A stretch of DNA of 64,000 nt from a virus: IMG/VR virus record IMGVR_UViG_3300030101_002380, positions 1 through 64,000 of that record, one strand, 5' to 3'. Below the pieces are notes generated by a model. That model saw only the letters and a list, made by a program, of their open reading frames with translations. It ran no database searches and was not told where the DNA came from. Of this stretch, positions 1-64,000 are shown in pieces. The translations under genes were made by a program, and so were the position numbers. Within the stretch, counting starts at the first letter, position 1. Each line of letters begins with the position of its first letter.

Positions 1-959
1 GCATCCTGATATTTGTTTTCCATTTGATCACCTATACCTGGACCTTTTCTACCATATGTAGCTCCAATACCTGTTTCTCTAAACTGATCTACATCAAAAT
101 CTTTTACTCTACCATACATATCCTTTCCACCAGCTCCCTCCTTCCTTCTTTGTTTATAGAAGTCCATCATACCTTCTTCTATAATCTCATCCTCAAACTC
201 TTTATTTGTTTTAAGATATTTTCCAGGATTATACATAGCTTTTAATCTATCCTTTGGATCATAAACCATATCCTGATCAGAAACATTTCTTACAGTATAT
301 TTCATATAATCCTCTTTACTACCTGGATCATAATATTGATCAGAACCAAAACTCTTTACACCTCTTTCAATAGCATCAGCTAATTCTAAAATTGGATTAT
401 CTCCTATACCAGAAAGTATAGTTGCTTGATCAGGATTTCTAAAACCTAAATCAGCTTGTTGAGCTTTTAATTGAGCTTTCTCAAGATCAGTTAGCTCATC
501 ATTTTCATCTATTGTTTTATCATCAATACCTTCATTAATATCAGTTTCATTATCTTTCCCTTCCTTATTCTCTTCTACTTCTTCATTATTCCCTTTTTGA
601 TTTTCTTCCTCTTCTTCACTTTCTGTTTTAGTATTATAACTACTTCCATTCCACATAAAAGTTTCTTGACCAGCATCTCTAGCTTGTCTAAAAGCTTGTC
701 TAAAAGTTAAACCTGTTGCAGAATCAACATTACCACTTTCTATTTTCCAATTACCTTGTGGATCTATATTAGCCATCTGAACATTACCATTTTCATCTGT
801 CCAATAAGCAGATCCATCTTCTATCACAGCATTATCTGGAATACCATCTCCATCAGAATCAGTTAAATCAACTTCACTAGATCCTTCATCACCTTGAAAT
901 ATAGGTAATGAACCACCACGCTTAGCTAGCATTAAATATGGGTTGGTAATAAAAAACAT
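1..959 (-). CDS. Putative virion cargo/ejection protein, 3'-truncated by the window edge
   Basis: Read manually (absent from ORF track because it has no stop in the window): ATG at 959, MFFITNPYLMLAKRGGSLPIFQGDEGSSEVDLTDSDGDGIPD...TFRQAFRQARDAGQETFMWNGSSYNT..., open to position 1; preceded by the late-promoter motif at 979-987. Confidence 0.75.
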   Translation of the reverse strand, partial: MFFITNPYLMLAKRGGSLPIFQGDEGSSEVDLTDSDGDGIPDNAVIEDGSAYWTDENGNVQMANIDPQGNWKIESGNVDSATGLTFRQAFRQARDAGQETFMWNGSSYNTKTESEEEEENQKGNNEEVEENKEGKDNETDINEGIDDKTIDENDELTDLEKAQLKAQQADLGFRNPDQATILSGIGDNPILELADAIERGVKSFGSDQYYDPGSKEDYMKYTVRNVSDQDMVYDPKDRLKAMYNPGKYLKTNKEFEDEIIEEGMMDFYKQRRKEGAGGKDMYGRVKDFDVDQFRETGIGATYGRKGPGIGDQMENKYQD

Positions 960-978
960 ATAATTACAGTTTACTTTA

Positions 979-987
979 ATAATATAC
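979..987 (-). promoter_or_regulatory. Putative late promoter motif GTATATTAT
   Basis: Exact copy of a 9-mer found in six intergenic gaps upstream of minus-strand operons. Confidence 0.6.
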
Positions 988-1006
988 TAAATAATCAGCA
1001 GATATG

Positions 1007-4000
1007 CTAATTATTTGATTGTTCATTCATTGCTTTTATTGTATCCAAAGTATTGCGTCCTGTTTCTTTGGAATCATTATAATACATTCTATTTAATTTA
1101 TCATACAATTTATTAGCAGATTTTTCTTGATTAGTATTTTTATATAAATCATTAACATAATCTTCATAAAATTGTACTTGCTTGTCTAAACCAAACTCAC
1201 CACCTCTTTTAAATTTTGGCCCCACTGGATAGGTATAAGAAGTACCATAAGTATTATAGTTTCCTTTAGTTATTACATTGTCATCAAAATCTTCTATATC
1301 AGATTCTATAAGTTTTACAAATTGCATATTCTTATTAACTAAATTTACATAGTTTTGTCTTGTTTGTTTACTTCCAGTAGGTCTCCATGTTAATGGTAAT
1401 CTATTAAAAATATCAAATCCTGGTGCATTTTTTTCTTCTGTAGGAATTTGAACTTGATATCTATTTGTTAATATTATCATTGTAGCAAGAGCAGATTTTT
1501 CATGATCCATTAATTCACTATTGTCAATTTTATACATATGATATTGAGTAGACATACCTTTTATAGGAACTCCATTTTCATCTCTTGGTAAAAAGACGCC
1601 ACCTTTATAACCATTATTTTCTGCTTTCTCTTTATCTTCTTTTGATAGTGTATTATAGTCTGGGTGATTTCTTACATCATCATAACCACCATTACTCCCA
1701 TTTAAAGGAATAGCAAAGTTAGTTCCAAACTTTTCATCTGCTTTAGCTAATAGCTCTCTTTCTCTAGGATCTGTAAAACCATAACCAACTCTAAGCTGTG
1801 TCCACCCTACACTTTGATCTGGATCATATGCATATCTATATTTACCTACAACAGAACCTGCACCATATTCTTTATCTGAAATAAATTGCATACCCCTTTT
1901 TCTACCTGCTAGAATAGCATCCTCTAAAGGATCATTTATATCACCCATACCACTTTCATTTCCATAAATGCCAAATGCAGTTAAAGCTATATTATTATAT
2001 AAATCACCATCTATATTTAATAAATCCATCAATGGTTTTTTATTTTTAGCTAAAGCATTTAAAAATGGTTTTGTGTTTTGATAATACTCATTACTTAAAT
2101 TATTTTCATTACCATCTGGAATACTAGAATTTTTATATGAATCTATATCAAATTCAAATTGTATAGGTCTGTAGTTTCCAAAATTTGTAGTAACATTGAT
2201 ACCTGGCCCTCCTTCTACAAACTCACCTTCATCTCCACCTTTACCTTCAAATCTTTTTGCATTTTTTACAGTTTTGTAATATCCTTCTTGTGCTCTCTCT
2301 TGATTTTCTTGTGATGTATAAAAATTTAATTTACCATTTTCATATACAAAAGAGCTACCTTCTTTCTCTGGTAATATGTATACCTCAGTACCTTCTCCTA
2401 TATCTGGATTGTCATATAAAGATTGTAGATCAACACACTTTCCATTTATACATCCAGTTGTTAATCTATTGTTTGTTCCAATACCATCATATAAATTTGA
2501 AGTCCTACCTCTTGTTACACCATGTATGGCAAGTGCTTGTTCTATTCCTGCATCACTTACTAAGTTAAATGATGGAACTAATGCACCTCTTGAATCTCCT
2601 CTATATTTTCTACCACCATCTGCATTAGCTGCAGATATTGTATACTTACCTGCACCTGTCATTCTATTACCACCATACTGATCAAAGCTTGCTTGTCTAT
2701 ATCCAGGAACATTTAATAATTCAGGAATAGTTTTAACACCATTATCTTTCATGTGCTCATTTAATTCATCTTGAGATAATTCTTTTCCATTATATGAATA
2801 TGTAGTTACAGTTTTTGTTGCTTGATCTCCTATCATTGTACCTAACAAAATATCATATGAATCTCTTGGTGCATCTTCTCCGGGATATAATAAATGCATT
2901 TTACCTTTTTGTTTATCAACAACTAAATATGGTTTAGATGCACTCTTTTTTATTTTTAATTTTTGACCTACCATAATATTATTTGGATTGTCAATATTAT
3001 TATTATAAGCAATTGAATTAGCTGTTACACCATCTCTATCTCCTGCAATTGAACTTAATGTATCACCTTGTTTAACTGTATAAGTTTCTGTACTAGATGA
3101 GGTGTCTCCATCATTCTTTGCATTAATAATGGTTTCATAATTATCATAAAGATTTATTTCATCCACTCTTTGTTTTTTTCCACCAACAGTGCTATATGTA
3201 CCATCTTCATTCCTTTCTCTAGTAACCCATACTTCATTTATTGGATTAAATTCATTTATAAAAATTGTATCTTCTGTAGTAACAGGTGACTTTGCAATCT
3301 TCTTCTGTCTTTCTGTACTTTCATTTTTAATATATTGTGCATGTTTAGGCATTATTAATTGATCACCAGGATAAATCCTGTTAATTTGATCACCTGTAAG
3401 ATTATTTAATTCTGCTACCTCAGCCAAACTTACAAAATACTTTGAAGCAATTTCACCTAGTGTATCACCTTTTTGAATTGTATATGATAAAACAGGTTCA
3501 TTAGACTCGGCTGCATTTTTAGATTTTTCATCAAAATATACAACCTCACCGGGATATATTGTTGATCTTCTATCTTTAAATTTTGGATTTAAAGCTATAA
3601 TTTCATCTACACTTTTACCATTATCACTTGCAATCTTTCCTAGATAATCTCCTTGCTGTATTGTATATGGTTCAATAGATCCTCCTGTCTGCATTACCAC
3701 AGGTTGTATCAAACCTCTATCCATTAGTTCTTTCCTAACTATACCAGATATTTCTTTACCTTCATTATATAGTTTTAATTGTTGTTTTAATCTACGTAAT
3801 TTTTTACCTATTTCACCACCCAGTTTTAGACCAAGTAATCCCTTATTAAATTTTTCTATATATTCTATTGGTGTTTTGTTTGTTTGATTTACATCATCCC
3901 CATATAAATGTGGAAATACATCAGCTAATGATTTACCATCTCTTATATGATTGCCAATATATTTTCTTGTTCCTTGTCTTCCTAACATGTTTGATAAAGC

Positions 4001-7000
4001 AGCAATCTCTAACTTAGACATACCATGTTCTACATCACTATACTCATTGTATATATCAGTACCATTTTTAATTAAACCAGGAACACCTTCTATTAAACCA
4101 TTAGCTCTATCTTTAAATATCTTTTTTTGATAGTCTAGATCTTCAGAAAAATCCTCTCTAGTACCATCATACATATTTTCAATCTCACTCCACAACTGTC
4201 CATATAAACCTGTAGCTGTAGATTCAGGATTTAACATTAACTCTCCATTCAAACTTTCTGCATATCTAATACCTTTTTCAAGATCTTCAAACTTAACCTC
4301 ATCACCATCTTGTGCTTGAAATAATGCACCACCAGTTCTTCTTTGTGATTGAGGTATATATTCATCAGATTGTCTTCTTGATTGAGGTACATAACCAGTT
4401 CCTGCAACTTCATTAGCAGTAGGTGTACTAACGTCTAGCGTAGGTGGAAGCGGTTGTGGTGGTAATTGTGTATTAGTTGTATTACCTAATAGACTATCAA
4501 TATTACTAACTGTTCTTTTAGGGATTGTTATAGTAGATTGTGGATCTACTAAGAATGGATTTTCTTCTTCTTCTTCAATTTGTGGTATCTCAATCATACC
4601 TCCAGATATTGGATCAATATTACCAAAAGGATCCATATAGTTTTCTCTCTCTATTCTTCTTGATTCTTTATCTGTAAAAGAAGTGTCTACGCCTTGTAAT
4701 TGTGGATAGTTTGGTTGATCCATTTGCCCACTTAATTCAATAAGCTTATTTAAACCAGCTTCATTAATATAACCTTTCATAGACTGTCCTGATGGACCTT
4801 GACCAGGGGTATCATAAGTATATGCACCACTGTTCATAATATTATCTGGATTATAATTTACAAACATAGTTTTACCAGATTTCCTTCCACTAAGCATTGA
4901 TCTAAATTGTTCAGCAACCTTTGGATCTAGACCTCTAGTTCTTTCAATTCTTTTAGCCATATCCTCGTCAATTGCAATTTGACCCATAGGATTTCTTGAC
5001 ATTGACTTTATAGCATAATCAGGTAATGTTCCTAACCCTATTGTAGATCCAAATACATTAGGATTATTCTGTCTAAATTCTTGAAGTCTATAATAGTCAT
5101 CAGAGAATTGTGGGGGACGTTGAGTTTGAGGTATATATTCATTACCACTGTATTGACTTAATACTTGGTTTTGTTCATCAGGTGTTAAATCATTAAATCC
5201 TGGGTATCTATTCTTTATAAATTCTAAACCTGAAGAAGCTTTTGGTAATTCTTTACCATGTCTAGCTAACATACCATCACCACCTTGATCATCCATTGCT
5301 ATTTCATTAAAGTACATTTCCATTTTAGGAAGTACCTCATCTTTCTTTTCTTGAAATATTTCTTGTTGCTCATCAATTTTAGGTTTATAAAAATTATCTA
5401 TTTCTGTTTTTAAATTACCATAAATTGAATTTAGCACACCTGTAGCTCTTTCTTTTTTACGTTTATTTTTTCCATAATAATCATCTAGTAAATCATTATA
5501 AGATGAATATCTTCTCCTCTCTTTTAAATCTTGTTGGCTTAAATTAAATATATTATTAAAAGTATCTTGTGAAATAAATGGATCTATAACATCTTTATAC
5601 CTATCTCTACTAATAGTTGAAGATGTTATATTTTCTATATATCTTATAATATTGTTACTACCAGATTCATATTCACCTATTTTATCTTCATATTCTTCTT
5701 TTATATTATTTAAATCCATATAATTATTTGTAAGGCTATTATATCCCAATGAATTTAATTGGTACTCTGATGGACCACTTGGTAAAAATAGCCCGTCCCC
5801 ATAATTATAATGTTCTAGATCTTTACTTAACAGTTTATTTAAATGTTTTTCACTAAACTTTTCTTTTGTGTTATCCCAAATACCTTTATCATATAATGCT
5901 GCTTCAGTCTCTGCTTTAATAGAACTTATTTCTGCTGGCCTCATAGCCCACTCACCATATTCATTTTTAGATGTGTCAAAATAGTTTTCACCAAATAAAT
6001 TAACAAGCCAATTTTTATACCCTGGAGCTGGCTCTTGATCAAAAACATCATCTGGATCAGTATATAAATCAGCTAAAGGTTTAAATAATGGTGATCTCAT
6101 TGTATTATATGAATGTGCATATTCATGATCTGCTATATCCCGCCAGTCATCAGGTAGAATAACAGAATCTCCAAAAGTATTTTCAGACCAACCTGATCTT
6201 TTATTCCTAGCAATTTGAACAAAATATGGATATTGAGCAAGTTCTGGAATACCTGGACCATACATTTCAGTAGATCTCATTTGCATATACGGATTTGCTG
6301 GTATATATAATCCTCTATAACCCATATATTTTTCTATACCAAATGGCAACCCATAACCAACATTTGTATTTTGTGCTGACCTACTCATAAATGGATTTAT
6401 AAAAGGAGTCTGCGTATACCTTTTTTGATAACCTTCATATATATTATTATTAATTTGACCATGTGAAACATATGGAAATACAACATGAAAATCTGGGCCT
6501 GCTGCAGTAAAATCATATTGAGCATTTATTCTTTCTGTTAATTCATCTTCAGATAATTGTTCTCCTGTTATATTAAAGACTTGTTTAGCATATCTATCTC
6601 TAAATGGTTTTGACTGTAATTTTTTTAGAAGATATTGTTGTTCTTTAGACGTATCTATCTTTTCATAATTTTGAACTACAAAATCATAAATCTCATCAAG
6701 TGTGTAATCTATTCCCTGTGTATCTATAGCACCTGCTTTATTTATTGTAAACTTTGGTTCTTGAACTTCATTACCATCTTGAAATAGAGGAGGATAAGAA
6801 TGGAAGAGAAAAGGAGAAGGAAGTAAGTATGGAGGAGGAAGTAAGTTTCTAATTTTTCTAGTTGTTCTTTTTACTTTTGTATTAAATGATAATACATCAT
6901 CATATAAGTTTGCTAAATTAGTTCTCATTGGATTTAACTTACCATTAGCGTCATAAACTTCAAAGTCTTTCCCATTAAAACCTCCCTTTATAACATATCC

Positions 7001-7333
7001 CTCCATAAGATTATTTAAGATAGGATTATCATGTGATGGTAATTTATATCCTTCTTTTTCATATTGTTTATACTTAACCATAGCATCATTATATATAGAT
7101 TTCATTTGATCCATAAAACCTCCACCATCTTGTGCTAATGGAACTTCAAAGACAGAACTACCAGGAAATGTATAATTAGCACCCGGCATCATAACTCTAC
7201 TATTACCTAAGTTATCCATACCAAACACAGGAAAGTCTACACCTTCCATAGTTATATTACCTGATGGTATTACATTATAAGGATTATTTCTATCCTTACT
7301 ATTCCTTTTATATCCGTCTTTACTAAATTTCAT
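1007..7333 (-). CDS. Giant multidomain virion cargo protein: HExxH zincin-like, lysozyme/SLT-like, 3x LysM, L,D-transpeptidase-like, second lysozyme-like domain
   Basis: 2108 aa; HEYAH; RYAESLNG..NPESTATGLYGQ; YTIQQGDYLGKIA, YTIQKGDTLGEIA, YTVKQGDTLSSIA (LysM); LVVDKQKGKMHL..LAIHG..RLTTGCIN (YkuD-type H..[ST]xGC); GNESGMG..SVGWTQ; lies directly downstream of tail genes like crAss-like cargo genes. Confidence 0.8.
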   Translation of the reverse strand: MKFSKDGYKRNSKDRNNPYNVIPSGNITMEGVDFPVFGMDNLGNSRVMMPGANYTFPGSSVFEVPLAQDGGGFMDQMKSIYNDAMVKYKQYEKEGYKLPSHDNPILNNLMEGYVIKGGFNGKDFEVYDANGKLNPMRTNLANLYDDVLSFNTKVKRTTRKIRNLLPPPYLLPSPFLFHSYPPLFQDGNEVQEPKFTINKAGAIDTQGIDYTLDEIYDFVVQNYEKIDTSKEQQYLLKKLQSKPFRDRYAKQVFNITGEQLSEDELTERINAQYDFTAAGPDFHVVFPYVSHGQINNNIYEGYQKRYTQTPFINPFMSRSAQNTNVGYGLPFGIEKYMGYRGLYIPANPYMQMRSTEMYGPGIPELAQYPYFVQIARNKRSGWSENTFGDSVILPDDWRDIADHEYAHSYNTMRSPLFKPLADLYTDPDDVFDQEPAPGYKNWLVNLFGENYFDTSKNEYGEWAMRPAEISSIKAETEAALYDKGIWDNTKEKFSEKHLNKLLSKDLEHYNYGDGLFLPSGPSEYQLNSLGYNSLTNNYMDLNNIKEEYEDKIGEYESGSNNIIRYIENITSSTISRDRYKDVIDPFISQDTFNNIFNLSQQDLKERRRYSSYNDLLDDYYGKNKRKKERATGVLNSIYGNLKTEIDNFYKPKIDEQQEIFQEKKDEVLPKMEMYFNEIAMDDQGGDGMLARHGKELPKASSGLEFIKNRYPGFNDLTPDEQNQVLSQYSGNEYIPQTQRPPQFSDDYYRLQEFRQNNPNVFGSTIGLGTLPDYAIKSMSRNPMGQIAIDEDMAKRIERTRGLDPKVAEQFRSMLSGRKSGKTMFVNYNPDNIMNSGAYTYDTPGQGPSGQSMKGYINEAGLNKLIELSGQMDQPNYPQLQGVDTSFTDKESRRIERENYMDPFGNIDPISGGMIEIPQIEEEEENPFLVDPQSTITIPKRTVSNIDSLLGNTTNTQLPPQPLPPTLDVSTPTANEVAGTGYVPQSRRQSDEYIPQSQRRTGGALFQAQDGDEVKFEDLEKGIRYAESLNGELMLNPESTATGLYGQLWSEIENMYDGTREDFSEDLDYQKKIFKDRANGLIEGVPGLIKNGTDIYNEYSDVEHGMSKLEIAALSNMLGRQGTRKYIGNHIRDGKSLADVFPHLYGDDVNQTNKTPIEYIEKFNKGLLGLKLGGEIGKKLRRLKQQLKLYNEGKEISGIVRKELMDRGLIQPVVMQTGGSIEPYTIQQGDYLGKIASDNGKSVDEIIALNPKFKDRRSTIYPGEVVYFDEKSKNAAESNEPVLSYTIQKGDTLGEIASKYFVSLAEVAELNNLTGDQINRIYPGDQLIMPKHAQYIKNESTERQKKIAKSPVTTEDTIFINEFNPINEVWVTRERNEDGTYSTVGGKKQRVDEINLYDNYETIINAKNDGDTSSSTETYTVKQGDTLSSIAGDRDGVTANSIAYNNNIDNPNNIMVGQKLKIKKSASKPYLVVDKQKGKMHLLYPGEDAPRDSYDILLGTMIGDQATKTVTTYSYNGKELSQDELNEHMKDNGVKTIPELLNVPGYRQASFDQYGGNRMTGAGKYTISAANADGGRKYRGDSRGALVPSFNLVSDAGIEQALAIHGVTRGRTSNLYDGIGTNNRLTTGCINGKCVDLQSLYDNPDIGEGTEVYILPEKEGSSFVYENGKLNFYTSQENQERAQEGYYKTVKNAKRFEGKGGDEGEFVEGGPGINVTTNFGNYRPIQFEFDIDSYKNSSIPDGNENNLSNEYYQNTKPFLNALAKNKKPLMDLLNIDGDLYNNIALTAFGIYGNESGMGDINDPLEDAILAGRKRGMQFISDKEYGAGSVVGKYRYAYDPDQSVGWTQLRVGYGFTDPRERELLAKADEKFGTNFAIPLNGSNGGYDDVRNHPDYNTLSKEDKEKAENNGYKGGVFLPRDENGVPIKGMSTQYHMYKIDNSELMDHEKSALATMIILTNRYQVQIPTEEKNAPGFDIFNRLPLTWRPTGSKQTRQNYVNLVNKNMQFVKLIESDIEDFDDNVITKGNYNTYGTSYTYPVGPKFKRGGEFGLDKQVQFYEDYVNDLYKNTNQEKSANKLYDKLNRMYYNDSKETGRNTLDTIKAMNEQSNN

Positions 7334-10300
7334 TATCTAAATGATACATTAAGTTTACTATTGTTTAATTTTAATAACATCTTTCTGTTTCCAGAAACTC
7401 TCTTTCTTAGAATTACAGCATTCCAGTAATGTCTAAACTTCTTACGTTGGAATAATGGTTTTGCTAAGTTTATATTAGCTTGATTTAACTCTCTAATATA
7501 ACCGTTCAATTGTGTTATAAATATTGGCTCACTTGTATTAGGATTAAATTCTCCTCTATCAGCAGTAACATCCCAAAACATATTAAATCTATATTTCTGT
7601 TCTTCTTTACTATATAGTATTTGAATATCATTAGGTGTCACAACTGGGAACTGAGTTATCAATGGTGCATTATTTTTAGGACTCAAATTTAATGATAATA
7701 ATCCAGATACTTGCTCTGTATTATGAAGTATTGCTTCATCAAAATTATAATCAAGATCATGGAATCTATCACCACAATCATTCTCTAAGTTACCTCTATA
7801 GATATAAGACTCTAACTGATACTCAATACTTCTAACAGTATTAACAACTTGACCTACAGATTCTATAAGTTCTACCTCCCATGGATAATCTATATTGTAA
7901 TAATTTGCAAATAAATCACATCTAGCATTGTGTTTCCAAATAGCTCCTAATTCATTTTGTGCTGGCACAGCAGTTAGTAAAGGAGTGCACTCAGTATACA
8001 TACATGTAATATCAAATGTATTTGGGTCAAGGAATGAAGTATTATCATCAAATTCTTTAATACAGTCACCTGGTGAAGCTGGCGGATAATTATTAGATGG
8101 ATCATTAAATACCATATCTGTACCTTCTGGACAAGCACAAGATCTTGTTGAATCTTCTGATAGTGGTATAGTTAAACCATCTACACATAAATACTTGCTT
8201 ACATTTACATCATTAGCTGGACTACCATATTCTGTGCCAGCTAACTGTCTTGTAACTTGAATCTTAAAAAAGATATATTCCCAAGATTGAGTAGCTGTAA
8301 ATTCATAATCATATACTACCCATTGATCTATATTAGTAACGTCTGGAGATCTCCATAAAAGTTCAGATGCACCTAAAGTATCAGCTCCATCATAACCAAA
8401 TTGACTACCTCTATAGTTTTGACCTTGAAATCCAGGAGGCTCAGATCCACCCCATATTTCTAATGTAGGGGCAAAGTTTGTAAATGATGCTGTGCTAGGA
8501 TGACTACTAGCTTGTGCTAATGCAACAGAACCTACTAATAGTGTATTAGGGGCTAATGAATTTGGTGAACCATTTCCATTTACAAGCAGTTGCCATACAC
8601 CCTCTTGGTAGTATGTAGGATTAGCACCCTGTCCATCAAAACCACCTAGACCATTACAACCAGAATCAGGATCTCCTGATTGAAGCATTCCTATAAAAGC
8701 ATCTCCTTCATATGGTTGTATTGAGTTAACAGGTGGTAAATTAGTTGGACATGTATCAGGTGACATGACTCCATTAACAAGATCACTTTGATTCTGACAC
8801 AAATAACCATTATTCCAAGGGCTTGGTGTCTGGGACCATCCATAATTATCACCTTGTTGTAAGTTAAATCCTGGATTAGCAAATTGAGATGTACCAAAAC
8901 CTACCACAGGTTCAGTGTCAGTTGCAATAATTGGATCTATAAAACCTACAAAACAACATTGCTCAACACCATTAACTATCTGTGGTGTAGACCCTGGTGG
9001 GCATCCTGGTGGATCACATTGATCTGTTATTGGATTATATGTATAACCTGGTGGACAATAAGGTGTATCTAATGTAATATTTTTTGTTGTAAAGAAATGA
9101 TTCAAACTTGGTATTGTTAAATCAGGATGCCAATCATGAAATGATATCCATGCTCTTGCTTTAGGATCATAACTTACCGTCCATGATACATCTTTAAAAT
9201 ATTGTTCATCTGATAATTCAATAGGTACTGTAGCATCAAAAAATGTAACTGGCTCATATACTTCACAACGGCATTCATAATCATTTACACTATTTCCTGT
9301 AGTTCCTGGTAACTGTGTTAATCCTGGATTACATGGATTAAGTACTGTTCCAGGATCACAAAAATATTCAGGTATATCAAAAATAAATTCATCTGCAATA
9401 ATATCTGCTACCTGTGCACCTTGACCAGGCCCAGCAGAAAATGCATTATTCATAGTTTGAACCATACATCCTACTACATTTTGTGGTGCATTAGCAATAT
9501 TAGGAACATTAGCTGCTGTGCATTGTACTATATATGTTTCTACTCCTTGATTCCATACATCATTTTGAATATTTGTTGTACATCCAAAACAATTTGCGCC
9601 AGTACAAGCACTACCACCACTGTCTGCATCAGTTAACACAATCATAATTCTTCTATAACCTGCTTGTCCTGATCTATCACCTAAACTTGAACCTCCAAAA
9701 TTATCTAATATTGCCATACCTTGGATAATAGCATCATCATATTCATCTCCAGCACCATCTAGAACTGGTTGACCAAAGCCAAACGTTGGTCCATTATTAG
9801 TTGTTATAGAATTTAATAATGTTGAGTCAGTAGTCATAGGTGCCACAGTACCTCTTGATCCTGGAGGACCACTACAATTTCCACAAGCAGCAGTAAATGG
9901 ATCAGCTGTCCATACTCCTAATCCAATTTGAACAGAGTTTTGAGCAGTAGGATTATTAGTTAAACTACCATTTAGTAGAGAATCAATTTGTTGTACAAAC
10001 TGTGTAGCAAATGCATTTCCTGTTTGATGACCTTGTGTGCCGGCTCCAGCTGTTGATCCATTACTACCTGACAAATCTAAAACAATAGCAATATCAATTG
10101 GATTATAACCTGGTACAATACGCTCTGAAGCATCAAAAATTTCTATTTTTTCACACTCTTGTCCTACAGGATTTGAAGGATCATATGTGTATCCATTAGG
10201 ACAACATGGTACAGGAGGAGTTCCATTACACTGAGTTAAGTTATATACAAAACCATTACATGCATCAAAATTTATGCAATCTGGGTTTAATGCTTCATAA

Positions 10301-13300
10301 TCTTTTTTACAAAAATATACTAAGTCATAGTTAGGATCATATACAGATTGACATCCTATACCTGCAACAGGATTGTCATAAAGATTAGGACAATCTTCTA
10401 TTTCAGGATATTGACTTAATAATCTAGAAGGTAAGTATTTATTAAACCATTGCTTCATACCATTATTTGCAATATTCTCCAAACCTTTACCCCCATAATT
10501 AAATATTTTTCCTTGAGCTTGTGATATATAATATAATCCAGAAGGTGTATTTATAACACTTCTAGAACTTTCACATGATCCATACTCATGTGCTTCATCT
10601 GCATTAACAACATTTTGCATTGGTTGACTAAATAGTCCTCCGTCACCAATAGTAAGTTTTGTTCCAAGATCTGTTTTTAGTTGATCTACCCCTTGGAATA
10701 ATGCTGGAGCTAAATTAGGGAATGTAACAAAAGCACCACTCTTTGATATGGGTTTTATTACATTTACTATATTCTTAAAGTCTTTAAAATTCATTGGTAA
10801 GAAGACTCTCCAAAAATCTTTCTTAGCTTCCTTCTGTGCCTGTAATGAATATATTAATCTTTTGGGATAATGCGTGAAACAAGTATCTGCTACAAGCGGA
10901 TCATAATCTCTATCTTGAATTTGACCAAAAGAAATAAGTTGTGTATTAAATCTTGATTTACTTAATGAATAATCATACTTGTAAAAATTATCTTTTCTAA
11001 TAATACTAGAATGATACATAGCTTCAAGATCAGTGTAGTCTACAAAATCATAATGTCTTTTTTCATCTACATCTTCATGATCTCTTAATCCCATGTTTAA
11101 TGTTGACTCTACAAAAAAGTCTTGTGTACCATTACAATGAGTATACATGTATCCATTCTTAACAAGGAATAAACTTCTTGTCTTTTTATCATTAGTAATA
11201 CCATCTGCAGTTAATGCAACACTTTGTGCATCACTATAATCATTATTTGTTTCATTAGGTCCACCAGATCCACTTACACCACCACCTCCAGCAGAACCTC
11301 CACTTCCTGCAACATCATCATTAATAGAATCATCATCAGGTCTATCTAAATAATGTAAATTATTAGGTGTTATAGCTGTCATATCATCATTATTACCTGT
11401 AATAAAAGCAAAACTTGTAATATACCTTACCAACTCTGAAAGATCATATTTAGCAGTATTCATCCAATATTTTGGGCGTGGAACATTAGATCTTAATCTA
11501 TAATCAAATGCAAAACCATCTGGTTGACCAGATAAGAAATCCCAGAAGAAAGGCATAATAACTTTTTCTGTATATCTGTTTATATAACAATCACCTCCAT
11601 AAACTATTCTTGTTTGAAACTCTGCATCACCTACATCTGTTACAGAAAGATCAAATTTAAATTCTCCTGTTTCTTCATCCTTTTCTATATACTCTTGTGT
11701 AAAATAATTAATACAACCTACTGGTATTTGTTTTATCTGATCTAATTGACCATATTGATTTTTAAATGCAACTTTTAATGCAGTATAATGTGCAGCTATA
11801 TCTGCTACTCTCCATTGTGAAGGATTAAACCACCCACCAAAAGTACCAATTTTAAATCTAGAATTGTCCTCAGCACCACTAGGTAATCTAAAACCTAATC
11901 CACCTGGAGGAGCTATACTTGAAACAGCAACTGTAGATGGTCTTTGGAGATTATTAATTCTTATTTCTGCAGTTAGATTCTGAATACTAGGTCCAACATA
12001 TCTTGCCTTATCTACTAACATTCTAAATATATCACCATCAACAGGAGCATTTGTATTTAAATAAAGCCCATGACCACTATACTTATACGCATAATCTTGA
12101 AAGCTAACAAGTTCATATATCATATCAATAATATGCTGACCACCTTCAGAAGTCAATTGCATAAAATTAAATATACCAAATAGTGCCTGTGTTATAGAAG
12201 GTGCTTCTGTAAATCTACCACCTTGATATGTTATTTCTTCACCTGCACCTATATACCCTCTATTAGTTTTTCTAGCTTCATTTGTTAAATTACCCATTTG
12301 TGTAAGGGTTGTAGAATCATAACCAAAACCAGGAGCTTGTTGCCATAGTTTTGGTCCCCCAAGTACTGTCGCTGTTGAGTAAAGACCACCTCTAACTGGT
12401 TCAGAAGTTGCATTTAATGGGTTGAAAGGATTAAAAACATTTTCATTTTGATATGATCTACCAGTAGCGGAACCACTATTCCCCATAAAATGAGCATTAA
12501 CATTCAATGCTTTAGGTGGTTGATTAGCATTAATACCTTGAGGAAAGCCATCTACTTGACCTTCAACACCTAATACATTATCAGTATCATAAGGTGCTAC
12601 ACCTTCATTACCTTCTTGCTGTGTATTGACAGCATACATATAATTAGTATTTGCTAATTGAGCAGGTCCTAAAGCAATTGGATAATCTACTGGAGTGGGA
12701 GTTGAAGTTCCAACATTGGCACCAAGTGCTCCACCAAATGCCCATGGTAATCCAACAGGATTTGCCTTTCTTCCGCCATCTCTTTCATTTGATGTATAAC
12801 CAATACTTAAACCTTTTGGTTTAACTTGTTTCTGCATTTTTTTACCACGCATCTCACCAATAGCATAACCTATACCTACCATGATACCAACCCACATAGC
12901 TAAGTTTCTTAATAGTTTAGCACGTGGATGTTCTTCAGATGGTCTAAATCTTCCTATAGATTTACCCGTGGTCATTCCATATGTTTTTACTTCAAATGGA
13001 GATAAGAATGGTTTATTAAATGATGTTTCTGGTGAGTGAAATGTAAATATAGTATCTGATGTTCCAGCAAGACCTTCTGGATACACATTTACATTTGTTG
13101 GGTTATTATAATTAAATGAAAAGCCAGAATTACTTGTTAAGAATACTTCCTCCTGCGCACTATTAAAAGGATAGTTAGGAATAAAACCTGCATCTACTGT
13201 ACTATCTGCACGTCCTTGTGCATTATCAGGTATATCATACTTCCTCATATTTCTTGATATACCTTTTGCTATAATAGATTTATTACCCTCTCTTGATCCT

Positions 13301-15066
13301 ACAAGAATTTCATATCCTACAATCCCTGGTATAATGGGACCTGTTGGCCTACCTTCGTCAGGTGTGCATAACTCACCCTCACTCTCACTAAATCTAGGCA
13401 TCTTGATATTTTCAAACTTTACACCAAGAACATTTATACTATGACCACTGTCAGAAGCTCTATCTAAAAATCCTCCAGGACCTGATGCTTCAAATGTTTC
13501 ATCTGGCATTTTATGATGTCTGATATACTTTCCACATAAATCAAATCTATCATCCCCATCATTTGTATTATATCTAACAGGATCTTGAGGATACTTTTCT
13601 GTAGATTGCCAATATGCCATATGACCTTCAGCAATAACTTCACCACAATCATCTGTTATTTTATCTCCTTCTACTAGACCCATTGGATCAGTTCCAAATT
13701 GTTGTGATTGATTTGATGCAGTATTATATATTTCAAATACTCTATCTGAACCCTCTGTATCACATAATCCATTTGCTGATGCTTGAGCAGTTAAATCATT
13801 TGAATCACCTGGTAAGTTATCTAATTCATCTAAAATATTTCCATTGGGAGCTCTCCATCCATTCCAAGATAAAGGTCTACCCGGTATATGATATGATCTA
13901 GATTTATCTCCAGTATTATAAACAAATCTAATAAAAAATGCATAAACCTCATCTCTCATAAATGTAGGTTTATTACCTCCTTTCTTGTAGTAATCAGAAG
14001 GAAATTTTGTAACTGTCCAGTGCGTATGTATTCTGTTAGCTATAGGTTGATAATTAAAATCATATTTTTCTGTAGGTCCTTGTCTTATTAGATAATCATT
14101 AACTACATACATCTTATCTGATCTATCAAACACAGGTGTTGTTAATGGTATAGTATTTAAAGGAACCGCCTTTAATGCCTGATTTATAAAATCAATACTA
14201 ATATGAGATTGCTCGGTACTGTATATACCCATCTCTTTAGCTTGTATTTCTCCTTGATTATGACTTAAAATTACTAATTGAAAATGTTCAAAGTTTTTAT
14301 CTAAACCAGATATTTCAATTTCTAAACCAGATAATAAATCTTCATGATCAAATAATGGCTGAATATTAGACATACCATAATAATCACCAATCTTTTGATC
14401 ATTTATTACATATGAAATAAAAGCTTGATATGATCCATTTCTTAATTGACCACCATCATTAGATCTTGAAAGTTTTATACATGGTATATCAACCAGTGGT
14501 GCTAATCTTAATTTTTCACAATCTACACATTCTGTAGTTTCATATTCTATACACTCAGCACCTGGTGGAGATATGACATTTTGTATATAAGGTATATCAT
14601 CTAAGTTTAATGTTCTAGAAGGATTTATACCATCATCCCAATATACTTGCCATGTACAATCAAAATTTTCTTTTGCTGCACCAGTAATTAAATTACTAGT
14701 ATTAAAGTTTAAACAATCACCCCCACATTGTTGATCATTATATACTGTCTCATATAGACATTGACTATCATCCCATGTACCTATTTCACTTTGAGTATTG
14801 TTAGTTGAGTAGATAACCCATTTATCACCATATAAATGTATTGTACCTATTATAGTATAAGGTGCACCACTACATATAATATTTGCAGGTTCATTACCTA
14901 AAGTTCCAACATCACCATCTTTAGAATTATTAATAGCGTTAATGGCATGAGTATAGTTCTCTTTACCCACTAAGGCTGTATTCAAATCCTTAGTCATTCC
15001 TTTAATAGGAATTCTAGTATCTGTAGAACTAGTATTTTGTAATTTAGGGGTTTGCTTCTTAGCCAT
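7333..15066 (-). CDS. Tail stabilization/nozzle (muzzle-like) protein with inserted vWA and beta-sandwich domains
   Basis: 2577 aa; follows ring/tubular genes as in crAss-like phages; scaffold-type motif SWTVSYD..WISFHDW; vWA MIDAS DIAIVLDLSGS..IVLTD; CPxGY Cys modules. Confidence 0.7.
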   Translation of the reverse strand: MAKKQTPKLQNTSSTDTRIPIKGMTKDLNTALVGKENYTHAINAINNSKDGDVGTLGNEPANIICSGAPYTIIGTIHLYGDKWVIYSTNNTQSEIGTWDDSQCLYETVYNDQQCGGDCLNFNTSNLITGAAKENFDCTWQVYWDDGINPSRTLNLDDIPYIQNVISPPGAECIEYETTECVDCEKLRLAPLVDIPCIKLSRSNDGGQLRNGSYQAFISYVINDQKIGDYYGMSNIQPLFDHEDLLSGLEIEISGLDKNFEHFQLVILSHNQGEIQAKEMGIYSTEQSHISIDFINQALKAVPLNTIPLTTPVFDRSDKMYVVNDYLIRQGPTEKYDFNYQPIANRIHTHWTVTKFPSDYYKKGGNKPTFMRDEVYAFFIRFVYNTGDKSRSYHIPGRPLSWNGWRAPNGNILDELDNLPGDSNDLTAQASANGLCDTEGSDRVFEIYNTASNQSQQFGTDPMGLVEGDKITDDCGEVIAEGHMAYWQSTEKYPQDPVRYNTNDGDDRFDLCGKYIRHHKMPDETFEASGPGGFLDRASDSGHSINVLGVKFENIKMPRFSESEGELCTPDEGRPTGPIIPGIVGYEILVGSREGNKSIIAKGISRNMRKYDIPDNAQGRADSTVDAGFIPNYPFNSAQEEVFLTSNSGFSFNYNNPTNVNVYPEGLAGTSDTIFTFHSPETSFNKPFLSPFEVKTYGMTTGKSIGRFRPSEEHPRAKLLRNLAMWVGIMVGIGYAIGEMRGKKMQKQVKPKGLSIGYTSNERDGGRKANPVGLPWAFGGALGANVGTSTPTPVDYPIALGPAQLANTNYMYAVNTQQEGNEGVAPYDTDNVLGVEGQVDGFPQGINANQPPKALNVNAHFMGNSGSATGRSYQNENVFNPFNPLNATSEPVRGGLYSTATVLGGPKLWQQAPGFGYDSTTLTQMGNLTNEARKTNRGYIGAGEEITYQGGRFTEAPSITQALFGIFNFMQLTSEGGQHIIDMIYELVSFQDYAYKYSGHGLYLNTNAPVDGDIFRMLVDKARYVGPSIQNLTAEIRINNLQRPSTVAVSSIAPPGGLGFRLPSGAEDNSRFKIGTFGGWFNPSQWRVADIAAHYTALKVAFKNQYGQLDQIKQIPVGCINYFTQEYIEKDEETGEFKFDLSVTDVGDAEFQTRIVYGGDCYINRYTEKVIMPFFWDFLSGQPDGFAFDYRLRSNVPRPKYWMNTAKYDLSELVRYITSFAFITGNNDDMTAITPNNLHYLDRPDDDSINDDVAGSGGSAGGGGVSGSGGPNETNNDYSDAQSVALTADGITNDKKTRSLFLVKNGYMYTHCNGTQDFFVESTLNMGLRDHEDVDEKRHYDFVDYTDLEAMYHSSIIRKDNFYKYDYSLSKSRFNTQLISFGQIQDRDYDPLVADTCFTHYPKRLIYSLQAQKEAKKDFWRVFLPMNFKDFKNIVNVIKPISKSGAFVTFPNLAPALFQGVDQLKTDLGTKLTIGDGGLFSQPMQNVVNADEAHEYGSCESSRSVINTPSGLYYISQAQGKIFNYGGKGLENIANNGMKQWFNKYLPSRLLSQYPEIEDCPNLYDNPVAGIGCQSVYDPNYDLVYFCKKDYEALNPDCINFDACNGFVYNLTQCNGTPPVPCCPNGYTYDPSNPVGQECEKIEIFDASERIVPGYNPIDIAIVLDLSGSNGSTAGAGTQGHQTGNAFATQFVQQIDSLLNGSLTNNPTAQNSVQIGLGVWTADPFTAACGNCSGPPGSRGTVAPMTTDSTLLNSITTNNGPTFGFGQPVLDGAGDEYDDAIIQGMAILDNFGGSSLGDRSGQAGYRRIMIVLTDADSGGSACTGANCFGCTTNIQNDVWNQGVETYIVQCTAANVPNIANAPQNVVGCMVQTMNNAFSAGPGQGAQVADIIADEFIFDIPEYFCDPGTVLNPCNPGLTQLPGTTGNSVNDYECRCEVYEPVTFFDATVPIELSDEQYFKDVSWTVSYDPKARAWISFHDWHPDLTIPSLNHFFTTKNITLDTPYCPPGYTYNPITDQCDPPGCPPGSTPQIVNGVEQCCFVGFIDPIIATDTEPVVGFGTSQFANPGFNLQQGDNYGWSQTPSPWNNGYLCQNQSDLVNGVMSPDTCPTNLPPVNSIQPYEGDAFIGMLQSGDPDSGCNGLGGFDGQGANPTYYQEGVWQLLVNGNGSPNSLAPNTLLVGSVALAQASSHPSTASFTNFAPTLEIWGGSEPPGFQGQNYRGSQFGYDGADTLGASELLWRSPDVTNIDQWVVYDYEFTATQSWEYIFFKIQVTRQLAGTEYGSPANDVNVSKYLCVDGLTIPLSEDSTRSCACPEGTDMVFNDPSNNYPPASPGDCIKEFDDNTSFLDPNTFDITCMYTECTPLLTAVPAQNELGAIWKHNARCDLFANYYNIDYPWEVELIESVGQVVNTVRSIEYQLESYIYRGNLENDCGDRFHDLDYNFDEAILHNTEQVSGLLSLNLSPKNNAPLITQFPVVTPNDIQILYSKEEQKYRFNMFWDVTADRGEFNPNTSEPIFITQLNGYIRELNQANINLAKPLFQRKKFRHYWNAVILRKRVSGNRKMLLKLNNSKLNVSFR

Positions 15067-15078
15067 TACTATTTATAT

Positions 15079-15990
15079 TTAACAAAATGTTGGATGACTC
15101 TTAAACATATCATAGTAATTATGATATTGAGCTCTTCTATTAACTTCCCATATTTTTCTCATCTCCTCAAATCCAGGAGTATTTATAAATCCAAGAGCAT
15201 TATTTCTTGCAGCTCTAAGTTTCTGTGCAATCAATGCTAATTGTTGTCCAACATTCTCACCCGCAAAAACCATATTCTCAAGTATTCTTTCTTTTAGTGC
15301 ATACTCATAATATTCATTACAATAAGGATGATCAAGAACTAAAAGATTACCATCATCATCTTCCATAGCACCTTGATAGCTTATATATACATGACCATTT
15401 GTAAAGTTAGTAAGTATGTAATTATCTTTTATTTCAGCTATGTATTTAGACTGTATATTTACATTTGGGCAATCACATTGAACTTTATTTGATGTACTAA
15501 ACCTTAAAGGATGATAATCTGTATAATGTCTGTATTGACTAGCACCTACAAATTGTACTACTATATGTTCATTATTATATTTAATTCCTCCTCTTCCTGT
15601 ATCTACAGGACATGTCTGTACTACACAAACATCTTTGCAATCTGTAGGAGTTACACATTGTTCTGGATCACCTGGATCTGGAACATATTTAGTATATGTT
15701 GTATCAACAGTAGTACCAGCCGGCATTGTATTATTTACAGAAAATGAATTACAACAAAATGCATAATTTAAATATGCAAAGTCAGTGGGTAGTTTAGCTT
15801 TACTATGTTCAATATCTACAACAGTTTCTTTAGTTCTATGTATTCTTAATCCAAGATCATAATTAACTCTGGTAGCAACTTTAATTAATTGTTGAGGTTC
15901 AATCATACCCTCTAAAGCATATGTTCTAAAATCTACAGTTACATCCTCTAGTAGTTGATCAAAAGTTCTATATTTATGTGAGACAGCCAT
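15079..15990 (-). CDS. Putative tail ring/tubular protein
   Basis: 303 aa; size and position between IHF-like gene and tail stabilization gene match crAss-like synteny. Confidence 0.55.
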   Translation of the reverse strand: MAVSHKYRTFDQLLEDVTVDFRTYALEGMIEPQQLIKVATRVNYDLGLRIHRTKETVVDIEHSKAKLPTDFAYLNYAFCCNSFSVNNTMPAGTTVDTTYTKYVPDPGDPEQCVTPTDCKDVCVVQTCPVDTGRGGIKYNNEHIVVQFVGASQYRHYTDYHPLRFSTSNKVQCDCPNVNIQSKYIAEIKDNYILTNFTNGHVYISYQGAMEDDDGNLLVLDHPYCNEYYEYALKERILENMVFAGENVGQQLALIAQKLRAARNNALGFINTPGFEEMRKIWEVNRRAQYHNYYDMFKSHPTFC

Positions 15991-16661
15991 TATCTATTAA
16001 TGTTTATTTTATTATCTGAATCTTCTGAAGGAACTTTCATTGTGTTCAACAATTGATTCATAACTTGTGTTTCTATTTCTGCAAACAAAAATTCTGGTAT
16101 AAAAACTTGTTGCTTATATCTTGGAACACAATCATCTTCTATATCACATGTATATTTAGAAATGTCTCCCTTAAAAATACCCTCTACTTTTATTGCATCC
16201 CATTCTACATTTGGTATGTAGATATAATCATTTAACCACCAATAGTATTTTGTTTTATTATATTTATGTGAAGTTGTTTTTGTCATAGAAGTATATGTAC
16301 CAGGACTAGTTGGTTGAAGTTCTATTGATGTATCTATAGAACTAACAGTTCTAATTAGTGGTCCCCAATAGCCTTCCATAAAGGTAGGTAGTTTATCTTT
16401 TGTTCTTTTAATAGTGCACCCACTTTGGATACCACTACACTTAGCTTCTACTTTATCAACATCTATTAGTTCAACAAAAGGAAGAGACTGCCATACACTA
16501 TTAAACTTCATAAGCTTATTAGCTGAGTCTTGTCTTCTCATAAAAAGTTGTGCATGTTTTTCTATAAGACTATAAATATATCTATCAGTCATAAAAGCAT
16601 CTTGTACTTCTGCTTTTATTGATTGTCTTATTCTTGAAACTACTTCCCCTATTGTTGTCAT
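15990..16661 (-). CDS. Putative tail ring/tubular protein
   Basis: 223 aa; translationally coupled to the next gene; crAss-like synteny. Confidence 0.55.
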   Translation of the reverse strand: MTTIGEVVSRIRQSIKAEVQDAFMTDRYIYSLIEKHAQLFMRRQDSANKLMKFNSVWQSLPFVELIDVDKVEAKCSGIQSGCTIKRTKDKLPTFMEGYWGPLIRTVSSIDTSIELQPTSPGTYTSMTKTTSHKYNKTKYYWWLNDYIYIPNVEWDAIKVEGIFKGDISKYTCDIEDDCVPRYKQQVFIPEFLFAEIETQVMNQLLNTMKVPSEDSDNKININR

Positions 16662-16663
16662 AA

Positions 16664-17185
16664 CTAACTGTTTTTTTTATACATATCAGCCACTCTCTTT
16701 TTATTTTCCATTTTAATATATCTTGTCCACTTTTTTGGATACTCACTTGCAACAGCTCTTTTAAATTGTCTTACTGCAGTAAATTGCCAAAGCTCTCTAT
16801 TTTTAAAACGGTATTTAGTAGAGTAGTTTGTGTAAAATATTTTTGCTACATTACCATCAGTTTCCCAGTTTTTATTCTGTAAAACTTTACCATATTCTTT
16901 TGAAAGTGCATAATTTGTATTTACAGTTTTTGCTGCTGGGCATGTTCCTATAAATATGTAGCCTAAAGAATCAGGCAATTCTACACCATCTCTATTTTTT
17001 ATTACTTCTTCCCATATTCTTCCATTAAATAATTTAATTATATTTTTTAATTTATCATTATCTATATTAGAGTATATAGGATTTTTATCTTTAAATTCAT
17101 TTATTAACTCTGCATTCAAAAGACCCAAGACCTTCTCTCTATATCTTGGGGCATTCAAATTAGGTTTTTTAAAATTATTTATCAT
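16664..17185 (-). CDS. IHF/HU-like DNA-binding protein of the crAss-like tail module
   Basis: Basic protein; helix-helix then GVELPDSLGYIFI resembles the HU/IHF fold; start moved from 17200 to ATG 17185 because a promoter-like motif lies at 17202-17210. Confidence 0.5.
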   Translation of the reverse strand: MINNFKKPNLNAPRYREKVLGLLNAELINEFKDKNPIYSNIDNDKLKNIIKLFNGRIWEEVIKNRDGVELPDSLGYIFIGTCPAAKTVNTNYALSKEYGKVLQNKNWETDGNVAKIFYTNYSTKYRFKNRELWQFTAVRQFKRAVASEYPKKWTRYIKMENKKRVADMYKKNS

Positions 17186-17201
17186 AATATTACCATACAT
17201 T

Positions 17202-17210
17202 ATAATTTAC
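17202..17210 (-). promoter_or_regulatory. Late-promoter motif variant GTAAATTAT
   Basis: One mismatch to GTATATTAT; intergenic, upstream of the tail operon. Confidence 0.45.
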
Positions 17211-17234
17211 AAAAAAAAGGTGATTTATTCAAGT

Positions 17235-18416
17235 TTATTCAGGTGAATATGTAAGTTCACAAATCTCACCTTTATCTGATGTGTGAAGAGATAATACGCC
17301 AGATCTTCTAGATCCTACAAATTTATTGTGATAATGATAATAATCTGTCTTAGATAAACTTGGTAAAATCTTTAATGTAAACCCTGTATTCTCATGCTGT
17401 GTTATATACTCAATTTTTTTCTTATGGTGATAGTGTCCAGTATATAATGTTCTAAATAATGTTCTACCCCATTGTCTTGGATATTCCATAGAATATAACA
17501 TTAAAGAGTTTTTTGTGTTTACATCACCATGCTCAAATGCAAAAAAGTTTTTACCATATACAAATACTTTTCTCTCTAGATAAACTACATCCCACTCTAT
17601 AGTTGGATCATCAAAACACATAGATAGTCCATGGGCTAGATGAAATGATGAAAGTCTATCATGATTGCCTGGTATATAAACTACTTGTAATTTGTCACAA
17701 AATTGTTTTATATAATTAACACTCCATAGTATAGCATCAAAAGCTTGTTTATAAGCCTCTGTAGCTGTCTTACAGTTATCTAAAGGCGTTCCTGATGTGG
17801 TAGTACCACTCCATGTATCCATATTAATTAAATCACCTCCTATAACATAATATATCTTTTCTAAATGATGAGCACTACAAGCTCTATTAACTAGATCAAT
17901 AATAGTTTCTTCAAAATCCTGATCAATAGTTTCATTACCTTCTTTACCAAAGTGTATATCCTGTAAAGACAAAACTCCAGCTGTTTTTACTTGACCTGGA
18001 GTTTTTATTCTTTTTACTTCTTTATATTTTTTAGGCTTAAATTCTTTTAATAACTCTGCAACGTTATCTATTTCATTATCCTTTATCTTTGTAACCATTG
18101 CTGATACACGCCAATGATCACCCATTTGTTTATTCCAATAACTAGATAACTTCCATTGTGTAGTATCTATATTTAAAATATCTATTATTTCTTCAGGTGA
18201 TTTAGGTTCAGATGAACTTATTGTTTCCATTTTTGCTTCACCTTTTTCTATATTATATTCATAAGATGATGATCCTGACTCTTGAAGAAGTCTAGCTTTT
18301 ACCATATCTTTTAATACGTCATAGTCTTCTACTGTCATTTCTAATTTATCTGCACAGTATTCTGATGTTTTTTTCCACTTAAATGATGCTTTAATTTTGT
18401 CTAATAATGATTCCAT
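17235..18416 (-). CDS. Calcineurin-like metallophosphoesterase
   Basis: All five motifs present: DIHFG, GGDLIN, PGNHD, EHGD, GHYHH. Confidence 0.85.
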   Translation of the reverse strand: MESLLDKIKASFKWKKTSEYCADKLEMTVEDYDVLKDMVKARLLQESGSSSYEYNIEKGEAKMETISSSEPKSPEEIIDILNIDTTQWKLSSYWNKQMGDHWRVSAMVTKIKDNEIDNVAELLKEFKPKKYKEVKRIKTPGQVKTAGVLSLQDIHFGKEGNETIDQDFEETIIDLVNRACSAHHLEKIYYVIGGDLINMDTWSGTTTSGTPLDNCKTATEAYKQAFDAILWSVNYIKQFCDKLQVVYIPGNHDRLSSFHLAHGLSMCFDDPTIEWDVVYLERKVFVYGKNFFAFEHGDVNTKNSLMLYSMEYPRQWGRTLFRTLYTGHYHHKKKIEYITQHENTGFTLKILPSLSKTDYYHYHNKFVGSRRSGVLSLHTSDKGEICELTYSPE

Positions 18417-18470
18417 AGTAGTTAATAATAATTAATAAATTGGTTGCAAGATACAAAAAAATATTGTATA

Positions 18471-18504
18471 AAGAGAGAAACCCTAGATTTCTCCAGGGTT
18501 TCCC
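18471..18504 (-). terminator. Intrinsic terminator-like hairpin
   Basis: Minus strand GGGAAACCCTGGAGAAATCTAGGGTTTCTCTCTT: GAAACCCT/AGGGTTTC stem then pyrimidine tail, downstream of 18552-19088. Confidence 0.55.
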
Positions 18505-18551
18505 AACAATTGCAGAGTTAAAACCAACAAACTTTCTCTACTTTTGTTTTA

Positions 18552-19088
18552 CTATAATGTGGTTATAAATAAATCAACAGAGTCATAATCTGTACCACCA
18601 ACTGTAGCAGCTACTTTGAATTGATAATTAGTTGCAGGGGTTAATCCTGTAACTTCATATTCTGTTGCACCTGCACCTAATGTAGCAATTAAACTATATG
18701 CTCCACCAGCATTTGCTTGATGAACTTTAATTGCTGTAACACCGTTTGGTACACCTTGCCACATAAGTTTTACTGTACTATTTGTAAGTGTATCACGGAA
18801 TAAATGAAGAATACTCTTATCCCAATTTGCTGGATATTGAATAAATAATGCAAATCTTTGTAGTATAAAATCAAGTCTTTCACCTTCAGTTACACCAAGT
18901 GTATTACCGCCTTGTGTTACAGAAAATGTTTCTTGACAATAACTTACACATCCAGCACATTGAATATCTTCACATATTTCTGTGGAAGCTCCTCTTTTAC
19001 ATTCTGTATAACTACAAGGAGTTGTTAAGCCATGATCTTGACAAGCACATGGTGATGATTTAGTATGTCCGCATTTTTTACAAGCCAT
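18552..19088 (-). CDS. Cys-rich protein with C-terminal fibronectin type III domain (structural/fibre accessory)
   Basis: Cys-rich N-terminus; TVKLMW..YEVTGLTPATNYQFKVAA is a typical FN3 pattern. Confidence 0.7.
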   Translation of the reverse strand: MACKKCGHTKSSPCACQDHGLTTPCSYTECKRGASTEICEDIQCAGCVSYCQETFSVTQGGNTLGVTEGERLDFILQRFALFIQYPANWDKSILHLFRDTLTNSTVKLMWQGVPNGVTAIKVHQANAGGAYSLIATLGAGATEYEVTGLTPATNYQFKVAATVGGTDYDSVDLFITTL

Positions 19089-19107
19089 TTTTTTTAATTT
19101 TTAACTG

Positions 19108-22100
19108 TTAAGGACATGTTGTATGTCCTGACCAGTATGGTGTAGTTGTGCTATATTTAGCAACTGTAGCACCCGTAGTTCCTGGTCCAGAAGCATACCA
19201 TCTTCCATTAACTAATTCATATTCACTTTGTACATTTACAGCAGCAGAAAGTGTAGTATAAGCTCTCTGTGTAGCGTCAAACTCTACTCCTGATACATTA
19301 TATATATTTCCTAAATTACTTGCTGTCTTAGCTGCAGTACATGCATCATTTGCAGATGTTGAATGACCAGCATAAGTTTTTGTTGCACCCATTCTTTGTG
19401 CACCCAATGAAATAGGTTCACCAGCAGATCCTGAAGGAGCTAATCCAAACATACCTCTAAAGTATGTTGTAATAATACTATTAGTACTACTTGAAAAATC
19501 AGTTCCATTCTCCATATATGCATGCACTGCTAAAGCATAGTTTAAACCTCCTGTATCTTTTAGTCCTACCATTGTATTACCTGCGCCATTAGTTGTTACA
19601 CTATATGGAATATTTACTGGTGCAGTTCCTGCTAATAAATATGCTGATAAATCTAAACCTGCTACACCTACGTATGCTTTAAATCTTTCCAAACCTAATG
19701 CTGTCCCATTATATTCTTGTGTAGTTAATAATGTTGCACCTTGCAATGCTCCATAAGCTTGTTGTGCAACAGATGCTGTTGCTCCTGTTATATCAGAAGT
19801 TATAGTAGCTACTACTTGAGATACTGTAAATGGAATAGATCCTGTTATCCATGGGAAGTTACTTTGTGCTTGACAATTTTGTCCCCATAAACTTGTTGGA
19901 GCTGCTGATGATGTAATATCAATAATAGCATCATAATCTTCTTGATATTGAGCTGCACCCGATCCACTATTTGTAGTAGGCTGACTACCCCAGGCAGCAA
20001 CTGTAGCTGCTCCATATGTTCCATTTGCACTCACTTGATTAACAAATGAAATTACTTTAATATCTGGTGGAAATTCAGCATTTGCTCCTGCCCAGTATGT
20101 TGGAAGTGTATTACCATTTTCCATAATGTCTGTATACCAAGTACCACTACTCGGTACAGTTATAGCTGCTCCATATGATCCTGCACTATTAAATGTACCT
20201 ATATTCTCTACACATCCTTTAACATGCTTTAAATAATCTCCTGATTCACTTCCATTAACAGCTACATAATAAAAATTAGGTTTTTTTGCATTACTAAAAT
20301 TATTTCTAATAGTATTAAATGATTCTTTAATCTTTCTTGCATCATCAATATTAATAGAGTTTTCATCAAAGAAAATAATAACATCTGAAGTAGTATACTT
20401 AATTTCTCTAGCTGGTAAAATAGGAATAAACTTAGTACCTATTGAAGTACCACAGTCATTTGTAAGTGTAACAACAAAACTATCAGAAGACATTGTTGTA
20501 CTATCTTGTGTATATTCATATATTGCTTTTCCTGAAGTAGGTGATCCTGATTTAAATGCTAATGAACCATTTGAAGGTTGTGTTGCTATATTCCACGTAA
20601 ATGTACCGCCACCCTGGGTATATCCTACAGCATCTAATTCAATTTCTATTTTTTCGCTTGTTCTTACATAATAAACAGGTTGCTTAGAATCTATATACAA
20701 ACCATCACATGTACAAGAGAATACAACTTGAATTACTTTATGAGATGCTGTATCAATTGATGCATAAATAAAATATAATTGTCCATTAGGATTTGTTAGT
20801 GTTCCTAAATATTTCCAACCACTTTCTAAATTACTTCTTACAATACCTGTTGGTGCAAGAGGTGATCCCGTTAATCCTGTAATAGTTAATGGAGTAGTAG
20901 TTAATTCGTCATTGATAAATTCACCATTATGCACCCAACCTGTTGTACCTGTTGTAGATGCTTGAGTTATTAAAGGTTGATTTATATTATCAAAACCTGC
21001 TTTCCATTCTGTTTCAGTTGCTCCATCATTATATGTAGCAATAGTAACTGTTTCTGCACCTGCTTGTAAATCATCAGTAGTCATTTTCCAATTAGGGCTT
21101 GCAGATGTATAAACCTTTGTAGAACACACAGGTGATGTAGTTGATACTAACTGCATAGGGCATTCTGTTTTTCTTGTGCTGCCTTCTTGAGTTATTACAC
21201 TTCTTACTTGATATTGTGTGTTAGAATTTAAATTAGTAAAAGATCCAGTTATTGTTGTTCCATGCCAAGTATTAGATCTTGAGTTTACTAAAGTACCTGT
21301 TCTAGTTAAAAGTTCAACTGTAACTATATATCCTTTATTAGCTGGTAATGATGCTGATACTGTAAACGGTATTGTATCTGCAGATACTGTGCCTATTACA
21401 ACAGCACCACATGATAATTCATTTTCTATTGTAAAATTTTGTATCTCTTGGCATGTAGTATCTCCATCAGATGTGCAAAAATCAACACGTACTGAATAGT
21501 TACTACCTAAATCTAAATTACCCATTCCTTGAGTAGACAATGAATAAGCTTTATTATTTTGATAATATGATAGATCTATAAATTTAGTAATTGTATTTAA
21601 TGAAGAATCAGTTATAGTTATTTTTGTACCTCTAGAATTACATTCTGAAAATGTTGCTGGCATAGAAGTTCCTTGAAAATCAAAAACTAATGACTTTACT
21701 GAACCTCCACTATCTTTATTAACAGAACCTTTTACATCATATGTAACATCTGAGCATGATGGTTTTCCAACTGTTTCTGTTAAATTCTCTACTGCATTTC
21801 TTGTGTCATTCATTGTTATCCACAAGTTCTGGAATGACTGAGCCATATTTTTTGGAGTTGTATTCCAACCTCTTATTCCAGCCATAACGCCTGTTCCACT
21901 TAATACTTTTCTTTGTGAGTATGCAGGTGTATATGCTAATGCAGTTGTTAATTCATTTGCCGTACCTAATGCTCTTGTTTGTGCTCCATAAGTTTCATCT
22001 AATGCTACAACAACTGTATCTATTCTTTGTGGTCTATTATTTCCTGTTGAATTAGGTGCAATAACACTTACTGGTGGTGGAGGAGTATCATCACAGCAAT

Positions 22101-22653
22101 TTTGTTCTATATATGTTACTCTTGCATCAATATTATTAATTTGTGTTTGTAATAATGAAATGGCTGATGTGTTGTAACAAATTCTTTCAGCTAAGAAAGT
22201 AGCATAACCTTTTCCTGTTGTAACATCAAATAGAGGTAAACTTACTACAGGACTTTGACTATTCATATACAATTGTGCTGCTTTCCTTAAACATTCAGGA
22301 ATAGGCATTTCACAATCACATGGTCCCAAATTAGGTGATCTAGGATCACTATGTGTTCCTCCATCATCACAACATTTACAAACTTTATCAATTATATTAT
22401 TTAAAAGAGCTTGTATTGTATTAGCTTGACCATACTGTTCTACTAAACAAAGTTGATTAACAGTACTAATATCTATTACACCAGACTGCTCACAACATTC
22501 TACAAGTGAATCACAAAATTTTGCAACTACATCACTTACTGTATCTCCCTCACATACGTTTACACATGTTAGATCTGGACCTTGCCAAACAACACAATTA
22601 GATGATATGTTGTCTGTACATCCGTTATTATTATTAGATTTATTAGGTATCAT
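19108..22653 (-). CDS. Putative tail fibre/spike with Cys-rich, coiled-coil, FN3 and Ig-like regions
   Basis: 1181 aa; SSNCVVWQGPDL N-terminus, coiled segment, FTNLNSNTQYQVR (FN3-like), IATQPSNGSL..DSFVVTLTNDCG (Ig/cadherin-like), Thr/Gly/Ser-rich. Confidence 0.6.
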   Translation of the reverse strand: MIPNKSNNNNGCTDNISSNCVVWQGPDLTCVNVCEGDTVSDVVAKFCDSLVECCEQSGVIDISTVNQLCLVEQYGQANTIQALLNNIIDKVCKCCDDGGTHSDPRSPNLGPCDCEMPIPECLRKAAQLYMNSQSPVVSLPLFDVTTGKGYATFLAERICYNTSAISLLQTQINNIDARVTYIEQNCCDDTPPPPVSVIAPNSTGNNRPQRIDTVVVALDETYGAQTRALGTANELTTALAYTPAYSQRKVLSGTGVMAGIRGWNTTPKNMAQSFQNLWITMNDTRNAVENLTETVGKPSCSDVTYDVKGSVNKDSGGSVKSLVFDFQGTSMPATFSECNSRGTKITITDSSLNTITKFIDLSYYQNNKAYSLSTQGMGNLDLGSNYSVRVDFCTSDGDTTCQEIQNFTIENELSCGAVVIGTVSADTIPFTVSASLPANKGYIVTVELLTRTGTLVNSRSNTWHGTTITGSFTNLNSNTQYQVRSVITQEGSTRKTECPMQLVSTTSPVCSTKVYTSASPNWKMTTDDLQAGAETVTIATYNDGATETEWKAGFDNINQPLITQASTTGTTGWVHNGEFINDELTTTPLTITGLTGSPLAPTGIVRSNLESGWKYLGTLTNPNGQLYFIYASIDTASHKVIQVVFSCTCDGLYIDSKQPVYYVRTSEKIEIELDAVGYTQGGGTFTWNIATQPSNGSLAFKSGSPTSGKAIYEYTQDSTTMSSDSFVVTLTNDCGTSIGTKFIPILPAREIKYTTSDVIIFFDENSINIDDARKIKESFNTIRNNFSNAKKPNFYYVAVNGSESGDYLKHVKGCVENIGTFNSAGSYGAAITVPSSGTWYTDIMENGNTLPTYWAGANAEFPPDIKVISFVNQVSANGTYGAATVAAWGSQPTTNSGSGAAQYQEDYDAIIDITSSAAPTSLWGQNCQAQSNFPWITGSIPFTVSQVVATITSDITGATASVAQQAYGALQGATLLTTQEYNGTALGLERFKAYVGVAGLDLSAYLLAGTAPVNIPYSVTTNGAGNTMVGLKDTGGLNYALAVHAYMENGTDFSSSTNSIITTYFRGMFGLAPSGSAGEPISLGAQRMGATKTYAGHSTSANDACTAAKTASNLGNIYNVSGVEFDATQRAYTTLSAAVNVQSEYELVNGRWYASGPGTTGATVAKYSTTTPYWSGHTTCP

Positions 22654-22695
22654 AAATATATTTTTTGTAGCTGCAAATTATTACATGTATACATT

Positions 22696-22704
22696 ATAAT
22701 ATAC
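22696..22704 (-). promoter_or_regulatory. Putative late promoter motif GTATATTAT
   Basis: Exact copy about 43 nt upstream of the 22653 start. Confidence 0.6.
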
Positions 22705-22746
22705 ATAATTTTTCATTAACAACCAAGTTGTATGTTATTATATTAA

Positions 22747-23373
22747 CTAAGCACATTGTGTATTAGTTGTACAAATTTCTTTTGTTTTTTCTGGTGTTAC
22801 AGTTATATCTATTCTCTGTTGAGAACATAGTCCTGTAGTAACAAAACAATGACAAAGGTCTAATACATGTTTTGTTACCGCACTTCCATTTGTAAATTGA
22901 TATTTAAAAAAACCATTTGAATCTGTTACACCAACATCTTTCCCATCCACATAAATAGTGTAACATGATACAGCATTACCCAAATCATCTTTTACATATA
23001 TAGATATACACTCATTATCTAAATTAACACCATCTTGAACACACTTTTCATTAAACTGACCACATCCTGCTATAAGCCATGATGGCTGTGGTGAATCACC
23101 AAAGTTCCACTTATAAGTTGAATCTGTAGTCTGATCTTTATATGCTTTTGTTTCTACTGGAATCTTTTGATCATCCCAATCACAAACTTCCTTTTTTATT
23201 TCTAAAGTTTGTAGTTTATCTAAAGGGCAACATGATGTTAAACCATATCTTTTTGATATCATATCCTTGTAAAAAAGATTTGCAAACTCTTGTTCAACAT
23301 TTATCTTTTTTATAATTTCTTCTTCTGTTTTAGTAGTACAAGGCATATTGCTCATTTTATATTTTAACAACAA
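22747..23373 (-). CDS. Cys-rich structural protein (possible tail hub/fibre adaptor)
   Basis: 208-aa ORF in the structural block; true start may be ATG 23355. Confidence 0.45.
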   Translation of the reverse strand: MLLKYKMSNMPCTTKTEEEIIKKINVEQEFANLFYKDMISKRYGLTSCCPLDKLQTLEIKKEVCDWDDQKIPVETKAYKDQTTDSTYKWNFGDSPQPSWLIAGCGQFNEKCVQDGVNLDNECISIYVKDDLGNAVSCYTIYVDGKDVGVTDSNGFFKYQFTNGSAVTKHVLDLCHCFVTTGLCSQQRIDITVTPEKTKEICTTNTQCA

Positions 23374-23942
23374 ACATCACAAGTTATTTTCTTTAATTTA
23401 GCTTTTGCAAAATTATAAAGCTCTAAACCTTCATTTGGACTTTGACAATATTCTACTTTTGCTACGGCAGCATCAATAAGAGTTCTTATATATTTCATCT
23501 CTGCCATAACTTGTTGAAATTCTGATGATGGTTGACAAGGTTGTACATCTAACTCACATAACTTTTTATAGTAGGTTGTAAGTATCTCTGTAACTCTAAG
23601 ATGATTGTATTCTACATGAACTTTATCATTTGGAGAAACACTATATTTTATAATATATATACCATCTTTTATAGCTGCTCTAGATGATGAACAACTTGTA
23701 GTTTGTAAACCTAATGAACATGCAGTTAAATTTAATCTACCAAAAGTTTCCCAGTTACCATCAGAATCTTTTACTACTGTAGTCTTTATTAATCTAGGAG
23801 AATTAAAACCAGGACAAGTTATTAATAACTCAGGGCAATCTACCCCAAGATCCTCATTATAATCACTTGTATCTACTATAGGTAATATCTCACAGTTTGA
23901 ACTTTGAGGTATATCTAGACTTAAAATATGTTTACCAGCCAT
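23364..23942 (-). CDS. Structural protein (possible tail hub)
   Basis: 192 aa; DGIYIIKYSV motif and helical C-terminus; lies ahead of fibre genes. Confidence 0.45.
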   Translation of the reverse strand: MAGKHILSLDIPQSSNCEILPIVDTSDYNEDLGVDCPELLITCPGFNSPRLIKTTVVKDSDGNWETFGRLNLTACSLGLQTTSCSSSRAAIKDGIYIIKYSVSPNDKVHVEYNHLRVTEILTTYYKKLCELDVQPCQPSSEFQQVMAEMKYIRTLIDAAVAKVEYCQSPNEGLELYNFAKAKLKKITCDVCC

Positions 23943-23976
23943 AAAAAATTGTTTTATATATATACACTATTCACTA

Positions 23977-23985
23977 ATAATATAC
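23977..23985 (-). promoter_or_regulatory. Putative late promoter motif GTATATTAT
   Basis: Exact copy about 35 nt upstream of the 23942 start, just downstream of a terminator. Confidence 0.6.
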
Positions 23986-24007
23986 AAATTTTACTTGATT
24001 AAAAGAA

Positions 24008-24040
24008 ATAAAAAAGGGGTAGAATTTAATCCACCCCTCT
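24008..24040 (-). terminator. Intrinsic terminator
   Basis: Minus strand AGGGGTGGATTAAATTCTACCCCTTTTTT: GC-rich stem plus U-run after 24068-25477. Confidence 0.75.
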
Positions 24041-24067
24041 TCTAATTAATATATATAGTGTTATTTC

Positions 24068-25477
24068 TTAGAAATCACCACCCTTATCTTCAAGTTCTTG
24101 AAAAGTTGAGACAATTCCATCACCAGCTAAAGTAGTTACCTCACATGCAGTTGCTAATTGTTCCCAAAGCTTGTTTAAAGGCCCGATAACAGTTAAAGCA
24201 TCAGCATCATGTTTAACATAAATCTTATAGTGATACTGATCATTATCAAATATACCATTAGGATTGTTAAACCTTGGAATATTGTGTAACAAGTGATATA
24301 CTCTAAATTCACCTTTACAGTCATTATTAGTATTATCTCTTCCTAATTCAGTAACAATACTTGACATACCTTCTTGCTCTCTAAATCTAGAAGAATCTCT
24401 TAGACCTTGATTGTAAGGAGATTGTCTGTAGTTTTCAGTTAATAGAATATCATTAATTGCAGTGTCAGAAGAAGTAGTTCTTTGTTTGAAATCAGTAGTT
24501 GTTTCAATAACAAATCCTTGACATGCTACGCATGGTACTCCAGCTTCATCTTGTAAATCAGCAGATACTTTAAGACCTCCCAATAAATAGAAATCTCTTG
24601 TATCAAATGAACAAGAAGTAAATTGAGTTTGTAACTCACAGCTAGTCTTTAATGTAATAATAACTTTATAAGTATCATCAGCTTGCCATGTACCATCATG
24701 AGTAGTAAGTGCAGTAGTTAAATCACTAATACCTAGTGCACCACCTGCATAAATAGCATTCTCTTCAGCCTTAATTACATCTGCATAAGCACCACCACTT
24801 TTACTAAGTTGTAGTGTAGCAGTACCAAACTGAGATAAAATTGGATCATTGTTAAACTGATCTCTAAAGTTAATAGCTACAATAGATGGAGCAATACCTC
24901 CGTGTGTAGCATCTTGTGTTACACAACACATGTCAACACCATTAGCAGGTAATGTTAATGCACCTGTACCATCTTGAGCATTTGTAGCTGCCATTGGTAA
25001 AGATCCAGATAAAGAACCATATGCATTGTGATTTAACAATCTTAATGCAGCAGTACCTTTAATATCTACTCTCAAGATAGGATCAGATCCACATGGGAAA
25101 CAAGAAAAATTTTCAGCAGTAGGCTTAATTTCTATTACTGCTGTTCCAGCTGTTTCATCTTTTTCCTTAGTAATCCACATATTAGAGACAAACTTAGGTT
25201 TAATAAGTTTTGATTTTGAGCTTTCTTTATAACCTCCATGTCCAGGATTATTACCAATCCTATCATTAGGTTGAAAAGCAGCTTGTGCTATATAGAATCC
25301 AGCTGTCTGACCAGGTATTTGTGAAAGTGGTATAATATCATACTTACCATCTACAATAGCCCAATCACCTACATTAGTTAATGAAGCAGAAGTGTTTTGA
25401 ACATTACCTGCTCCTGTTGGCTTTATGAGATCCTTTGCATAAAAGGACTTACAAAAAGCGTGATTAAAATGTGCCAT
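24068..25477 (-). CDS. Putative auxiliary capsid/major structural protein
   Basis: 469 aa with its own promoter motif and terminator (high-expression signature); position matches the crAss-like auxiliary capsid gene. Confidence 0.5.
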   Translation of the reverse strand: MAHFNHAFCKSFYAKDLIKPTGAGNVQNTSASLTNVGDWAIVDGKYDIIPLSQIPGQTAGFYIAQAAFQPNDRIGNNPGHGGYKESSKSKLIKPKFVSNMWITKEKDETAGTAVIEIKPTAENFSCFPCGSDPILRVDIKGTAALRLLNHNAYGSLSGSLPMAATNAQDGTGALTLPANGVDMCCVTQDATHGGIAPSIVAINFRDQFNNDPILSQFGTATLQLSKSGGAYADVIKAEENAIYAGGALGISDLTTALTTHDGTWQADDTYKVIITLKTSCELQTQFTSCSFDTRDFYLLGGLKVSADLQDEAGVPCVACQGFVIETTTDFKQRTTSSDTAINDILLTENYRQSPYNQGLRDSSRFREQEGMSSIVTELGRDNTNNDCKGEFRVYHLLHNIPRFNNPNGIFDNDQYHYKIYVKHDADALTVIGPLNKLWEQLATACEVTTLAGDGIVSTFQELEDKGGDF

Positions 25478-25551
25478 AATTAATAAATTTTTAGCGTTAA
25501 TAAATAAATAAATAATTGTTTACAGTTGTCTCTGGTAGCATAGCTACATAT

Positions 25552-25560
25552 ATAATATAC
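25552..25560 (-). promoter_or_regulatory. Putative late promoter motif GTATATTAT
   Basis: Exact copy; shares the extended context GTATATTATATATGT with the 30922 copy. Confidence 0.6.
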
Positions 25561-25587
25561 AAAATAATATAATTAATACCTTATATA

Positions 25588-26325
25588 TTAGTTATTTTTT
25601 TCTGCACTAGCAGATCCTCTAACATATTGATTTACATCATTAATGTCACCAGCTATAATTGATACTGCCTCATCAATAATAAGTTCTACAATATCATCTT
25701 TAAATTCTGATTCAATATCAGCTGGAGATACTATAAGTGTATAAGGATCTGTACATCCTTCAAGTTCAATATTTCTTGGTTGTCTATAATATGTCAAAAC
25801 AGGATTAATAATATCAAAATCTCTTTTATATACTCTTATTGTATTTCCTTGAATTGTACAATAAGTTTCTCCCCACTCAAAGTCAGGTCTTTTTAAAGGA
25901 TCTCTCATAATTAAATCAACATTAGCTTCTTCAGCTAAGTATACTGTCATATCTCTACCTCTCTCCATAACACCCAAATGTGTTTTTTCTGTTACTTTAG
26001 GACAACATTCTGTTATTGCTTCAACTGTCATTCTTTTGTACTCAAGATAATTATCAGGAAATAAAGTAGATTGTATATAATCTGGCTGATTTATAAATGT
26101 TAAATTAATCTCTCTCAAAAGGATCTGTAAATCATCTATACGTCTTTTAGACATTTCATCACCTTCCTTATACATATTATTACCATGTAACTGTCTTCTA
26201 CACCATTCAACCTGTGCTTTATTAAAAGCTTCAACAATTTGCCAGCACTCTATATTATCATAGTCATCACTGGCAATCTTGTTAAGCCTTTGTCTAAATT
26301 TTAATTGTAGTGTAGTATTATTCAT
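25588..26325 (-). CDS. Putative head-tail connector/ring protein
   Basis: 245 aa, two genes downstream of the capsid gene; LTYYRQP..ELIIDEAV pattern typical of adaptor rings. Confidence 0.55.
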   Translation of the reverse strand: MNNTTLQLKFRQRLNKIASDDYDNIECWQIVEAFNKAQVEWCRRQLHGNNMYKEGDEMSKRRIDDLQILLREINLTFINQPDYIQSTLFPDNYLEYKRMTVEAITECCPKVTEKTHLGVMERGRDMTVYLAEEANVDLIMRDPLKRPDFEWGETYCTIQGNTIRVYKRDFDIINPVLTYYRQPRNIELEGCTDPYTLIVSPADIESEFKDDIVELIIDEAVSIIAGDINDVNQYVRGSASAEKNN

Positions 26326-26327
26326 AG

Positions 26328-27404
26328 TTACATTTTCCAGTAATATTCAACTTGACTCATAATAGACATCATATGCTCTTCATTCAAAGGATTCTTTAAA
26401 AATTCTAAGCACTGATCAGGAGTCTTACCTAACTTAGTACTTCCTAAATAAATCCAACCATCAGCTTTATTTGAAATAATGCTGTATGAACTTGCATCTT
26501 TAATAACTGCTTTTAGTTTCAAGTCTTCCATTGAAAGTCTTGATGCATCTAAAAATGCTTGTGCAGATCTTCTTTGATTTCTATCATGCCCATCTCCATG
26601 AATAAATGCATCCATGTTTTCATAAATAACATCATTTGCAGTTGAGTTATTATATTGTGAGCTGTTTGCGTCACAAACTTTAGCAACATAGAATAGTTTT
26701 TTATTCTCTGAATCATACATAGATGTCAATGATGCAAGAGCTCTATTTCTTAGTTTAGATAATTCAGTTCTTGTACTTACTGTATCTTCTAGCTTATCTA
26801 AATAAAATTTACATCCTGGTCTACCTTTTGCAGTTCTTAAATTAGGTGCTACAATTGAAAAACCTCCTGCTTCTATTGCATATAATTTTATAAGATCATA
26901 AGGATCTGTTGATGGATCTAAAAATAAAGGTTCATTACCCACTCTAATACTAATCTTTCCCCAAAAGTCATGGTTATCATGCCTTAATAATTTTACTTTG
27001 TTCCAAAACTCTGGATCATTTGGGTCAATTATATTAGCTGCTAGATCTCTTTCTAATACTGCAACAGCCTTTCTAATCTCATTTACTTTTGCCTTTCTCT
27101 TTTGTGGAGAAAGTTTCTTTATTTCAGGCGCAAATTCATTTAATCCTGTAACATATCTTTTAATACCATTCACCTCAAGACATGATAATTCTTCTTCATG
27201 AATAACTCCTTCAAAAAGTGACATACCATAATTTTCTAGACCCATGTTTTCACTGTCTCTATCAAAAAATGTACGTATTGCAATAGATTGATCTTTACCA
27301 CTTTGATACTTTTCAATCATTGTTATTTCAGTAATAGGTTCAACTGCTGGCGTAGGAGTTGTTGTTACTGTTTCTGCTGGTTTTGTATTTTGTGTTTTTG
27401 CCAT
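26328..27404 (-). CDS. Capsid-module protein of unknown function
   Basis: 358 aa directly downstream of the major capsid gene, as in crAss-like capsid modules. Confidence 0.5.
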   Translation of the reverse strand: MAKTQNTKPAETVTTTPTPAVEPITEITMIEKYQSGKDQSIAIRTFFDRDSENMGLENYGMSLFEGVIHEEELSCLEVNGIKRYVTGLNEFAPEIKKLSPQKRKAKVNEIRKAVAVLERDLAANIIDPNDPEFWNKVKLLRHDNHDFWGKISIRVGNEPLFLDPSTDPYDLIKLYAIEAGGFSIVAPNLRTAKGRPGCKFYLDKLEDTVSTRTELSKLRNRALASLTSMYDSENKKLFYVAKVCDANSSQYNNSTANDVIYENMDAFIHGDGHDRNQRRSAQAFLDASRLSMEDLKLKAVIKDASSYSIISNKADGWIYLGSTKLGKTPDQCLEFLKNPLNEEHMMSIMSQVEYYWKM

Positions 27405-27439
27405 TTTAACTATAATTTATTGGTTTAATTTTTTAAAGA

Positions 27440-27470
27440 TATTGGGGAGAACCGTTAAGCTCTCCCCTCT
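27440..27470 (-). terminator. Terminator/stabilizing hairpin after the major capsid gene
   Basis: Minus strand GGGGAGAGCTTAACGGTTCTCCCC stem-loop; weak U-tail. Confidence 0.6.
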
Positions 27471-27482
27471 ATCAAATGAATA

Positions 27483-29117
27483 TTAGAATGATCCTCCTGT
27501 AATTGGATTCTTCATTACAATTTTCAATACCTTAGTTGGGTCTTTTACCCAAACAGAAGGCATGGTTTGTGTCATCATAACACGGTATCCGTTGAAGTTA
27601 CCTGATGATGCAAATCCTTGAGTTCTTCCCATATAGTCCATAGTACCATTTTGGTAGAACCACTTCAATGCATTATCCCAAGAAAGTTTCAATAAGTGAA
27701 TGTTGTCATTTCCTGACTCAGTGATGTCAAAGATAATAAAGCTGTAAGAGCTTAATGGTCTTCCATCAATAAGTGGGTTTTCAATATCATTAGTATGTAA
27801 GTTATCAAATGCTGGATTTAATACAAATCTTACGTTAGCCAAGAATGGAATAACGTATGAAGTGAATGCATATCCAAAGCCAAGATCCATACCAGATCCA
27901 GTTACAATACCGTTTGCGTCAGCATTAACAACATATTGTGAACCTAATCCTACAGCTTCTTTAGCAATTGCATCATTAACTAATTTCATACCACCAATAC
28001 CTGTTTGAACAATTAATGTTCTTTGTGGGTCTGGTCCTTCTAATTCAACTTTACCTTGGTAGAAGTTATAAAGCTCAGTCTTAAACATATCTAAGCTGAA
28101 AGAAGACTTATTGTAGATTCTCTTGTAAGAGTTATCTAATTGCTTCCAAAGACCTACAGACATTCTAATGTCATCTGGTCCATCTTGTCTTACTCTACCA
28201 CCGTGTCCCCACATTAAGTATGTTTCAATATCACTTGCAATTTTATTCAAGTGAGCTGCCTCTAGATTAGTTAAGAAAGTTCTTGTTAATGAACCATTAT
28301 CAAAAGCTCTCTTTACAAAATCAGCACCCATAATTTCTACCATACTTTCTAATGAAGATACAGATGGATCTACGTCTTGATCAAAAGTTCTCCAGATCTC
28401 AGTAACAGGAATAGAACCGTCAGCATTCATTCCTCCTTTAAGCATTAAGTCTGCTCTTGAAGAAACTGAATAGTGAACGTGTGCTTCAGCTCCTCCTACA
28501 AAGTTGTAGAATTCTCTGAAACCAGTTCCTGTTTCAATATCTGAAAATCTTTCACCGTACTCACCACGTGCAGAACCTTTTCTAAAGAATTTAGTTCCTG
28601 ATGTTAAGTACTTGTCTGCTAGACCTGCTGTATTATCACTGTTAACAAGTTGTACAGTATAAACAAATCCGTCACCTGATGGAAGAATATCTTCTGCAGT
28701 AACGTAAAGTTCTTTACCATTATACTTGTCATAAGTAATAATATCACCATGTCCAAATGCTCTCTTATTTAAGAGAATCTTAAAAGTTTGACCATCTATT
28801 CCTCTGATTACACCGTCAGCGTCTGTAACACCGTCAATTTTACCTAAAGAATAAGGAAGGTCTTGTGCAATAGGAGTTTGCCATTTATACTCACCTCTAG
28901 CATTGTCAACCATAATTGTATTCTGACCACCAAATGAAGCTAACTGATACAAAGGCATTTCTACCTTTTGTGTCATTGCCCATAAATCAACAGGACCCAT
29001 ATCCATAGGTTCTGATGATCCTAACATTGCAGTTAAGTGGTAAGAATCAATATGAGAACTAGCTTTGTAGTTTGTATCTCTAAGGAAAATCCCATTATTT
29101 AAAACTGGAGTTGCCAT
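27483..29117 (-). CDS. Major capsid protein
   Basis: 544 aa; follows portal and scaffold; C-ending codons (TTC, AAC, TAC) visibly frequent; followed by a strong hairpin. Confidence 0.8.
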   Translation of the reverse strand: MATPVLNNGIFLRDTNYKASSHIDSYHLTAMLGSSEPMDMGPVDLWAMTQKVEMPLYQLASFGGQNTIMVDNARGEYKWQTPIAQDLPYSLGKIDGVTDADGVIRGIDGQTFKILLNKRAFGHGDIITYDKYNGKELYVTAEDILPSGDGFVYTVQLVNSDNTAGLADKYLTSGTKFFRKGSARGEYGERFSDIETGTGFREFYNFVGGAEAHVHYSVSSRADLMLKGGMNADGSIPVTEIWRTFDQDVDPSVSSLESMVEIMGADFVKRAFDNGSLTRTFLTNLEAAHLNKIASDIETYLMWGHGGRVRQDGPDDIRMSVGLWKQLDNSYKRIYNKSSFSLDMFKTELYNFYQGKVELEGPDPQRTLIVQTGIGGMKLVNDAIAKEAVGLGSQYVVNADANGIVTGSGMDLGFGYAFTSYVIPFLANVRFVLNPAFDNLHTNDIENPLIDGRPLSSYSFIIFDITESGNDNIHLLKLSWDNALKWFYQNGTMDYMGRTQGFASSGNFNGYRVMMTQTMPSVWVKDPTKVLKIVMKNPITGGSF

Positions 29118-29164
29118 AATTGATTATTTTTAATTTAGTTAATATTAATTTTAAGTTATTTTCT

Positions 29165-29560
29165 TTATGCTATATGCTCTGCATCTAAGTACCCAATAGT
29201 TACCTCTATAATACCTGCAGTAAGTGGGCCAGAAGCTATTACTAGCTTGATCTCTCCCCCTGCTTCAGCAGCCTTTACAAAAGAAACACCACCTGCAAAT
29301 GCATTGTTAGTAATGTAATTTTTAACTACTGTTGCTTTACCTAAAGCTGTAGTAAGATCTCTTCCACCTGCTTGTACTTTAATAGTTGCAGATCCTGTTG
29401 CAGCTGTGCTTTTTTTACAGTGCAATACGAAATCTGTGATTATAGCCCCACCTGGGATATTTGATGTTCTTTTTGGAACAATTGGCGTTGCTCCTCCATC
29501 ATCATCAAAATTATACTCCATACTCACAAATCTCTTTACTGGATTATTTGATTTTGCCAT
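29165..29560 (-). CDS. Small beta-rich structural protein (possible head decoration)
   Basis: 131 aa between scaffold and capsid genes; IPGGAIITD..LTAGIIEVTIGY beta-sandwich pattern. Confidence 0.45.
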   Translation of the reverse strand: MAKSNNPVKRFVSMEYNFDDDGGATPIVPKRTSNIPGGAIITDFVLHCKKSTAATGSATIKVQAGGRDLTTALGKATVVKNYITNNAFAGGVSFVKAAEAGGEIKLVIASGPLTAGIIEVTIGYLDAEHIA

Positions 29561-29602
29561 GATTATAAAATTTAGTTTAGTTAATAATTAATTTAGTTAT
29601 AG

Positions 29603-30886
29603 TTAAATTCTTTTAAATATATTTCTATTTCCTCTCGGTAATTTTCTTGTGGTCCTTTTTGCTGGTTCAGACTCTTGAGTTACAGATGCACTTGCTTTAC
29701 TACTTTGTGCACTCTTTAATTTTCTAACTGTTTTTTCAACAGCTTTTGTCTCACCTATTTTCATAATATTAGCTTTGTATCCTTTTGGATCTGCCAGTAA
29801 CCATAATGCTTCAGTTACTATATTATAGTTTGGTTCTACAAACTGATACTTTTCTAATAAATGACCTAACAAGTTTGTATTCTGCCCACTAATTGATGGA
29901 TATGCTGGATTAACTAAACCGTTATATAAGAATGATTGAACTTTCTTATCTACTTTAATATCACCTACCTTACCATCTTTTAGAGTATTATATACATTTT
30001 GCATATAGTTTTGAGAAGCTTGTTCCTGTTGTTTTCTCTTCATGTCTTGTTCTTGAAGCTTTCTTGCAACAACTTGTTCTTGCATCTTATCTAATTTAGG
30101 TTTAAACTTATTAGCTTGTTGTTCAAGCTTTCCTAAATCACCCCATACTTCAATCTCTTCATCAATCTCTTCCTGTGTTCCATAACCAGTAGCAGATAAA
30201 TATTCTCTTATAATATGCTTCTGATCTTTTACTTGTTTAACATCAAGATCTCTTGTTTCCTCAACAACTGATAATGCTTTAAATATTCCCTTAAGGTCAG
30301 TTCCTCCATCTGCAACATATCTTGCTGCAATTTGAAGCTCCTGTGGTAAACTGTCAAAGAACTGTTTTGGAGTTTCTCTTCTTACTGCATTTGCTTTTTC
30401 ATCTAAATTAGCTTGAATAAGCTCTTGCCAATCTTTTGCAGAATAGTCTTCCAAATCTTTTCCGTCATCAAAAGCTAAAAGTTTTTCTTCATCTATTAAC
30501 TTTTTAAAGACATCTGAAACTCCGCTGATTGGCTTTCTACCTCTCTTCTTTGTTTCAGTTTCTGCTGTTACTTCTTCTTCTTGATTATCTCCTAAGATTT
30601 CATTAATCTGATCAGGAGTAACAGTTTCTTTTTTCTCTTCTTTCTTTTCTTCAGCTACTTCAGACGTTTCTTCTGTAGCTTCTGTTTCTACTTCTTTAGT
30701 TTCCTCAGCTGTTTGTTTGTCAATAAATGACATGTCAACATCTTTTTTTCTACTAAATACATTAGGTTTTTTTGATTCTTCTTCTGGTAACGTTACTGAC
30801 TCCGCTCCTGGAGCCCCGTTAAAGATTTCATCTAGGTTTACCTCAACCTTTTCTACTTTGGTTTCTACTGTTTTTGTTTCAGCCAT
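29603..30886 (-). CDS. Putative capsid scaffolding protein
   Basis: 427 aa; acidic low-complexity N-terminus, coiled coil, basic C-terminus; between portal and capsid genes. Confidence 0.6.
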   Translation of the reverse strand: MAETKTVETKVEKVEVNLDEIFNGAPGAESVTLPEEESKKPNVFSRKKDVDMSFIDKQTAEETKEVETEATEETSEVAEEKKEEKKETVTPDQINEILGDNQEEEVTAETETKKRGRKPISGVSDVFKKLIDEEKLLAFDDGKDLEDYSAKDWQELIQANLDEKANAVRRETPKQFFDSLPQELQIAARYVADGGTDLKGIFKALSVVEETRDLDVKQVKDQKHIIREYLSATGYGTQEEIDEEIEVWGDLGKLEQQANKFKPKLDKMQEQVVARKLQEQDMKRKQQEQASQNYMQNVYNTLKDGKVGDIKVDKKVQSFLYNGLVNPAYPSISGQNTNLLGHLLEKYQFVEPNYNIVTEALWLLADPKGYKANIMKIGETKAVEKTVRKLKSAQSSKASASVTQESEPAKRTTRKLPRGNRNIFKRI

Positions 30887-30921
30887 AACTATTATTGGTT
30901 TTAATGTTAATGTTTACATAT

Positions 30922-30930
30922 ATAATATAC
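30922..30930 (-). promoter_or_regulatory. Putative late promoter motif GTATATTAT
   Basis: Exact copy about 36 nt upstream of the scaffold/capsid operon. Confidence 0.6.
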
Positions 30931-31002
30931 TAAGTTTTTTTTATTTAAACCTTAAAAATTTGATAATGTGTTAAAGTTTTTTGTAGTATATAGCTAAGTA
31001 TA

Positions 31003-33774
31003 TTATTCTTTGTCCTTATCTTTTGTTTTTGGAGATTTTTGAACATCATACTTGTTCTTATTTTCTCTAGCTATTTCAAGATTTGTTGCTGCAATATCAC
31101 GTTGAGCTTGTAATTTTTGTCTATCAATATCCATTTTTGCTTGATTCATAGAATCTCTTCTAATTGCCTCATCTCTTTTAAAGTCCATTTGCTCTCTATA
31201 CTGTTCTCTCTTTTCCATATCTTGCATTGCATCACGGAAATCACTTTGCTGATTTTGATCAATATCAGTTTGTGCTCCATAACCTGCTGCTCTAATTTCT
31301 GCAACCATGAGATCTTTTCTACGTTCAGCATCATTCTCAGACTTCTGGAACTCACGCTCAGCAGCTTTTTCTTGAGCTTGAGCTTGTAATTGCTGTTGTT
31401 GCATTTGCTGTTGTTGTTGCTGTTCTTGCTGTCTTTGAGCTTGTTGTTTCATTTCAGCACCTTTAAGGATATTAGAAACTTCAGAAATTGAATCAGCCTT
31501 AACAATACTACCAAGATCAAAGATACTTGCTCCAGATGTATTATTAGTCATAGCTAATTGTTTAAGTTGATCTAGTATAGATCTATGATTTGTTCTTGTT
31601 GTACAGAAAATATTAAAGTCTCTCATTAATAACTCTGTACCGTTTATTTGAAAGTTTACTTTTTCTGCCTCACTAGAAATATAATTTAATCTAACACTTG
31701 GTATTTTACTATGGTAGTATTGTGATAGATCTGTTCTCATTTGATGTACCCTTGGCATAAGATTATCAGAGTGCTGTATAAAATACATCTCTGTTTGAGC
31801 GTATGATTGATTCATAGCTTGTGTTACACCTGTTGCTGTTTGTTGTGCAACTGGTGCTCCTAATCTCTGTGGATTAACACCTATTGCATCAAATGCTTGT
31901 TGTTTAAAGTGATTTGCTAATTGTATTCTTGACATTAATCTGCCTGATTGTTCAAGATTTAATGTCTGGTAATGATTAAAGTTTGTAGCATTCTCTGTAT
32001 TTGTTATAGAAGTATCTAATGGTAACATACCAAAGTCCTTCATTGCTACATATGCTTTTGCCATATTGTTCTTACCCCAGTCTTCACCCATAGAGTGACG
32101 TGGTAATGCATTTTGATCAAACATAATTACTGTACCTAACTCATCTACTAGTATATCAGCAATCTGATTATTAACCATATTATACCCTACTTGATATGGT
32201 TTCATTAAATCTACTAAAGAAGTAGATCTTGTATTTCTATCTGAGAATACTCTACCTTCAATAGGTAGCTTACAACCATAAAGATTATTATCACCTTTAA
32301 ATTGAAACTGTACTCTTCCTGGTTTCTTTTTATTAATACCTAGATATATAGGATCAAAGTCTGATGACATCTCTGTTCTCCATGAGTGAGGCATATTTCT
32401 ACCAATCTTAACTCCACCCCAAACTTCATTAATCCAAATCCAATCTACATGCTCTCCTTCTATCAGATTATCTTTTGTTTTCTCTTTAAACAGTTGTGTA
32501 TTATATTCTGGTTTATGTGATTCTTTCCAGTTCTCATCAATTATTAATTGCTCAACTTCACCATCAGGCATAACTCTAGTTAAATGTCCCACCTTTCTTT
32601 GAGTCTTCCAATAAATTGTAGATACTCTTAAAAGATCAGTATTACCATATGAAGCAAGATCCTCACCTTCACCTAAGATCTGTGATACAATATCACCACC
32701 TCCACCTGGAAACTTATTCCAATTACTCATAAATTGTCTGTACCCTAATGAAGGAGAATTAGTATTCCATTTATGTGACTTTGTAGGATCATAGAATGAA
32801 CCATCATTCTGTACAGCTTGATTCATATATATAGCTGATTTAGCCGGATGAATAGACTCTAATGATTCTAATTGTTTCTTAGACATCAAGTATCCATAAT
32901 TATCTATAACATCAGAGATAGTCATCATTTCACATTTACCTGCATAGTTAGAATCAGATATATATCTTGTGTCTGGAGACTTTTGGTAAAAAGTAAGAAC
33001 AGGATTCCATAGCTCACACTCATAATCATCTTCCATCATTTTAAAATGCCAGAACTCTCTATCACATATAAGCATATCACGGAAACCTCTTTCCTCTAAT
33101 TCTTGCATTTTAAATCTTTCTTCATCAACTCTAAGCTGATGAGTAGCCCATTCCTCTACTAAACTTCTATAGTCTTTTTGAAAAAACTCTTCTATTTCAG
33201 GAAGTGATTTTAATTTTTCTGGTGCTAATTCAGCTTGTGCCTCTTCACCCATTGGATCCATTCCCGCCTCAATAAGTCTTTGTTGTACTTGTACTGCAGC
33301 ATCAGTTAATAGATTCTCCTCAATCATAGATCTTTTTTGCTCCATCATTTCATTATATGATAGATCATCTACTGCTCTAAATTGGACCTTGGAAAATCTT
33401 TTAGAAAATTCTCCTGAGAGAACGTTAATTACGTTTGGGATTATAGGATAGAATTTTAACTCTAATGCAGAGTTATCCTCTTCAGTTAATACATCCATTA
33501 ACTCAGAGTATTCATTGTTCTCTTCTACAATGTAATCAGTCTTATCTATAATACCTTTAGCTAATTTATAATTCTTAAGAAGCTTTCTTGCATTTTTTCT
33601 TAAGAACTCCATACCTTGCTCTTCTAACCAATCTAAATTCCATGCTGCCCAATCATTTGTTTTGCGTTTAGCAGATAAAAATTGAACAGGTTGTGTTAAG
33701 CTTGATGTAGCTGGATACTTAGATTCTTTGGCTTTAGCACCATTTTTTAATTGAAGAGCGTTAAATACTTTCAT
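31003..33774 (-). CDS. Portal protein
   Basis: 923 aa downstream of terminase; FYPIIPNVINVLSGE, SLVDLMKPYQ..YN, GVNPQRLG, Gln-rich coiled-coil C-terminal barrel. Confidence 0.85.
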   Translation of the reverse strand: MKVFNALQLKNGAKAKESKYPATSSLTQPVQFLSAKRKTNDWAAWNLDWLEEQGMEFLRKNARKLLKNYKLAKGIIDKTDYIVEENNEYSELMDVLTEEDNSALELKFYPIIPNVINVLSGEFSKRFSKVQFRAVDDLSYNEMMEQKRSMIEENLLTDAAVQVQQRLIEAGMDPMGEEAQAELAPEKLKSLPEIEEFFQKDYRSLVEEWATHQLRVDEERFKMQELEERGFRDMLICDREFWHFKMMEDDYECELWNPVLTFYQKSPDTRYISDSNYAGKCEMMTISDVIDNYGYLMSKKQLESLESIHPAKSAIYMNQAVQNDGSFYDPTKSHKWNTNSPSLGYRQFMSNWNKFPGGGGDIVSQILGEGEDLASYGNTDLLRVSTIYWKTQRKVGHLTRVMPDGEVEQLIIDENWKESHKPEYNTQLFKEKTKDNLIEGEHVDWIWINEVWGGVKIGRNMPHSWRTEMSSDFDPIYLGINKKKPGRVQFQFKGDNNLYGCKLPIEGRVFSDRNTRSTSLVDLMKPYQVGYNMVNNQIADILVDELGTVIMFDQNALPRHSMGEDWGKNNMAKAYVAMKDFGMLPLDTSITNTENATNFNHYQTLNLEQSGRLMSRIQLANHFKQQAFDAIGVNPQRLGAPVAQQTATGVTQAMNQSYAQTEMYFIQHSDNLMPRVHQMRTDLSQYYHSKIPSVRLNYISSEAEKVNFQINGTELLMRDFNIFCTTRTNHRSILDQLKQLAMTNNTSGASIFDLGSIVKADSISEVSNILKGAEMKQQAQRQQEQQQQQQMQQQQLQAQAQEKAAEREFQKSENDAERRKDLMVAEIRAAGYGAQTDIDQNQQSDFRDAMQDMEKREQYREQMDFKRDEAIRRDSMNQAKMDIDRQKLQAQRDIAATNLEIARENKNKYDVQKSPKTKDKDKE

Positions 33775-33780
33775 TGTTTT

Positions 33781-33846
33781 TTACTTTAGGTAATACGTAA
33801 TTGCTATATCACCATATGTTGTTGAGGTTGTCCAATATGATTTCAT
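33781..33846 (-). CDS. 21-aa micro-ORF between terminase and portal
   Basis: ATG overlaps the terminase TGA (ATGA); MKSYWTTSTTYGDIAITYYLK*, ends 6 nt before the portal ATG. Confidence 0.4.
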   Translation of the reverse strand: MKSYWTTSTTYGDIAITYYLK

Positions 33847-36035
33847 TTTATATTTTTAAAAGGTGACTTTTTAAATTTTTTGCTTCCCATACTTTTTTTA
33901 CCCCTACCTAAATTCTTAAAAGGGTTCATAGATAATTTATACAAATTTCTTGAATTATCCAAGTTATTTGCTGACTTATCCTGTTCTTTGCGTTTTAAAT
34001 AACCCCTATTTGACTGTTGTACCTTTGCAAATGCAACTAATGCAGAAAATGCTACAAGCCTATCCACGTTAAGTCCTGGGTAATATTGAGACATTTCTGT
34101 CAATAACATTTGATCTGGTATTCTATCTATTCCAAAAGTTTGAGATATTACTTCTCCGTTATCATCTAACTCTTCATCAATAACTTCTCTTATATATTCT
34201 ATTGCATAAGATATTAAATGATTTTTAAATAATGTTCCTGTATTCTTCCAACCATATTCTTGATAAACAGTTCTATTTGAACCAAGATCTTTTAAGAATA
34301 ATACCTGTTGTTTAGGTACAAGATACTTTTGTTTTCTCTTTGCAATCATGTGTTGAATAAATAGTGATATATTATTTTCCACAATTGTCCATGCTTTATA
34401 CCACTCAATAATCATTTCTAATTGTTCATGAGTTTTATTTATATCATCATATCTACCACACCATGATGCAACAATTTTATCTTTTTCAATAAATGTTTCA
34501 ACACCATCTGGTGTTTCTCTTGTTACTTCTACAGGATTTTTATAAACAAAAATACTACACAATGAATCTGATGTAGTTGTTTTTCCTTCTGACACAGGGT
34601 CAATAGATGCATAATATGTTCCAAAGTCTGGATCTTTAATTGGCCTTTCCCATACCACCACTGATCCTGTCTTATCTTCTAACTTTTTCTTTACAGGAAA
34701 AGTTGTTATAGGTAACTTTTTAGTTCTTTTTGCTATTATACCTTTCTGATCACGTTCAAGTTCTATAAACTCATAAGAGTATTCTTTATCCTCAATCTTC
34801 TTTAGTTGTTTAGCAATAATCCCTTGTGGAAATATTGATGCTTGTCTATATGCAAATGCTTCTGCAATATTTATTGGTTTCTGAGATATACGTAATTGAT
34901 ATTGCTCTGGTGCTAAATCTTTTTCCCACTGTCCTCTTTCATCACTTATAGCTTGTAATGCTTCCTTAATCATAGAATTACCGTATTTATCAATATAAGG
35001 AGGCATAGACCATTGTTCTGGTATAAACAGACCTGCAATACCAATACTACCTTTATCATCCATTAAATCCGTTTCTACAGCGTATATGTCATTTGATTGT
35101 GGATTAAGTATCATTTCTTTTAGAGGGTTACACTGATCAAGATCACCCACAGATCCTGCTGCTATAAACATACCTGTAGTTATCATACCAGAAGACATTG
35201 CTGGTCTAATGTACTCATATGTCTGATCCATCTTTGGTGCAATACCAGCCTCCTCATGAAAGAAGTAAGTACAAGGTCCACCTACACCTGTTGTTGCATT
35301 CTTTTCAAAAGATGCACCTTGTATTTTAGACATAAGTCCTTTGTTGGTTTTTCTATTATTTATTCTTACTTCTATCTTTTGCTCCCATAATAATACCTTC
35401 TCTGGTGTACATGGCCTATACCATGCTGTATGCTCATTAAGAAAAGTTTTATATTCATCTAAAAACTTCCAAGAACCCTTATCATTAATATAATCTTTTA
35501 GTGATGCACCCATTTTACAAATAGATCCTTCTTCAAACCAAAACTGATTAAGTAGTTTTGCCATATGAAAATATGATGAAGCTATCTGTCTTTTCTTTAA
35601 TATAGCTGAATGTTTGTGATGTAACTCTGCAAGTAGCTCATATAGTGCCATATGATACTGAGCATCTCTTACCTTAGCAAAACCATATTTCTTTTCTTCT
35701 TTATCAAAGATTGGTAAAAAGTTTAACCACATGTAGTAGTCTCTAGTAAGATAAAAAACATTTTGTTTGCCATGGTATAATACACCATCCCTGCATTTGT
35801 TTTTTTGATCTTCCCAATACTTTATATAATCTTTAGATCTAAAAGGTTTATCACAATAAAACCCTTGCTCATTAAAAACCTTAGCCTCATTATTAAATAA
35901 CAAAGCAGTCTCATCAAACTGATACTGCCCTGGTTCTTTAAATAATGTTACTATATACTTAGTAAAGTCTTCTTTTGATTCAAAATCAGTTATAGTCCAC
36001 TCACCTTTTTTATATGTAGGTACGCTTTTATACAT
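33843..36035 (-). CDS. Terminase large subunit
   Basis: 730 aa; LKKRQIASSY Walker A variant, FFHEEAG Walker B, ASIDP and DRLVAF nuclease motifs, IVENN. Confidence 0.9.
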   Translation of the reverse strand: MYKSVPTYKKGEWTITDFESKEDFTKYIVTLFKEPGQYQFDETALLFNNEAKVFNEQGFYCDKPFRSKDYIKYWEDQKNKCRDGVLYHGKQNVFYLTRDYYMWLNFLPIFDKEEKKYGFAKVRDAQYHMALYELLAELHHKHSAILKKRQIASSYFHMAKLLNQFWFEEGSICKMGASLKDYINDKGSWKFLDEYKTFLNEHTAWYRPCTPEKVLLWEQKIEVRINNRKTNKGLMSKIQGASFEKNATTGVGGPCTYFFHEEAGIAPKMDQTYEYIRPAMSSGMITTGMFIAAGSVGDLDQCNPLKEMILNPQSNDIYAVETDLMDDKGSIGIAGLFIPEQWSMPPYIDKYGNSMIKEALQAISDERGQWEKDLAPEQYQLRISQKPINIAEAFAYRQASIFPQGIIAKQLKKIEDKEYSYEFIELERDQKGIIAKRTKKLPITTFPVKKKLEDKTGSVVVWERPIKDPDFGTYYASIDPVSEGKTTTSDSLCSIFVYKNPVEVTRETPDGVETFIEKDKIVASWCGRYDDINKTHEQLEMIIEWYKAWTIVENNISLFIQHMIAKRKQKYLVPKQQVLFLKDLGSNRTVYQEYGWKNTGTLFKNHLISYAIEYIREVIDEELDDNGEVISQTFGIDRIPDQMLLTEMSQYYPGLNVDRLVAFSALVAFAKVQQSNRGYLKRKEQDKSANNLDNSRNLYKLSMNPFKNLGRGKKSMGSKKFKKSPFKNIK

Positions 36036-36300
36036 CTTCTATTGCCCATATATCTTGTTGTTTTAAAAGTATATGGTCTTCATCCATGTGATTTACCTTT
36101 ACAGGTTGAATGAATTGATTAAATAATACAACTTCTCCTTCAAATATACCTTTTACATCATCTCCAACAGCAATCACTGTTCCTTTATCCTGCTTTTCCT
36201 GTGAAGATTCTGGAATATATATACCTGTGCTACCATAAGTTTCTTCTGGTTTATGTTGTTTAATTAGGATTCTATCTCCTACTGGTCTTATACTACTCAT
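36028..36300 (-). CDS. groES: Co-chaperonin GroES
   Basis: IRPVGDRILIK, GIYIPES, GTVIAVG, ILLKQQDIWAI; 90 aa. Confidence 0.9.
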   Translation of the reverse strand: MSSIRPVGDRILIKQHKPEETYGSTGIYIPESSQEKQDKGTVIAVGDDVKGIFEGEVVLFNQFIQPVKVNHMDEDHILLKQQDIWAIEDV

Positions 36301-36318
36301 AATTTATTAGTTTTAGTT

Positions 36319-36837
36319 TTACATTTGATCATATGCCAAGCCTTGCCCACCACGCACTTGACTTTTTTGTTCATCTTTCATATCATTATATGCACCCTTG
36401 AATGATTGTCTTATTTGCTCAAACTTAGCTGCAGTATTTACTAATGATGTTAAATTACCATCTCTCCCATGCTCTATAGATGTGGTTTCCATATATCTTG
36501 CTAGTCTATCTAACATTGTTTTAATACCCTTATATGCTCTATATGTAGGTGTATGATAAAGATCTTCACAAAGTCTTATAGCATTTCTTATTGTTTCATC
36601 TTCTGGAGATTCTTCTAGACCTACTTCTTCTATAATTAAATCTTCTTTCTCATGCTCAGGCATATTAAAAAACGGATTCATATCAGGATCTGGACATGTC
36701 ATATAGAATACAAATAGATATACTTCCATATACGTATCAGGATACTTATCCATAATACCTTTAAGTGATTTAATAGAATAACAATGTTCTGATGGTATTA
36801 CTTTACCATTTTGTACGTCAAATAGTTTTACTAGCAT
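36319..36837 (-). CDS. Hypothetical protein, possible terminase small subunit
   Basis: 172-aa helical protein just upstream of the terminase; ends in VRGGQGLAYD. Confidence 0.4.
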   Translation of the reverse strand: MLVKLFDVQNGKVIPSEHCYSIKSLKGIMDKYPDTYMEVYLFVFYMTCPDPDMNPFFNMPEHEKEDLIIEEVGLEESPEDETIRNAIRLCEDLYHTPTYRAYKGIKTMLDRLARYMETTSIEHGRDGNLTSLVNTAAKFEQIRQSFKGAYNDMKDEQKSQVRGGQGLAYDQM

Positions 36838-37664
36838 TATAGATTATCTTTTAGCCACATTATAAGACTTGTTATCTCATCTTTTAAATACGGCAGATCA
36901 TACATTTTAATTTCTTTAATAATTGGTTCATCCTGATCATTATACTTAGTGATAGGATAACCATGCTCATTTTCACCTTCTTTTTCAAATGATACATGTT
37001 GTATTTGTAATTTACCTATTTTTAATTTAGGATTATGTTTTTTAATAATATACGCATATAAGCTTAGTTGTAAGTTATAATGTTTTAAATTACAATCATC
37101 TAAATGAGATACAGGACTATATAGCTTAGATGTTATACCTTCCCAATTTGTAAATCCTTTTTCTTTTATTTCTTTATTAGTTTTATAGTCAAGTATATTA
37201 ATCTTACCATTTACAATAGTAACAAGATCTGCTTGACCACATAAACCTAATGATTTTAAATAAACAAAATGTTCAGGATATACTCCATTATCAAGCTTTT
37301 GATCTGGTGCTATCTTAATACCTTTATCATCAGTAATTGGTCTAATTATTGGCACTTCTACACCTTCTCTTTCTATTGTACTAAACTCACATAAATTTTC
37401 TTCTCTTTGATTATGGTACCAGTTACCTAACTCAATAGCTCTTTCAGTCTCAGTATTCCATGCATCAGTAATTTCTTTAGGAGTCATACCATACCACTTA
37501 GATCTTTTATTCTTACTTGACTTAACAGCTTGAGATTTTGCATCAAACTTGGGTTTAAACATACCAATAAAACTAGTTACACTAGTCCACTTAATTTGAT
37601 CTTTCTCAAGTTGCTCATCTAAGCTTTCATATATATGACCTTTTTCTCTAAATATTACTGGCAT
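36837..37664 (-). CDS. PD-(D/E)xK exonuclease
   Basis: SVTSFI, GNWYH, GQADLV, ILDYKT, YNLQLSLY. Confidence 0.85.
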   Translation of the reverse strand: MPVIFREKGHIYESLDEQLEKDQIKWTSVTSFIGMFKPKFDAKSQAVKSSKNKRSKWYGMTPKEITDAWNTETERAIELGNWYHNQREENLCEFSTIEREGVEVPIIRPITDDKGIKIAPDQKLDNGVYPEHFVYLKSLGLCGQADLVTIVNGKINILDYKTNKEIKEKGFTNWEGITSKLYSPVSHLDDCNLKHYNLQLSLYAYIIKKHNPKLKIGKLQIQHVSFEKEGENEHGYPITKYNDQDEPIIKEIKMYDLPYLKDEITSLIMWLKDNL

Positions 37665-38070
37665 CTTTTTTATTTTTTTGATCTTCTAATATTTTTTTAT
37701 TTTGCTCTGCTGCTTTTCTTTTTACTTCAGCTCTATGCTTATCAGTCTCCTCTATGTTTAAATAAATTTGTTTCTTTAATTCATTTTCCATTTCCTCTGG
37801 CATAATAGCTTTCCATCTACCTTTTGGACAATCAGATGACATAGCTCTAATTTTAAGTGCTATACTACAACCACAATCAGCACAGCAAGGTTGTGTTCCG
37901 TTAACTGCACAATGACTTCCTTTTGTATCTAATAATGGACAAACCTTACATTCCATCCATCTCATTTTAGCTACAGCTTCAACATCATCTCTTTTAAAAA
38001 TTCTATTCTTAATACCTTCTGCAATTTGATCTAAATTACCAAGCGCACCTATTAATTTATTTATTCTCAT
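37648..38070 (-). CDS. Cys-rich zinc-binding protein
   Basis: CKVCP..C..CADCGC..CPKGRW. Confidence 0.65.
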   Translation of the reverse strand: MRINKLIGALGNLDQIAEGIKNRIFKRDDVEAVAKMRWMECKVCPLLDTKGSHCAVNGTQPCCADCGCSIALKIRAMSSDCPKGRWKAIMPEEMENELKKQIYLNIEETDKHRAEVKRKAAEQNKKILEDQKNKKDASNI

Positions 38071-38419
38071 TTTTAAAATCCTTTTTTTCTCTTATATTAT
38101 GTTCTACTTCAGCTAATAGCTTTTCCATTTTATCTAACTTCTCTTTAACCGGTACTGATTTATCATAACCATCAAAAGTCATCTTTTGTAAATTTCCTAA
38201 TATATCTTTATTTTTTTTAATATTCTTTTTTAACTTTCCAACTCTAATAGAAAACGTACCTAAATTAGGTAAGTTTACTTTAGGGTGTGTTAAATCAGAT
38301 AAATTTTTTCTTACTTTATCATAAAAAAAATAAACAAAGTCTTTTACCAAATCTCTATGTACTTCTGCTTCTTCAGCAATATCATCATAGAATTTTTTAT
38401 AGTTCTTTGGATTCAACAC
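38057..38419 (-). CDS. HU/IHF-like DNA-binding protein
   Basis: IAEEAEVHRDLVKDFV..KVNLPNLGTFSIR matches the HU/IHF signature. Confidence 0.7.
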   Translation of the reverse strand: MLNPKNYKKFYDDIAEEAEVHRDLVKDFVYFFYDKVRKNLSDLTHPKVNLPNLGTFSIRVGKLKKNIKKNKDILGNLQKMTFDGYDKSVPVKEKLDKMEKLLAEVEHNIREKKDFKNENK

Positions 38420-38768
38420 CTAAAATTTTATATTCTAAAAACAATGGACCATCAATCTGTATATTCATATCTGGATTAATAGTTATTGTTTTTTTGTTAT
38501 TACCATTCTTAATAATCAGACCTTTCTTTTCTGCTTTTGTAATAGCATTTCTACAAGACTGTGCACTCTTAAATACACCTCCTTCTGAAACCATATTACA
38601 AAACTTAGTCATTTCAATATTACCTGACATAGCTAATAAATGTAAACAATTTAGATCTGATAAACTTATCTGTATATCATTAAAAAAGCAATGGGTAAGT
38701 ATTTGAAACTTTATAGCCTCATCAATACTTACCTTTGCCTTTTTATCTACTTTGTTAACTAGAGCCAT
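38397..38768 (-). CDS. Winged helix-turn-helix protein (RepL-like)
   Basis: SAQSCRNAITKAEKKGLIIK..ITINP winged-helix pattern. Confidence 0.55.
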   Translation of the reverse strand: MALVNKVDKKAKVSIDEAIKFQILTHCFFNDIQISLSDLNCLHLLAMSGNIEMTKFCNMVSEGGVFKSAQSCRNAITKAEKKGLIIKNGNNKKTITINPDMNIQIDGPLFLEYKILGVESKEL

Positions 38769-39388
38769 GTTGTTGGAATATCTTTACTCTCAATGAGTGT
38801 ATATGTAAAGCTATTACTCCAAGTATCTCTAGCCTTTCTCATAATCTTCATAAACTTAGTCCAATCATCATTACTAGCAATCACTTGACAACCTGCAGAC
38901 CACTTATCTACTTGTGTAGACTTTTTTCCTGCATACTTAGTAGCTCTATGTATATTAATACCATATAAACCTGTATCTGTTTTTTCAGTATTTAAATTAT
39001 ATACATCATCTCTATTATTATCTCTATATACTGTCACTGGTCTACACTGACCTAAAGCTTCATATCTACCTTGATGCTTTCTAATCTTATGAGAACCTCT
39101 ATATTGCCCTTCTTTAAGAATTGCAACTCCTTTTTCTGGTATCATACAATTTTCTACCCAGTGTGTGCCAGGATCTGTTGTACAATCAAATTCATGGTAA
39201 TTCCATTCTCCACCTATTTTATAACATACTGTTATAAGATCATCAAATTTATTTGTAACTTGATTCTTAGTTAAAGAATTTCTTATACCAACTATATTGA
39301 CATTATAGTCACCATTTTCAAAAAATTTATACCCTTTGTGCTCTAACGCACGTCTTATATGATCTACACTATACACCATTGGATTCAC
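38759..39388 (-). CDS. Putative endolysin, L,D-transpeptidase-like fold
   Basis: NIVGIRN..TTDPG..YRDNNRD..GINIHRA..WSAGCQV (His and S-x-G-C catalytic motif). Confidence 0.7.
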   Translation of the reverse strand: MNPMVYSVDHIRRALEHKGYKFFENGDYNVNIVGIRNSLTKNQVTNKFDDLITVCYKIGGEWNYHEFDCTTDPGTHWVENCMIPEKGVAILKEGQYRGSHKIRKHQGRYEALGQCRPVTVYRDNNRDDVYNLNTEKTDTGLYGINIHRATKYAGKKSTQVDKWSAGCQVIASNDDWTKFMKIMRKARDTWSNSFTYTLIESKDIPTTWL

Positions 39389-39698
39389 GTTTTAAAGTTC
39401 TTTTAATCTGTCTAGCTGCTTCTCTTGCTTCATTCTCTTCATTAAAGTCTTTTTCTATTTGACTTTCTTCACCTTCAGTTGGTGGTTCTGCCATTGTCTG
39501 TGCAATGAACATTTGTGCTTGTAATCTTTCTGCACGTGTCTTCTCAATATCTCTAAGTAATTCTTCATACTTTAATTGAGTTTCTAAATGAGGGATGTTT
39601 GATTTGTAAAAATCAGTCACTTCCCTTCTCTTTGCATCCATTTCTTTTTTAGATGCTGTGTTAGGATCAATGTCCTTTACTTTTGTTTTTGTTGCCAT
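39369..39698 (-). CDS. Hypothetical coiled-coil protein
   Basis: ORF track 39369-39728; start moved to ATG 39698 (MATKT) because a TATATTTG promoter lies at 39726-39733. Confidence 0.55.
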   Translation of the reverse strand: MATKTKVKDIDPNTASKKEMDAKRREVTDFYKSNIPHLETQLKYEELLRDIEKTRAERLQAQMFIAQTMAEPPTEGEESQIEKDFNEENEAREAARQIKRTLKRESNGV

Positions 39699-39725
39699 AG
39701 CAATTTTGATTTTAATTAATAATGG

Positions 39726-39733
39726 CAAATATA
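39726..39733 (-). promoter_or_regulatory. Bacteroidota housekeeping-sigma -7 element TATATTTG
   Basis: Matches TAnnTTTG, 28 nt upstream of ATG 39698. Confidence 0.55.
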
Positions 39734-39771
39734 TATAAAAAGTTTAAATAAAAAAAGTTTAAAGCATTTTT

Positions 39772-40431
39772 TTAATGATATCCATTTAACATCTCTAATA
39801 ATTCATTTATAGCTTGATGTCTATGTGAATCCTTTAATGTAGTTTTAAAAACATATTTTGATGGTATAAGTTTTGACATATCATGAAAAGCTGAGTGTTG
39901 TTTATCTTTTAAATCTATTTGATATGAATCACCACAAAAAATCATCTTTGATTCTTTACCTAATCTTCCAATACACATTGCTAGCTGTGATTTTGTTAAA
40001 TTTTGGTATTCATCTACAATTACTACTGAGTCATCAAAAGTACGTCCTCTAAAGTGTGCAAGAGATACTAATTCTATTTTTTCTTCTTTTTCAAGCTTCT
40101 GTAGTATTAAAGGTTTGTTATATACCTTACGCATGTTAGATCTGATAGGTACCAACCAAGGCTCCATCTTTTCATGCTCTGATCCTGGTAGAAAACCATT
40201 ATCTTCTGTAGATACTGTTGGTCTTGTTATTATAATTTTATTTACTTGTCTTTTAAATAAAAGATCCAGTGCTATCTGCACAGCAAGTAATGTCTTACCA
40301 CTTCCAGCATTTCCTACTACAAAGTTATAAGGATGTTTTAAAATTTCTGTTTTAGCCTTCTTTTGTTCTGGTGAAAGGCTTAATGAAAACCTAATACTCC
40401 CCTTTGGAGGAGTCTTTTCTTTATTTGCCAT
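39772..40431 (-). CDS. phoH: PhoH-family ATPase
   Basis: GNAGSGKT, ITRPTV, GFLPG..KMEPW, RGRTF, IVDEYQN, GDSYQID; probable start ATG 40431. Confidence 0.92.
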   Translation of the reverse strand: MANKEKTPPKGSIRFSLSLSPEQKKAKTEILKHPYNFVVGNAGSGKTLLAVQIALDLLFKRQVNKIIITRPTVSTEDNGFLPGSEHEKMEPWLVPIRSNMRKVYNKPLILQKLEKEEKIELVSLAHFRGRTFDDSVVIVDEYQNLTKSQLAMCIGRLGKESKMIFCGDSYQIDLKDKQHSAFHDMSKLIPSKYVFKTTLKDSHRHQAINELLEMLNGYH

Positions 40432-40438
40432 AGATGAT

Positions 40439-40654
40439 TTATTTACCTTTAATTTTCTCAAATGAGCTTATACCAAAGCTCCCAAGAGTAACAATAACAA
40501 ATGAGTTGTATATAACTTCATTTATTACAAGCTCCATTCCACACCATCCGGTAATAAGATCACATATAGCAAATACTACCATTAGTACAAATGAAGCAAA
40601 GCCTACTATAGCTTTTTCATTGATGTCATTTTCATCTTTAAATAATTTCCACAT
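40439..40654 (-). CDS. Two-TM membrane protein, holin candidate
   Basis: MWKLFKD.. with two hydrophobic helices and a charged C-terminus; near the endolysin; start ATG 40654 right after the upstream stop. Confidence 0.5.
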   Translation of the reverse strand: MWKLFKDENDINEKAIVGFASFVLMVVFAICDLITGWCGMELVINEVIYNSFVIVTLGSFGISSFEKIKGK

Positions 40655-40655
40655 A

Positions 40656-40919
40656 TTAACATTTCCATTTTTTTCTTGCAAGACACGCTCTTTTCTTAGG
40701 AGTCTTTCTGCAGTCAATATTAAACTTCTTAATTTGACCTAAATTTCTAGCACAAAAGGATCTTTTACGTGGTCCTCCTCCAGGCTGTGGTGCCTTAAGT
40801 TTAGAACCAGTCTTTCTATTAATCATCCTACGCCCTTTAGCAGTAAGACCACCTGACTTGCTTTTACAACCATTCTTGATTGAACAGCCTTTCATTCCTC
40901 CTTTTTTCTTGCTAGCCAT
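40656..40919 (-). CDS. Small basic Cys-containing protein (GGLTAKGR..RSFCAR family, DUF6321-like)
   Basis: 87 aa, very K/R-rich; motif recalled from marine phage proteins, not searched. Confidence 0.65.
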   Translation of the reverse strand: MASKKKGGMKGCSIKNGCKSKSGGLTAKGRRMINRKTGSKLKAPQPGGGPRKRSFCARNLGQIKKFNIDCRKTPKKRACLARKKWKC

Positions 40920-41176
40920 TACTTTCCAACTTTTTTCTGTGCCATCTTATGTGATGCGCTAAATGATGCACCATTTTTCATTGCATCAACCATCATTTGC
41001 ATATGCTTTTTACTGTGATGTACTGAGTGTTTTTTAAGTGTTTTTTGTTGTCTCATTGTTAATGCACATACATCAACACCTTTAACTTTTCCTATACACT
41101 TTTCTCCTCCCTTTTGCATTTTCTTTTTAGGTGGTCTACCTACTGTAGATCCATATGTCCCTTTACCTTGTGGCAT
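40919..41176 (-). CDS. Small basic His-rich protein
   Basis: 85 aa; KKHSVHHSKKHM..SFSASHK; coupled to the next gene. Confidence 0.65.
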   Translation of the reverse strand: MPQGKGTYGSTVGRPPKKKMQKGGEKCIGKVKGVDVCALTMRQQKTLKKHSVHHSKKHMQMMVDAMKNGASFSASHKMAQKKVGK

Positions 41177-41201
41177 AATTTTAAATTTTAATTTGTTAAT
41201 A

Positions 41202-41414
41202 TTATTTTTTCTTTTTTTTCCAACTAATTCTTTTTGGTCCTGTTTTTTTTCTAGATGCAGAATTACATTGTGCTTTAGTTGGTCTACAAGCAGGATACGG
41301 TCTCTTAGATCCGCCTTTTGCTGACTTTCTTCCGCAAGGCTTTCCAGTCTTACAATCTATCCAACCTTTACCTTTGTTTCTACTAAACCATTTATGTAAA
41401 CCTTCTTTGGCCAT
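41202..41414 (-). CDS. Small basic Cys-containing protein (GLxKWF..W..PCGR..YPACRP, DUF5872-like)
   Basis: 70 aa, K/R-rich; family recalled, not searched. Confidence 0.65.
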   Translation of the reverse strand: MAKEGLHKWFSRNKGKGWIDCKTGKPCGRKSAKGGSKRPYPACRPTKAQCNSASRKKTGPKRISWKKKKK

Positions 41415-41581
41415 TATTTCTTTTTCTTTTTAGACTTGTTACCCCAATTAGCAGCCCCCACCTTTCTGCATCTTACAAGTGCCCCTGATGCATAAGCTGA
41501 TGGCCATACGCTATATCTTGATCTTACTTTATTGTAACATGCGTCTCTTTTAGCTTTTTTCTTTTTTTTCTTCTTTGCCAT
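41414..41581 (-). CDS. Small basic protein (WPSAYASG motif), missed by the ORF track
   Basis: 55 aa, MAKKKK..AKRDACYNKVRSRYSVWPSAYASGALVRCRKVGAANWGNKSKKKK..; TAA overlaps the next ATG. Confidence 0.75.
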   Translation of the reverse strand: MAKKKKKKKAKRDACYNKVRSRYSVWPSAYASGALVRCRKVGAANWGNKSKKKKK

Positions 41582-41584
41582 AAT

Positions 41585-41947
41585 TTATCTTTTACCGCCA
41601 TAGTATTCTACTGCATGGCCCATTTCTATTAGTCTTTCATTCAAGCAGCACTCTTGATCTTCTATACTTACGTGCAATCTACCAAGCACACGTCCGTATT
41701 TACCCACCTTCTCACTCTCAACAACAAAGTAATCTTCATCATTGTCTTTTGTCAACAGATCAACTAGTGCCTGCTTTGCTGCCAGTCCACGTTTCTTTTC
41801 TTCTAGATCACGAGTTCTTGACTCAGGAGTATTTATTCCGGCTAGGCGGATTCTCTTATGAACTGTTATATCAAACCCCAAGTCAATGATAGCATCTACT
41901 GTGTCACCATCAACTACTCTGTCTAACTTTGCTTTGTATACGTACAT
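41585..41947 (-). CDS. Thermonuclease (SNase-like)
   Basis: VVDGDTV, RIRLAGINTPE, GKYGRVLG, LNERLIEMGHA. Confidence 0.9.
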   Translation of the reverse strand: MYVYKAKLDRVVDGDTVDAIIDLGFDITVHKRIRLAGINTPESRTRDLEEKKRGLAAKQALVDLLTKDNDEDYFVVESEKVGKYGRVLGRLHVSIEDQECCLNERLIEMGHAVEYYGGKR

Positions 41948-42257
41948 TTATTATATCTCTAATTTCAGCGCATTTCTCATACTCTTCAGTATCTACGAAA
42001 TATGCCATCATATTTTCTAACGTATCCATGGTTGGCTCCTCACCAGGCTCATGGGCACATATTGCAGACATTGCGTTTGGGTCCTCAGACTTCTTATCTA
42101 GCAAACTCTCCAATGTATGAGTACCAGTTATAATCTTAAATGAGTTCCTAAACGCTGCGTCTATTATTAATTCCTCTACATGCATCCTTTGTGAGAGAGT
42201 TAATCCATCCATGCCATCCATTCCTTCCATGTCATCAAATGAGTCAAAGTTGTCCAT
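41910..42257 (-). CDS. Hypothetical protein with C-terminal UVR-like motif
   Basis: Acidic 115 aa; EEYEKCAEIRD resembles the uvrB/uvrC helical motif. Confidence 0.55.
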   Translation of the reverse strand: MDNFDSFDDMEGMDGMDGLTLSQRMHVEELIIDAAFRNSFKIITGTHTLESLLDKKSEDPNAMSAICAHEPGEEPTMDTLENMMAYFVDTEEYEKCAEIRDIINVRIQSKVRQSS

Positions 42258-42312
42258 CTATTTTATTTTTTAAGTGTTTAACAAACCTTTCTATAAAGGA
42301 TCTATGTATACT

Positions 42313-42321
42313 ATAATATAC
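42313..42321 (-). promoter_or_regulatory. Putative late promoter motif GTATATTAT
   Basis: Exact copy at the head of the whole minus-strand block. Confidence 0.6.
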
Positions 42322-42453
42322 TAAAAATTTTTGGCCTATGGAAATTTTGTGTGTTTTAAGTTGTGAAAGGGTTTATACAATCAGCTCCCCGTCTTATCCA
42401 CGGGCAACACCCACCCCCTATATCAAAGTGTGGGTATACTAAAACCAAAAAAT

Positions 42454-42747
42454 ATGACAAAGTCAATTTTTTTCCACAAGATAGTAAATAATACTATCAT
42501 AGTAAAAACTGCCGTGCTAGGAACTAAAAAGTCCACTATCAACGGTGTCACTGTCTATGACAGAGAGCAAGGCTCCGTGACCTACGGTCTACTATGCCTT
42601 ATAGATGAATCAGGCAATTCCCTTGATCCATCTACTCTTGGTCTCAAGAAGAACCAAGAGATTAAAGGCTTCCAGTTGTCATCTAATCCGGTCCTTGACC
42701 AGGAAACAGATGAACCAACTGGTATGTACTGGGCAGAATCTATCTAA
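42454..42747 (+). CDS. Hypothetical protein, first gene of the plus-strand block
   Basis: ORF track 42430-42747; probable ATG 42454 after AAAACCAA leader; followed by a hairpin at 42734-42754. Confidence 0.55.
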   Translation: MTKSIFFHKIVNNTIIVKTAVLGTKKSTINGVTVYDREQGSVTYGLLCLIDESGNSLDPSTLGLKKNQEIKGFQLSSNPVLDQETDEPTGMYWAESI

Positions 42748-42766
42748 GATTCTGTTCTGTACTTGC

Positions 42767-43539
42767 TGTAACTCTGCATAGCTACGTTACATTAACACTA
42801 CTATGCACAGTTACACTAACACTTAATGCAATTGAGTGTATAAAAAATTAATTGTGTGCATTAAATTGTGTGTGTGAGGCCTTATTACCCACATATTACC
42901 ACTTTAATCCACAATACAAACTGTTAATCACAGTAATATATAATATAGCTATAAATGCAGCTTACAGGGGTACAGCTGTGAGTATACAAACCAAAGGGTA
43001 TTTACATTAGGAATAATGTTTAAACGTGTTAAGTCCCTAGAACTCTTTAAATGCACACGCTGATGAATCAGGCAATCCCAGAGTACTTGTTAGGTATACC
43101 ATTTGTTATTGTGTCTCTTCTCTCTCTATAGGATAAGAGACATAGTAACCGCAAGCTTATAAAATAATTTAACAGAGTAAACTGTTTAAAACAAAAATGA
43201 GTATTCATACGGAGTTCATACTAAGAGTGTAATCAGACTGCAGATAACTGTTACATGCTCACCTACGTATTGTTTCTATGGAGAATACTCATCATAATAT
43301 AAAGAGAGTTGGTTAGTATACATAACCACCATCCTGATACAAGTAAGGCAGTGAAATACAGAAATAAGACTAGGATCTGTACTCTCTTTTATATTCTAAT
43401 AAGGTACAGGTATTTGCTTGATGATGTAAATAGTTCCTGCTAAGTTGATGTTATCCAGCCTTATTTATAATGTATTTCGTTAGAAGTAGGAAGGGTGTTC
43501 TTTTTTGTTATATGTTTGTAACATTCCTTTCTACTTCTA
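42767..43539 (+). ncRNA. Array of long imperfect stem-loops, candidate structured ncRNA cluster
   Basis: Stems at 42767-42815, 43105-43149, 43197-43292, 43296-43395, 43398-43465, 43481-43539; several G-U pairs favour plus-strand RNA; no ORF of 60 aa or more. Confidence 0.45.
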
Positions 43540-43577
43540 CAACAACTCAAACTTAATTATTAATCAAAACTAAAACT

Positions 43578-43847
43578 ATGAATAGATTAAAAAAACTTAT
43601 CCTACCTGTAAAGATATTTGCAGCTTGGGTATTAGCAAATATACTAACAATATTATCTTGGATTACATTATATCCACTATTAGAGTGGGCAAATATAATT
43701 AACCATCCTTCTCAACATCCATATTGGTTAATACCAGTATTAGTGATATATCTTATTGCATCACTAGACTGGTTGTTTAATTTTAAACATATGTATAACC
43801 AATGGGTACAGCATAGATTATGGACTAGAAAACATCGTGGAAAATGA
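43578..43847 (+). CDS. Small two-TM membrane protein
   Basis: 89 aa with two hydrophobic segments. Confidence 0.6.
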   Translation: MNRLKKLILPVKIFAAWVLANILTILSWITLYPLLEWANIINHPSQHPYWLIPVLVIYLIASLDWLFNFKHMYNQWVQHRLWTRKHRGK

Positions 43848-44392
43848 TTGAGTTAGTTAGAAAGCTATGGGAAAGGATCACAGGACGTGGTCCTTCTCAT
43901 AGTCACATAGATAATAATGATCATTTTATTGAAAATCAAAAGATCTTTGCTATTGAACGTGGTAAACAGAATTTGATATCAAGAAGATTAGATATTGTAC
44001 AAGACACAATAATATATAATTGTGTTTATTTTAGTGGAGCTTGTGTACACACTTACTATCCTAAAGATAATAAAACTAATACAAGGTTTACTATAGGAGA
44101 CTGGGACTTGCCAAAGTATTATAAGAATAACTTAGGTAATAATATCATTAAGGTATTACCTTTTAAATATGAAGATTATAACTTTAATGTAACCGCATCC
44201 CAAGACTATATTAGCATAGAGTTTTATAAACTAAATGATGGTATACATTTTATAAATAGTTATGATCACCTGAATATATTGCGTGATCATTCAGAGATAA
44301 AGAGAAAGATTAAGAAGTTTGTTAAAGATAATAAACATCTTAACTATGAGTGCAAAGATAATATTATACAACTGGATATTTCTCACATATGA
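43844..44392 (+). CDS. Hypothetical protein
   Basis: 182 aa; ATGA overlap with the upstream gene. Confidence 0.6.
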   Translation: MIELVRKLWERITGRGPSHSHIDNNDHFIENQKIFAIERGKQNLISRRLDIVQDTIIYNCVYFSGACVHTYYPKDNKTNTRFTIGDWDLPKYYKNNLGNNIIKVLPFKYEDYNFNVTASQDYISIEFYKLNDGIHFINSYDHLNILRDHSEIKRKIKKFVKDNKHLNYECKDNIIQLDISHI

Positions 44393-44499
44393 GAAACATA
44401 ACAGTACCAGTATATAATTATAGATATTTAATAGTCAGTTATGGTTATTAAGTTTGAGAGATAGTAAGGGTAGTGTAGTGCTACCCTTATTATCATACT

Positions 44500-44573
44500 G
44501 CACCCATAGCTCAATTGGATAGAGCAACAGCCTTCTAAGCTGTAGGTTGTAGGTTCAAGTCCTACTGGGTGTA
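44500..44573 (+). tRNA. tRNA-Arg(TCT)
   Basis: GCACCCA/TGGGTGT acceptor stem, D-arm GCTC..GAGC, anticodon arm ACAGC-CTTCTAA-GCTGT, T-loop GTTCAAGTC; CCA not encoded; preceded by a 14-bp hairpin at 44460-44494. Confidence 0.95.
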
Positions 44574-44600
44574 CTAATTATTAATTAAAAAACATTTATT

Positions 44601-44732
44601 ATGAGAAATCTATTAAAATTCTTTAAGGAAGAATGGAAATTCCTTACAAAAGCAATCCTATTATGTAGCTTTACTATTACAGTAGCAATATGCGTGATAC
44701 ATGCAATATTTACATTATGGAACGTAGTATAA
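44601..44732 (+). CDS. 43-aa single-TM peptide
   Basis: MRNLLKFFKEEWKFLTKAILLCSFTITVAICVIHAIFTLWNVV*; A/T-rich leader. Confidence 0.45.
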   Translation: MRNLLKFFKEEWKFLTKAILLCSFTITVAICVIHAIFTLWNVV

Positions 44733-45160
44733 AACTTACTGTACCTCAATTAAAAGTATTGTTATCTGACTTGTTTAATCAAGAAGCTGGTAAATCAGCA
44801 GATGCAGTACTACATATGTTGACTGATGTACAGATAGAATTATTAATGCACATTATGTCTACACCAGATTATATACTTTTAAATAAGAATCAAAAGATTA
44901 AGTTTAAACCTGATAAGTATACATTTGAGAATGTAAACATAGATGTACTACAAGATCTAGGATTTGTAGATGAAGAAGGTTATCATTACGGCAAGATAAC
45001 TGGTGATACATCTTATGGTAGTGATTTTAATCCTACTTACTATAAGATGCACGTAAGATGTGTTACTTTACGTAACAATAAACCTATATCTACAGACATG
45101 GAAGTATATACTAAAGATATTGTAGCAATACCTTTAGACAAATGGAAAGGTTTGGAATAG
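44717..45160 (+). CDS. Hypothetical protein
   Basis: ORF track 44690-45160; probable start ATG 44717. Confidence 0.6.
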   Translation: MERSIKLTVPQLKVLLSDLFNQEAGKSADAVLHMLTDVQIELLMHIMSTPDYILLNKNQKIKFKPDKYTFENVNIDVLQDLGFVDEEGYHYGKITGDTSYGSDFNPTYYKMHVRCVTLRNNKPISTDMEVYTKDIVAIPLDKWKGLE

Positions 45161-45384
45161 TTTCACATGAAGTTATATCTGATCCAAAGCTGTCTCTGAT
45201 AGCAAAGGCTGTATATAGTGTATACTGTATACACGCCAACAAGAGTCGTACTTGTTTCCCAAACAATAGTACTGTAGCTGACATGTTAAATGTTGGTTAT
45301 AGTACTGTTAGCAGGGGTATAAAAGAACTGAAAGATGCAAAATATATTAAGAGAGAAGGTAAAATAATAAGGCTATTAAAATAG
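45142..45384 (+). CDS. Helix-turn-helix DNA-binding protein
   Basis: DPKLSLIAKAVY..CFPNNSTVADMLNVGYSTVSRGIKELKDAKYI, typical phage replication-initiator-type HTH. Confidence 0.75.
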   Translation: MERFGIVSHEVISDPKLSLIAKAVYSVYCIHANKSRTCFPNNSTVADMLNVGYSTVSRGIKELKDAKYIKREGKIIRLLK

Positions 45385-45465
45385 ATAGCTATACTTCTCT
45401 TAACAAATATTGTTGTATCAGCAAGAGTATGTATTATCATTGATAATTTTTAATACTTTTGTTAA

Positions 45466-45741
45466 ATGATATACCAATTACCAAACGGCAGAGTTATACA
45501 TCTTAGTCTAGAACAATATCTAGACATGACAGATGATGAGTTGCATGAACTTGCAAGTCTTGGTGATCAGTATACATCAGATCCTGCAGATCCTTTCTAT
45601 AAATCTGCACTACATAGTTCTGGTACTAAAAGACAAAAGCCAGATGATGGTATGATAGAGGAAGATAGAGAACAACCTCTTGATGAAATACCTGATATAG
45701 AAAAGTTCCAGGACAATTACTTTCGTCCTGATGACATTTAA
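45466..45741 (+). CDS. Hypothetical acidic protein
   Basis: 91 aa; TACTTTTG (TAnnTTTG) at 45454-45461 just upstream. Confidence 0.6.
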   Translation: MIYQLPNGRVIHLSLEQYLDMTDDELHELASLGDQYTSDPADPFYKSALHSSGTKRQKPDDGMIEEDREQPLDEIPDIEKFQDNYFRPDDI

Positions 45742-45784
45742 ATTTATTCACACTTTTTATTAATTTTTTAAAACCAATTTAGAC

Positions 45785-46408
45785 ATGACTGAGAATGGTA
45801 AAGTTACTATTGTTGCAGATGACAACGGTAGTGTAATTAGAGTATCCAAAAATAATCCTGAGTTTGGACACGTTAGATTAGTACAGGATACAACAACTAT
45901 TGGTAACGGTAACTGGGTAAAGAAGCAAAGCAGAAGCACCCTAATACACGGTACAGTAGAAGATCTACAAGCTACAGGTTTAGCTGAGGCAAAGACATTG
46001 CCTGGTAAAATTATTGTAAGAGAATCATTTGAACCATTTAGTTCAGATAATCCTGAGAGAGATCTTAAAATAGCGGGGGACACAGGCATAGTATGTGTAG
46101 GTGTTAACCCAGAAACAGGAGAGGTAGACTGTCCTATATACAGAAAATCATTTTATTCTATGGATATGAATGATCATGATACACTTATTGCTCACACTAA
46201 TGGTCAAGCTATTAGAGAAGCTAATGGTGTTGAGTCAAAAGCAGTTAAGTTAACTAAAGAAGAAGTTGATAAGATGACTGCTAATGATGAAGAAGAGAAG
46301 CCTGTTGCCACAAGACGCAATAAAAAGCAGGTGGATCTAGAAGACTCTATTGAAGAAATCCAAGAGGAAGCTGAAGTAGAAGTTGAAGATGAATCATTTG
46401 AATTGTAA
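45785..46408 (+). CDS. Putative ssDNA-binding protein
   Basis: 207 aa; beta-rich N-terminus, long acidic tail ending DESFEL; followed by a strong terminator. Confidence 0.45.
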   Translation: MTENGKVTIVADDNGSVIRVSKNNPEFGHVRLVQDTTTIGNGNWVKKQSRSTLIHGTVEDLQATGLAEAKTLPGKIIVRESFEPFSSDNPERDLKIAGDTGIVCVGVNPETGEVDCPIYRKSFYSMDMNDHDTLIAHTNGQAIREANGVESKAVKLTKEEVDKMTANDEEEKPVATRRNKKQVDLEDSIEEIQEEAEVEVEDESFEL

Positions 46409-46429
46409 GATTCATAATACTTGTTTTGA

Positions 46430-46458
46430 AAGAGGGGCCTAGTGTCCCTCTTTTTTTT
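46430..46458 (+). terminator. Intrinsic terminator
   Basis: AGAGGGGC-CTAGT-GTCCCTCT followed by a T-run. Confidence 0.8.
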
Positions 46459-46494
46459 ACTCAAACTTAATTAATAACTTAACACTATACTATT

Positions 46495-46971
46495 ATGCTA
46501 AATGAAAAACAAATTTTAGAACTTAAGAGAGGTAGATTTATAATAAACCTCAAAAAAATAGAGATATATGATGAATATGTATCTCATGATAGGGATATAC
46601 ACTATCAAAAACTAAATCCAAGACAACACTTTATGTTTAAAAGAGTGTTACATGGTCTTAAACTTTATACTAAAGATGAAATAGAGAAGATGCACTGGGA
46701 TAAGAAGAGAAGAATTATCAAGGTATGGAAAAGATCACAGGATGTTATTAATAGATGGAAACAAAAGCTTTGTTACAATGATAGTCAAAAAATTTTTGCT
46801 ATCTTTAAAAGCAGTAAATTAGGTAAGGCATTCTATGATGAGCCTTTCTACTATTTATCAGATTATAATAACAAACTAACGTTAAAAGAACTTGGTATTC
46901 AGTATGAACATGTGATTGTAAAGTTCATTGCTGAAGGTCTTTTACCTAAAAACTTTTTTGATATTAAATGA
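46495..46971 (+). CDS. Hypothetical basic protein
   Basis: 158-aa ORF coupled to the next gene. Confidence 0.6.
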   Translation: MLNEKQILELKRGRFIINLKKIEIYDEYVSHDRDIHYQKLNPRQHFMFKRVLHGLKLYTKDEIEKMHWDKKRRIIKVWKRSQDVINRWKQKLCYNDSQKIFAIFKSSKLGKAFYDEPFYYLSDYNNKLTLKELGIQYEHVIVKFIAEGLLPKNFFDIK

Positions 46972-47369
46972 AACCAAAGAAGAAACATTGTGCTGGCTGT
47001 GAGACAGATCAGTATATATGGAAAAATCATGAAGGCAATAAATATTGTAGAAACTGCTGGGGTAAACTTGCAGGTAAACCTTTTAAATCAAAAAAGGTTA
47101 AACCCATTAGGGTTAAATCTACAAAGATGCAAAAGCTTGATGCGTTGTATACAAAGTTACGTGGGGTATATTTAACAAAGCATCCAATGTGTCAAGCTGC
47201 ATTGCCTAATTGTACCAAAATGTCCACAGATGTACATCACATGAAAGGTAGGGGTGAGTATCATAATGATACAACAACTTGGCTTTCTGTGTGTAGATCT
47301 TGTCATACATGGATAGAAGAGAATCCAAAGGAAGCAATAGAATTAGAATTATCACATAAAAGAATATGA
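46968..47369 (+). CDS. Zn-binding HNH-like (NinG-like) nuclease
   Basis: CAGC..CRNC; CQ..C..TDVHH..SVCRSCHTWIE. Confidence 0.7.
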   Translation: MKPKKKHCAGCETDQYIWKNHEGNKYCRNCWGKLAGKPFKSKKVKPIRVKSTKMQKLDALYTKLRGVYLTKHPMCQAALPNCTKMSTDVHHMKGRGEYHNDTTTWLSVCRSCHTWIEENPKEAIELELSHKRI

Positions 47370-48460
47370 GAGAAGAAGTACAAAAGCAGGCATTAGATCT
47401 TGCAGTAAATAATAAAAGATGCGGTCTTGGTATATCTATGGGTGTTGGTAAAACTAGAATAGCTATTCAACACTTACAGAAAAACTATGATGCGTTTATA
47501 AGAGCACTAGTTGTTATACCCAAGCTAACTGTAATGGATGCTTGGATGGAAGAACTAATGAAAATGGGTTTATCTGACAAGTTAATAGGTCATATACAAT
47601 TTGTAACATATCTATCTTTAAATAAAAAGAACCCAAATGATTATGATATAGTATATTTAGATGAATGTCATAGTTTATTAGATAGTCATAGTGCATTTTT
47701 ATCAGAGTTTAAAGGTAAGATCCTTGGTCTTACTGGTACACCACCAAGAAAAGGCACAGAGAAATACAAAATGGTCAATAAGTATTGTCCTATTGTATAT
47801 AATTATAGTGTTGATGAAGCTACAGATAGTAATATACTTAATGATTACAAGATTATTGTGCATGAGTTACAACTATCTAAACTTAAAACACATAAAAAGA
47901 AAGCTAAGAATGGTGGTTTCTGGTATACATCAGAAAAGGCAGACTATGATTACTTTACATCACGTGTAGGTGATGCACAGACACAGAAGCAAAAGCAATT
48001 TGCATCTATAATGCGTATGAAAGCTATGATGGATTATCCAACAAAGGAATCATATGCAAAAGGTCTACTTAAAAACATAGATCAAAAGTGTCTTGTATTT
48101 GCTAATACAAAGAAACAAGCAGATAGAATGTGTGATCATAGTTATCACTCTAGTAATAAGAACTCTGAAGAGAACTTAGAACTATTTAGTGATGGTAGAA
48201 TAAATAAGATGTCTTGTGTATTACAACTTAGTGAAGGTATATCTATACCAGATCTAAAACAAGGTATCATAATGCATGCATACGGTAATGAAAGAAAGAC
48301 TTCACAACGTATAGGTAGACTACTTAGGTTGCTACCATATCAACAGTCTATTTGTCATATACTATGTTATGCAAATACAATAGATGTTAAATGGGTTAAC
48401 TCAGCGTTATCTACATTTGACCAAGACAAGGTACATTTTTATAACCCTTTAGATAATTAA
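47366..48460 (+). CDS. Superfamily 2 helicase
   Basis: SMGVGKT, LDECH, LTGTP, LSEGISIP, QRIGRLLR. Confidence 0.9.
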   Translation: MREEVQKQALDLAVNNKRCGLGISMGVGKTRIAIQHLQKNYDAFIRALVVIPKLTVMDAWMEELMKMGLSDKLIGHIQFVTYLSLNKKNPNDYDIVYLDECHSLLDSHSAFLSEFKGKILGLTGTPPRKGTEKYKMVNKYCPIVYNYSVDEATDSNILNDYKIIVHELQLSKLKTHKKKAKNGGFWYTSEKADYDYFTSRVGDAQTQKQKQFASIMRMKAMMDYPTKESYAKGLLKNIDQKCLVFANTKKQADRMCDHSYHSSNKNSEENLELFSDGRINKMSCVLQLSEGISIPDLKQGIIMHAYGNERKTSQRIGRLLRLLPYQQSICHILCYANTIDVKWVNSALSTFDQDKVHFYNPLDN

Positions 48461-48462
48461 TT

Positions 48463-48627
48463 ATGAAATATTTATTAGTATTATTAGTTTTCCTTACATC
48501 ATGTGGTGCTACACAGGAAATAACACACCGTCAGTTACAGATTCAAAAAGAAATAGATATGTTACAGGCTGAGTATTATTATACTGTAGACTCACTTTAC
48601 ATTGAGTATTATAAAAAAGAGCAGTGA
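48463..48627 (+). CDS. Small lipoprotein (54 aa), missed by the ORF track
   Basis: MKYLLVLLVFLTSC-GATQE..: signal peptide II with lipobox LTSC. Confidence 0.65.
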   Translation: MKYLLVLLVFLTSCGATQEITHRQLQIQKEIDMLQAEYYYTVDSLYIEYYKKEQ

Positions 48628-48628
48628 C

Positions 48629-48766
48629 ATGGGAAAGATGAAAGAAGTATATCAATCAATGAAAGATGATGATTGGAAAGGTACTGCAGAAGAGTACCTG
48701 AAATGGTGGATAAAGAAGCAGGCAGAGCAAATAGATAAAAAAAATAAAAAAAAGAAAAAGAAATGA
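48629..48766 (+). CDS. 45-aa protein with poly-Lys tail
   Basis: MGKMKEVYQSMKDDDWKGTAEEYLKWWIKK..KKKKKK*; fills the gap exactly, ATGA overlap with the next gene. Confidence 0.55.
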   Translation: MGKMKEVYQSMKDDDWKGTAEEYLKWWIKKQAEQIDKKNKKKKKK

Positions 48767-49152
48767 CAGTAATAGCTTTTATAGTTTTATTTATTACAGG
48801 TATGGCTGCAGGTTTTTACATCTGCACACAAATATCTGACAAACATGCACATAGATTTAATGAAATGAGAACAAAACCAGTAAGGATCTTGGTTTCTTAT
48901 GTAGAACAAGGTCCTGGTAGATTCTATGGTATGTATATATATGATGATATTAAAGATCAGTGGTATTGTAAGTTTAGTTCTTTAGTAGAGGCTAACGCTA
49001 TACTACAATCTTATGGTATTAAGACTCCTTTACCAGAAAGTATTTCTGAAAGAGGATCAACAACTAAGCTTGATATGATAACTAAAAGATTCACTTGGGA
49101 ACATGCAGACTATGTAGAGTTTGATTGGAATCAGTGTATGGATGTATCATGA
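48763..49152 (+). CDS. Hypothetical protein with N-terminal membrane anchor
   Basis: 129 aa; hydrophobic first 20 residues. Confidence 0.55.
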   Translation: MTVIAFIVLFITGMAAGFYICTQISDKHAHRFNEMRTKPVRILVSYVEQGPGRFYGMYIYDDIKDQWYCKFSSLVEANAILQSYGIKTPLPESISERGSTTKLDMITKRFTWEHADYVEFDWNQCMDVS

Positions 49153-49532
49153 AAGCAAATTTGTTTGCCAACCTAACCAAACGTGATGGTAAGTTGGAGT
49201 ATAATGTCAAGGCACAAGAGACAATATACAATAAGTTTGTAGAAGATTTACCTGAAGGAGCTAAAGTAGAAATATTTGTTAGCATCTCAGGTGACAATGG
49301 CACTAATGCACAGATAGCTAAGATCCATGTAAGTATTAGACAACTTGCAAATGATCTTGGTTATTCCTTTAGTGAGATGAAGTTACTTATAAAAAGAAAA
49401 GCAGGACTCTGTTTCAATAAGAATGGAACTGAGTACTGCAAATCTTTTGGTGACTGTAGTAAAGAAGAATTAAACTCTGTAATACAAGAGATTATAGAAT
49501 TAGGAGATGAAGTTGGATCTAACCTTCGTTAG
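49149..49532 (+). CDS. NinB/Orf-like recombination protein
   Basis: TNAQIAKIH..LANDLGY..EMKLLIK..KSFGDCSKEELNSVIQ; start ATG 49149 (ATGA overlap). Confidence 0.55.
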   Translation: MKANLFANLTKRDGKLEYNVKAQETIYNKFVEDLPEGAKVEIFVSISGDNGTNAQIAKIHVSIRQLANDLGYSFSEMKLLIKRKAGLCFNKNGTEYCKSFGDCSKEELNSVIQEIIELGDEVGSNLR

Positions 49533-50046
49533 AATTTTGATCTGACTTCTTATCTCTCCATTCTTGCTCTTGCTTTCTAATTTCTTCAAAGTCTGCTTTA
49601 TTATCTTTGAACATTTTAGAAAGATCATCATCACTTGTTTCTTGGATTAGACCCATCATATTATTTAAAGTCTGATCATATTCTTCTTCAGTGATAATAA
49701 CATGACCTTGTTGAACTGCTTGTCTATTAAACTCAGTTTGAATTGTCATTAAAGTCCATAGTGTATTCATTAATGGATTTGCAGGTGCATCTTTAGGATA
49801 ATTTTTAAAGTTATCTTTAATATGATGAAGTGCAATAATCAATTCTTCTTCTTTGTGTATAGAGAATATATAGTTTAATGAATCTTCTATATATCTTCTA
49901 AATCCTCCAGAGAATGGTATATTAATAACAGATTCTGGATCAACAACCATTATCTTATTGTCTTCCATAGCCTTTTTAGCAGCAGCAATGTTAGCTTGTC
50001 TATCTTTCATTGCTTGCTCCTGTAAGTTAATTTTTTTCTTTGCCAT
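49519..50046 (-). CDS. Hypothetical helical protein, lone minus-strand gene in the early block
   Basis: 175 aa with its own TATATTTG promoter at 50157-50164. Confidence 0.7.
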   Translation of the reverse strand: MAKKKINLQEQAMKDRQANIAAAKKAMEDNKIMVVDPESVINIPFSGGFRRYIEDSLNYIFSIHKEEELIIALHHIKDNFKNYPKDAPANPLMNTLWTLMTIQTEFNRQAVQQGHVIITEEEYDQTLNNMMGLIQETSDDDLSKMFKDNKADFEEIRKQEQEWRDKKSDQNSNEG

Positions 50047-50156
50047 TTGTATATCTTTTAATTAATAACGGGTTTATTTTAACCCTCTGTTTTTTTATTC
50101 TTGGTTCACCAAGTACAACTAATAATTTTTCTGTCAAAAGCAGGGTATTCATATGG

Positions 50157-50183
50157 CAAATATAGTAAAATTTCTTATATTTG
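50157..50183. promoter_or_regulatory. Back-to-back Bacteroidota -7 promoter elements
   Basis: TATATTTG on minus (50157-50164) and on plus (50176-50183). Confidence 0.6.
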
Positions 50184-50206
50184 TAAACTTTAAAACCAAT
50201 AATAAT

Positions 50207-50788
50207 ATGTTTCAAGAAGAACATAAAAAAATGACTAAAGAAATTCAGTTATTTATAAACCAATTTGAATTAAAATATAACAAGAAGTTACAAGTGATTG
50301 TAGCAGAAAAACTAGGATCATCTAAAATTAATAACTACACTAAAATGTGGAAGAATGAAATAGATGCACTAGCAAATATAAATATAACCAACAAGCTCAA
50401 AGAACTTGAAGAAATTGTATTACACACAATAAGGCAGATAGATCCATCACTTAGCAATATGGATTCCATGATAGTTAATTCTAGAAGAAGAGATGTTTTA
50501 ATATGGGTACAGTGTTTCTCATATATAGCAAGAAAACTTGGCTTTACTACCACAAGAATAGGAGAGTATATAAATAGAGATCATGCTACTGTATTACACA
50601 CAGTGAAATCAGTACAGAATATGATAGATACAAATCAAACAGATTATATGGTAGTACATAAAGCTGTATTAAAAAACATTAAAGATTATGTGGGAATTAT
50701 TTCAACAAATACTGAAGGAGAAAATGACACCCAATCAATTCTTGATTCTTTACGGAATAAAGAAGAGTCTGTCATTACCATTACCTGA
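50207..50788 (+). CDS. Protein with DnaA C-terminal (domain IV) HTH
   Basis: SRRRDV..YIARKLGFTTTRIGEYINRDHATVLH matches the DnaA domain IV signature; probable start ATG 50207. Confidence 0.75.
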   Translation: MFQEEHKKMTKEIQLFINQFELKYNKKLQVIVAEKLGSSKINNYTKMWKNEIDALANINITNKLKELEEIVLHTIRQIDPSLSNMDSMIVNSRRRDVLIWVQCFSYIARKLGFTTTRIGEYINRDHATVLHTVKSVQNMIDTNQTDYMVVHKAVLKNIKDYVGIISTNTEGENDTQSILDSLRNKEESVITIT

Positions 50789-51272
50789 TAATCAATCAGA
50801 TGTTCAACAACTTAAGTCATTAGGTTTTATTGAACAAGATGGTTCATTATCTATAAATGCTAATAAAGTAATAGCAAGATTTGAAAACTACTTTATTAAA
50901 GCTAAGAAGAGAACCAGTATCCAGCTTATGGGTAAGGAGTTCTTGAAAAGAATCAATGAATATAGAGATATATTTCCTGCAGGTAAACTACCAAGTGGTA
51001 AGCCTGCACGTGTTAATGTAAAGACATTAGAAAATTCATTTAGATGGTTCTTTGAAAACTATGATTTTAGTTGGGATGAAGTTATAGATGCAACAAGTAT
51101 GTATGTTAATTCATACAGGGACAATGATTATATGTATATGAAGACAAGCCAGTATTTTATTAGTAAACAAGATAAATCTAAAGTCAGGACATCTGATCTT
51201 GCAGATTATTGTGATATGGTAAGAGATGGTGTTGAGCCTGAAGATACTCACTTTAAAGAGAAAGTAGTATGA
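50688..51272 (+). CDS. Hypothetical replication protein (possible helicase loader/initiator)
   Basis: 194 aa directly upstream of, and coupled to, the DnaB-like gene. Confidence 0.45.
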   Translation: MWELFQQILKEKMTPNQFLILYGIKKSLSLPLPDNQSDVQQLKSLGFIEQDGSLSINANKVIARFENYFIKAKKRTSIQLMGKEFLKRINEYRDIFPAGKLPSGKPARVNVKTLENSFRWFFENYDFSWDEVIDATSMYVNSYRDNDYMYMKTSQYFISKQDKSKVRTSDLADYCDMVRDGVEPEDTHFKEKVV

Positions 51273-52216
51273 AAGAGGCATGGCATGGACAATATCAATC
51301 ATTTAATGAAGCACTTAAATATATGCTTGACAGACAATCCGGCAAGGAGAAGTCTATACAAACACCATGGCCTAAGTTTAATGATGCTGTAACAGATGGA
51401 TTAGAGTGGAATACTCTTACTGTTATTGGCGGTAGACCAGGGTCAGGTAAGACGCTAATTAAAGATCAAATAATTAGAGAGTCATTTGTTCTTAATCCTG
51501 AAGAAAACTACAGAGTTCTTGAGTTTCAATTTGAGATGGTAGGTAGAACCTCAGCATTAAGAGAGTTTAGTTCTATAACCGGTAAGACATACAAACAATT
51601 ATGTAGTGCTGGTCATGTTCTAAGTAAGGATACATTTGATAAATGTCATATGTATGCTAAAGATAGAGTTAAAAGTCCAGTAGATATTATATCTACACCC
51701 ATGACTGTAAATCAAATGCGTGAACAAGTAGACATGTATATGAATGAACACCAGGGTCAAAAGACAATTATAACTCTAGATCATACAATACTAGTAAAAC
51801 GTGCACCTTATCAGAATAACAGATTAGATATGTTATTTGAATTAGGTGAGTTTTTTACACAAGTTAAACGTGAATATCCTTGTATGTTTATAGCACTATC
51901 ACAATTAAATAGAAACATAGATAATCCGGATAGAGCAGTAGATGGTAAGTATGGTAACTATGTACTTGAATCAGATATATTTGGTTCAGATGCAATGTTA
52001 CAACATGCTGATACACTAATAGGTATAAACCGTCCTGCTAAACAAAAGATTAGATTCTATGGTCCTGATAGATATATAATACAAGATGATAAGACACTAG
52101 TTTTACATTTTCTAAAAGCCAGAAATGGTGACACAAGAATGAGTTTTTTCAAAGCTCAGTTTGAGAGAATGCAAATAGCAGAGATGGACACACCACCTCA
52201 GCAAGAAAGAAGATAA
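51269..52216 (+). CDS. dnaB: DnaB-like replicative helicase (ATPase domain only)
   Basis: GGRPGSGKT, FQFEM, ITLDH, LSQLNR, QHAD, KARNG. Confidence 0.88.
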   Translation: MKEAWHGQYQSFNEALKYMLDRQSGKEKSIQTPWPKFNDAVTDGLEWNTLTVIGGRPGSGKTLIKDQIIRESFVLNPEENYRVLEFQFEMVGRTSALREFSSITGKTYKQLCSAGHVLSKDTFDKCHMYAKDRVKSPVDIISTPMTVNQMREQVDMYMNEHQGQKTIITLDHTILVKRAPYQNNRLDMLFELGEFFTQVKREYPCMFIALSQLNRNIDNPDRAVDGKYGNYVLESDIFGSDAMLQHADTLIGINRPAKQKIRFYGPDRYIIQDDKTLVLHFLKARNGDTRMSFFKAQFERMQIAEMDTPPQQERR

Positions 52217-52218
52217 TT

Positions 52219-52749
52219 ATGATAAGTACAAAATTAAAAGATAACATTATGACTCCAGCTGAACGTAAACAAAAAGTAGCCAAGCTAAGGGAAGAGCATG
52301 AAGATTATTTCCAAACTATGGGTATAATTAATGCTTTATATATACCTAAGATGGCCTATAGACCAAGTGGTAAAGATGATCTACATGTATCATTTTTTCC
52401 AAGTGAGTTAGAAAAAGGTAAAGATATTTACACAGAGTTTGTAAGTATACAGTATGAGTCTGAAGATCCTAAAAGAACTTTATATTTAGTTAAACATAAT
52501 CCGCATTGGAAAGAGGAGTATGAACTAATTACAAGTAACTCAGGATTTGAAAGACATCTGATACCTGTTTCAGAGTTAAAAGCTATCAATGATGTAACTA
52601 GTAGAGGACAGAAGTTTACTACTAAGGACATCAAAGAAGATTTTGACAAAATAAAATTACCAGATCCAGAAACTGGTAGAGATATGCTAGATGTACTAAA
52701 AGGTATTGAGAGAGCATTATTAAGTATAAGTAATAAATTAAATAAATAA
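52219..52749 (+). CDS. Hypothetical protein
   Basis: 176 aa within the replication operon. Confidence 0.6.
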   Translation: MISTKLKDNIMTPAERKQKVAKLREEHEDYFQTMGIINALYIPKMAYRPSGKDDLHVSFFPSELEKGKDIYTEFVSIQYESEDPKRTLYLVKHNPHWKEEYELITSNSGFERHLIPVSELKAINDVTSRGQKFTTKDIKEDFDKIKLPDPETGRDMLDVLKGIERALLSISNKLNK

Positions 52750-52751
52750 GT

Positions 52752-53432
52752 ATGGCACAAAGCGTATTAGTCATTGCAGACTCAGGGACTGGAAAGTCCA
52801 CATCTATTAGGACATTAGATCCTAAAGAAACTTTTATTATTAACATTGCTAACAAGCCGTTACCATTTAAAGGTTGGAAGAAGAATTACATTAATATTAG
52901 TAAAGAAAATCCAAAAGGTAATATGACTTCAGCTTCATCCGCTAATGGTATAGTTAAGGCTATGATGCATGTAAATGATAAAATGCCACACATCAAAACA
53001 TTAGTTATTGATGATTGGCAATATATGTCCAGCTTTGAATATTTTGATAGAGCTAGTGAAAAAGGTTATGATAAGTTTACTCAAATTGCAGCAAACTTAG
53101 CACAGGTTGCTAAGATGCCTAAAGATATGAGAGAAGACTTGACTATCTTTTTCTTAACTCATTCAGAAGATTCAACTGATATTAACGGACACAGAAAGGT
53201 TAAAGCTAAAACTATTGGTAAGATGATAGATAATACTTTAACATTAGAAGGTCTTTTCTCTATTGTTTTATTTGGTAGAGTTAAGAAGAATGAAGACTCA
53301 TTAGAATATGGGTTTGATACACAAAATAATGGAGAGAACACATGTAAGTCTCCAATGGGAATGTTTGATGATTCCTTTATACCTAATGATTTACAATTCG
53401 TAAAGAATTGTATTACAACTTATGAAAATTAA
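52752..53432 (+). CDS. AAA ATPase (AAA_24/Sak4-like)
   Basis: ADSGTGKST, LVIDD, LTHSE, KTIGKMID, CKSPMGMF. Confidence 0.8.
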   Translation: MAQSVLVIADSGTGKSTSIRTLDPKETFIINIANKPLPFKGWKKNYINISKENPKGNMTSASSANGIVKAMMHVNDKMPHIKTLVIDDWQYMSSFEYFDRASEKGYDKFTQIAANLAQVAKMPKDMREDLTIFFLTHSEDSTDINGHRKVKAKTIGKMIDNTLTLEGLFSIVLFGRVKKNEDSLEYGFDTQNNGENTCKSPMGMFDDSFIPNDLQFVKNCITTYEN

Positions 53433-53437
53433 TTATT

Positions 53438-54139
53438 ATGAATGAAGTAAAAAGTAAAGTTATGTTTAATACAAAAGACATGTCTGCTGGATCAAGCAGA
53501 CCAAAACCAGTAATGAGTCCAGGTAATCAAGTTATTAGAATTAATTCTATCACATTTGATAAGACACCATATGACTCTGAAGCGTACAATATTACTCTAC
53601 ATGTAGAAACAGAGCCTATTAAAGGAGACTTTGAAGGTTTTTATAAAGACATGGATGACCAATCTAAAGGTAGATATGAAGGCCAGGTTGGCAGAGTTAG
53701 AATGACTCCATATCCATATAAAGATGCAACACTTCCAAGTGGACGTGAGGTATCTAGAGATCAAGAAGTATTAAAGTCTATGATCTTTTTATCTGAGCAA
53801 TTAGGTAAAAGAGATGCACTAGATGCTATTGAGGCAGACACAATAGAAGCTTTTATGACAAAAGCATCAGGATTATTTGCTAATAGTGATTTCTTTAATG
53901 CTTGTATAGGTTCAAGACAATGGGAAAATAAAGAAGGTTATATTAATGATGATCTTTATTTACCTAGACCATCTAAGGATGGAGTTCCTGTAGAGGCTAT
54001 GGATACTGATGCTACTAAGTCTAGACTTATGACATATGATAGGTCTACACATCTTAGAGAGATTGTTAAGAAAGAAACACCAGCTGCTGATTCTTCATTT
54101 GAAGGAACAAAAGGTAGTGGATCTGACTTTGAACTGTAA
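53438..54139 (+). CDS. Putative ssDNA-binding protein, partner of the Sak4-like ATPase
   Basis: 233 aa directly after the AAA ATPase; acidic/aromatic tail SDFEL. Confidence 0.5.
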   Translation: MNEVKSKVMFNTKDMSAGSSRPKPVMSPGNQVIRINSITFDKTPYDSEAYNITLHVETEPIKGDFEGFYKDMDDQSKGRYEGQVGRVRMTPYPYKDATLPSGREVSRDQEVLKSMIFLSEQLGKRDALDAIEADTIEAFMTKASGLFANSDFFNACIGSRQWENKEGYINDDLYLPRPSKDGVPVEAMDTDATKSRLMTYDRSTHLREIVKKETPAADSSFEGTKGSGSDFEL

Positions 54140-54246
54140 ATAATAAAAGGGGTGCTGAATGGTGTAATGTAGTTCCAGACGTGGTCATACCAGCTTAATT
54201 GAGGAGAAAACACTTGCGTTGTCCAACCCTCAGCCCTAATATTATT

Positions 54247-55218
54247 ATGATAAGTACAAAGAATCTTGTATCTGATGAAAGCAAAGTACCAAGTGCTTGG
54301 GTATTTCAATACTATCTGGATTTACCAGAGAGTTTAACTGGACAAAATGTTAGAATACATTCTATATTTAATCCCGGTGAAAGGACACCAAGCATGTGGG
54401 TCTTTGTTGATAAGAGTACAAGGCAGTATAAATTTAAAGATTTCTCAACAGGAAACTATGGTAACAAGATTGATCTTATTAAAGAGCTTTTCAGTATAGA
54501 CTACTCAAAAGCTGTATTTAAAATGATTAATGATTACAATAAGTTTGCATTAGAAAAAGGTAAATATAACATAGAGGTTAAGGATCATCCTAGATATAAG
54601 GTTGATTATTGCAGTGAACGCCTATGGAATAGATTGGATCAGCAATACTGGTTACAGTTTAACATTGGTAAGTTAACATTAGAGAAATATAATGTAAAAC
54701 CTCTTGAATATTATACTATGTCAAAAGATGATCCTGATGGTGTTAAGACTATTAAGATGGAGTATCCAAAGTTATATGGCTACTTTGACAAGGATGGTAA
54801 AGTTTATAAAATATACCAACCGTCACAAAAAAAATATAAATTCATAAAGATCAATGCACATCTGCAAGGCTTTGATCAGTTAGAATATAATCAACCTTAT
54901 TTGGTTATATGTTCTTCTCTGAAAGATGCAATGTGTCTTAGTCAGTTTGGTTATAACCTTGAGGTTATTGCTCCTGACTCAGAGAATACAGTAATCAAAC
55001 CGTATATAATCCAAAATCTTAAGAATAAATATAAAAAAGTTATAACTTTGTTTGATAATGATGTTGCCGGACATGCAGCTGTAAATAAATATTTACTGCA
55101 TTTTAACATAAAAGGCACATGGTTAGACAGTAGTAAAGACATTGCTGATCTTGTAAAAGAAAAAGGTTTTGATGCTGCTCATAGAGAAATTAAAGTTAAA
55201 CTTAAAAGTATATTATGA
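54247..55218 (+). CDS. DNA primase (TOPRIM)
   Basis: ERTPSM..FKDFSTG, CSSLKDAM, LFDND..G, KDIAD; start ATG 54247. Confidence 0.82.
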   Translation: MISTKNLVSDESKVPSAWVFQYYLDLPESLTGQNVRIHSIFNPGERTPSMWVFVDKSTRQYKFKDFSTGNYGNKIDLIKELFSIDYSKAVFKMINDYNKFALEKGKYNIEVKDHPRYKVDYCSERLWNRLDQQYWLQFNIGKLTLEKYNVKPLEYYTMSKDDPDGVKTIKMEYPKLYGYFDKDGKVYKIYQPSQKKYKFIKINAHLQGFDQLEYNQPYLVICSSLKDAMCLSQFGYNLEVIAPDSENTVIKPYIIQNLKNKYKKVITLFDNDVAGHAAVNKYLLHFNIKGTWLDSSKDIADLVKEKGFDAAHREIKVKLKSIL

Positions 55219-55661
55219 AATGGTTTATACCGGGGAATGTACCCTCAAGTAAAAATGGTAGAAGGTGGACTGGTAAATATTTTATATCAAGTAAAACTGT
55301 TATGAAATATAGAAAGGACACTACTAAATATTACAAGAAGCATGCAGCTTCCTTTACAAAGGAGTTAGCAAAGCATGATCTTCCTGTAACAATATCATTT
55401 AAATTTTATAGAGGTACACGGCACAAGTTTGATTATATAAATCCTGCACAAACGGTTCAAGATGACATGGTAAAGCATGGTTGGATTGAAGATGATAATA
55501 TGACATTTATGTTGCCGCATTTTGAAGAGTATGTGTATGATAAACAGAATCCGGGTGTTGAAATTAAAATAATTAAAAATGAAAAATCTAACAATAAAAC
55601 AAAAGCTAAAACTAAGAGAACTAAAAGATCTAGGGATAGTAAAAATTCAAATACATTATAG
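55215..55661 (+). CDS. RusA-like Holliday junction resolvase
   Basis: IPGNVPSSKN, FDYIN..VQDDM..WIEDDN. Confidence 0.75.
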   Translation: MKWFIPGNVPSSKNGRRWTGKYFISSKTVMKYRKDTTKYYKKHAASFTKELAKHDLPVTISFKFYRGTRHKFDYINPAQTVQDDMVKHGWIEDDNMTFMLPHFEEYVYDKQNPGVEIKIIKNEKSNNKTKAKTKRTKRSRDSKNSNTL

Positions 55662-55959
55662 TGGAGGTGGTGATGATGGTTGCATTGATAGTGCTGATGC
55701 ATATATATTAGATGAAAATGGTAAAGAAAAATGGGATAGAGATATTGTTCCTGTTGACTTTCTTGATATGTTTGAGGAGGTACTTTATAATTTTATAAGT
55801 AAAAATGTTGAGTGGGATTGGGTCAACAATGATGGTGGTTATGGAAGTTTAGAAATTAATGTTGATACAGGAGAATTAACTATTCATCATACTCAAAGGC
55901 ATTCAGAAGACTATGAGTATCCTATAAAGGAAAATCCTATTACTAAAGCTTTGGCATAA
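55579..55959 (+). CDS. Hypothetical protein (DUF6878-like)
   Basis: YSGGGDDGCI..WVNNDGGYG; family recalled, not searched. Confidence 0.55.
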   Translation: MKNLTIKQKLKLRELKDLGIVKIQIHYSGGGDDGCIDSADAYILDENGKEKWDRDIVPVDFLDMFEEVLYNFISKNVEWDWVNNDGGYGSLEINVDTGELTIHHTQRHSEDYEYPIKENPITKALA

Positions 55960-56306
55960 TGGCTCATCCATTATTGCATTCTAAATCTTCTGCAAGGAAG
56001 TTTGGAGGTAAACCTGAAGACTATAACCACATCCATGATTGGATGGATGAAACTAAAAGTTGGTTAGGTTCCTCTATGCACAGAATGTTTAGACATCACA
56101 GTGAAGGTATCTTTGCTTGTGAAGATAGATTTGGTAAATCATTTAAAAATTCAGATGGTAAAACTGTATATACTAGATATGTTGCAGAGCAACATGTAAG
56201 AGAGGATTGTAATAATTACATTCCTACTGCAAAAGAATGGTTAGACATTCTTAATAGTAATAAAACGCCTATATGGGCATTAAAAACAATGAAAATAAAT
56301 GATTAA
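55959..56306 (+). CDS. His-rich protein (DUF6915-like)
   Basis: MAHPLLHSKSSARKFGG..DY..IHDWMD..HRMFRHH..EQHVRED; family recalled, not searched. Confidence 0.6.
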   Translation: MAHPLLHSKSSARKFGGKPEDYNHIHDWMDETKSWLGSSMHRMFRHHSEGIFACEDRFGKSFKNSDGKTVYTRYVAEQHVREDCNNYIPTAKEWLDILNSNKTPIWALKTMKIND

Positions 56307-56700
56307 ATTAACTTTAGAATTATATTTACAAAATAAAAGATTAATAAACGGATCAGATGAAGATATGCAAATAGGTATATCTAATCTTATAAATATAGAT
56401 GTTTCTGATACGGTGATAATAGCAATAGCTAAGTCATTGGATGCTCAACGTAGAAGTGCTTTTATATCACAACTTAGTAAAGCAGAAAATTGGAATACAG
56501 AAACAGAAGCTTTAGAAAGAATGAGTGATCTTAGAGAAAAGTGTAAACCTTGGAGTGAAGTATTTCAGATTCTTAAAAAGAAATCTGTTTCTGATATAGA
56601 AAAAGAAATAGTAAAGTATGAAATTACCAATCTGTATCTAGTTGGATTAGGAACTGATAAAAATTTTGTAAAGAAAATTAATTTAGAATTAGCATGGTAA
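56299..56700 (+). CDS. Hypothetical protein
   Basis: 133 aa; N-terminal LINGSDEDMQIG motif. Confidence 0.55.
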   Translation: MIKLTLELYLQNKRLINGSDEDMQIGISNLINIDVSDTVIIAIAKSLDAQRRSAFISQLSKAENWNTETEALERMSDLREKCKPWSEVFQILKKKSVSDIEKEIVKYEITNLYLVGLGTDKNFVKKINLELAW

Positions 56701-57857
56701 ATATATCAGATATTCTTGCTAGAGCAAGTAAATCTCTAATCTTAGATGAGCCCTATTACGGGCTCTTTTTGATTGGACTAAACAAACAAATACGTAAAGA
56801 CATACCTACTGCAGGTGTGAGTAAAAATGGTATAGGTGTTCAACTATCTATTAACCCAGGTTTCTTTGCTGATCTTAATGAGAAACAAAGAATAGGATTA
56901 CTAAAACATGAATTATTGCACGTGTCTTTTGGACATATAACAATGAGAGATAGATTTAGTAATCATAAACTATTTAATATTGCTGCAGATCTTGAAATTA
57001 ATCAATATATAGCCGCTGATCAGTTACCAGAAGGTGGTTTGACTTTAGATATGTTTCCTGACCTTAATCTTCCTGAGAAAGCTGGTACTACTAAGTATTA
57101 TGAGCTACTTGAACAAGAACAAAAGTCTGGTAGTTGTCCATCATTAGAGTCTTTATTAGATCAAATGGATGGTGATAGTCAGTATTGTCATGGTACATGG
57201 GAAGAATTTGAAGATCTTACAGAAGCTGAACAGAAGCTTGTAGAAAAACAAGTGCAGCATCAAATGAAGGAAACTGCAGAGCAGACTGAAAAGAGACGTG
57301 GTAATATACCAGGAGAGCTTGCAGATCTTATTAGTAGACTTAGACATATTGAACCTCCAAAGTTTGATTGGAAAGGATACTTAAGAAGATTTGTTGGTAA
57401 TTCTAGTGTATCATATACTAAAAAGTTAAGACGTAAGTATAACAAGAGGTATGTAGAAAATCCGGGTCTTAAAATAAAATTCAAGAATAATATACTAGTT
57501 GGTGTTGACACATCAGGATCTGTATCTAATGATGAATTAAAAGAATTTATGAATGAGTTGGTGCATATGCATAAGACTGGTCACAAGATTACAGTTGCAC
57601 AATGTGATACACAATTAAATTCAGTAGAAGAGTTCAATCCAAGAAAGGATTGGGAGATCAAAGGTAGAGGTGGTACAAGCTTTCAACCTGTTATAGATCA
57701 CTTTAATGAAAGAAAGGGAAAATATACAGCCCTTATATACTTAACAGATGGAGAGGCGTACTCTCCTGAGAACTGTCCACATAATACCTTATGGGTACAT
57801 AGTTCTCGTTGCAATATTAATGAAGACTTACCAGGTCTTAAAATACAATTAAATTAA
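56694..57857 (+). CDS. Putative metallopeptidase-vWA protein (DUF2201-like)
   Basis: HELLH zincin motif, NIAADLEIN, C-terminal vWA VDTSGS..GRGGTSF..YLTDG. Confidence 0.85.
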   Translation: MVNISDILARASKSLILDEPYYGLFLIGLNKQIRKDIPTAGVSKNGIGVQLSINPGFFADLNEKQRIGLLKHELLHVSFGHITMRDRFSNHKLFNIAADLEINQYIAADQLPEGGLTLDMFPDLNLPEKAGTTKYYELLEQEQKSGSCPSLESLLDQMDGDSQYCHGTWEEFEDLTEAEQKLVEKQVQHQMKETAEQTEKRRGNIPGELADLISRLRHIEPPKFDWKGYLRRFVGNSSVSYTKKLRRKYNKRYVENPGLKIKFKNNILVGVDTSGSVSNDELKEFMNELVHMHKTGHKITVAQCDTQLNSVEEFNPRKDWEIKGRGGTSFQPVIDHFNERKGKYTALIYLTDGEAYSPENCPHNTLWVHSSRCNINEDLPGLKIQLN

Positions 57858-57861
57858 AATT

Positions 57862-59124
57862 ATGGCACAAGTAAATTTAAATATTGATGAATTAAAAGGT
57901 TTTGTTAACCACATAGTAAAGAACAATAGGTTCTTACAAGAAGGAGGTAAGAATCCTGTAGCTGTTGAAGTAGTAGGTGAATCAGGTATTGGTAAGACTA
58001 CTGCTGTATTACAGCTAGCTAAAGAAAACAATCTTAATTTTGTTAAGCTAAATCTTGCACAGATAGAAGAGTTGGGTGACCTTGTAGGTTTTCCAGTTCG
58101 TCAGTTCCAGATGTATAAAGAGAAGCAAGTAGCAAAAAAGATTGATGATCTTAGTTATACTGCAGCACAGAAAGCTGCGGCTGCTGCACAAGTTGGTAAT
58201 GCTGCTGTTACAAAGAAAGTTGGACAGTGGGTTGATGAACTTGCAGTTGAAGAATATCTTAGACAAGGTTGGAAGATGACCGGTAAGAATAGAATGTCTT
58301 ACTGTGCACCTGAGTGGATTGCAGATAAAAAAGATGGAGGTATACTTCTTCTTGATGACTGGAACCGTGCAGATGTTAGATTCATACAGGCTGTCATGGA
58401 ACTTGTAGATAGACAGCAATATATTTCTTGGTCTTTACCAAAAGACTGGCATATTATACTAACCAGTAATCCAGATAATGGAGACTACATGGTTAATAGT
58501 ATTGACTCAGCACAAAAGACTAGATATATTACTGCTAATCTTAAGTTTGATGTAGAAGTATGGGCTCGTTGGGCAGAAGAAGAAGGTATTGATACTAGAT
58601 GTATTAACTTCTTATTACTACACCCGGAGCTTGTGACACAAGAGACTAATGCAAGATCTATTACAGCATTCTTTAATGCTATATCTAGCTTTGAATCTTT
58701 TGAAGACAACTTGTCTATGATCCAGATGATTGGTGAAGGTAGTGTTGGTGATGCATTTGCATCTATGTTCACTACATTTATTAATAATAAGCTTGATAAG
58801 CTTGTAACACCTAAAGATTTATTAACTCATGATAATGAGCAATACATTCTTGGTGAACTAAGAGGTTGTGTTGGTAAAGATGATACATACAGAGCAGACA
58901 TTGCATCAACTCTGGCTACCAGATTGGCAAACTATTCTGTTGTATACTCTAAAGAAAATACTGTTTCACAAAAGATTACTGATAGATTGATTACACTGTG
59001 TACTAAAGATTACTTTACTGATGATCTTAAGTATCTAGTTGTACGTACAATTTTCAATGGTAATAAATCTAAGTTTAATAAAATGATGATGAATCCTGAA
59101 ATCATCAAAATGACTGTAAAATAA
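57862..59124 (+). CDS. MoxR-like AAA+ ATPase
   Basis: GESGIGKT, ELGDLVGFP, LLLDDWNRA, LTSNP; adjacent to the vWA gene. Confidence 0.82.
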   Translation: MAQVNLNIDELKGFVNHIVKNNRFLQEGGKNPVAVEVVGESGIGKTTAVLQLAKENNLNFVKLNLAQIEELGDLVGFPVRQFQMYKEKQVAKKIDDLSYTAAQKAAAAAQVGNAAVTKKVGQWVDELAVEEYLRQGWKMTGKNRMSYCAPEWIADKKDGGILLLDDWNRADVRFIQAVMELVDRQQYISWSLPKDWHIILTSNPDNGDYMVNSIDSAQKTRYITANLKFDVEVWARWAEEEGIDTRCINFLLLHPELVTQETNARSITAFFNAISSFESFEDNLSMIQMIGEGSVGDAFASMFTTFINNKLDKLVTPKDLLTHDNEQYILGELRGCVGKDDTYRADIASTLATRLANYSVVYSKENTVSQKITDRLITLCTKDYFTDDLKYLVVRTIFNGNKSKFNKMMMNPEIIKMTVK

Positions 59125-59125
59125 T

Positions 59126-60169
59126 ATGGCAAGAGCAATACACCAGGAGTTTAATCCTGATGCTATTGAACATTTCTCTATTGACTGTGACCCTTATGGG
59201 GTCATGGTTGATAGAAATGGTACAATAGAAACCGTTTATATTGATGAGTCAGATTATACTTCTAAAAAAATAGAGAGTATTCTTGACAAAAGTGATTGTG
59301 ATGTTCAACCGGACATGACACTATATAAAAAAGCATTTGTACTTCCTAATTGTCCTGTTTCTGTTGACAGAATCAAAGCTGCATTAAAAGAGCATAGTAT
59401 AAGTATTACTAAGGATCTTGATGCTGCTGATGTTATAATATCTCACGGATATCATAGTACATCAACAGATACATGTGAGAATATTAATCATAATTATTTG
59501 TTAAATACTATATATAACCATGATTCTATTGAGGCTGGTTGTATGGAGGTTGATGATTATTGTGCAGCAAATGCAAGAGGTAATGAATTAGCTAGAGTTA
59601 TATACTGTAGTAAAGTTGAAGAGGGATTTGTTGGTAACTACACAGCAAATAGATTAGAGTTTCCATATGATGCACATATGATTTCTGGTCTTGCAGTTAA
59701 TGCTGCATATGCAGTTGAGATGGGTAAACCAATATTTGATGTAGAGAAAGTTATGCATCAGTCAGCTACTAAAGTTAAATTAGATGATAGACTTTTACAA
59801 GATCTAATATCTATGAAGAATAGTGGTTCTGGTGATGACTGGAATATGATTGGAGCTATATTGCCTACTATTGATTATAGATATAATCATCATTTACTAT
59901 GGAAATTATCTTATGAAATGTATAGTAATATGTACATGTATAATAGGAATAAAGATGTTCAGTATTGGAAGAGAGCTTCTGGTATTGATCAGTATTATCA
60001 TAGGTCTGCATTAGATCAAATCCAATGGATGGAAGAAAAGAAGTTTCTTAATAAAGAATCTTTTAAGTATTTAGAATCTATTGTTAGAAAAGAAATAAGA
60101 ATAGATAATAGGGACTTGTACGTATTTAAAGTAAGTGTTAAACCAGAATATAAAAAGTATTTAAAATGA
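59126..60169 (+). CDS. Hypothetical protein with BRCT-like N-terminal segment
   Basis: AFVLPNCPVSVDRIK..ITKDLDAADVII; resembles the next gene. Confidence 0.55.
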   Translation: MARAIHQEFNPDAIEHFSIDCDPYGVMVDRNGTIETVYIDESDYTSKKIESILDKSDCDVQPDMTLYKKAFVLPNCPVSVDRIKAALKEHSISITKDLDAADVIISHGYHSTSTDTCENINHNYLLNTIYNHDSIEAGCMEVDDYCAANARGNELARVIYCSKVEEGFVGNYTANRLEFPYDAHMISGLAVNAAYAVEMGKPIFDVEKVMHQSATKVKLDDRLLQDLISMKNSGSGDDWNMIGAILPTIDYRYNHHLLWKLSYEMYSNMYMYNRNKDVQYWKRASGIDQYYHRSALDQIQWMEEKKFLNKESFKYLESIVRKEIRIDNRDLYVFKVSVKPEYKKYLK

Positions 60170-61344
60170 AAAAAATATATAGAATAGATTTAAATTGTTC
60201 TGATAAAGGAGACTTTACGTTTAATGTATGTCACATGGGTTATTTTGTGCGCAGTAAAGATAGTAGAAATTATTCAGATTTAAAGATTGAAGATTATGTA
60301 AAATGTTTACAACCTGATTCTAAATGGCTAACTGCTAATGTTAACAAGATTTATAGATTACCACACCTACAATTATCAAGAGATAAGCTGTCTATGTTAC
60401 AAGAAAAGTGTAAGTTTAAAAATACACGTAAGATAGATGATGCTGATCTTGTTATCGTAGGTAAGAATACTATAGAAAAATTAACAAAAACTAATTGGGC
60501 TGGTACAAGTAAAATGGATACTAATATAAGATCAAGGTTAGTTAGTGCTATTACTTCTTCTAAGATAGATGAAGAACATAAAACTTTAGTTATAAAACAG
60601 TTAGATTCTATAGAGAGTGATGCTTATTTTACTATGTCTTCATGTCATTATTATTATCATGATAAGAATGATTATACAAAGTTTCATGAGGATTTTCTTA
60701 ATTGTTTAAACGTTAAATCAAACTACTTAGATTATATTCCTTTAGATATGTATGATTCATACAATAGTATTATGAATTCTAATTATGATTTTGTTAGTGA
60801 TGAGCATATGAATAAGCTATGTACAGAAGATTCAGTTGTTTTAACTAAAGAAACATTTAAGAATATTCATAAACTTATAACATCTCCTGATAAGGAGAAT
60901 GTTACTGTTGGCATGACTATGATGGCTAATTGTAATGAAGAGGAATCAAAGACATATCTTGCATTATTATTTGCTTTTGATTCTGAAAATATGAAAGTAT
61001 CTAATATATGGAATACTGTTAACTTTAAGTCTTTAAAGAAGTTATATGAACAATATATTAACTTACAACTAGGACAATGGGGTAATGCATATGATCATTT
61101 AATTAAATGGATGTGTAAAGATAAATGTCTTACTATATTTGCATCAAGAGTAATTGCTAATACTATGTTTAAACGTGTATTATCTGGTTATTCTGGTGCA
61201 GGTACAAGAGAGAGTGTCTTTACATTGAGTGCATCTGATCTTAAACTTAAACCAGAGTTTGCAGATCAAATTGTTAGTGATGTAGATACTAATTTAGTAA
61301 ATGTTATTGATAATGCTGGTAGCCATAATGATTTACCTTTTTAG
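60166..61344 (+). CDS. Hypothetical protein with BRCT-like segment and DLPF tail
   Basis: IYRLPHLQLSRDKL..TRKIDDADLVI; LITSPDKENVTVG; ends NDLPF. Confidence 0.55.
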   Translation: MKKIYRIDLNCSDKGDFTFNVCHMGYFVRSKDSRNYSDLKIEDYVKCLQPDSKWLTANVNKIYRLPHLQLSRDKLSMLQEKCKFKNTRKIDDADLVIVGKNTIEKLTKTNWAGTSKMDTNIRSRLVSAITSSKIDEEHKTLVIKQLDSIESDAYFTMSSCHYYYHDKNDYTKFHEDFLNCLNVKSNYLDYIPLDMYDSYNSIMNSNYDFVSDEHMNKLCTEDSVVLTKETFKNIHKLITSPDKENVTVGMTMMANCNEEESKTYLALLFAFDSENMKVSNIWNTVNFKSLKKLYEQYINLQLGQWGNAYDHLIKWMCKDKCLTIFASRVIANTMFKRVLSGYSGAGTRESVFTLSASDLKLKPEFADQIVSDVDTNLVNVIDNAGSHNDLPF

Positions 61345-61436
61345 TTTAGTGTGAATTTACCAGCGGTAAGAAAGTACGGGTTAGGTTATAATATCTTGTG
61401 GAAGCCCGTGCTTCTCTTACCATTTAAATTTTAATT

Positions 61437-61595
61437 ATGAAAGAAAAGGTAAAGGTTATGAAATGTAAGCATTGTAATGTTTATAATTTTAAACCACCAG
61501 GTTATAGTTATAGTGATTGTCTTAATTGTGGACAATCTTTAAATAAAAAACAATATGAAAAAAGATCCAATAAAAGAAGAAGAATTTTACAATAA
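61437..61595 (+). CDS. 52-aa zinc-ribbon protein
   Basis: MKEKVKVMKCKHC..DCLNCGQ..; two CxxC pairs. Confidence 0.45.
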   Translation: MKEKVKVMKCKHCNVYNFKPPGYSYSDCLNCGQSLNKKQYEKRSNKRRRILQ

Positions 61596-62541
61596 GGACT
61601 ATAGTTTTAGTTATTCATCATTGAATAAACTATTATTTAGTCCATCACTTTTTTATAAAGATTATATCCTTAAAGAAAGGGAAGAGAAGACAGACAAACA
61701 CCTTATTGAAGGTAAGTTATTACATCTGTTAATTCTTGAACCTGAAAGATTACATGAAAAGTTTTCTATAGTTCCTACTAAAGTACCATCTGAATCGTTA
61801 AAGAAGGTTTTGAAAGTTATAGCTGCCTGTAATATATCAGAGTTATCTATGGTAGATGATAAAGTAATTTCAGATGCATTGCAAGAAGTTGGTTTATATC
61901 AATCACTTAAAGATGAATCTAAACGTATAGCTAAGGTTCGTACTACAGAGTGTGAAGATTACTATGCATTTATGTGTGATACTAGTGGTAAAGATATTAT
62001 AGATAATGACATGTTACTACGTGCTATGGATCGTGTACAGATCATTAAAAATAATAAGCAGGTAATGGACTTATTGTTTCATCAGACTACAGACTTTGAG
62101 CTAGATCCTATTGAAACTCATAATGAGAAATATCTTAAATGTGAGTTAAATGATTATAAGTTTGGCCTTAAAGGTTATGTTGATAGGTACATTATTGATC
62201 ATGAGACAAAACAAATAACTATTGTAGATATTAAAACTACATCTAAAAGTTTGGACAAGTTTGCAGAGACTGTAGACTACTATAACTATTGGATGCAGGC
62301 AGTTATTTACATTACATTGGTGATAAAAAGTTCTGAAAAAGATATTACAGATTATAAAATTAATTTTAATTTTGTTGTAATTGATAACTATGATCAAGTA
62401 TATGTATTTGATGTAAGTGAAAATACACTCAGAGAATGGTATACTGGTTTTCAAAAAACACTAGAAGAAGCCAATTATCATTATGATAAAAGAGATTATA
62501 GTTTACCATATGAATTTGCAAAAGGTAATGTAGTATTATAG
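61555..62541 (+). CDS. PD-(D/E)xK exonuclease (Exo VIII/RecE-like)
   Basis: FSYSSL, GKLLHLLILEP, KGYVDR, VDIKTT, YWMQAVIY. Confidence 0.82.
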   Translation: MKKDPIKEEEFYNKDYSFSYSSLNKLLFSPSLFYKDYILKEREEKTDKHLIEGKLLHLLILEPERLHEKFSIVPTKVPSESLKKVLKVIAACNISELSMVDDKVISDALQEVGLYQSLKDESKRIAKVRTTECEDYYAFMCDTSGKDIIDNDMLLRAMDRVQIIKNNKQVMDLLFHQTTDFELDPIETHNEKYLKCELNDYKFGLKGYVDRYIIDHETKQITIVDIKTTSKSLDKFAETVDYYNYWMQAVIYITLVIKSSEKDITDYKINFNFVVIDNYDQVYVFDVSENTLREWYTGFQKTLEEANYHYDKRDYSLPYEFAKGNVVL

Positions 62542-63104
62542 TGAAAGGACTGTATAAAGAATATTTTCAAAAAAGTAAAGTCTTTCTTTATCCCTTATTA
62601 GGTATTAAGAAAGGAGTTAGGTTTGTTCCTGTACAAACGTATATCAGTTGGGGTGATAGCTACACTGAGTACAGGAACAGGCTTATCTGTCTTTATACAT
62701 TAGATAAGGATAATCTAGATGAGTTTGAAATATTCAGTGATGTATATTTAGAATCTTCAGATCATTTTGCAGCAAAGAATAGAATTAATATGTACAATTT
62801 TATATATGTATTTGATCTAAAAGAATTTAAAACTGACTATACAAAGTTCCTAAAGGGTAAGTATTCTAAATTTAGAAAGAAGACTAAAGATAAGATTATG
62901 AAATTCTTTGGTGAACATAGTTCTACTTCTGAGTATATAGAAAGTTATTTATTTCCAGAATATTATTGGGAAGACTATGCTGAGTTTTTAGCTATCAATG
63001 AAACAGATCTTCAAAAGGTGGGTGAGCTATGTAGTAAACCTGACTTAGATAAGGAAAACTTAACTGAAGATTTGGAAATAATAAAAAAAGAATTAAATTT
63101 GTAA
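62541..63104 (+). CDS. Hypothetical protein
   Basis: 187 aa; GTG start overlapping the upstream stop. Confidence 0.6.
   Translation: MKGLYKEYFQKSKVFLYPLLGIKKGVRFVPVQTYISWGDSYTEYRNRLICLYTLDKDNLDEFEIFSDVYLESSDHFAAKNRINMYNFIYVFDLKEFKTDYTKFLKGKYSKFRKKTKDKIMKFFGEHSSTSEYIESYLFPEYYWEDYAEFLAINETDLQKVGELCSKPDLDKENLTEDLEIIKKELNL
63094..63101 (+). promoter_or_regulatory. Bacteroidota -7 element TAAATTTG
   Basis: TAnnTTTG about 21 nt upstream of ATG 63123. Confidence 0.4.
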
Positions 63105-63122
63105 ATTAAAAATAAAACTGAT

Positions 63123-63572
63123 ATGGCAAAAAAAGAAAAAAATTATGTAACAGAAAATCCAAAGTCTATGATGTTAGTCAAAAGTGCTTTTGGACAGAAA
63201 AAAAGTTTTAAATTAATTCCTATCACTAATGATTGTCCTTTTGTAGAATGTTTATTTTCACCAGAACAACAAATGATGGTTATTATTAGTAAGTATATGA
63301 AGGGTGCTTATCATATGGTGCAAAAACTAGATGATAATGGAGACCCTATTCCTGTAAAAGGAAAACCTAGATTAAATGGTAACAAGTATAAAGAAGAAAG
63401 AAGACTTGTTGACACTTGTTCTGAACACTATATTCTTACTGAAGAAGAGATCAGAGAGATGATTAAAATGTTTGCAGTTAATCCTGATGCATTAGATCTT
63501 GATGAGTTCTTTTTAAAAGAAAGTGATATAGTAGGTGGATCAGCAGATTTACCTATACTTGAAAAAGTATAA
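63123..63572 (+). CDS. Hypothetical protein
   Basis: 149-aa ORF followed by a terminator. Confidence 0.6.
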   Translation: MAKKEKNYVTENPKSMMLVKSAFGQKKSFKLIPITNDCPFVECLFSPEQQMMVIISKYMKGAYHMVQKLDDNGDPIPVKGKPRLNGNKYKEERRLVDTCSEHYILTEEEIREMIKMFAVNPDALDLDEFFLKESDIVGGSADLPILEKV

Positions 63573-63595
63573 TTAGTTAACAACCCCCAGATTAG

Positions 63596-63620
63596 AGGGA
63601 GCTACGGCTCCCTTTTTTTT
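63596..63620 (+). terminator. Intrinsic terminator
   Basis: AGGGAGC-TACG-GCTCCCT followed by a T-run. Confidence 0.85.
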
Positions 63621-63750
63621 GGATTAAAATAACATAAAGATTGAGAGAAGGCCAAGTGGGTTGAGGTAGTAGGTCTAAGACCGGCATCAGACGAACCCAA
63701 TTATACCTGCCTCTGGTTCCTTCTCCTTTCTTTTTTAAAATGACATGACT

Positions 63751-64000
63751 ATGAACCATTGGATAATGGACTATGAGACTTTGTCAAATTGTTTTGTGGC
63801 CGTATTCAAACACTACAAAACTGATGAGACACATATTTTTTCTGTATGTAAACTACAGAATGATTATGATAAGTTCATAGAATTCCTTAAACAAAATATA
63901 GAAAATAGAGAGTGGCATATATCTTATAACGGATTAGCGTTTGATGCCCAAATAACTCATAATATAATTAAAGACCATGAGAACTTGAAGCTCATGGATG
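63751..64000 (+). CDS. DNA polymerase N-terminal 3'-5' exonuclease domain (partial)
   Basis: MNHWIMDYETLSNCF..ISYNGLAFDAQ: ExoI (DxE) and ExoII (YN..FD) motifs; runs off the window. Confidence 0.75.
   Translation, partial: MNHWIMDYETLSNCFVAVFKHYKTDETHIFSVCKLQNDYDKFIEFLKQNIENREWHISYNGLAFDAQITHNIIKDHENLKLMD

Follow-up and report, generated by a model that had tools for sequence, protein, structure and literature searches.

A short peptide at the domain joints of giant cargo-type proteins in a marine crAss-like phage

Crassviruses inject several megadaltons of protein, and the way in which this cargo is chosen, stored and released is an open question; in the only structure, that of crAss001, just short docked segments of it are resolved (PMC10172136). 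The stretch of DNA analysed here (64,000 nucleotides of IMGVR_UViG_3300030101_002380; hereafter the window) comes from an uncultured marine crAss-like phage with a 113.5-kb genome, 97% complete on a circular contig, in which profile scans found the crass capsid, ring 1 and 2, muzzle, portal and TerL families. In its crassvirus late block, the start of a giant gene, P0001, abuts the end of a muzzle-type gene at position 7333 (Table 1). The sequence-only reading had listed a series of short strings in P0001 and in the following gene and took them as one recurring motif at the domain boundaries of a cargo polyprotein; all the listed strings are present, on the minus strand. Are these strings one real motif, do they stand at the joints of cargo proteins, and what might the motif do there?

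With regard to the cargo nature of these genes, the order of muzzle gene and then cargo genes is also found in crAss001 and in IMG/VR loci. The crAss001 cargo proteins C1 (gp45) and C2 (gp46) are packaged and, according to Bayfield et al. (2023, PMC10172136), probably leave through the tail in a partly unfolded state. Moreover, gp040 of Cellulophaga phage phi4:1, a virion protein by MS/MS annotation, is headed by a 38%-identical copy of the N-terminal domain of P0001. Because of the synteny with gp45/gp46 and this MS-detected relative of the N-terminal domain, P0001 and the two genes that follow it are most likely ejected cargo strings of a marine crassvirus, packaged in the particle. BLASTP of P0001 and the second cargo gene against crAss001 gp45, the one crAss001 protein compared in this way, gave no detectable similarity (E>=0.5), the Pfam scan found no cargo family, and the 'phages' collection gave no close relative of the 2108-aa protein, only LysM matches.

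Table 1. Features of the cargo gene block and of one small basic protein in the window (positions counted from the first nucleotide of the window; PWM, weight matrix)
Feature	Position	Strand	Basis or remark
P0001, 2108-aa modular cargo-type protein	1007..7333	-	single ORF; mosaic homology map; directly downstream of muzzle-type gene
Muzzle-type protein, 2577 aa, upstream of P0001	7333..15066	-	PF25731 crAss_MUZ, 3e-26; without tag (no PWM match)
Next cargo gene (start)	3..959	-	1255 aa after closing the circular contig; leader and tag AKRGGSLPIFQG
Tag AKRGGSLPIFQG, aa 12-23 of next cargo gene	891..926	-	PWM 15.7 bits
N-terminal constant domain, aa 1-64	7142..7333	-	60-99% identical among proteins with otherwise unalignable bodies
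Half tag PLAQDGGG, aa 65-72, closing the N-terminal domain	7118..7141	-	divergence directly after
Degenerate tag PLFQDG, aa 182-187, ahead of HExxH module	6773..6790	-	BLAST blocks begin at aa 182-185; pLDDT<50
HExxH (zincin-like) module, aa 188-689	5267..6772	-	HEYAH at 6113-6127
Full but degenerate tag ARHGKELPKASSG, aa 690-702	5228..5266	-	PWM 17.8 bits; pLDDT about 27-30
Low-complexity spacer, aa 703-997	4343..5227	-	unconserved among homologues
Full tag RRTGGALFQAQDG, aa 998-1010	4304..4342	-	PWM 21.3 bits; pLDDT<50 over aa 980-1011
Helical module with invariant E-S (possible lytic transglycosylase) and helical tail	3707..4303	-	exchangeable block 1011-1209
LKLGG, aa 1169-1173, start of helical tail	3815..3829	-	pLDDT<50 loop, aa 1168-1180
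Half tag MQTGG, aa 1214-1218, ahead of first LysM	3680..3694	-	block break aa 1209/1210; pLDDT<50 over aa 1209-1221
Three LysM repeats, YkuD L,D-transpeptidase and further helical domain, no internal tag	1214..3679	-	Pfam, Foldseek
Half tag FKRGG, aa 2041-2045, ahead of C-tail	1199..1213	-	block 2037-2102 travels alone; G-G-E-F invariant
Constant helical C-tail, aa 2046-2108	1010..1198	-	in 14 IMG/VR loci; four predicted helices
85-aa basic protein, KKKMQKGGE, uncertain member	40919..41176	-	one short match, indistinguishable from chance

The three bipartite copies noticed earlier are real, as degenerate members of a family motif, [KRQ]-x-G-G-S-L-P-K-A-Q-x-G(-x-E), of 10-13 residues, which also occurs as its halves x-G-G and P-x-A-Q-x-G; the consensus proposed for them was too loose, the true motif being longer and sharper. 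The strict motif has 54 matches in 50 homologues and none in shuffled sequences, and 207 distinct instances were collected, in which seven of ten positions are near-invariant. Homologues below 40% identity still keep it. A weight matrix built from 52 homologue instances was used for scanning, since a 24-column motif HMM (hmmsearch) overlooked the copies of P0001 itself. With this matrix the bipartite copies score from 15.7 to 21.3 bits, whereas 200 shuffles of P0001 reached at most 6.8 (mean -4.7). The restriction that the sequence-only reading would predict was also found: in the two genomes scanned, this one and G001, the motif is limited to the three genes right behind the muzzle gene, giant ones in the phage analysed here. 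All 63 pattern matches in IMG/VR lie in ORFs of 157-2689 aa, mostly of at least several hundred aa, whereas 596 Gb of cellular genomes gave 24 matches, as many as expected by chance; almost all of these are in short ORFs, and their degenerate positions are occupied by mixed residues. The codons at P, K, A, Q and G of the motif follow background usage, and this free variation indicates that the peptide, rather than the DNA, is under selection; among the Ser codons, TCA is over-represented (39 observed, 14 expected). Thus, the motif is real, selected as a peptide, confined to viruses and to cargo genes, and located at joints. We found no published description of it in the literature.

The short copies have to be judged differently. 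In the cargo set, with the muzzle gene counted in, the loose half [KR].GG was observed 14 times against 6.2+-2.6 expected and [AFM]Q.G nine times against 5.1+-2.2, both being near expectation in the remaining genome. This enrichment is weak, and therefore the short copies are not callable from this genome alone; they gain meaning by position, each standing at a break between homology blocks and in a stretch of pLDDT<50.

It is well supported that proteins of the P0001 type are modular cargo strings that accept different enzymes and share a peptide at their joints, and both the homology map and the shared joint peptide uphold this part of the earlier proposal. The N-terminal domain of about 66 aa, ending in P-[LM]-A-Q-x-G, is followed by variable modules and then by the constant C-tail. 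This domain found 3111 clusters at E<=1e-3, and in the best 150 of them it falls within the first 100 residues of proteins that are 67-2805 aa long. The consensus of 98 distinct ends of the domain is P-[LM]-A(86%)-Q(92%)-x-G(99%)-x-E(55%), and the sequences part just after A-Q-x-G. Homologues on the same chassis carry ADP-ribosyltransferase (ART), SLT and SET modules; P0034 and P0042 show the family-specific ART-PolyVal domain, and ART-PolyVal occurs together with SLT within one chain. The median distance between successive tags is 337 aa. That the motifs fall between modules is borne out by the ends of homology blocks, 12.2% of which are no more than 5 aa away from a full motif compared with 1.3% for random positions (about ninefold), and by gene fusion or fission at the motif, the N-terminus of the second cargo gene, tag included, being internal to a longer ORF in L001/L055. 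Consistent with disordered linkers, AlphaFold placed the tag copies in low-confidence segments of pLDDT<50; for FKRGG this is the linker immediately ahead (aa 2028-2040).

The joints of P0001 are also recognizable in its relatives. Where P0001 has PLFQDG, homologues have YGGSLFQAQDG or AQGG, and at the joint of ARHGKELPKASSG they have YGAELPKAQDG. The spacer behind it was modelled at its C-terminal end (aa 980-997), with low AlphaFold confidence, and the conserved C-terminal half of all homologues begins at aa 999-1012, that is, at RRTGGALFQAQDG. Homologues have MQKGG or MRTGG at the MQTGG joint, and in P0181 a full tag stands ahead of the same C-tail. The module boundaries can be kept as they had been drawn. 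Pfam confirmed the LysM repeats (1.7e-32) and the YkuD domain (8.6e-4 on the sub-sequence), and Foldseek matched both to structures of their kind; neither profile nor fold searches gave such backing to a zincin fold or to the two lysozyme-like modules. Pfam on eight sub-segments of P0001 gave nothing except LysM and YkuD. The zincin and lysozyme-like labels come only from the HEYAH and E-S motifs; in the helical module, which had no profile match, E47/S48 (alignment A2) are invariant.

The tag is not limited to joints inside long chains. In separately encoded proteins the motif lies inside the first 5-25 residues, behind leaders of just 1-12 residues, as in MMKGGTLPKAQTG, MKKQLPKAQSG and MKIRIIGLPKAQIG, and homologues of the second cargo gene begin alike, with leader and tag. 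The nearest phages in culture are Leptolyngbya phage Lbo-JY46, whose protein XAI97384 begins with MKIRIIGLPKAQIG, and Cellulophaga phages phi4:1 and phi17:2, which have four [FY]-Q-x-G-G copies in gp040/gp041. With regard to small proteins, the MQKGG that had been pointed out in the 85-aa basic protein is present and inseparable from chance, though relatives at the syntenic place, likewise small and basic, carry full tags in several copies.

As to function, we weakly favour a processing site, to be cut by a site-specific protease that would read the tag and divide the string into its modules. Each joint would then be a disordered linker bearing a short linear recognition peptide or one half of it, and the N-terminal tags on separate proteins would be the same recognition element, from which the short leader is removed. 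Cleavage would most probably take place at a late stage, either in the filled head or once the string has been ejected, and would let modules that act in the periplasm part from those that act in the cytoplasm. Consistent with cutting, HExxH was found only in motif-bearing ORFs (20 in 52.7 kaa, against 0 in 61.9 kaa of neighbouring ORFs), and modules of periplasmic and of cytoplasmic type stand on one chain. Zincins have been predicted to process such polyvalent proteins (Iyer et al. 2017, PMC5512222), crAss polyproteins are expected to undergo cleavage (Drobysheva et al.), and the head and ejection proteins of phiKZ and SPN3US are cut at a consensus site, mostly freeing N-terminal propeptides of 20-254 aa (PMC10052503). 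On the other hand, the searches yielded no protease that could recognize one invariant motif; the N-terminal domain is conserved more strongly than any other part of the protein, unlike a discarded propeptide; and cleavage behind leaders of 1-12 residues would free nothing. In addition, crAss001 gp45 was modelled as one chain spanning the portal, with no cleavage reported (PMC10172136), an argument tempered by the absence of the motif from crAss001.

In the HExxH module, H233, E234, A236, H237, S238, Y239, N240 and T241 (alignment A3) are invariant in 20 homologues. The module had no Pfam match at E<=1 on the sub-sequence, and the MPTase-PolyVal profile did not match P0001. For a model of aa 171-720, Foldseek and VIA-align gave long-helix look-alikes only and no zincin fold match; the Atlas gave LPD23 and SprT-like as weak leads (score 0.83). 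At least eight different types of HExxH module occur across the cargo; they differ between genomes and are absent from several motif-rich proteins (P0019-P0024, P0027). This diversity and patchy presence, against one invariant motif, weakens a zincin in cis as the universal reader. The only conserved HExxH protein is HExxH-vWA, which forms a pair with MoxR at 56694-59124 of the window and was found in nine of 11 motif-bearing genomes; it is missing from the other two, which are complete, and was rejected as a strictly required reader. The prohead protease profiles S78 and ClpP are absent from the 97%-complete genome; the S77 (T4-type) profile had no match in it, but the positive control gave none either, which leaves this last search without weight.

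A bolder and more doubtful extension of the processing reading is that the tag serves as the address label of a plug-and-play cargo: a module of any kind, once joined to [KRQ]xGG-SLPKAQ-xG on the N-domain chassis, would enter the particle, be ejected and then be set free at the tag by a dedicated reader, which might be the HExxH-vWA/MoxR pair, a host enzyme or a zincin ejected with the cargo. If so, these marine crassviruses would carry a MARTX-like effector polyprotein with a defined and portable processing code.

It is possible, though rather unlikely, that the tag is never cut and is a docking or sorting tag, with the string intact in the particle and the peptide bound to a conserved virion component such as the inner wall of the capsid, the portal, the tail rings, the muzzle or the N-domain or C-tail of the strings themselves. 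It would recruit each module to the cargo zone, or order and hold the chain for ejection. The tags at the extreme N-terminus of separate proteins, including the conserved start of the second cargo gene, and the several copies on small basic proteins would suit such a role, as would the conservation of the string at both ends and the failure to find a cognate protease. In crAss001, short segments of gp45 are bound to portal and ring proteins, a further cargo segment, unassigned but attributed to gp45, lies beside the muzzle protein, and the chain runs through the portal without being cut (PMC10172136). However, seven positions of the motif are near-invariant although the portals are 25-35% identical, and a co-evolving partner should let the motif drift. 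A copy at each joint is moreover the classic layout of polyprotein sites and not of docking motifs, and crAss001 and phi14:2 build the same type of virion without the motif.

We consider it improbable that the signal is read after ejection by a conserved host factor (an envelope protease, a chaperone or a transport machine of a host that is probably one of the Bacteroidota), which would sort or release the modules in the periplasm or cytoplasm. Such a factor would suit a motif near-invariant across divergent phages that have no universal phage-encoded reader, and modules typical of different compartments, but the chance-level occurrence in cellular genomes implies that host proteins do not use the motif. 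To our knowledge, it is also unlike the host signals Sec, Tat, lipobox, T9SS CTD and sortase LPXTG. Likewise, as far as we know, the x-G-G sites of adenain, ASFV and Ulp1, sortase LPXTG and transglutaminase Q/K tags fit the positions of the motif poorly.

There is equally little to recommend a passive joint, a flexible linker cassette inherited with the modules, without a specific partner, and kept since recombinants are viable only at linkers: module shuffling and fusion or fission at the motif agree with it, and the TCA bias hints at common descent of the copies, yet natural linkers are not conserved at seven of ten positions over 207 instances, and N-termini, where there is nothing to link, still carry the tag. 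Its variant, a recombination site at the DNA level, was rejected, as free synonymous sites at five positions make the mean DNA identity among the copies too low.

A peptide of 10-13 residues at every module joint in hundreds of cargo proteins gives a concrete experimental handle on the cargo question. Should the tag prove to be a processing or addressing code, delivery of cell-wall enzymes and cytoplasmic effectors by the same chain would be explained, and there would be a natural route for loading foreign proteins into phage particles. The 3111-cluster family of polymorphic phage effectors should also be a mining ground for anti-defence and cell-wall activities.

Among known systems, the polyvalent proteins come close: they are giant late-gene phage proteins with many unrelated enzymatic domains (zincin-type peptidases, lysozyme/transglycosylase, ART), for which delivery together with the DNA and processing by a zincin of their own have been predicted (PMC5512222). 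They combine 2-15 unrelated domains per polypeptide and belong to late or virion genes of phages or conjugative elements; P0001 combines three LysM repeats, YkuD and HExxH and lies in a crassvirus late block beside the muzzle gene. Unlike polyvalent proteins as described, it is constant at both ends (N-terminal domain and C-tail) and bears one invariant tag at its joints; the description reports no junction peptide, does not use the word 'linker' and mentions neither crAss nor Cellulophaga (PMC5512222). With crAss001 gp45/gp46 the cargo genes share their place between the muzzle gene, which they directly follow, and the RNA-polymerase-type giants. However, gp45 and gp46 are much smaller, with no enzyme modules reported (PMC10172136), and crAss001 gp45-gp50 have no tag (best PWM score 1.1). 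The motif was rejected as a general crassvirus trait, being absent from crAss001 and phi14:2.

As in T4, phiKZ and SPN3US, where many virion-internal proteins share one short maturation site, often near the N-terminus and sometimes repeated (PMC10052503, PMC7411985), one peptide here is common to many proteins. Their sites, of 3-4 residues, are substrates of a dedicated prohead serine protease, whereas the tag is 10-13 residues long and its cleavage hypothetical. The cleavage site of the phiKZ group is S/A/G-x-E, and the G-x-E that follows A-Q in 55% of the N-domain ends recalls it. In polymorphic toxins and MARTX, a short conserved peptide (VENN in CdiA, PxxxxDPxGL in Rhs, the CPD sites in MARTX) marks the exchange point and is linked to processing in several cases. 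The strings resemble them in that a delivery head stays constant while effector modules are exchanged, with a short peptide at the exchange point, and differ in that toxins use bacterial secretion systems, whereas the strings would be delivered by a phage particle, without immunity genes and with the same tag at several joints per chain. No processing code of this kind has been described for any phage cargo. The strings join a constant N-terminal domain on unrelated bodies, as in polymorphic effectors, with one conserved short peptide at domain joints, as in polyproteins.

A search of 5.8 billion proteins with P0001, the 2108-aa modular cargo-type protein, found 51 proteins: P0001 and 50 relatives (P0003-P0052), every one from a marine metagenome. 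The joints of the relatives carry a far sharper peptide than those of P0001, such as QQGGSLPKAQNG or KRKGGELPKAQFG. The strict pattern GG.[LI]P.[AF]Q.G occurs 54 times in this homologue set and never in shuffled copies. The logo of 207 distinct instances reads [KFAY]-[KQR]-[YDNQ]-G-G-S-L-P-K-A-Q-x-G-x-[EGD], with 87-96% conservation of G, L, P, A, Q and G individually and 84% for the GG pair's second G; outside the motif, conservation is gone within two residues. With a matrix derived from the homologue instances and a null of 200 shuffles (best score 6.8 bits), P0001 has full but degenerate copies at aa 998-1010 (21.3 bits) and aa 690-702 (17.8 bits), and P0002, encoded by the next gene, has one copy of 15.7 bits. 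All of the strings listed by the sequence-only reading, which had taken them for marks of domain boundaries, are present where it placed them, including second halves (P-L-A-Q-D-G-G, P-L-F-Q-D-G) and first halves (M-Q-T-G-G-S, L-K-L-G-G-E, F-K-R-G-G-E). Its loose half-motif definitions, on the other hand, were only weakly enriched, and thus short copies count solely through their location.

BLAST comparison with the homologues divides P0001 into blocks of 1-66/73, 63-166, 182/185 to about 700, 999/1012 to 1209, 1210 to 2026 and 2037 to 2102, and the breaks coincide with those strings, in agreement with the proposed boundaries. Over all pairs, whose endpoints are not independent, 12.2% of internal block ends lie no more than 5 aa from a full motif versus 1.3% of random positions. 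In AlphaFold models (mean pLDDT 66 for aa 171-720 and 69 for aa 980-2108), every copy lies in or adjoins a stretch of pLDDT <50 between confident domains. Successive copies are spaced by a median of 337 aa. Moreover, the N-terminus of the 1255-aa gene, motif included, is an internal segment of a 2572-aa ORF in another phage; gene fusion and fission occur at the motif.

The ORF preceding P0001 matches the crassvirus muzzle family PF25731 at its N-terminus (3e-26), and the remaining minus-strand block contains the crass major capsid, ring 1 and 2, portal and large terminase families, a gene content that marks the contig as a crassvirus. Of the contig's 113,624 nt, the first 100 appear again at the far end; the assembly therefore represents a circularly permuted, roughly 113.5-kb genome in which P0002 spans the contig ends. 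ORFs of 1571, 1188 and more than 2453 aa lie downstream of P0002. In crAss001, the muzzle gene is followed by the packaged cargo gp45 and gp46 and then by RNA-polymerase-type giants (PMC10172136). Because the gene order is the same, we take P0001 and its neighbours as cargo genes, P0001 presumably being packaged.

Coordinates of the features discussed, in contig numbering (identical to window numbering up to 64,000)
Feature	Coordinates	Strand	Description
Terminal repeat	1-100 and 113525-113624		nearly identical
P0002	3-959	minus	1255 aa altogether
P0001	1007-7333	minus	2108-aa ORF after 2577-aa muzzle-type ORF
Portal	31003-33774	minus	
Tiny basic proteins	40656-41581		run of genes
HExxH-vWA protein	56694-57857	plus	adjoins MoxR-type ATPase
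113-aa Gly/Met/Lys protein	70215-70553	minus	beyond window; [YM]-G-M-G-G-S-[KR][KR] repeats
93-aa protein	71116-71394	minus	beyond window; EEGGS and YKTGGQ
5052-aa stop-free frame	87230-102385	minus	beyond window; one HEAFH; partly covered by locus L002

The 5052-aa frame, whose last 2453 aa gave no match in Pfam and PHROG searches, probably represents a fused cargo giant of the RNA-polymerase type. The nearest cultured relative by portal is Leptolyngbya phage Lbo-JY46 (34% identity, 6e-108), with gut crassviruses (22-24% identity) and phi14:2 far behind; the Cellulophaga phages phi4:1 and phi17:2 (Lightbulbvirus, not classed in Crassvirales) match at 8e-56. The 245,646-nt IMG/VR contig behind the motif-bearing loci L001 and L055, which repeat the same genes, has two HExxH-vWA gene copies 120.8 kb apart and resembles a genome of about 121 kb assembled as a head-to-tail dimer.

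A degenerate DNA pattern for GG[ST]LPKAQxG was run on IMG/VR and on bacterial and archaeal genomes. All 63 matches in IMG/VR fall inside ORFs, which span 157-2689 aa and mostly reach at least several hundred aa, with Ser in 57 of them and Leu in nearly all at the degenerate positions. In 596 Gb of cellular genomes there were 24 matches versus about 35 expected from base composition alone; almost all of these matches lie in short frames, and their residues at the degenerate positions are random. Codon choice at P, K, A, Q and G matches the background of the ORFs concerned, so that selection acts on the peptide and not on the DNA. Of 51 instances with Ser (loci L003-L059), 39 encode it as TCA versus 14 expected, a bias that may stem from shared ancestry of the copies or from a local constraint on translation or on the nucleotides. 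Scanning the entire genome in six frames located the motif only in P0001, the 1255-aa gene and the 1571-aa gene; similarly, all seven strong matches in a related 87.7-kb contig lie within the three ORFs that follow its muzzle-type gene. No motif was found in crAss001 gp45-gp50 or in a 50-kb stretch of phi14:2 with late and cargo genes, which rules it out as a trait of all crassviruses and assigns it to one aquatic branch. GGSLPKAQ was in none of the papers searched, among which the nine with LPKAQ are unrelated, and the polyvalent-protein paper makes no mention of a junction peptide (Iyer et al., 2017).

We tentatively read the motif as a processing site. HExxH was counted 20 times in the ORFs with the motif against zero in 61.9 kaa of neighbours, cell-wall and cytoplasm-type modules share one chain, and two papers have expected such proteins to be processed; moreover, processing of ejection proteins at a consensus site is established in the phiKZ group and provides a precedent. 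On the other hand, the peptide is invariant whereas the set of zincins varies, some motif-rich proteins lack a zincin, and the N-domain (the constant N-terminal domain) is too conserved for a throw-away propeptide. Profiles of S78 and ClpP prohead proteases had no match in the phage genome, which also speaks against cutting; the S77 (T4-type) profile had none either, but neither did its control. Of 11 near-complete IMG/VR genomes with the motif, 9 encode the conserved HExxH-vWA protein (52-97% identity; in one, in two pieces at 44-56%), yet it was not found in two complete motif-bearing genomes, nor in phi14:2, crAss001, phi17:2 or Lbo-JY46.

Separately encoded proteins that begin with the motif (MMKGGTLPKAQTG, MKKQLPKAQSG and, in Lbo-JY46, MKIRIIGLPKAQIG) also weigh against cutting, since they retain it behind leaders of 1-12 residues; the second cargo gene likewise has a conserved start with the motif after a short leader. 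This retention shows that the motif has a function of its own. It fits an uncut docking or sorting tag in the virion no worse than a cleavage site; we rate such a tag a little below a processing site. A signal read by the host and a mere passive joint both seem improbable. The proteins starting with the first two of these peptides are small and occupy, in relatives, the syntenic place of the 113-aa and 93-aa genes. The place of the tiny basic proteins is taken in loci L038, L049 and L053 by a basic protein of 256-281 aa with two to three motif copies and a hydrophobic, membrane-helix-like stretch.

The family has a constant chassis. Conservation in P0001 is highest over the first 66 residues, and a full HMMER pass over 1.84 billion representatives found this N-domain in 3111 clusters; among the best 150 matches it is nearly always at the protein start, in proteins of 67 to 2805 aa. 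It ends in P-[LM]-A-Q-x-G-x-E in 98 distinct cases, with divergence beginning immediately after, and a helical C-tail starting at [KR]-x-G-G-E-F is also common to family members. Between these ends lie at least eight HExxH types, LysM and YkuD, and in relatives ART-PolyVal, SLT and SET, the zincin and transglycosylase modules being putative calls from short motifs. In the homologue P0028, a SET-domain match (PF00856, 3.6e-9) at aa 38-81 lies at the place of the constant N-domain of the others. Cellulophaga phage phi4:1 gp040, annotated as a virion protein from MS/MS, starts with the N-domain (38% identity) and has four [FY]-Q-x-G-G copies. Finally, a chassis with varied enzyme modules links this cargo family to the polyvalent proteins defined by Iyer et al. 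(2017).

Follow-up and report, generated by a model that had tools for sequence, protein, structure and literature searches.

The ORF-free stretch at the head of the rightward arm

The DNA analyzed here, referred to as the window, comprises the first 64 kb of the 113.6-kb record of an uncultured virus. Its crassvirus muzzle protein and its crAss-type portal and terminase families place the source phage among the distant marine crAss-like phages, and the terminase shares ~25% identity with its counterparts in gut crAss-like and Flavobacterium phages. Genes are directed leftward up to about position 42257 and rightward from 42454, with the GC skew turning there, and this strand switch together with the GC-skew minimum coincides with the ORF-free stretch that is the subject of the present analysis (Table 1). 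Beyond the window, an ORF of 5052 aa contains DFDID, a motif resembling the catalytic one found in the virion RNA polymerase of phi14:2. On this motif alone, its product is a candidate virion RNA polymerase; searches of PDB and PHROG with the DFDID-bearing segment gave no match.

The first rightward gene is kept at 67 to 98% DNA identity in four related loci (L009, L052, L068, and L170) and had no match in Pfam or PHROG; a search for relatives of a neighboring 182-aa protein gave none. Well over 100 related loci, here designated by L numbers, were collected by a terminase search and a motif scan. The leader of the gene at 43578-43847 is identical in L170, 92% identical in L173, and found also in L109 and L116, where it comes directly after M4 or M5.

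The first-pass annotation of the window had described about 830 nt without a long ORF that hold at least six inverted repeats, of which it listed six, the last four being separated by 3, 2, and 15 nt. All of this was confirmed: the longest ORF of the stretch has no more than 52 aa, the six repeats are present at the positions claimed, and the gaps are as given. The mismatches that it had read as G-U pairs on the plus strand are indeed G-T in M2 (two) and M6 (two), and a scan for hairpins followed by a T-run gave 0 sites, in agreement with the claimed absence of terminator U-tails. Since no unit has a terminator tail, cotranscription with the next gene is plausible. The further claim that the stretch as a whole is an array of stem-enclosed units holds for the four-unit tail (43197-43539), whereas stems 1 and 2 are not members of it. 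The closing stems enclose 19 to 85 nt, and M3 to M5 are branched folds of 70 to 100 nt.

Table 1. Features of the ORF-free stretch and its borders (window coordinates)
Feature	Position	Strand	Remark
First rightward gene, 97 aa	42454..42747	+	ATG at 42454; left edge of the non-coding stretch
ORF-free stretch	42748-43577		Between the genes 42454-42747 and 43578-43847
M1 (stem 1), 15-bp hairpin with one C-C mismatch	42767..42815	+	Right after the stop codon
Left part	42840-43192		Conserved single-copy control region (blocks A and B, element C)
Block A	42840..42955	.	Conserved control block; alignment of 40 distinct relatives
Insert between blocks A and B, 145 nt	42956..43100	.	Lineage-specific
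Block B, contains M2	43103..43168	+	Invariant 19-mer and semi-conserved TAGTAACCGCAA
M2 (stem 2), 15-bp hairpin	43105-43149	+	Inside block B
Element C, TAACAGAGTAAACTGTTTAAA, hairpin motif AACAG/CTGTT, 21-23 nt	43170..43190	+	Single copy in own genome
Right part	43197-43539		Four end-to-end units (M3, M4, M5, M6)
M3, 96-nt unit closed by ATGAGTATTC/GAATACTCAT	43197..43292	+	Copy in L147
M4	43296..43395	+	Member of an RNA motif family
M4 P1, 9 bp	43301-43309/43382-43390	+	Never varies in the family
M4 P2, 6 bp	43310-43315/43323-43328	+	Covarying
M4 P3, variable inserted hairpin, 25-45 nt	Within M4	+	Family alignment
M4 P4, ACAGA/UCUGU	43358-43362/43376-43380	+	Never varies in the family
M5, portable unit, closing stem AATAAGG/CCTTATT (43398-43465)	43396..43471	+	Copies in relatives
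M6, long hairpin: 15 bp including 2 G-U, internal loop, 7 bp	43481..43539	+	38 nt before ATG
Leader AACTCAAAC... of gene 43578-43847	43544..43577	+	Conserved in relatives

The control region upstream of the modules

M1 is lineage-specific, i.e., it was found in near relatives only (93 to 99% identity), and lies upstream of the conserved control block; it carries two direct copies of the 13-mer GTTACAYTAACAC, at 42786 and 42810. Block A consists of a GT-rich run, three ACCAC(A) repeats that are ~10 nt (about one helical turn) apart, and a small hairpin (42920-42924/42930-42934), and it includes the invariant ATATAGCTA at 42943-42951. The hairpin covaries among the relatives, in which its arms read ACTGT/ACAGT, ATGGT/ACCAT, GTGG/CCAC, or ACGG/CCGT. 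The 19-mer of block B, TCTCTCTCTATAGGATAAG (43119-43137), which is followed by the semi-conserved element, occurs once in the own genome and once in each of 62 related viral contigs. The spacing from ATATAGCTA to block B is exactly 56 nt in 11 relatives and 167 nt in the window, where the insert has no homologue, even in L109 and L170, which both share its flanks. Part of this insert (43062-43079) is a 17/18 copy of a segment of the first rightward gene (42604-42621). An ORF starts 53 to 76 nt downstream of block B in 12 relatives, and on account of these starts and the fixed 56-nt spacing, blocks A and B can be regarded as one composite signal that heads the rightward arm. Element C occurs in one or two copies in the relatives, all on the plus strand and 0 to 170 nt before an ATG, and its variant AGCAG/CTGCT retains the pairing; a C-like AACAGAGGACACTG is located 6 to 8 nt downstream of M4 in four contexts. 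The most likely role of these three sequence-conserved elements is that of start signals for the rightward arm, i.e., a promoter or a 5' leader, perhaps with origin functions as well.

Further assignments within this region were considered and discarded. The duplex formed by the M2 arms of the relatives has an energy of -8.0 kcal/mol vs -6.9 kcal/mol after cross-pairing, with the window being an extreme case (-19.4 kcal/mol). M2 was rejected as a conserved hairpin because the relatives' own arms pair hardly better than swapped arms, and by this comparison stem 2 in block B is specific to the lineage of the window. The similarity of block B to CTCnCTATAGG, a T7/SP6-type promoter sequence, was regarded as a coincidence, given that the motif is single-copy and that no T7-like polymerase family was matched in the genome; the control genomes gave no match to this family either. 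Sigma-70-like sites in the region were not above shuffles. DnaA-box-like 9-mers around block B in the relatives (24 upstream vs 11 downstream) are mildly enriched, which was judged to be weak.

Portable units and the M4 family

Folding statistics do not separate the leader from neighboring coding sequence. Taken alone, M1 (z of -3.97), M2 (-6.1), and M6 (-6.06) fold far below their shuffles, whereas no clear gain was obtained for M3 (-1.7), M4 (-1.7), and M5 (-1.15), so that the structure suspected in all six stood out from shuffled sequence in only M1, M2, and M6. The z of the whole stretch is about -1.9 to -2.1, and 4 of the 18 coding controls of the same genome, which reach a z of -5.4, fold better. 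The homologous leaders of 20 non-redundant relatives all have a negative z on the plus strand (mean of -2.75), and 17 of them fold better on the plus than on the minus strand; the coding sequence adjoining these leaders has a mean z of -1.9 and the same strand bias. Fold z was thus rejected as proof of structure, and folding energy is not the evidence used here, because the coding controls are not separated from the leader. Three perfect helices (9 bp or longer, within 125 nt) were counted vs 0.64 expected, a modest enrichment that was reached by 4 of 100 shuffles. It is the alignment with relatives, not the folding energy, that shows the units to be real.

The segments that the window shares with other phages comprise 43196-43302 (M3), 43300-43396 (M4), and 43396-43471 (M5). 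The borders of these shared stretches fall no more than a few bases from the closing stems, which independently validates the segmentation into units. M3, M4, and M5 are found in other marine crAss-like phages with 73 to 100% identity, unrelated flanks, and a different order, and each of block B, element C, and M3 to M6 is present in one copy in the 113.6-kb record. The copy of M3 in L147 (1090-1185) is 100% identical and has unrelated flanks; its neighbors are a hairpin plus T-run, terminator-like by eye, and a C-like element. L147 has its own blocks A and B and C-like element, and M3 precedes the C-like element there but follows element C in the window. M5 occurs in L154/L178, L170, L173, and L181 as copies with 98 to 100% identity and in L180 as a variant with 91% identity and a shortened inner loop, the flanks being unrelated throughout. 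Wherever an upstream ORF is present in the sequence, the M5 copies are in sense orientation to the nearest one. Since the copies of M3 and M5 are almost identical, they provide no covariation signal. For M6, no relatives were found in IMG/VR by its exact arms or among the relatives' loci compared. A match of L146 to the M3 arms and classes of 46 to 72 nt that match the M5 pattern were rejected as chance matches; those checked lie inside long ORFs or match at the imposed ends only.

The reshuffling of units is most evident from the comparison with the closest relatives, in which homology is lost after block B and regained at the leader of the next gene. Sequence identity between L170 and the window is 97.6% up to and including block A and 92.5% from the leader on. 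The order in L170 is block A, 56 nt, block B, M5, a stem-closed unit X, M4, leader, a small extra gene, leader, and gene, vs block A, insert, block B, element C, M3, M4, M5, M6, leader, and gene in the window. Modular shuffling of this kind was seen between the window and L170, L109, L116, and L147. In addition, 17 of the 62 contigs with block B end less than 1 kb from it, and three of these 17, with lengths of 78 to 102 kb, end within about 400 nt of it, which fits a population-level variability that breaks assemblies. In other relatives, the same leader slot is occupied by unrelated stem-enclosed, branched elements. One of them, with a length of 260 nt, is 99% paired and has four covarying pairs (reached by 7 of 500 shuffles), a hairpin-tip insertion, and G-U pairs on the plus strand.

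The M4 family comprises 16 distinct sequences from about 29 contigs. P1 was fixed by the search pattern, whereas P2 lies outside the pattern-fixed positions; one extra copy, retrieved with a covariance model and without the pattern (L195, 10133-10255), has the same P1 sequence. Because P1 is invariant, the closing stem is neither supported nor contradicted by the family, and the same holds for the likewise invariant P4. P2 is 100% paired in the 16 sequences, with double-sided changes in three of its six pairs (10 cells), whereas slid controls gave 0 to 1 covarying pairs. Among its cells are nine with G-U and none with A-C, which is the pattern expected of a plus-strand RNA. Within P3, CCUG..CAG is replaced by CCCG..CGG in three sequences, i.e., with both sides changed. 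The P2 loop is self-complementary (GUGCAC; GUAUAC in the window), and the junction bases are invariant. The first-pass annotation had proposed two inner helices for the branched units, and the one formed by TGGTTA/TAACCA is confirmed by covariation; the ATCCT/AGGAT helix was rejected because a competing P3 pairing breaks it in the L188 type. A pseudoknot composed of ATCCT/AGGAT and its equivalents was abandoned as well, as its register varies by subtype and the helix is broken in the L188 type. Covariation is solid for one helix of one module only, namely, M4 P2.

A conserved reading frame within M4 is ruled out by an indel that distinguishes the window from L116 and disrupts every frame of the unit. 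All 16 of 16 M4 copies are in sense orientation to both neighboring ORFs, and the next ATG is located 32 to 75 nt downstream of M4 in seven contexts. As for known RNA families, the sole match of Rfam 15 in the window is a tRNA-Arg at 44500-44573, and nothing meaningful was found in 42250-43650 at E values up to 5. A set of 17 loci had no match at the gathering threshold, and eight loci with M4 or M5 copies gave only a weak Hammerhead_3 elsewhere in L188; no family matches the modules. A search of 185,579 bacterial and archaeal genomes with the M4 pattern revealed no true copy. The bacterial and archaeal matches scored 14 to 21 bits vs 75 to 118 bits for family members, and six bacterial matches were rejected as chance on the same grounds as the spurious M3 and M5 matches. 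Hence, there is no sign of a host RNA that M4 mimics.

Interpretation and comparison with known systems

Overall, the stretch is probably the non-coding head of the rightward early/replication arm, composed of a control region and a chain of structured RNA modules that punctuate the early RNA. M3 to M6 would be part of a plus-strand transcript in which they form the leader of the next gene, and its own terminal helix would let each unit fold regardless of its neighbors. Such folding autonomy would explain the free gain, loss, and reordering of units in related phages. As elements of processing, insulation, or stability, the modules might punctuate the early polycistronic RNA; alternatively, they might be cis-regulators a few dozen bases upstream of a start codon. 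A job in cis is most likely, given that this is the usual place of the modules and that terminator tails are absent. The borders and portability of the units, the sense orientation of M4 and M5, and the conserved structure of M4 are shown by the sequences, whereas transcription, processing, and function of the modules are what we infer. The conserved junction bases of M4 look over-specific for a generic stability hairpin, and the term "punctuation" may thus be too modest.

A more specific role of M4, e.g., as a ribozyme, a sensor, or a dimerizing RNA, is hinted at by its invariant junction bases and self-complementary P2 loop. In the most far-reaching version, M4, with its compact multi-helix junction, would be the first member of a new functional RNA class of crAss-like phages and would punctuate early transcripts either as a self-cleaving ribozyme or as a cis-regulator that senses a ligand or a protein. 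M3 and M5 would represent additional classes of this type, and the leaders would form a combinatorial library of RNA devices. We regard this version as distinctly unlikely.

The first-pass annotation had suggested a precursor from which several small RNAs are released, and it was right in so far as the units are discrete and non-coding, three of the four occur elsewhere as independent modules, and one shows covariation and a G-U bias pointing to plus-strand RNA. Small RNAs that are cut from the early leader and act in trans, whether as decoys, as mimics of antitoxins or repeats, or as regulators that target the host or the phage, are nevertheless rather unlikely. They would be in line with the conservation of M3 and M5 as whole units (98 to 100% across unrelated contexts), the conserved unpaired bases and self-complementary P2 loop of M4, a fast turnover as in accessory early loci, and the phi14:2 intergenic RNAs, which outlast other declining early RNAs. 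However, the bacterial and archaeal genomes contain no true copy of M4, no Rfam family was matched, and the frequent position of M4 and M5 a few dozen bases upstream of a start codon is a better fit to a role in cis.

The units could also be selfish or neutral DNA, i.e., miniature inverted-repeat elements or scars of cassette recombination that have no function as RNA. Inverted repeats do bound the units, identical copies are found in unrelated flanks, the unit order differs between near-identical phages, and the 17 of 62 contigs that end less than 1 kb from block B are a sign of variability at the population level; the near-identical copies of M3 and M5 could reflect the recent spread of a selfish element. 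Such an origin is highly unlikely in view of the single copy of each unit per genome, the sense orientation of M4 in 16 of 16 copies and of M5 relative to the upstream ORF, and the M3 and M5 junctions, at which no target-site duplication was seen. Moreover, the pairing of M4 P2 survives double changes and includes G-U, but never A-C.

Hairpins that act as DNA, i.e., parts of a replication origin, single-strand initiation sites, or extruded promoters for an injected RNA polymerase as in N4, are very improbable. In their favor, the stretch lies at the strand switch and GC-skew minimum, the ACCAC repeats of block A are phased and accompanied by a dyad, and the phi14:2 virion RNA polymerase strongly prefers single-stranded DNA, with no early promoter motif being known (bioRxiv 10.1101/2020.03.07.982082), but such a role may apply to blocks A, B, and C and not to M3 to M6, which differ between phages with 97% identical flanks, are mutually unrelated, and have interiors of 19 to 85 nt vs the 3-nt loops of N4, and the DnaA-box-like 9-mers upstream of block B are merely mildly enriched (24 vs 11). 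The N4-type promoters that had been offered as an alternative for the modules were dismissed, as the modules have unique sequences, long interiors, and one copy per genome.

The crAss-like phages, with their injected RNA polymerase and very abundant early non-coding RNAs, are among the most abundant viruses known. The locus offers three invariant single-copy signals as candidate start signals. Natural variation defines the borders and orientation of the RNA units and, for M4, also the fold, and M3, M4, and M5 are short enough for direct assays of cleavage, probing, and binding. The reshuffling in near-identical phages suggests that early regions evolve by swapping RNA modules as well as genes.

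Similar arrangements have been reported for other phages. The rightward arm of phi14:2 starts with two long intergenic regions whose rightward transcription exceeds that of most genes, and their RNAs are present from the first time point and persistent (Drobysheva et al., bioRxiv 10.1101/2020.03.07.982082). The window shares with phi14:2 a long ORF-free stretch near the start of a crAss-like rightward early arm, and closing stems in the phi14:2 region (about 2905-4601) number 6 vs 2.0 expected. On the basis of this precedent and the enrichment of closing stems there, 43197-43577 can be read as the putative structured leader of an early rightward RNA. No modular anatomy has been described for phi14:2; positions 1-9000 of NC_021806 (phi14:2) had no match to the motifs of blocks A and B or to the M4 models (R1 and R2). 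The promoter-early stem-loop (PeSL) cassettes in the hyperplastic early regions of T4-type phages (Arbiol et al. 2010, PMC2839356) are comparable as small non-coding stem-loop units at sites where segments are inserted, deleted, or exchanged among related phages. They differ in being many near-identical copies per genome with a sigma-70-like promoter and a terminator, whereas the units of the window are single-copy, mutually unrelated, and branched in their interiors, without a promoter or terminator consensus.

The RNase III sites of T7 are irregular hairpins between early cistrons that have no U-tails and about two turns of imperfect duplex. M6 (15 + 7 bp) and M2 (15 bp), both put at about 20 bp interrupted by an internal loop and without U-tails, would fit such duplexes if transcribed, but M3 to M5 are branched, and T7 sites are not portable between contexts. 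The promoters of the N4 virion RNA polymerase are stems of 5 to 7 bp with 3-nt loops that share their sequence and occur in several copies. An injected RNA polymerase (here suggested by the DFDID motif) and hairpins heading the early region would be common to N4 and the phage studied here, whereas the modules are long, mutually unrelated, and single-copy; only the small hairpin of block A or element C is comparable. Correia/NEMIS elements, i.e., intergenic units of 60 to 150 bp with inverted-repeat ends, are cotranscribed with genes and form an RNA hairpin that RNase III can cleave. The units of the window are likewise bounded by terminal inverted repeats, but the multiple copies, the two orientations, and the target duplications that characterize Correia/NEMIS elements were not seen for the window units. 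A further parallel is the catalogue of 10,006 candidate structured RNAs in IMG/VR viruses (Fremin, Bhatt, Kyrpides 2023, PMC10690425), which consists of covariation-based motifs from the same type of data, many of them located upstream of genes.

Candidate start signal and variation where the rightward arm begins

In dozens of marine crAss-like phages, the rightward arm is headed by a composite, single-copy signal that consists of the invariant motifs of the conserved control blocks A and B (ATATAGCTA and TCTCTCTCTATAGGATAAG, respectively); ATATAGCTA is the upstream one, and in 11 relatives it is separated from TCTCTCTCTATAGGATAAG by exactly 56 nt. This position and the single copy make the pair, judged by sequence, a concrete candidate for the early start signal of the arm. 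Population variation seems to have a hotspot around block B: many assemblies, i.e., the contigs behind L087, L140, L119, L088, L043, L102, L125, L101, L105, and L135, end no more than a few hundred bases before or after it, contigs of 78 to 102 kb among them. One copy of an 18-nt direct repeat (17/18 identical) lies within the first rightward gene and the other within the lineage-specific insert that separates block A from block B; the repeat may be a relic of the origin of this insert.

Coordinates of the features (~, approximate)
Feature	Source	Position	Strand
Block A motif	window	42943-42951	
Block B motif	window	43119-43137	
18-nt repeat, gene copy	window	42604-42621	
18-nt repeat, insert copy	window	43062-43079	
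M3 mini-ORF	window	43198-43233	
Folded segment, z = -5.4	window	~45000-45400	
Folded segment, z = -4.1	window	~48000-48400	
Folded segment, z = -4.1	window	~54000-54400	
M4-family tandem pair	L195	10133-10255, 10361-10482	
Hammerhead_3 match	L188	884-946	
Unit X	L170	6472-6523	
260-nt element	L088	188-446	
260-nt element	L111	213-474	
260-nt element	L120	567-836	minus
260-nt element	L112	5871-6152	
5052-aa ORF	own genome (outside window)	87227-102385	minus

Structured elements in the window and its relatives

The stem-closed unit M3 begins, immediately downstream of element C and its A-rich end, with an 11-codon mini-ORF (ATG...TAA), which is also present in the M3 copy of locus L147; these copies are identical and are therefore no measure of conservation. 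Three 400-nt segments of the rightward arm fold much better than shuffled controls, and by this z-score also better than the flagged ORF-free stretch.

The M4 RNA family occurs in one phage (L195) as a tandem pair of diverged copies about 105 nt apart. In another phage (L188), likewise distinct from that of the window, an M4 copy is preceded, at a distance of about 830 nt, by a sequence that matches Hammerhead_3 weakly and below threshold (27 bits, E = 0.036). Between M5 and M4 of L170, a stem-closed unit X is found, whose closing stem is CCACAATGAC/GTTATTGTGG and whose interior recurs in part in L094. In other relatives, the same leader slot is occupied by a branched, stem-enclosed non-coding element of 260 nt with 99% pairing and four covarying pairs, which had no match in Rfam; its L112 copy carries a 22-nt insertion at a hairpin tip.

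Giant ORF with a polymerase-like motif

An ORF of 5052 aa, adjoined by ORFs of 1880, 1192, 1585, and 968 aa, contains the motif ADFDIDK at residue 3983. The 2053-aa segment around it had no PDB or PHROG match; the motif itself resembles the catalytic DFDID of the virion RNA polymerase of the crAss-like phage phi14:2.
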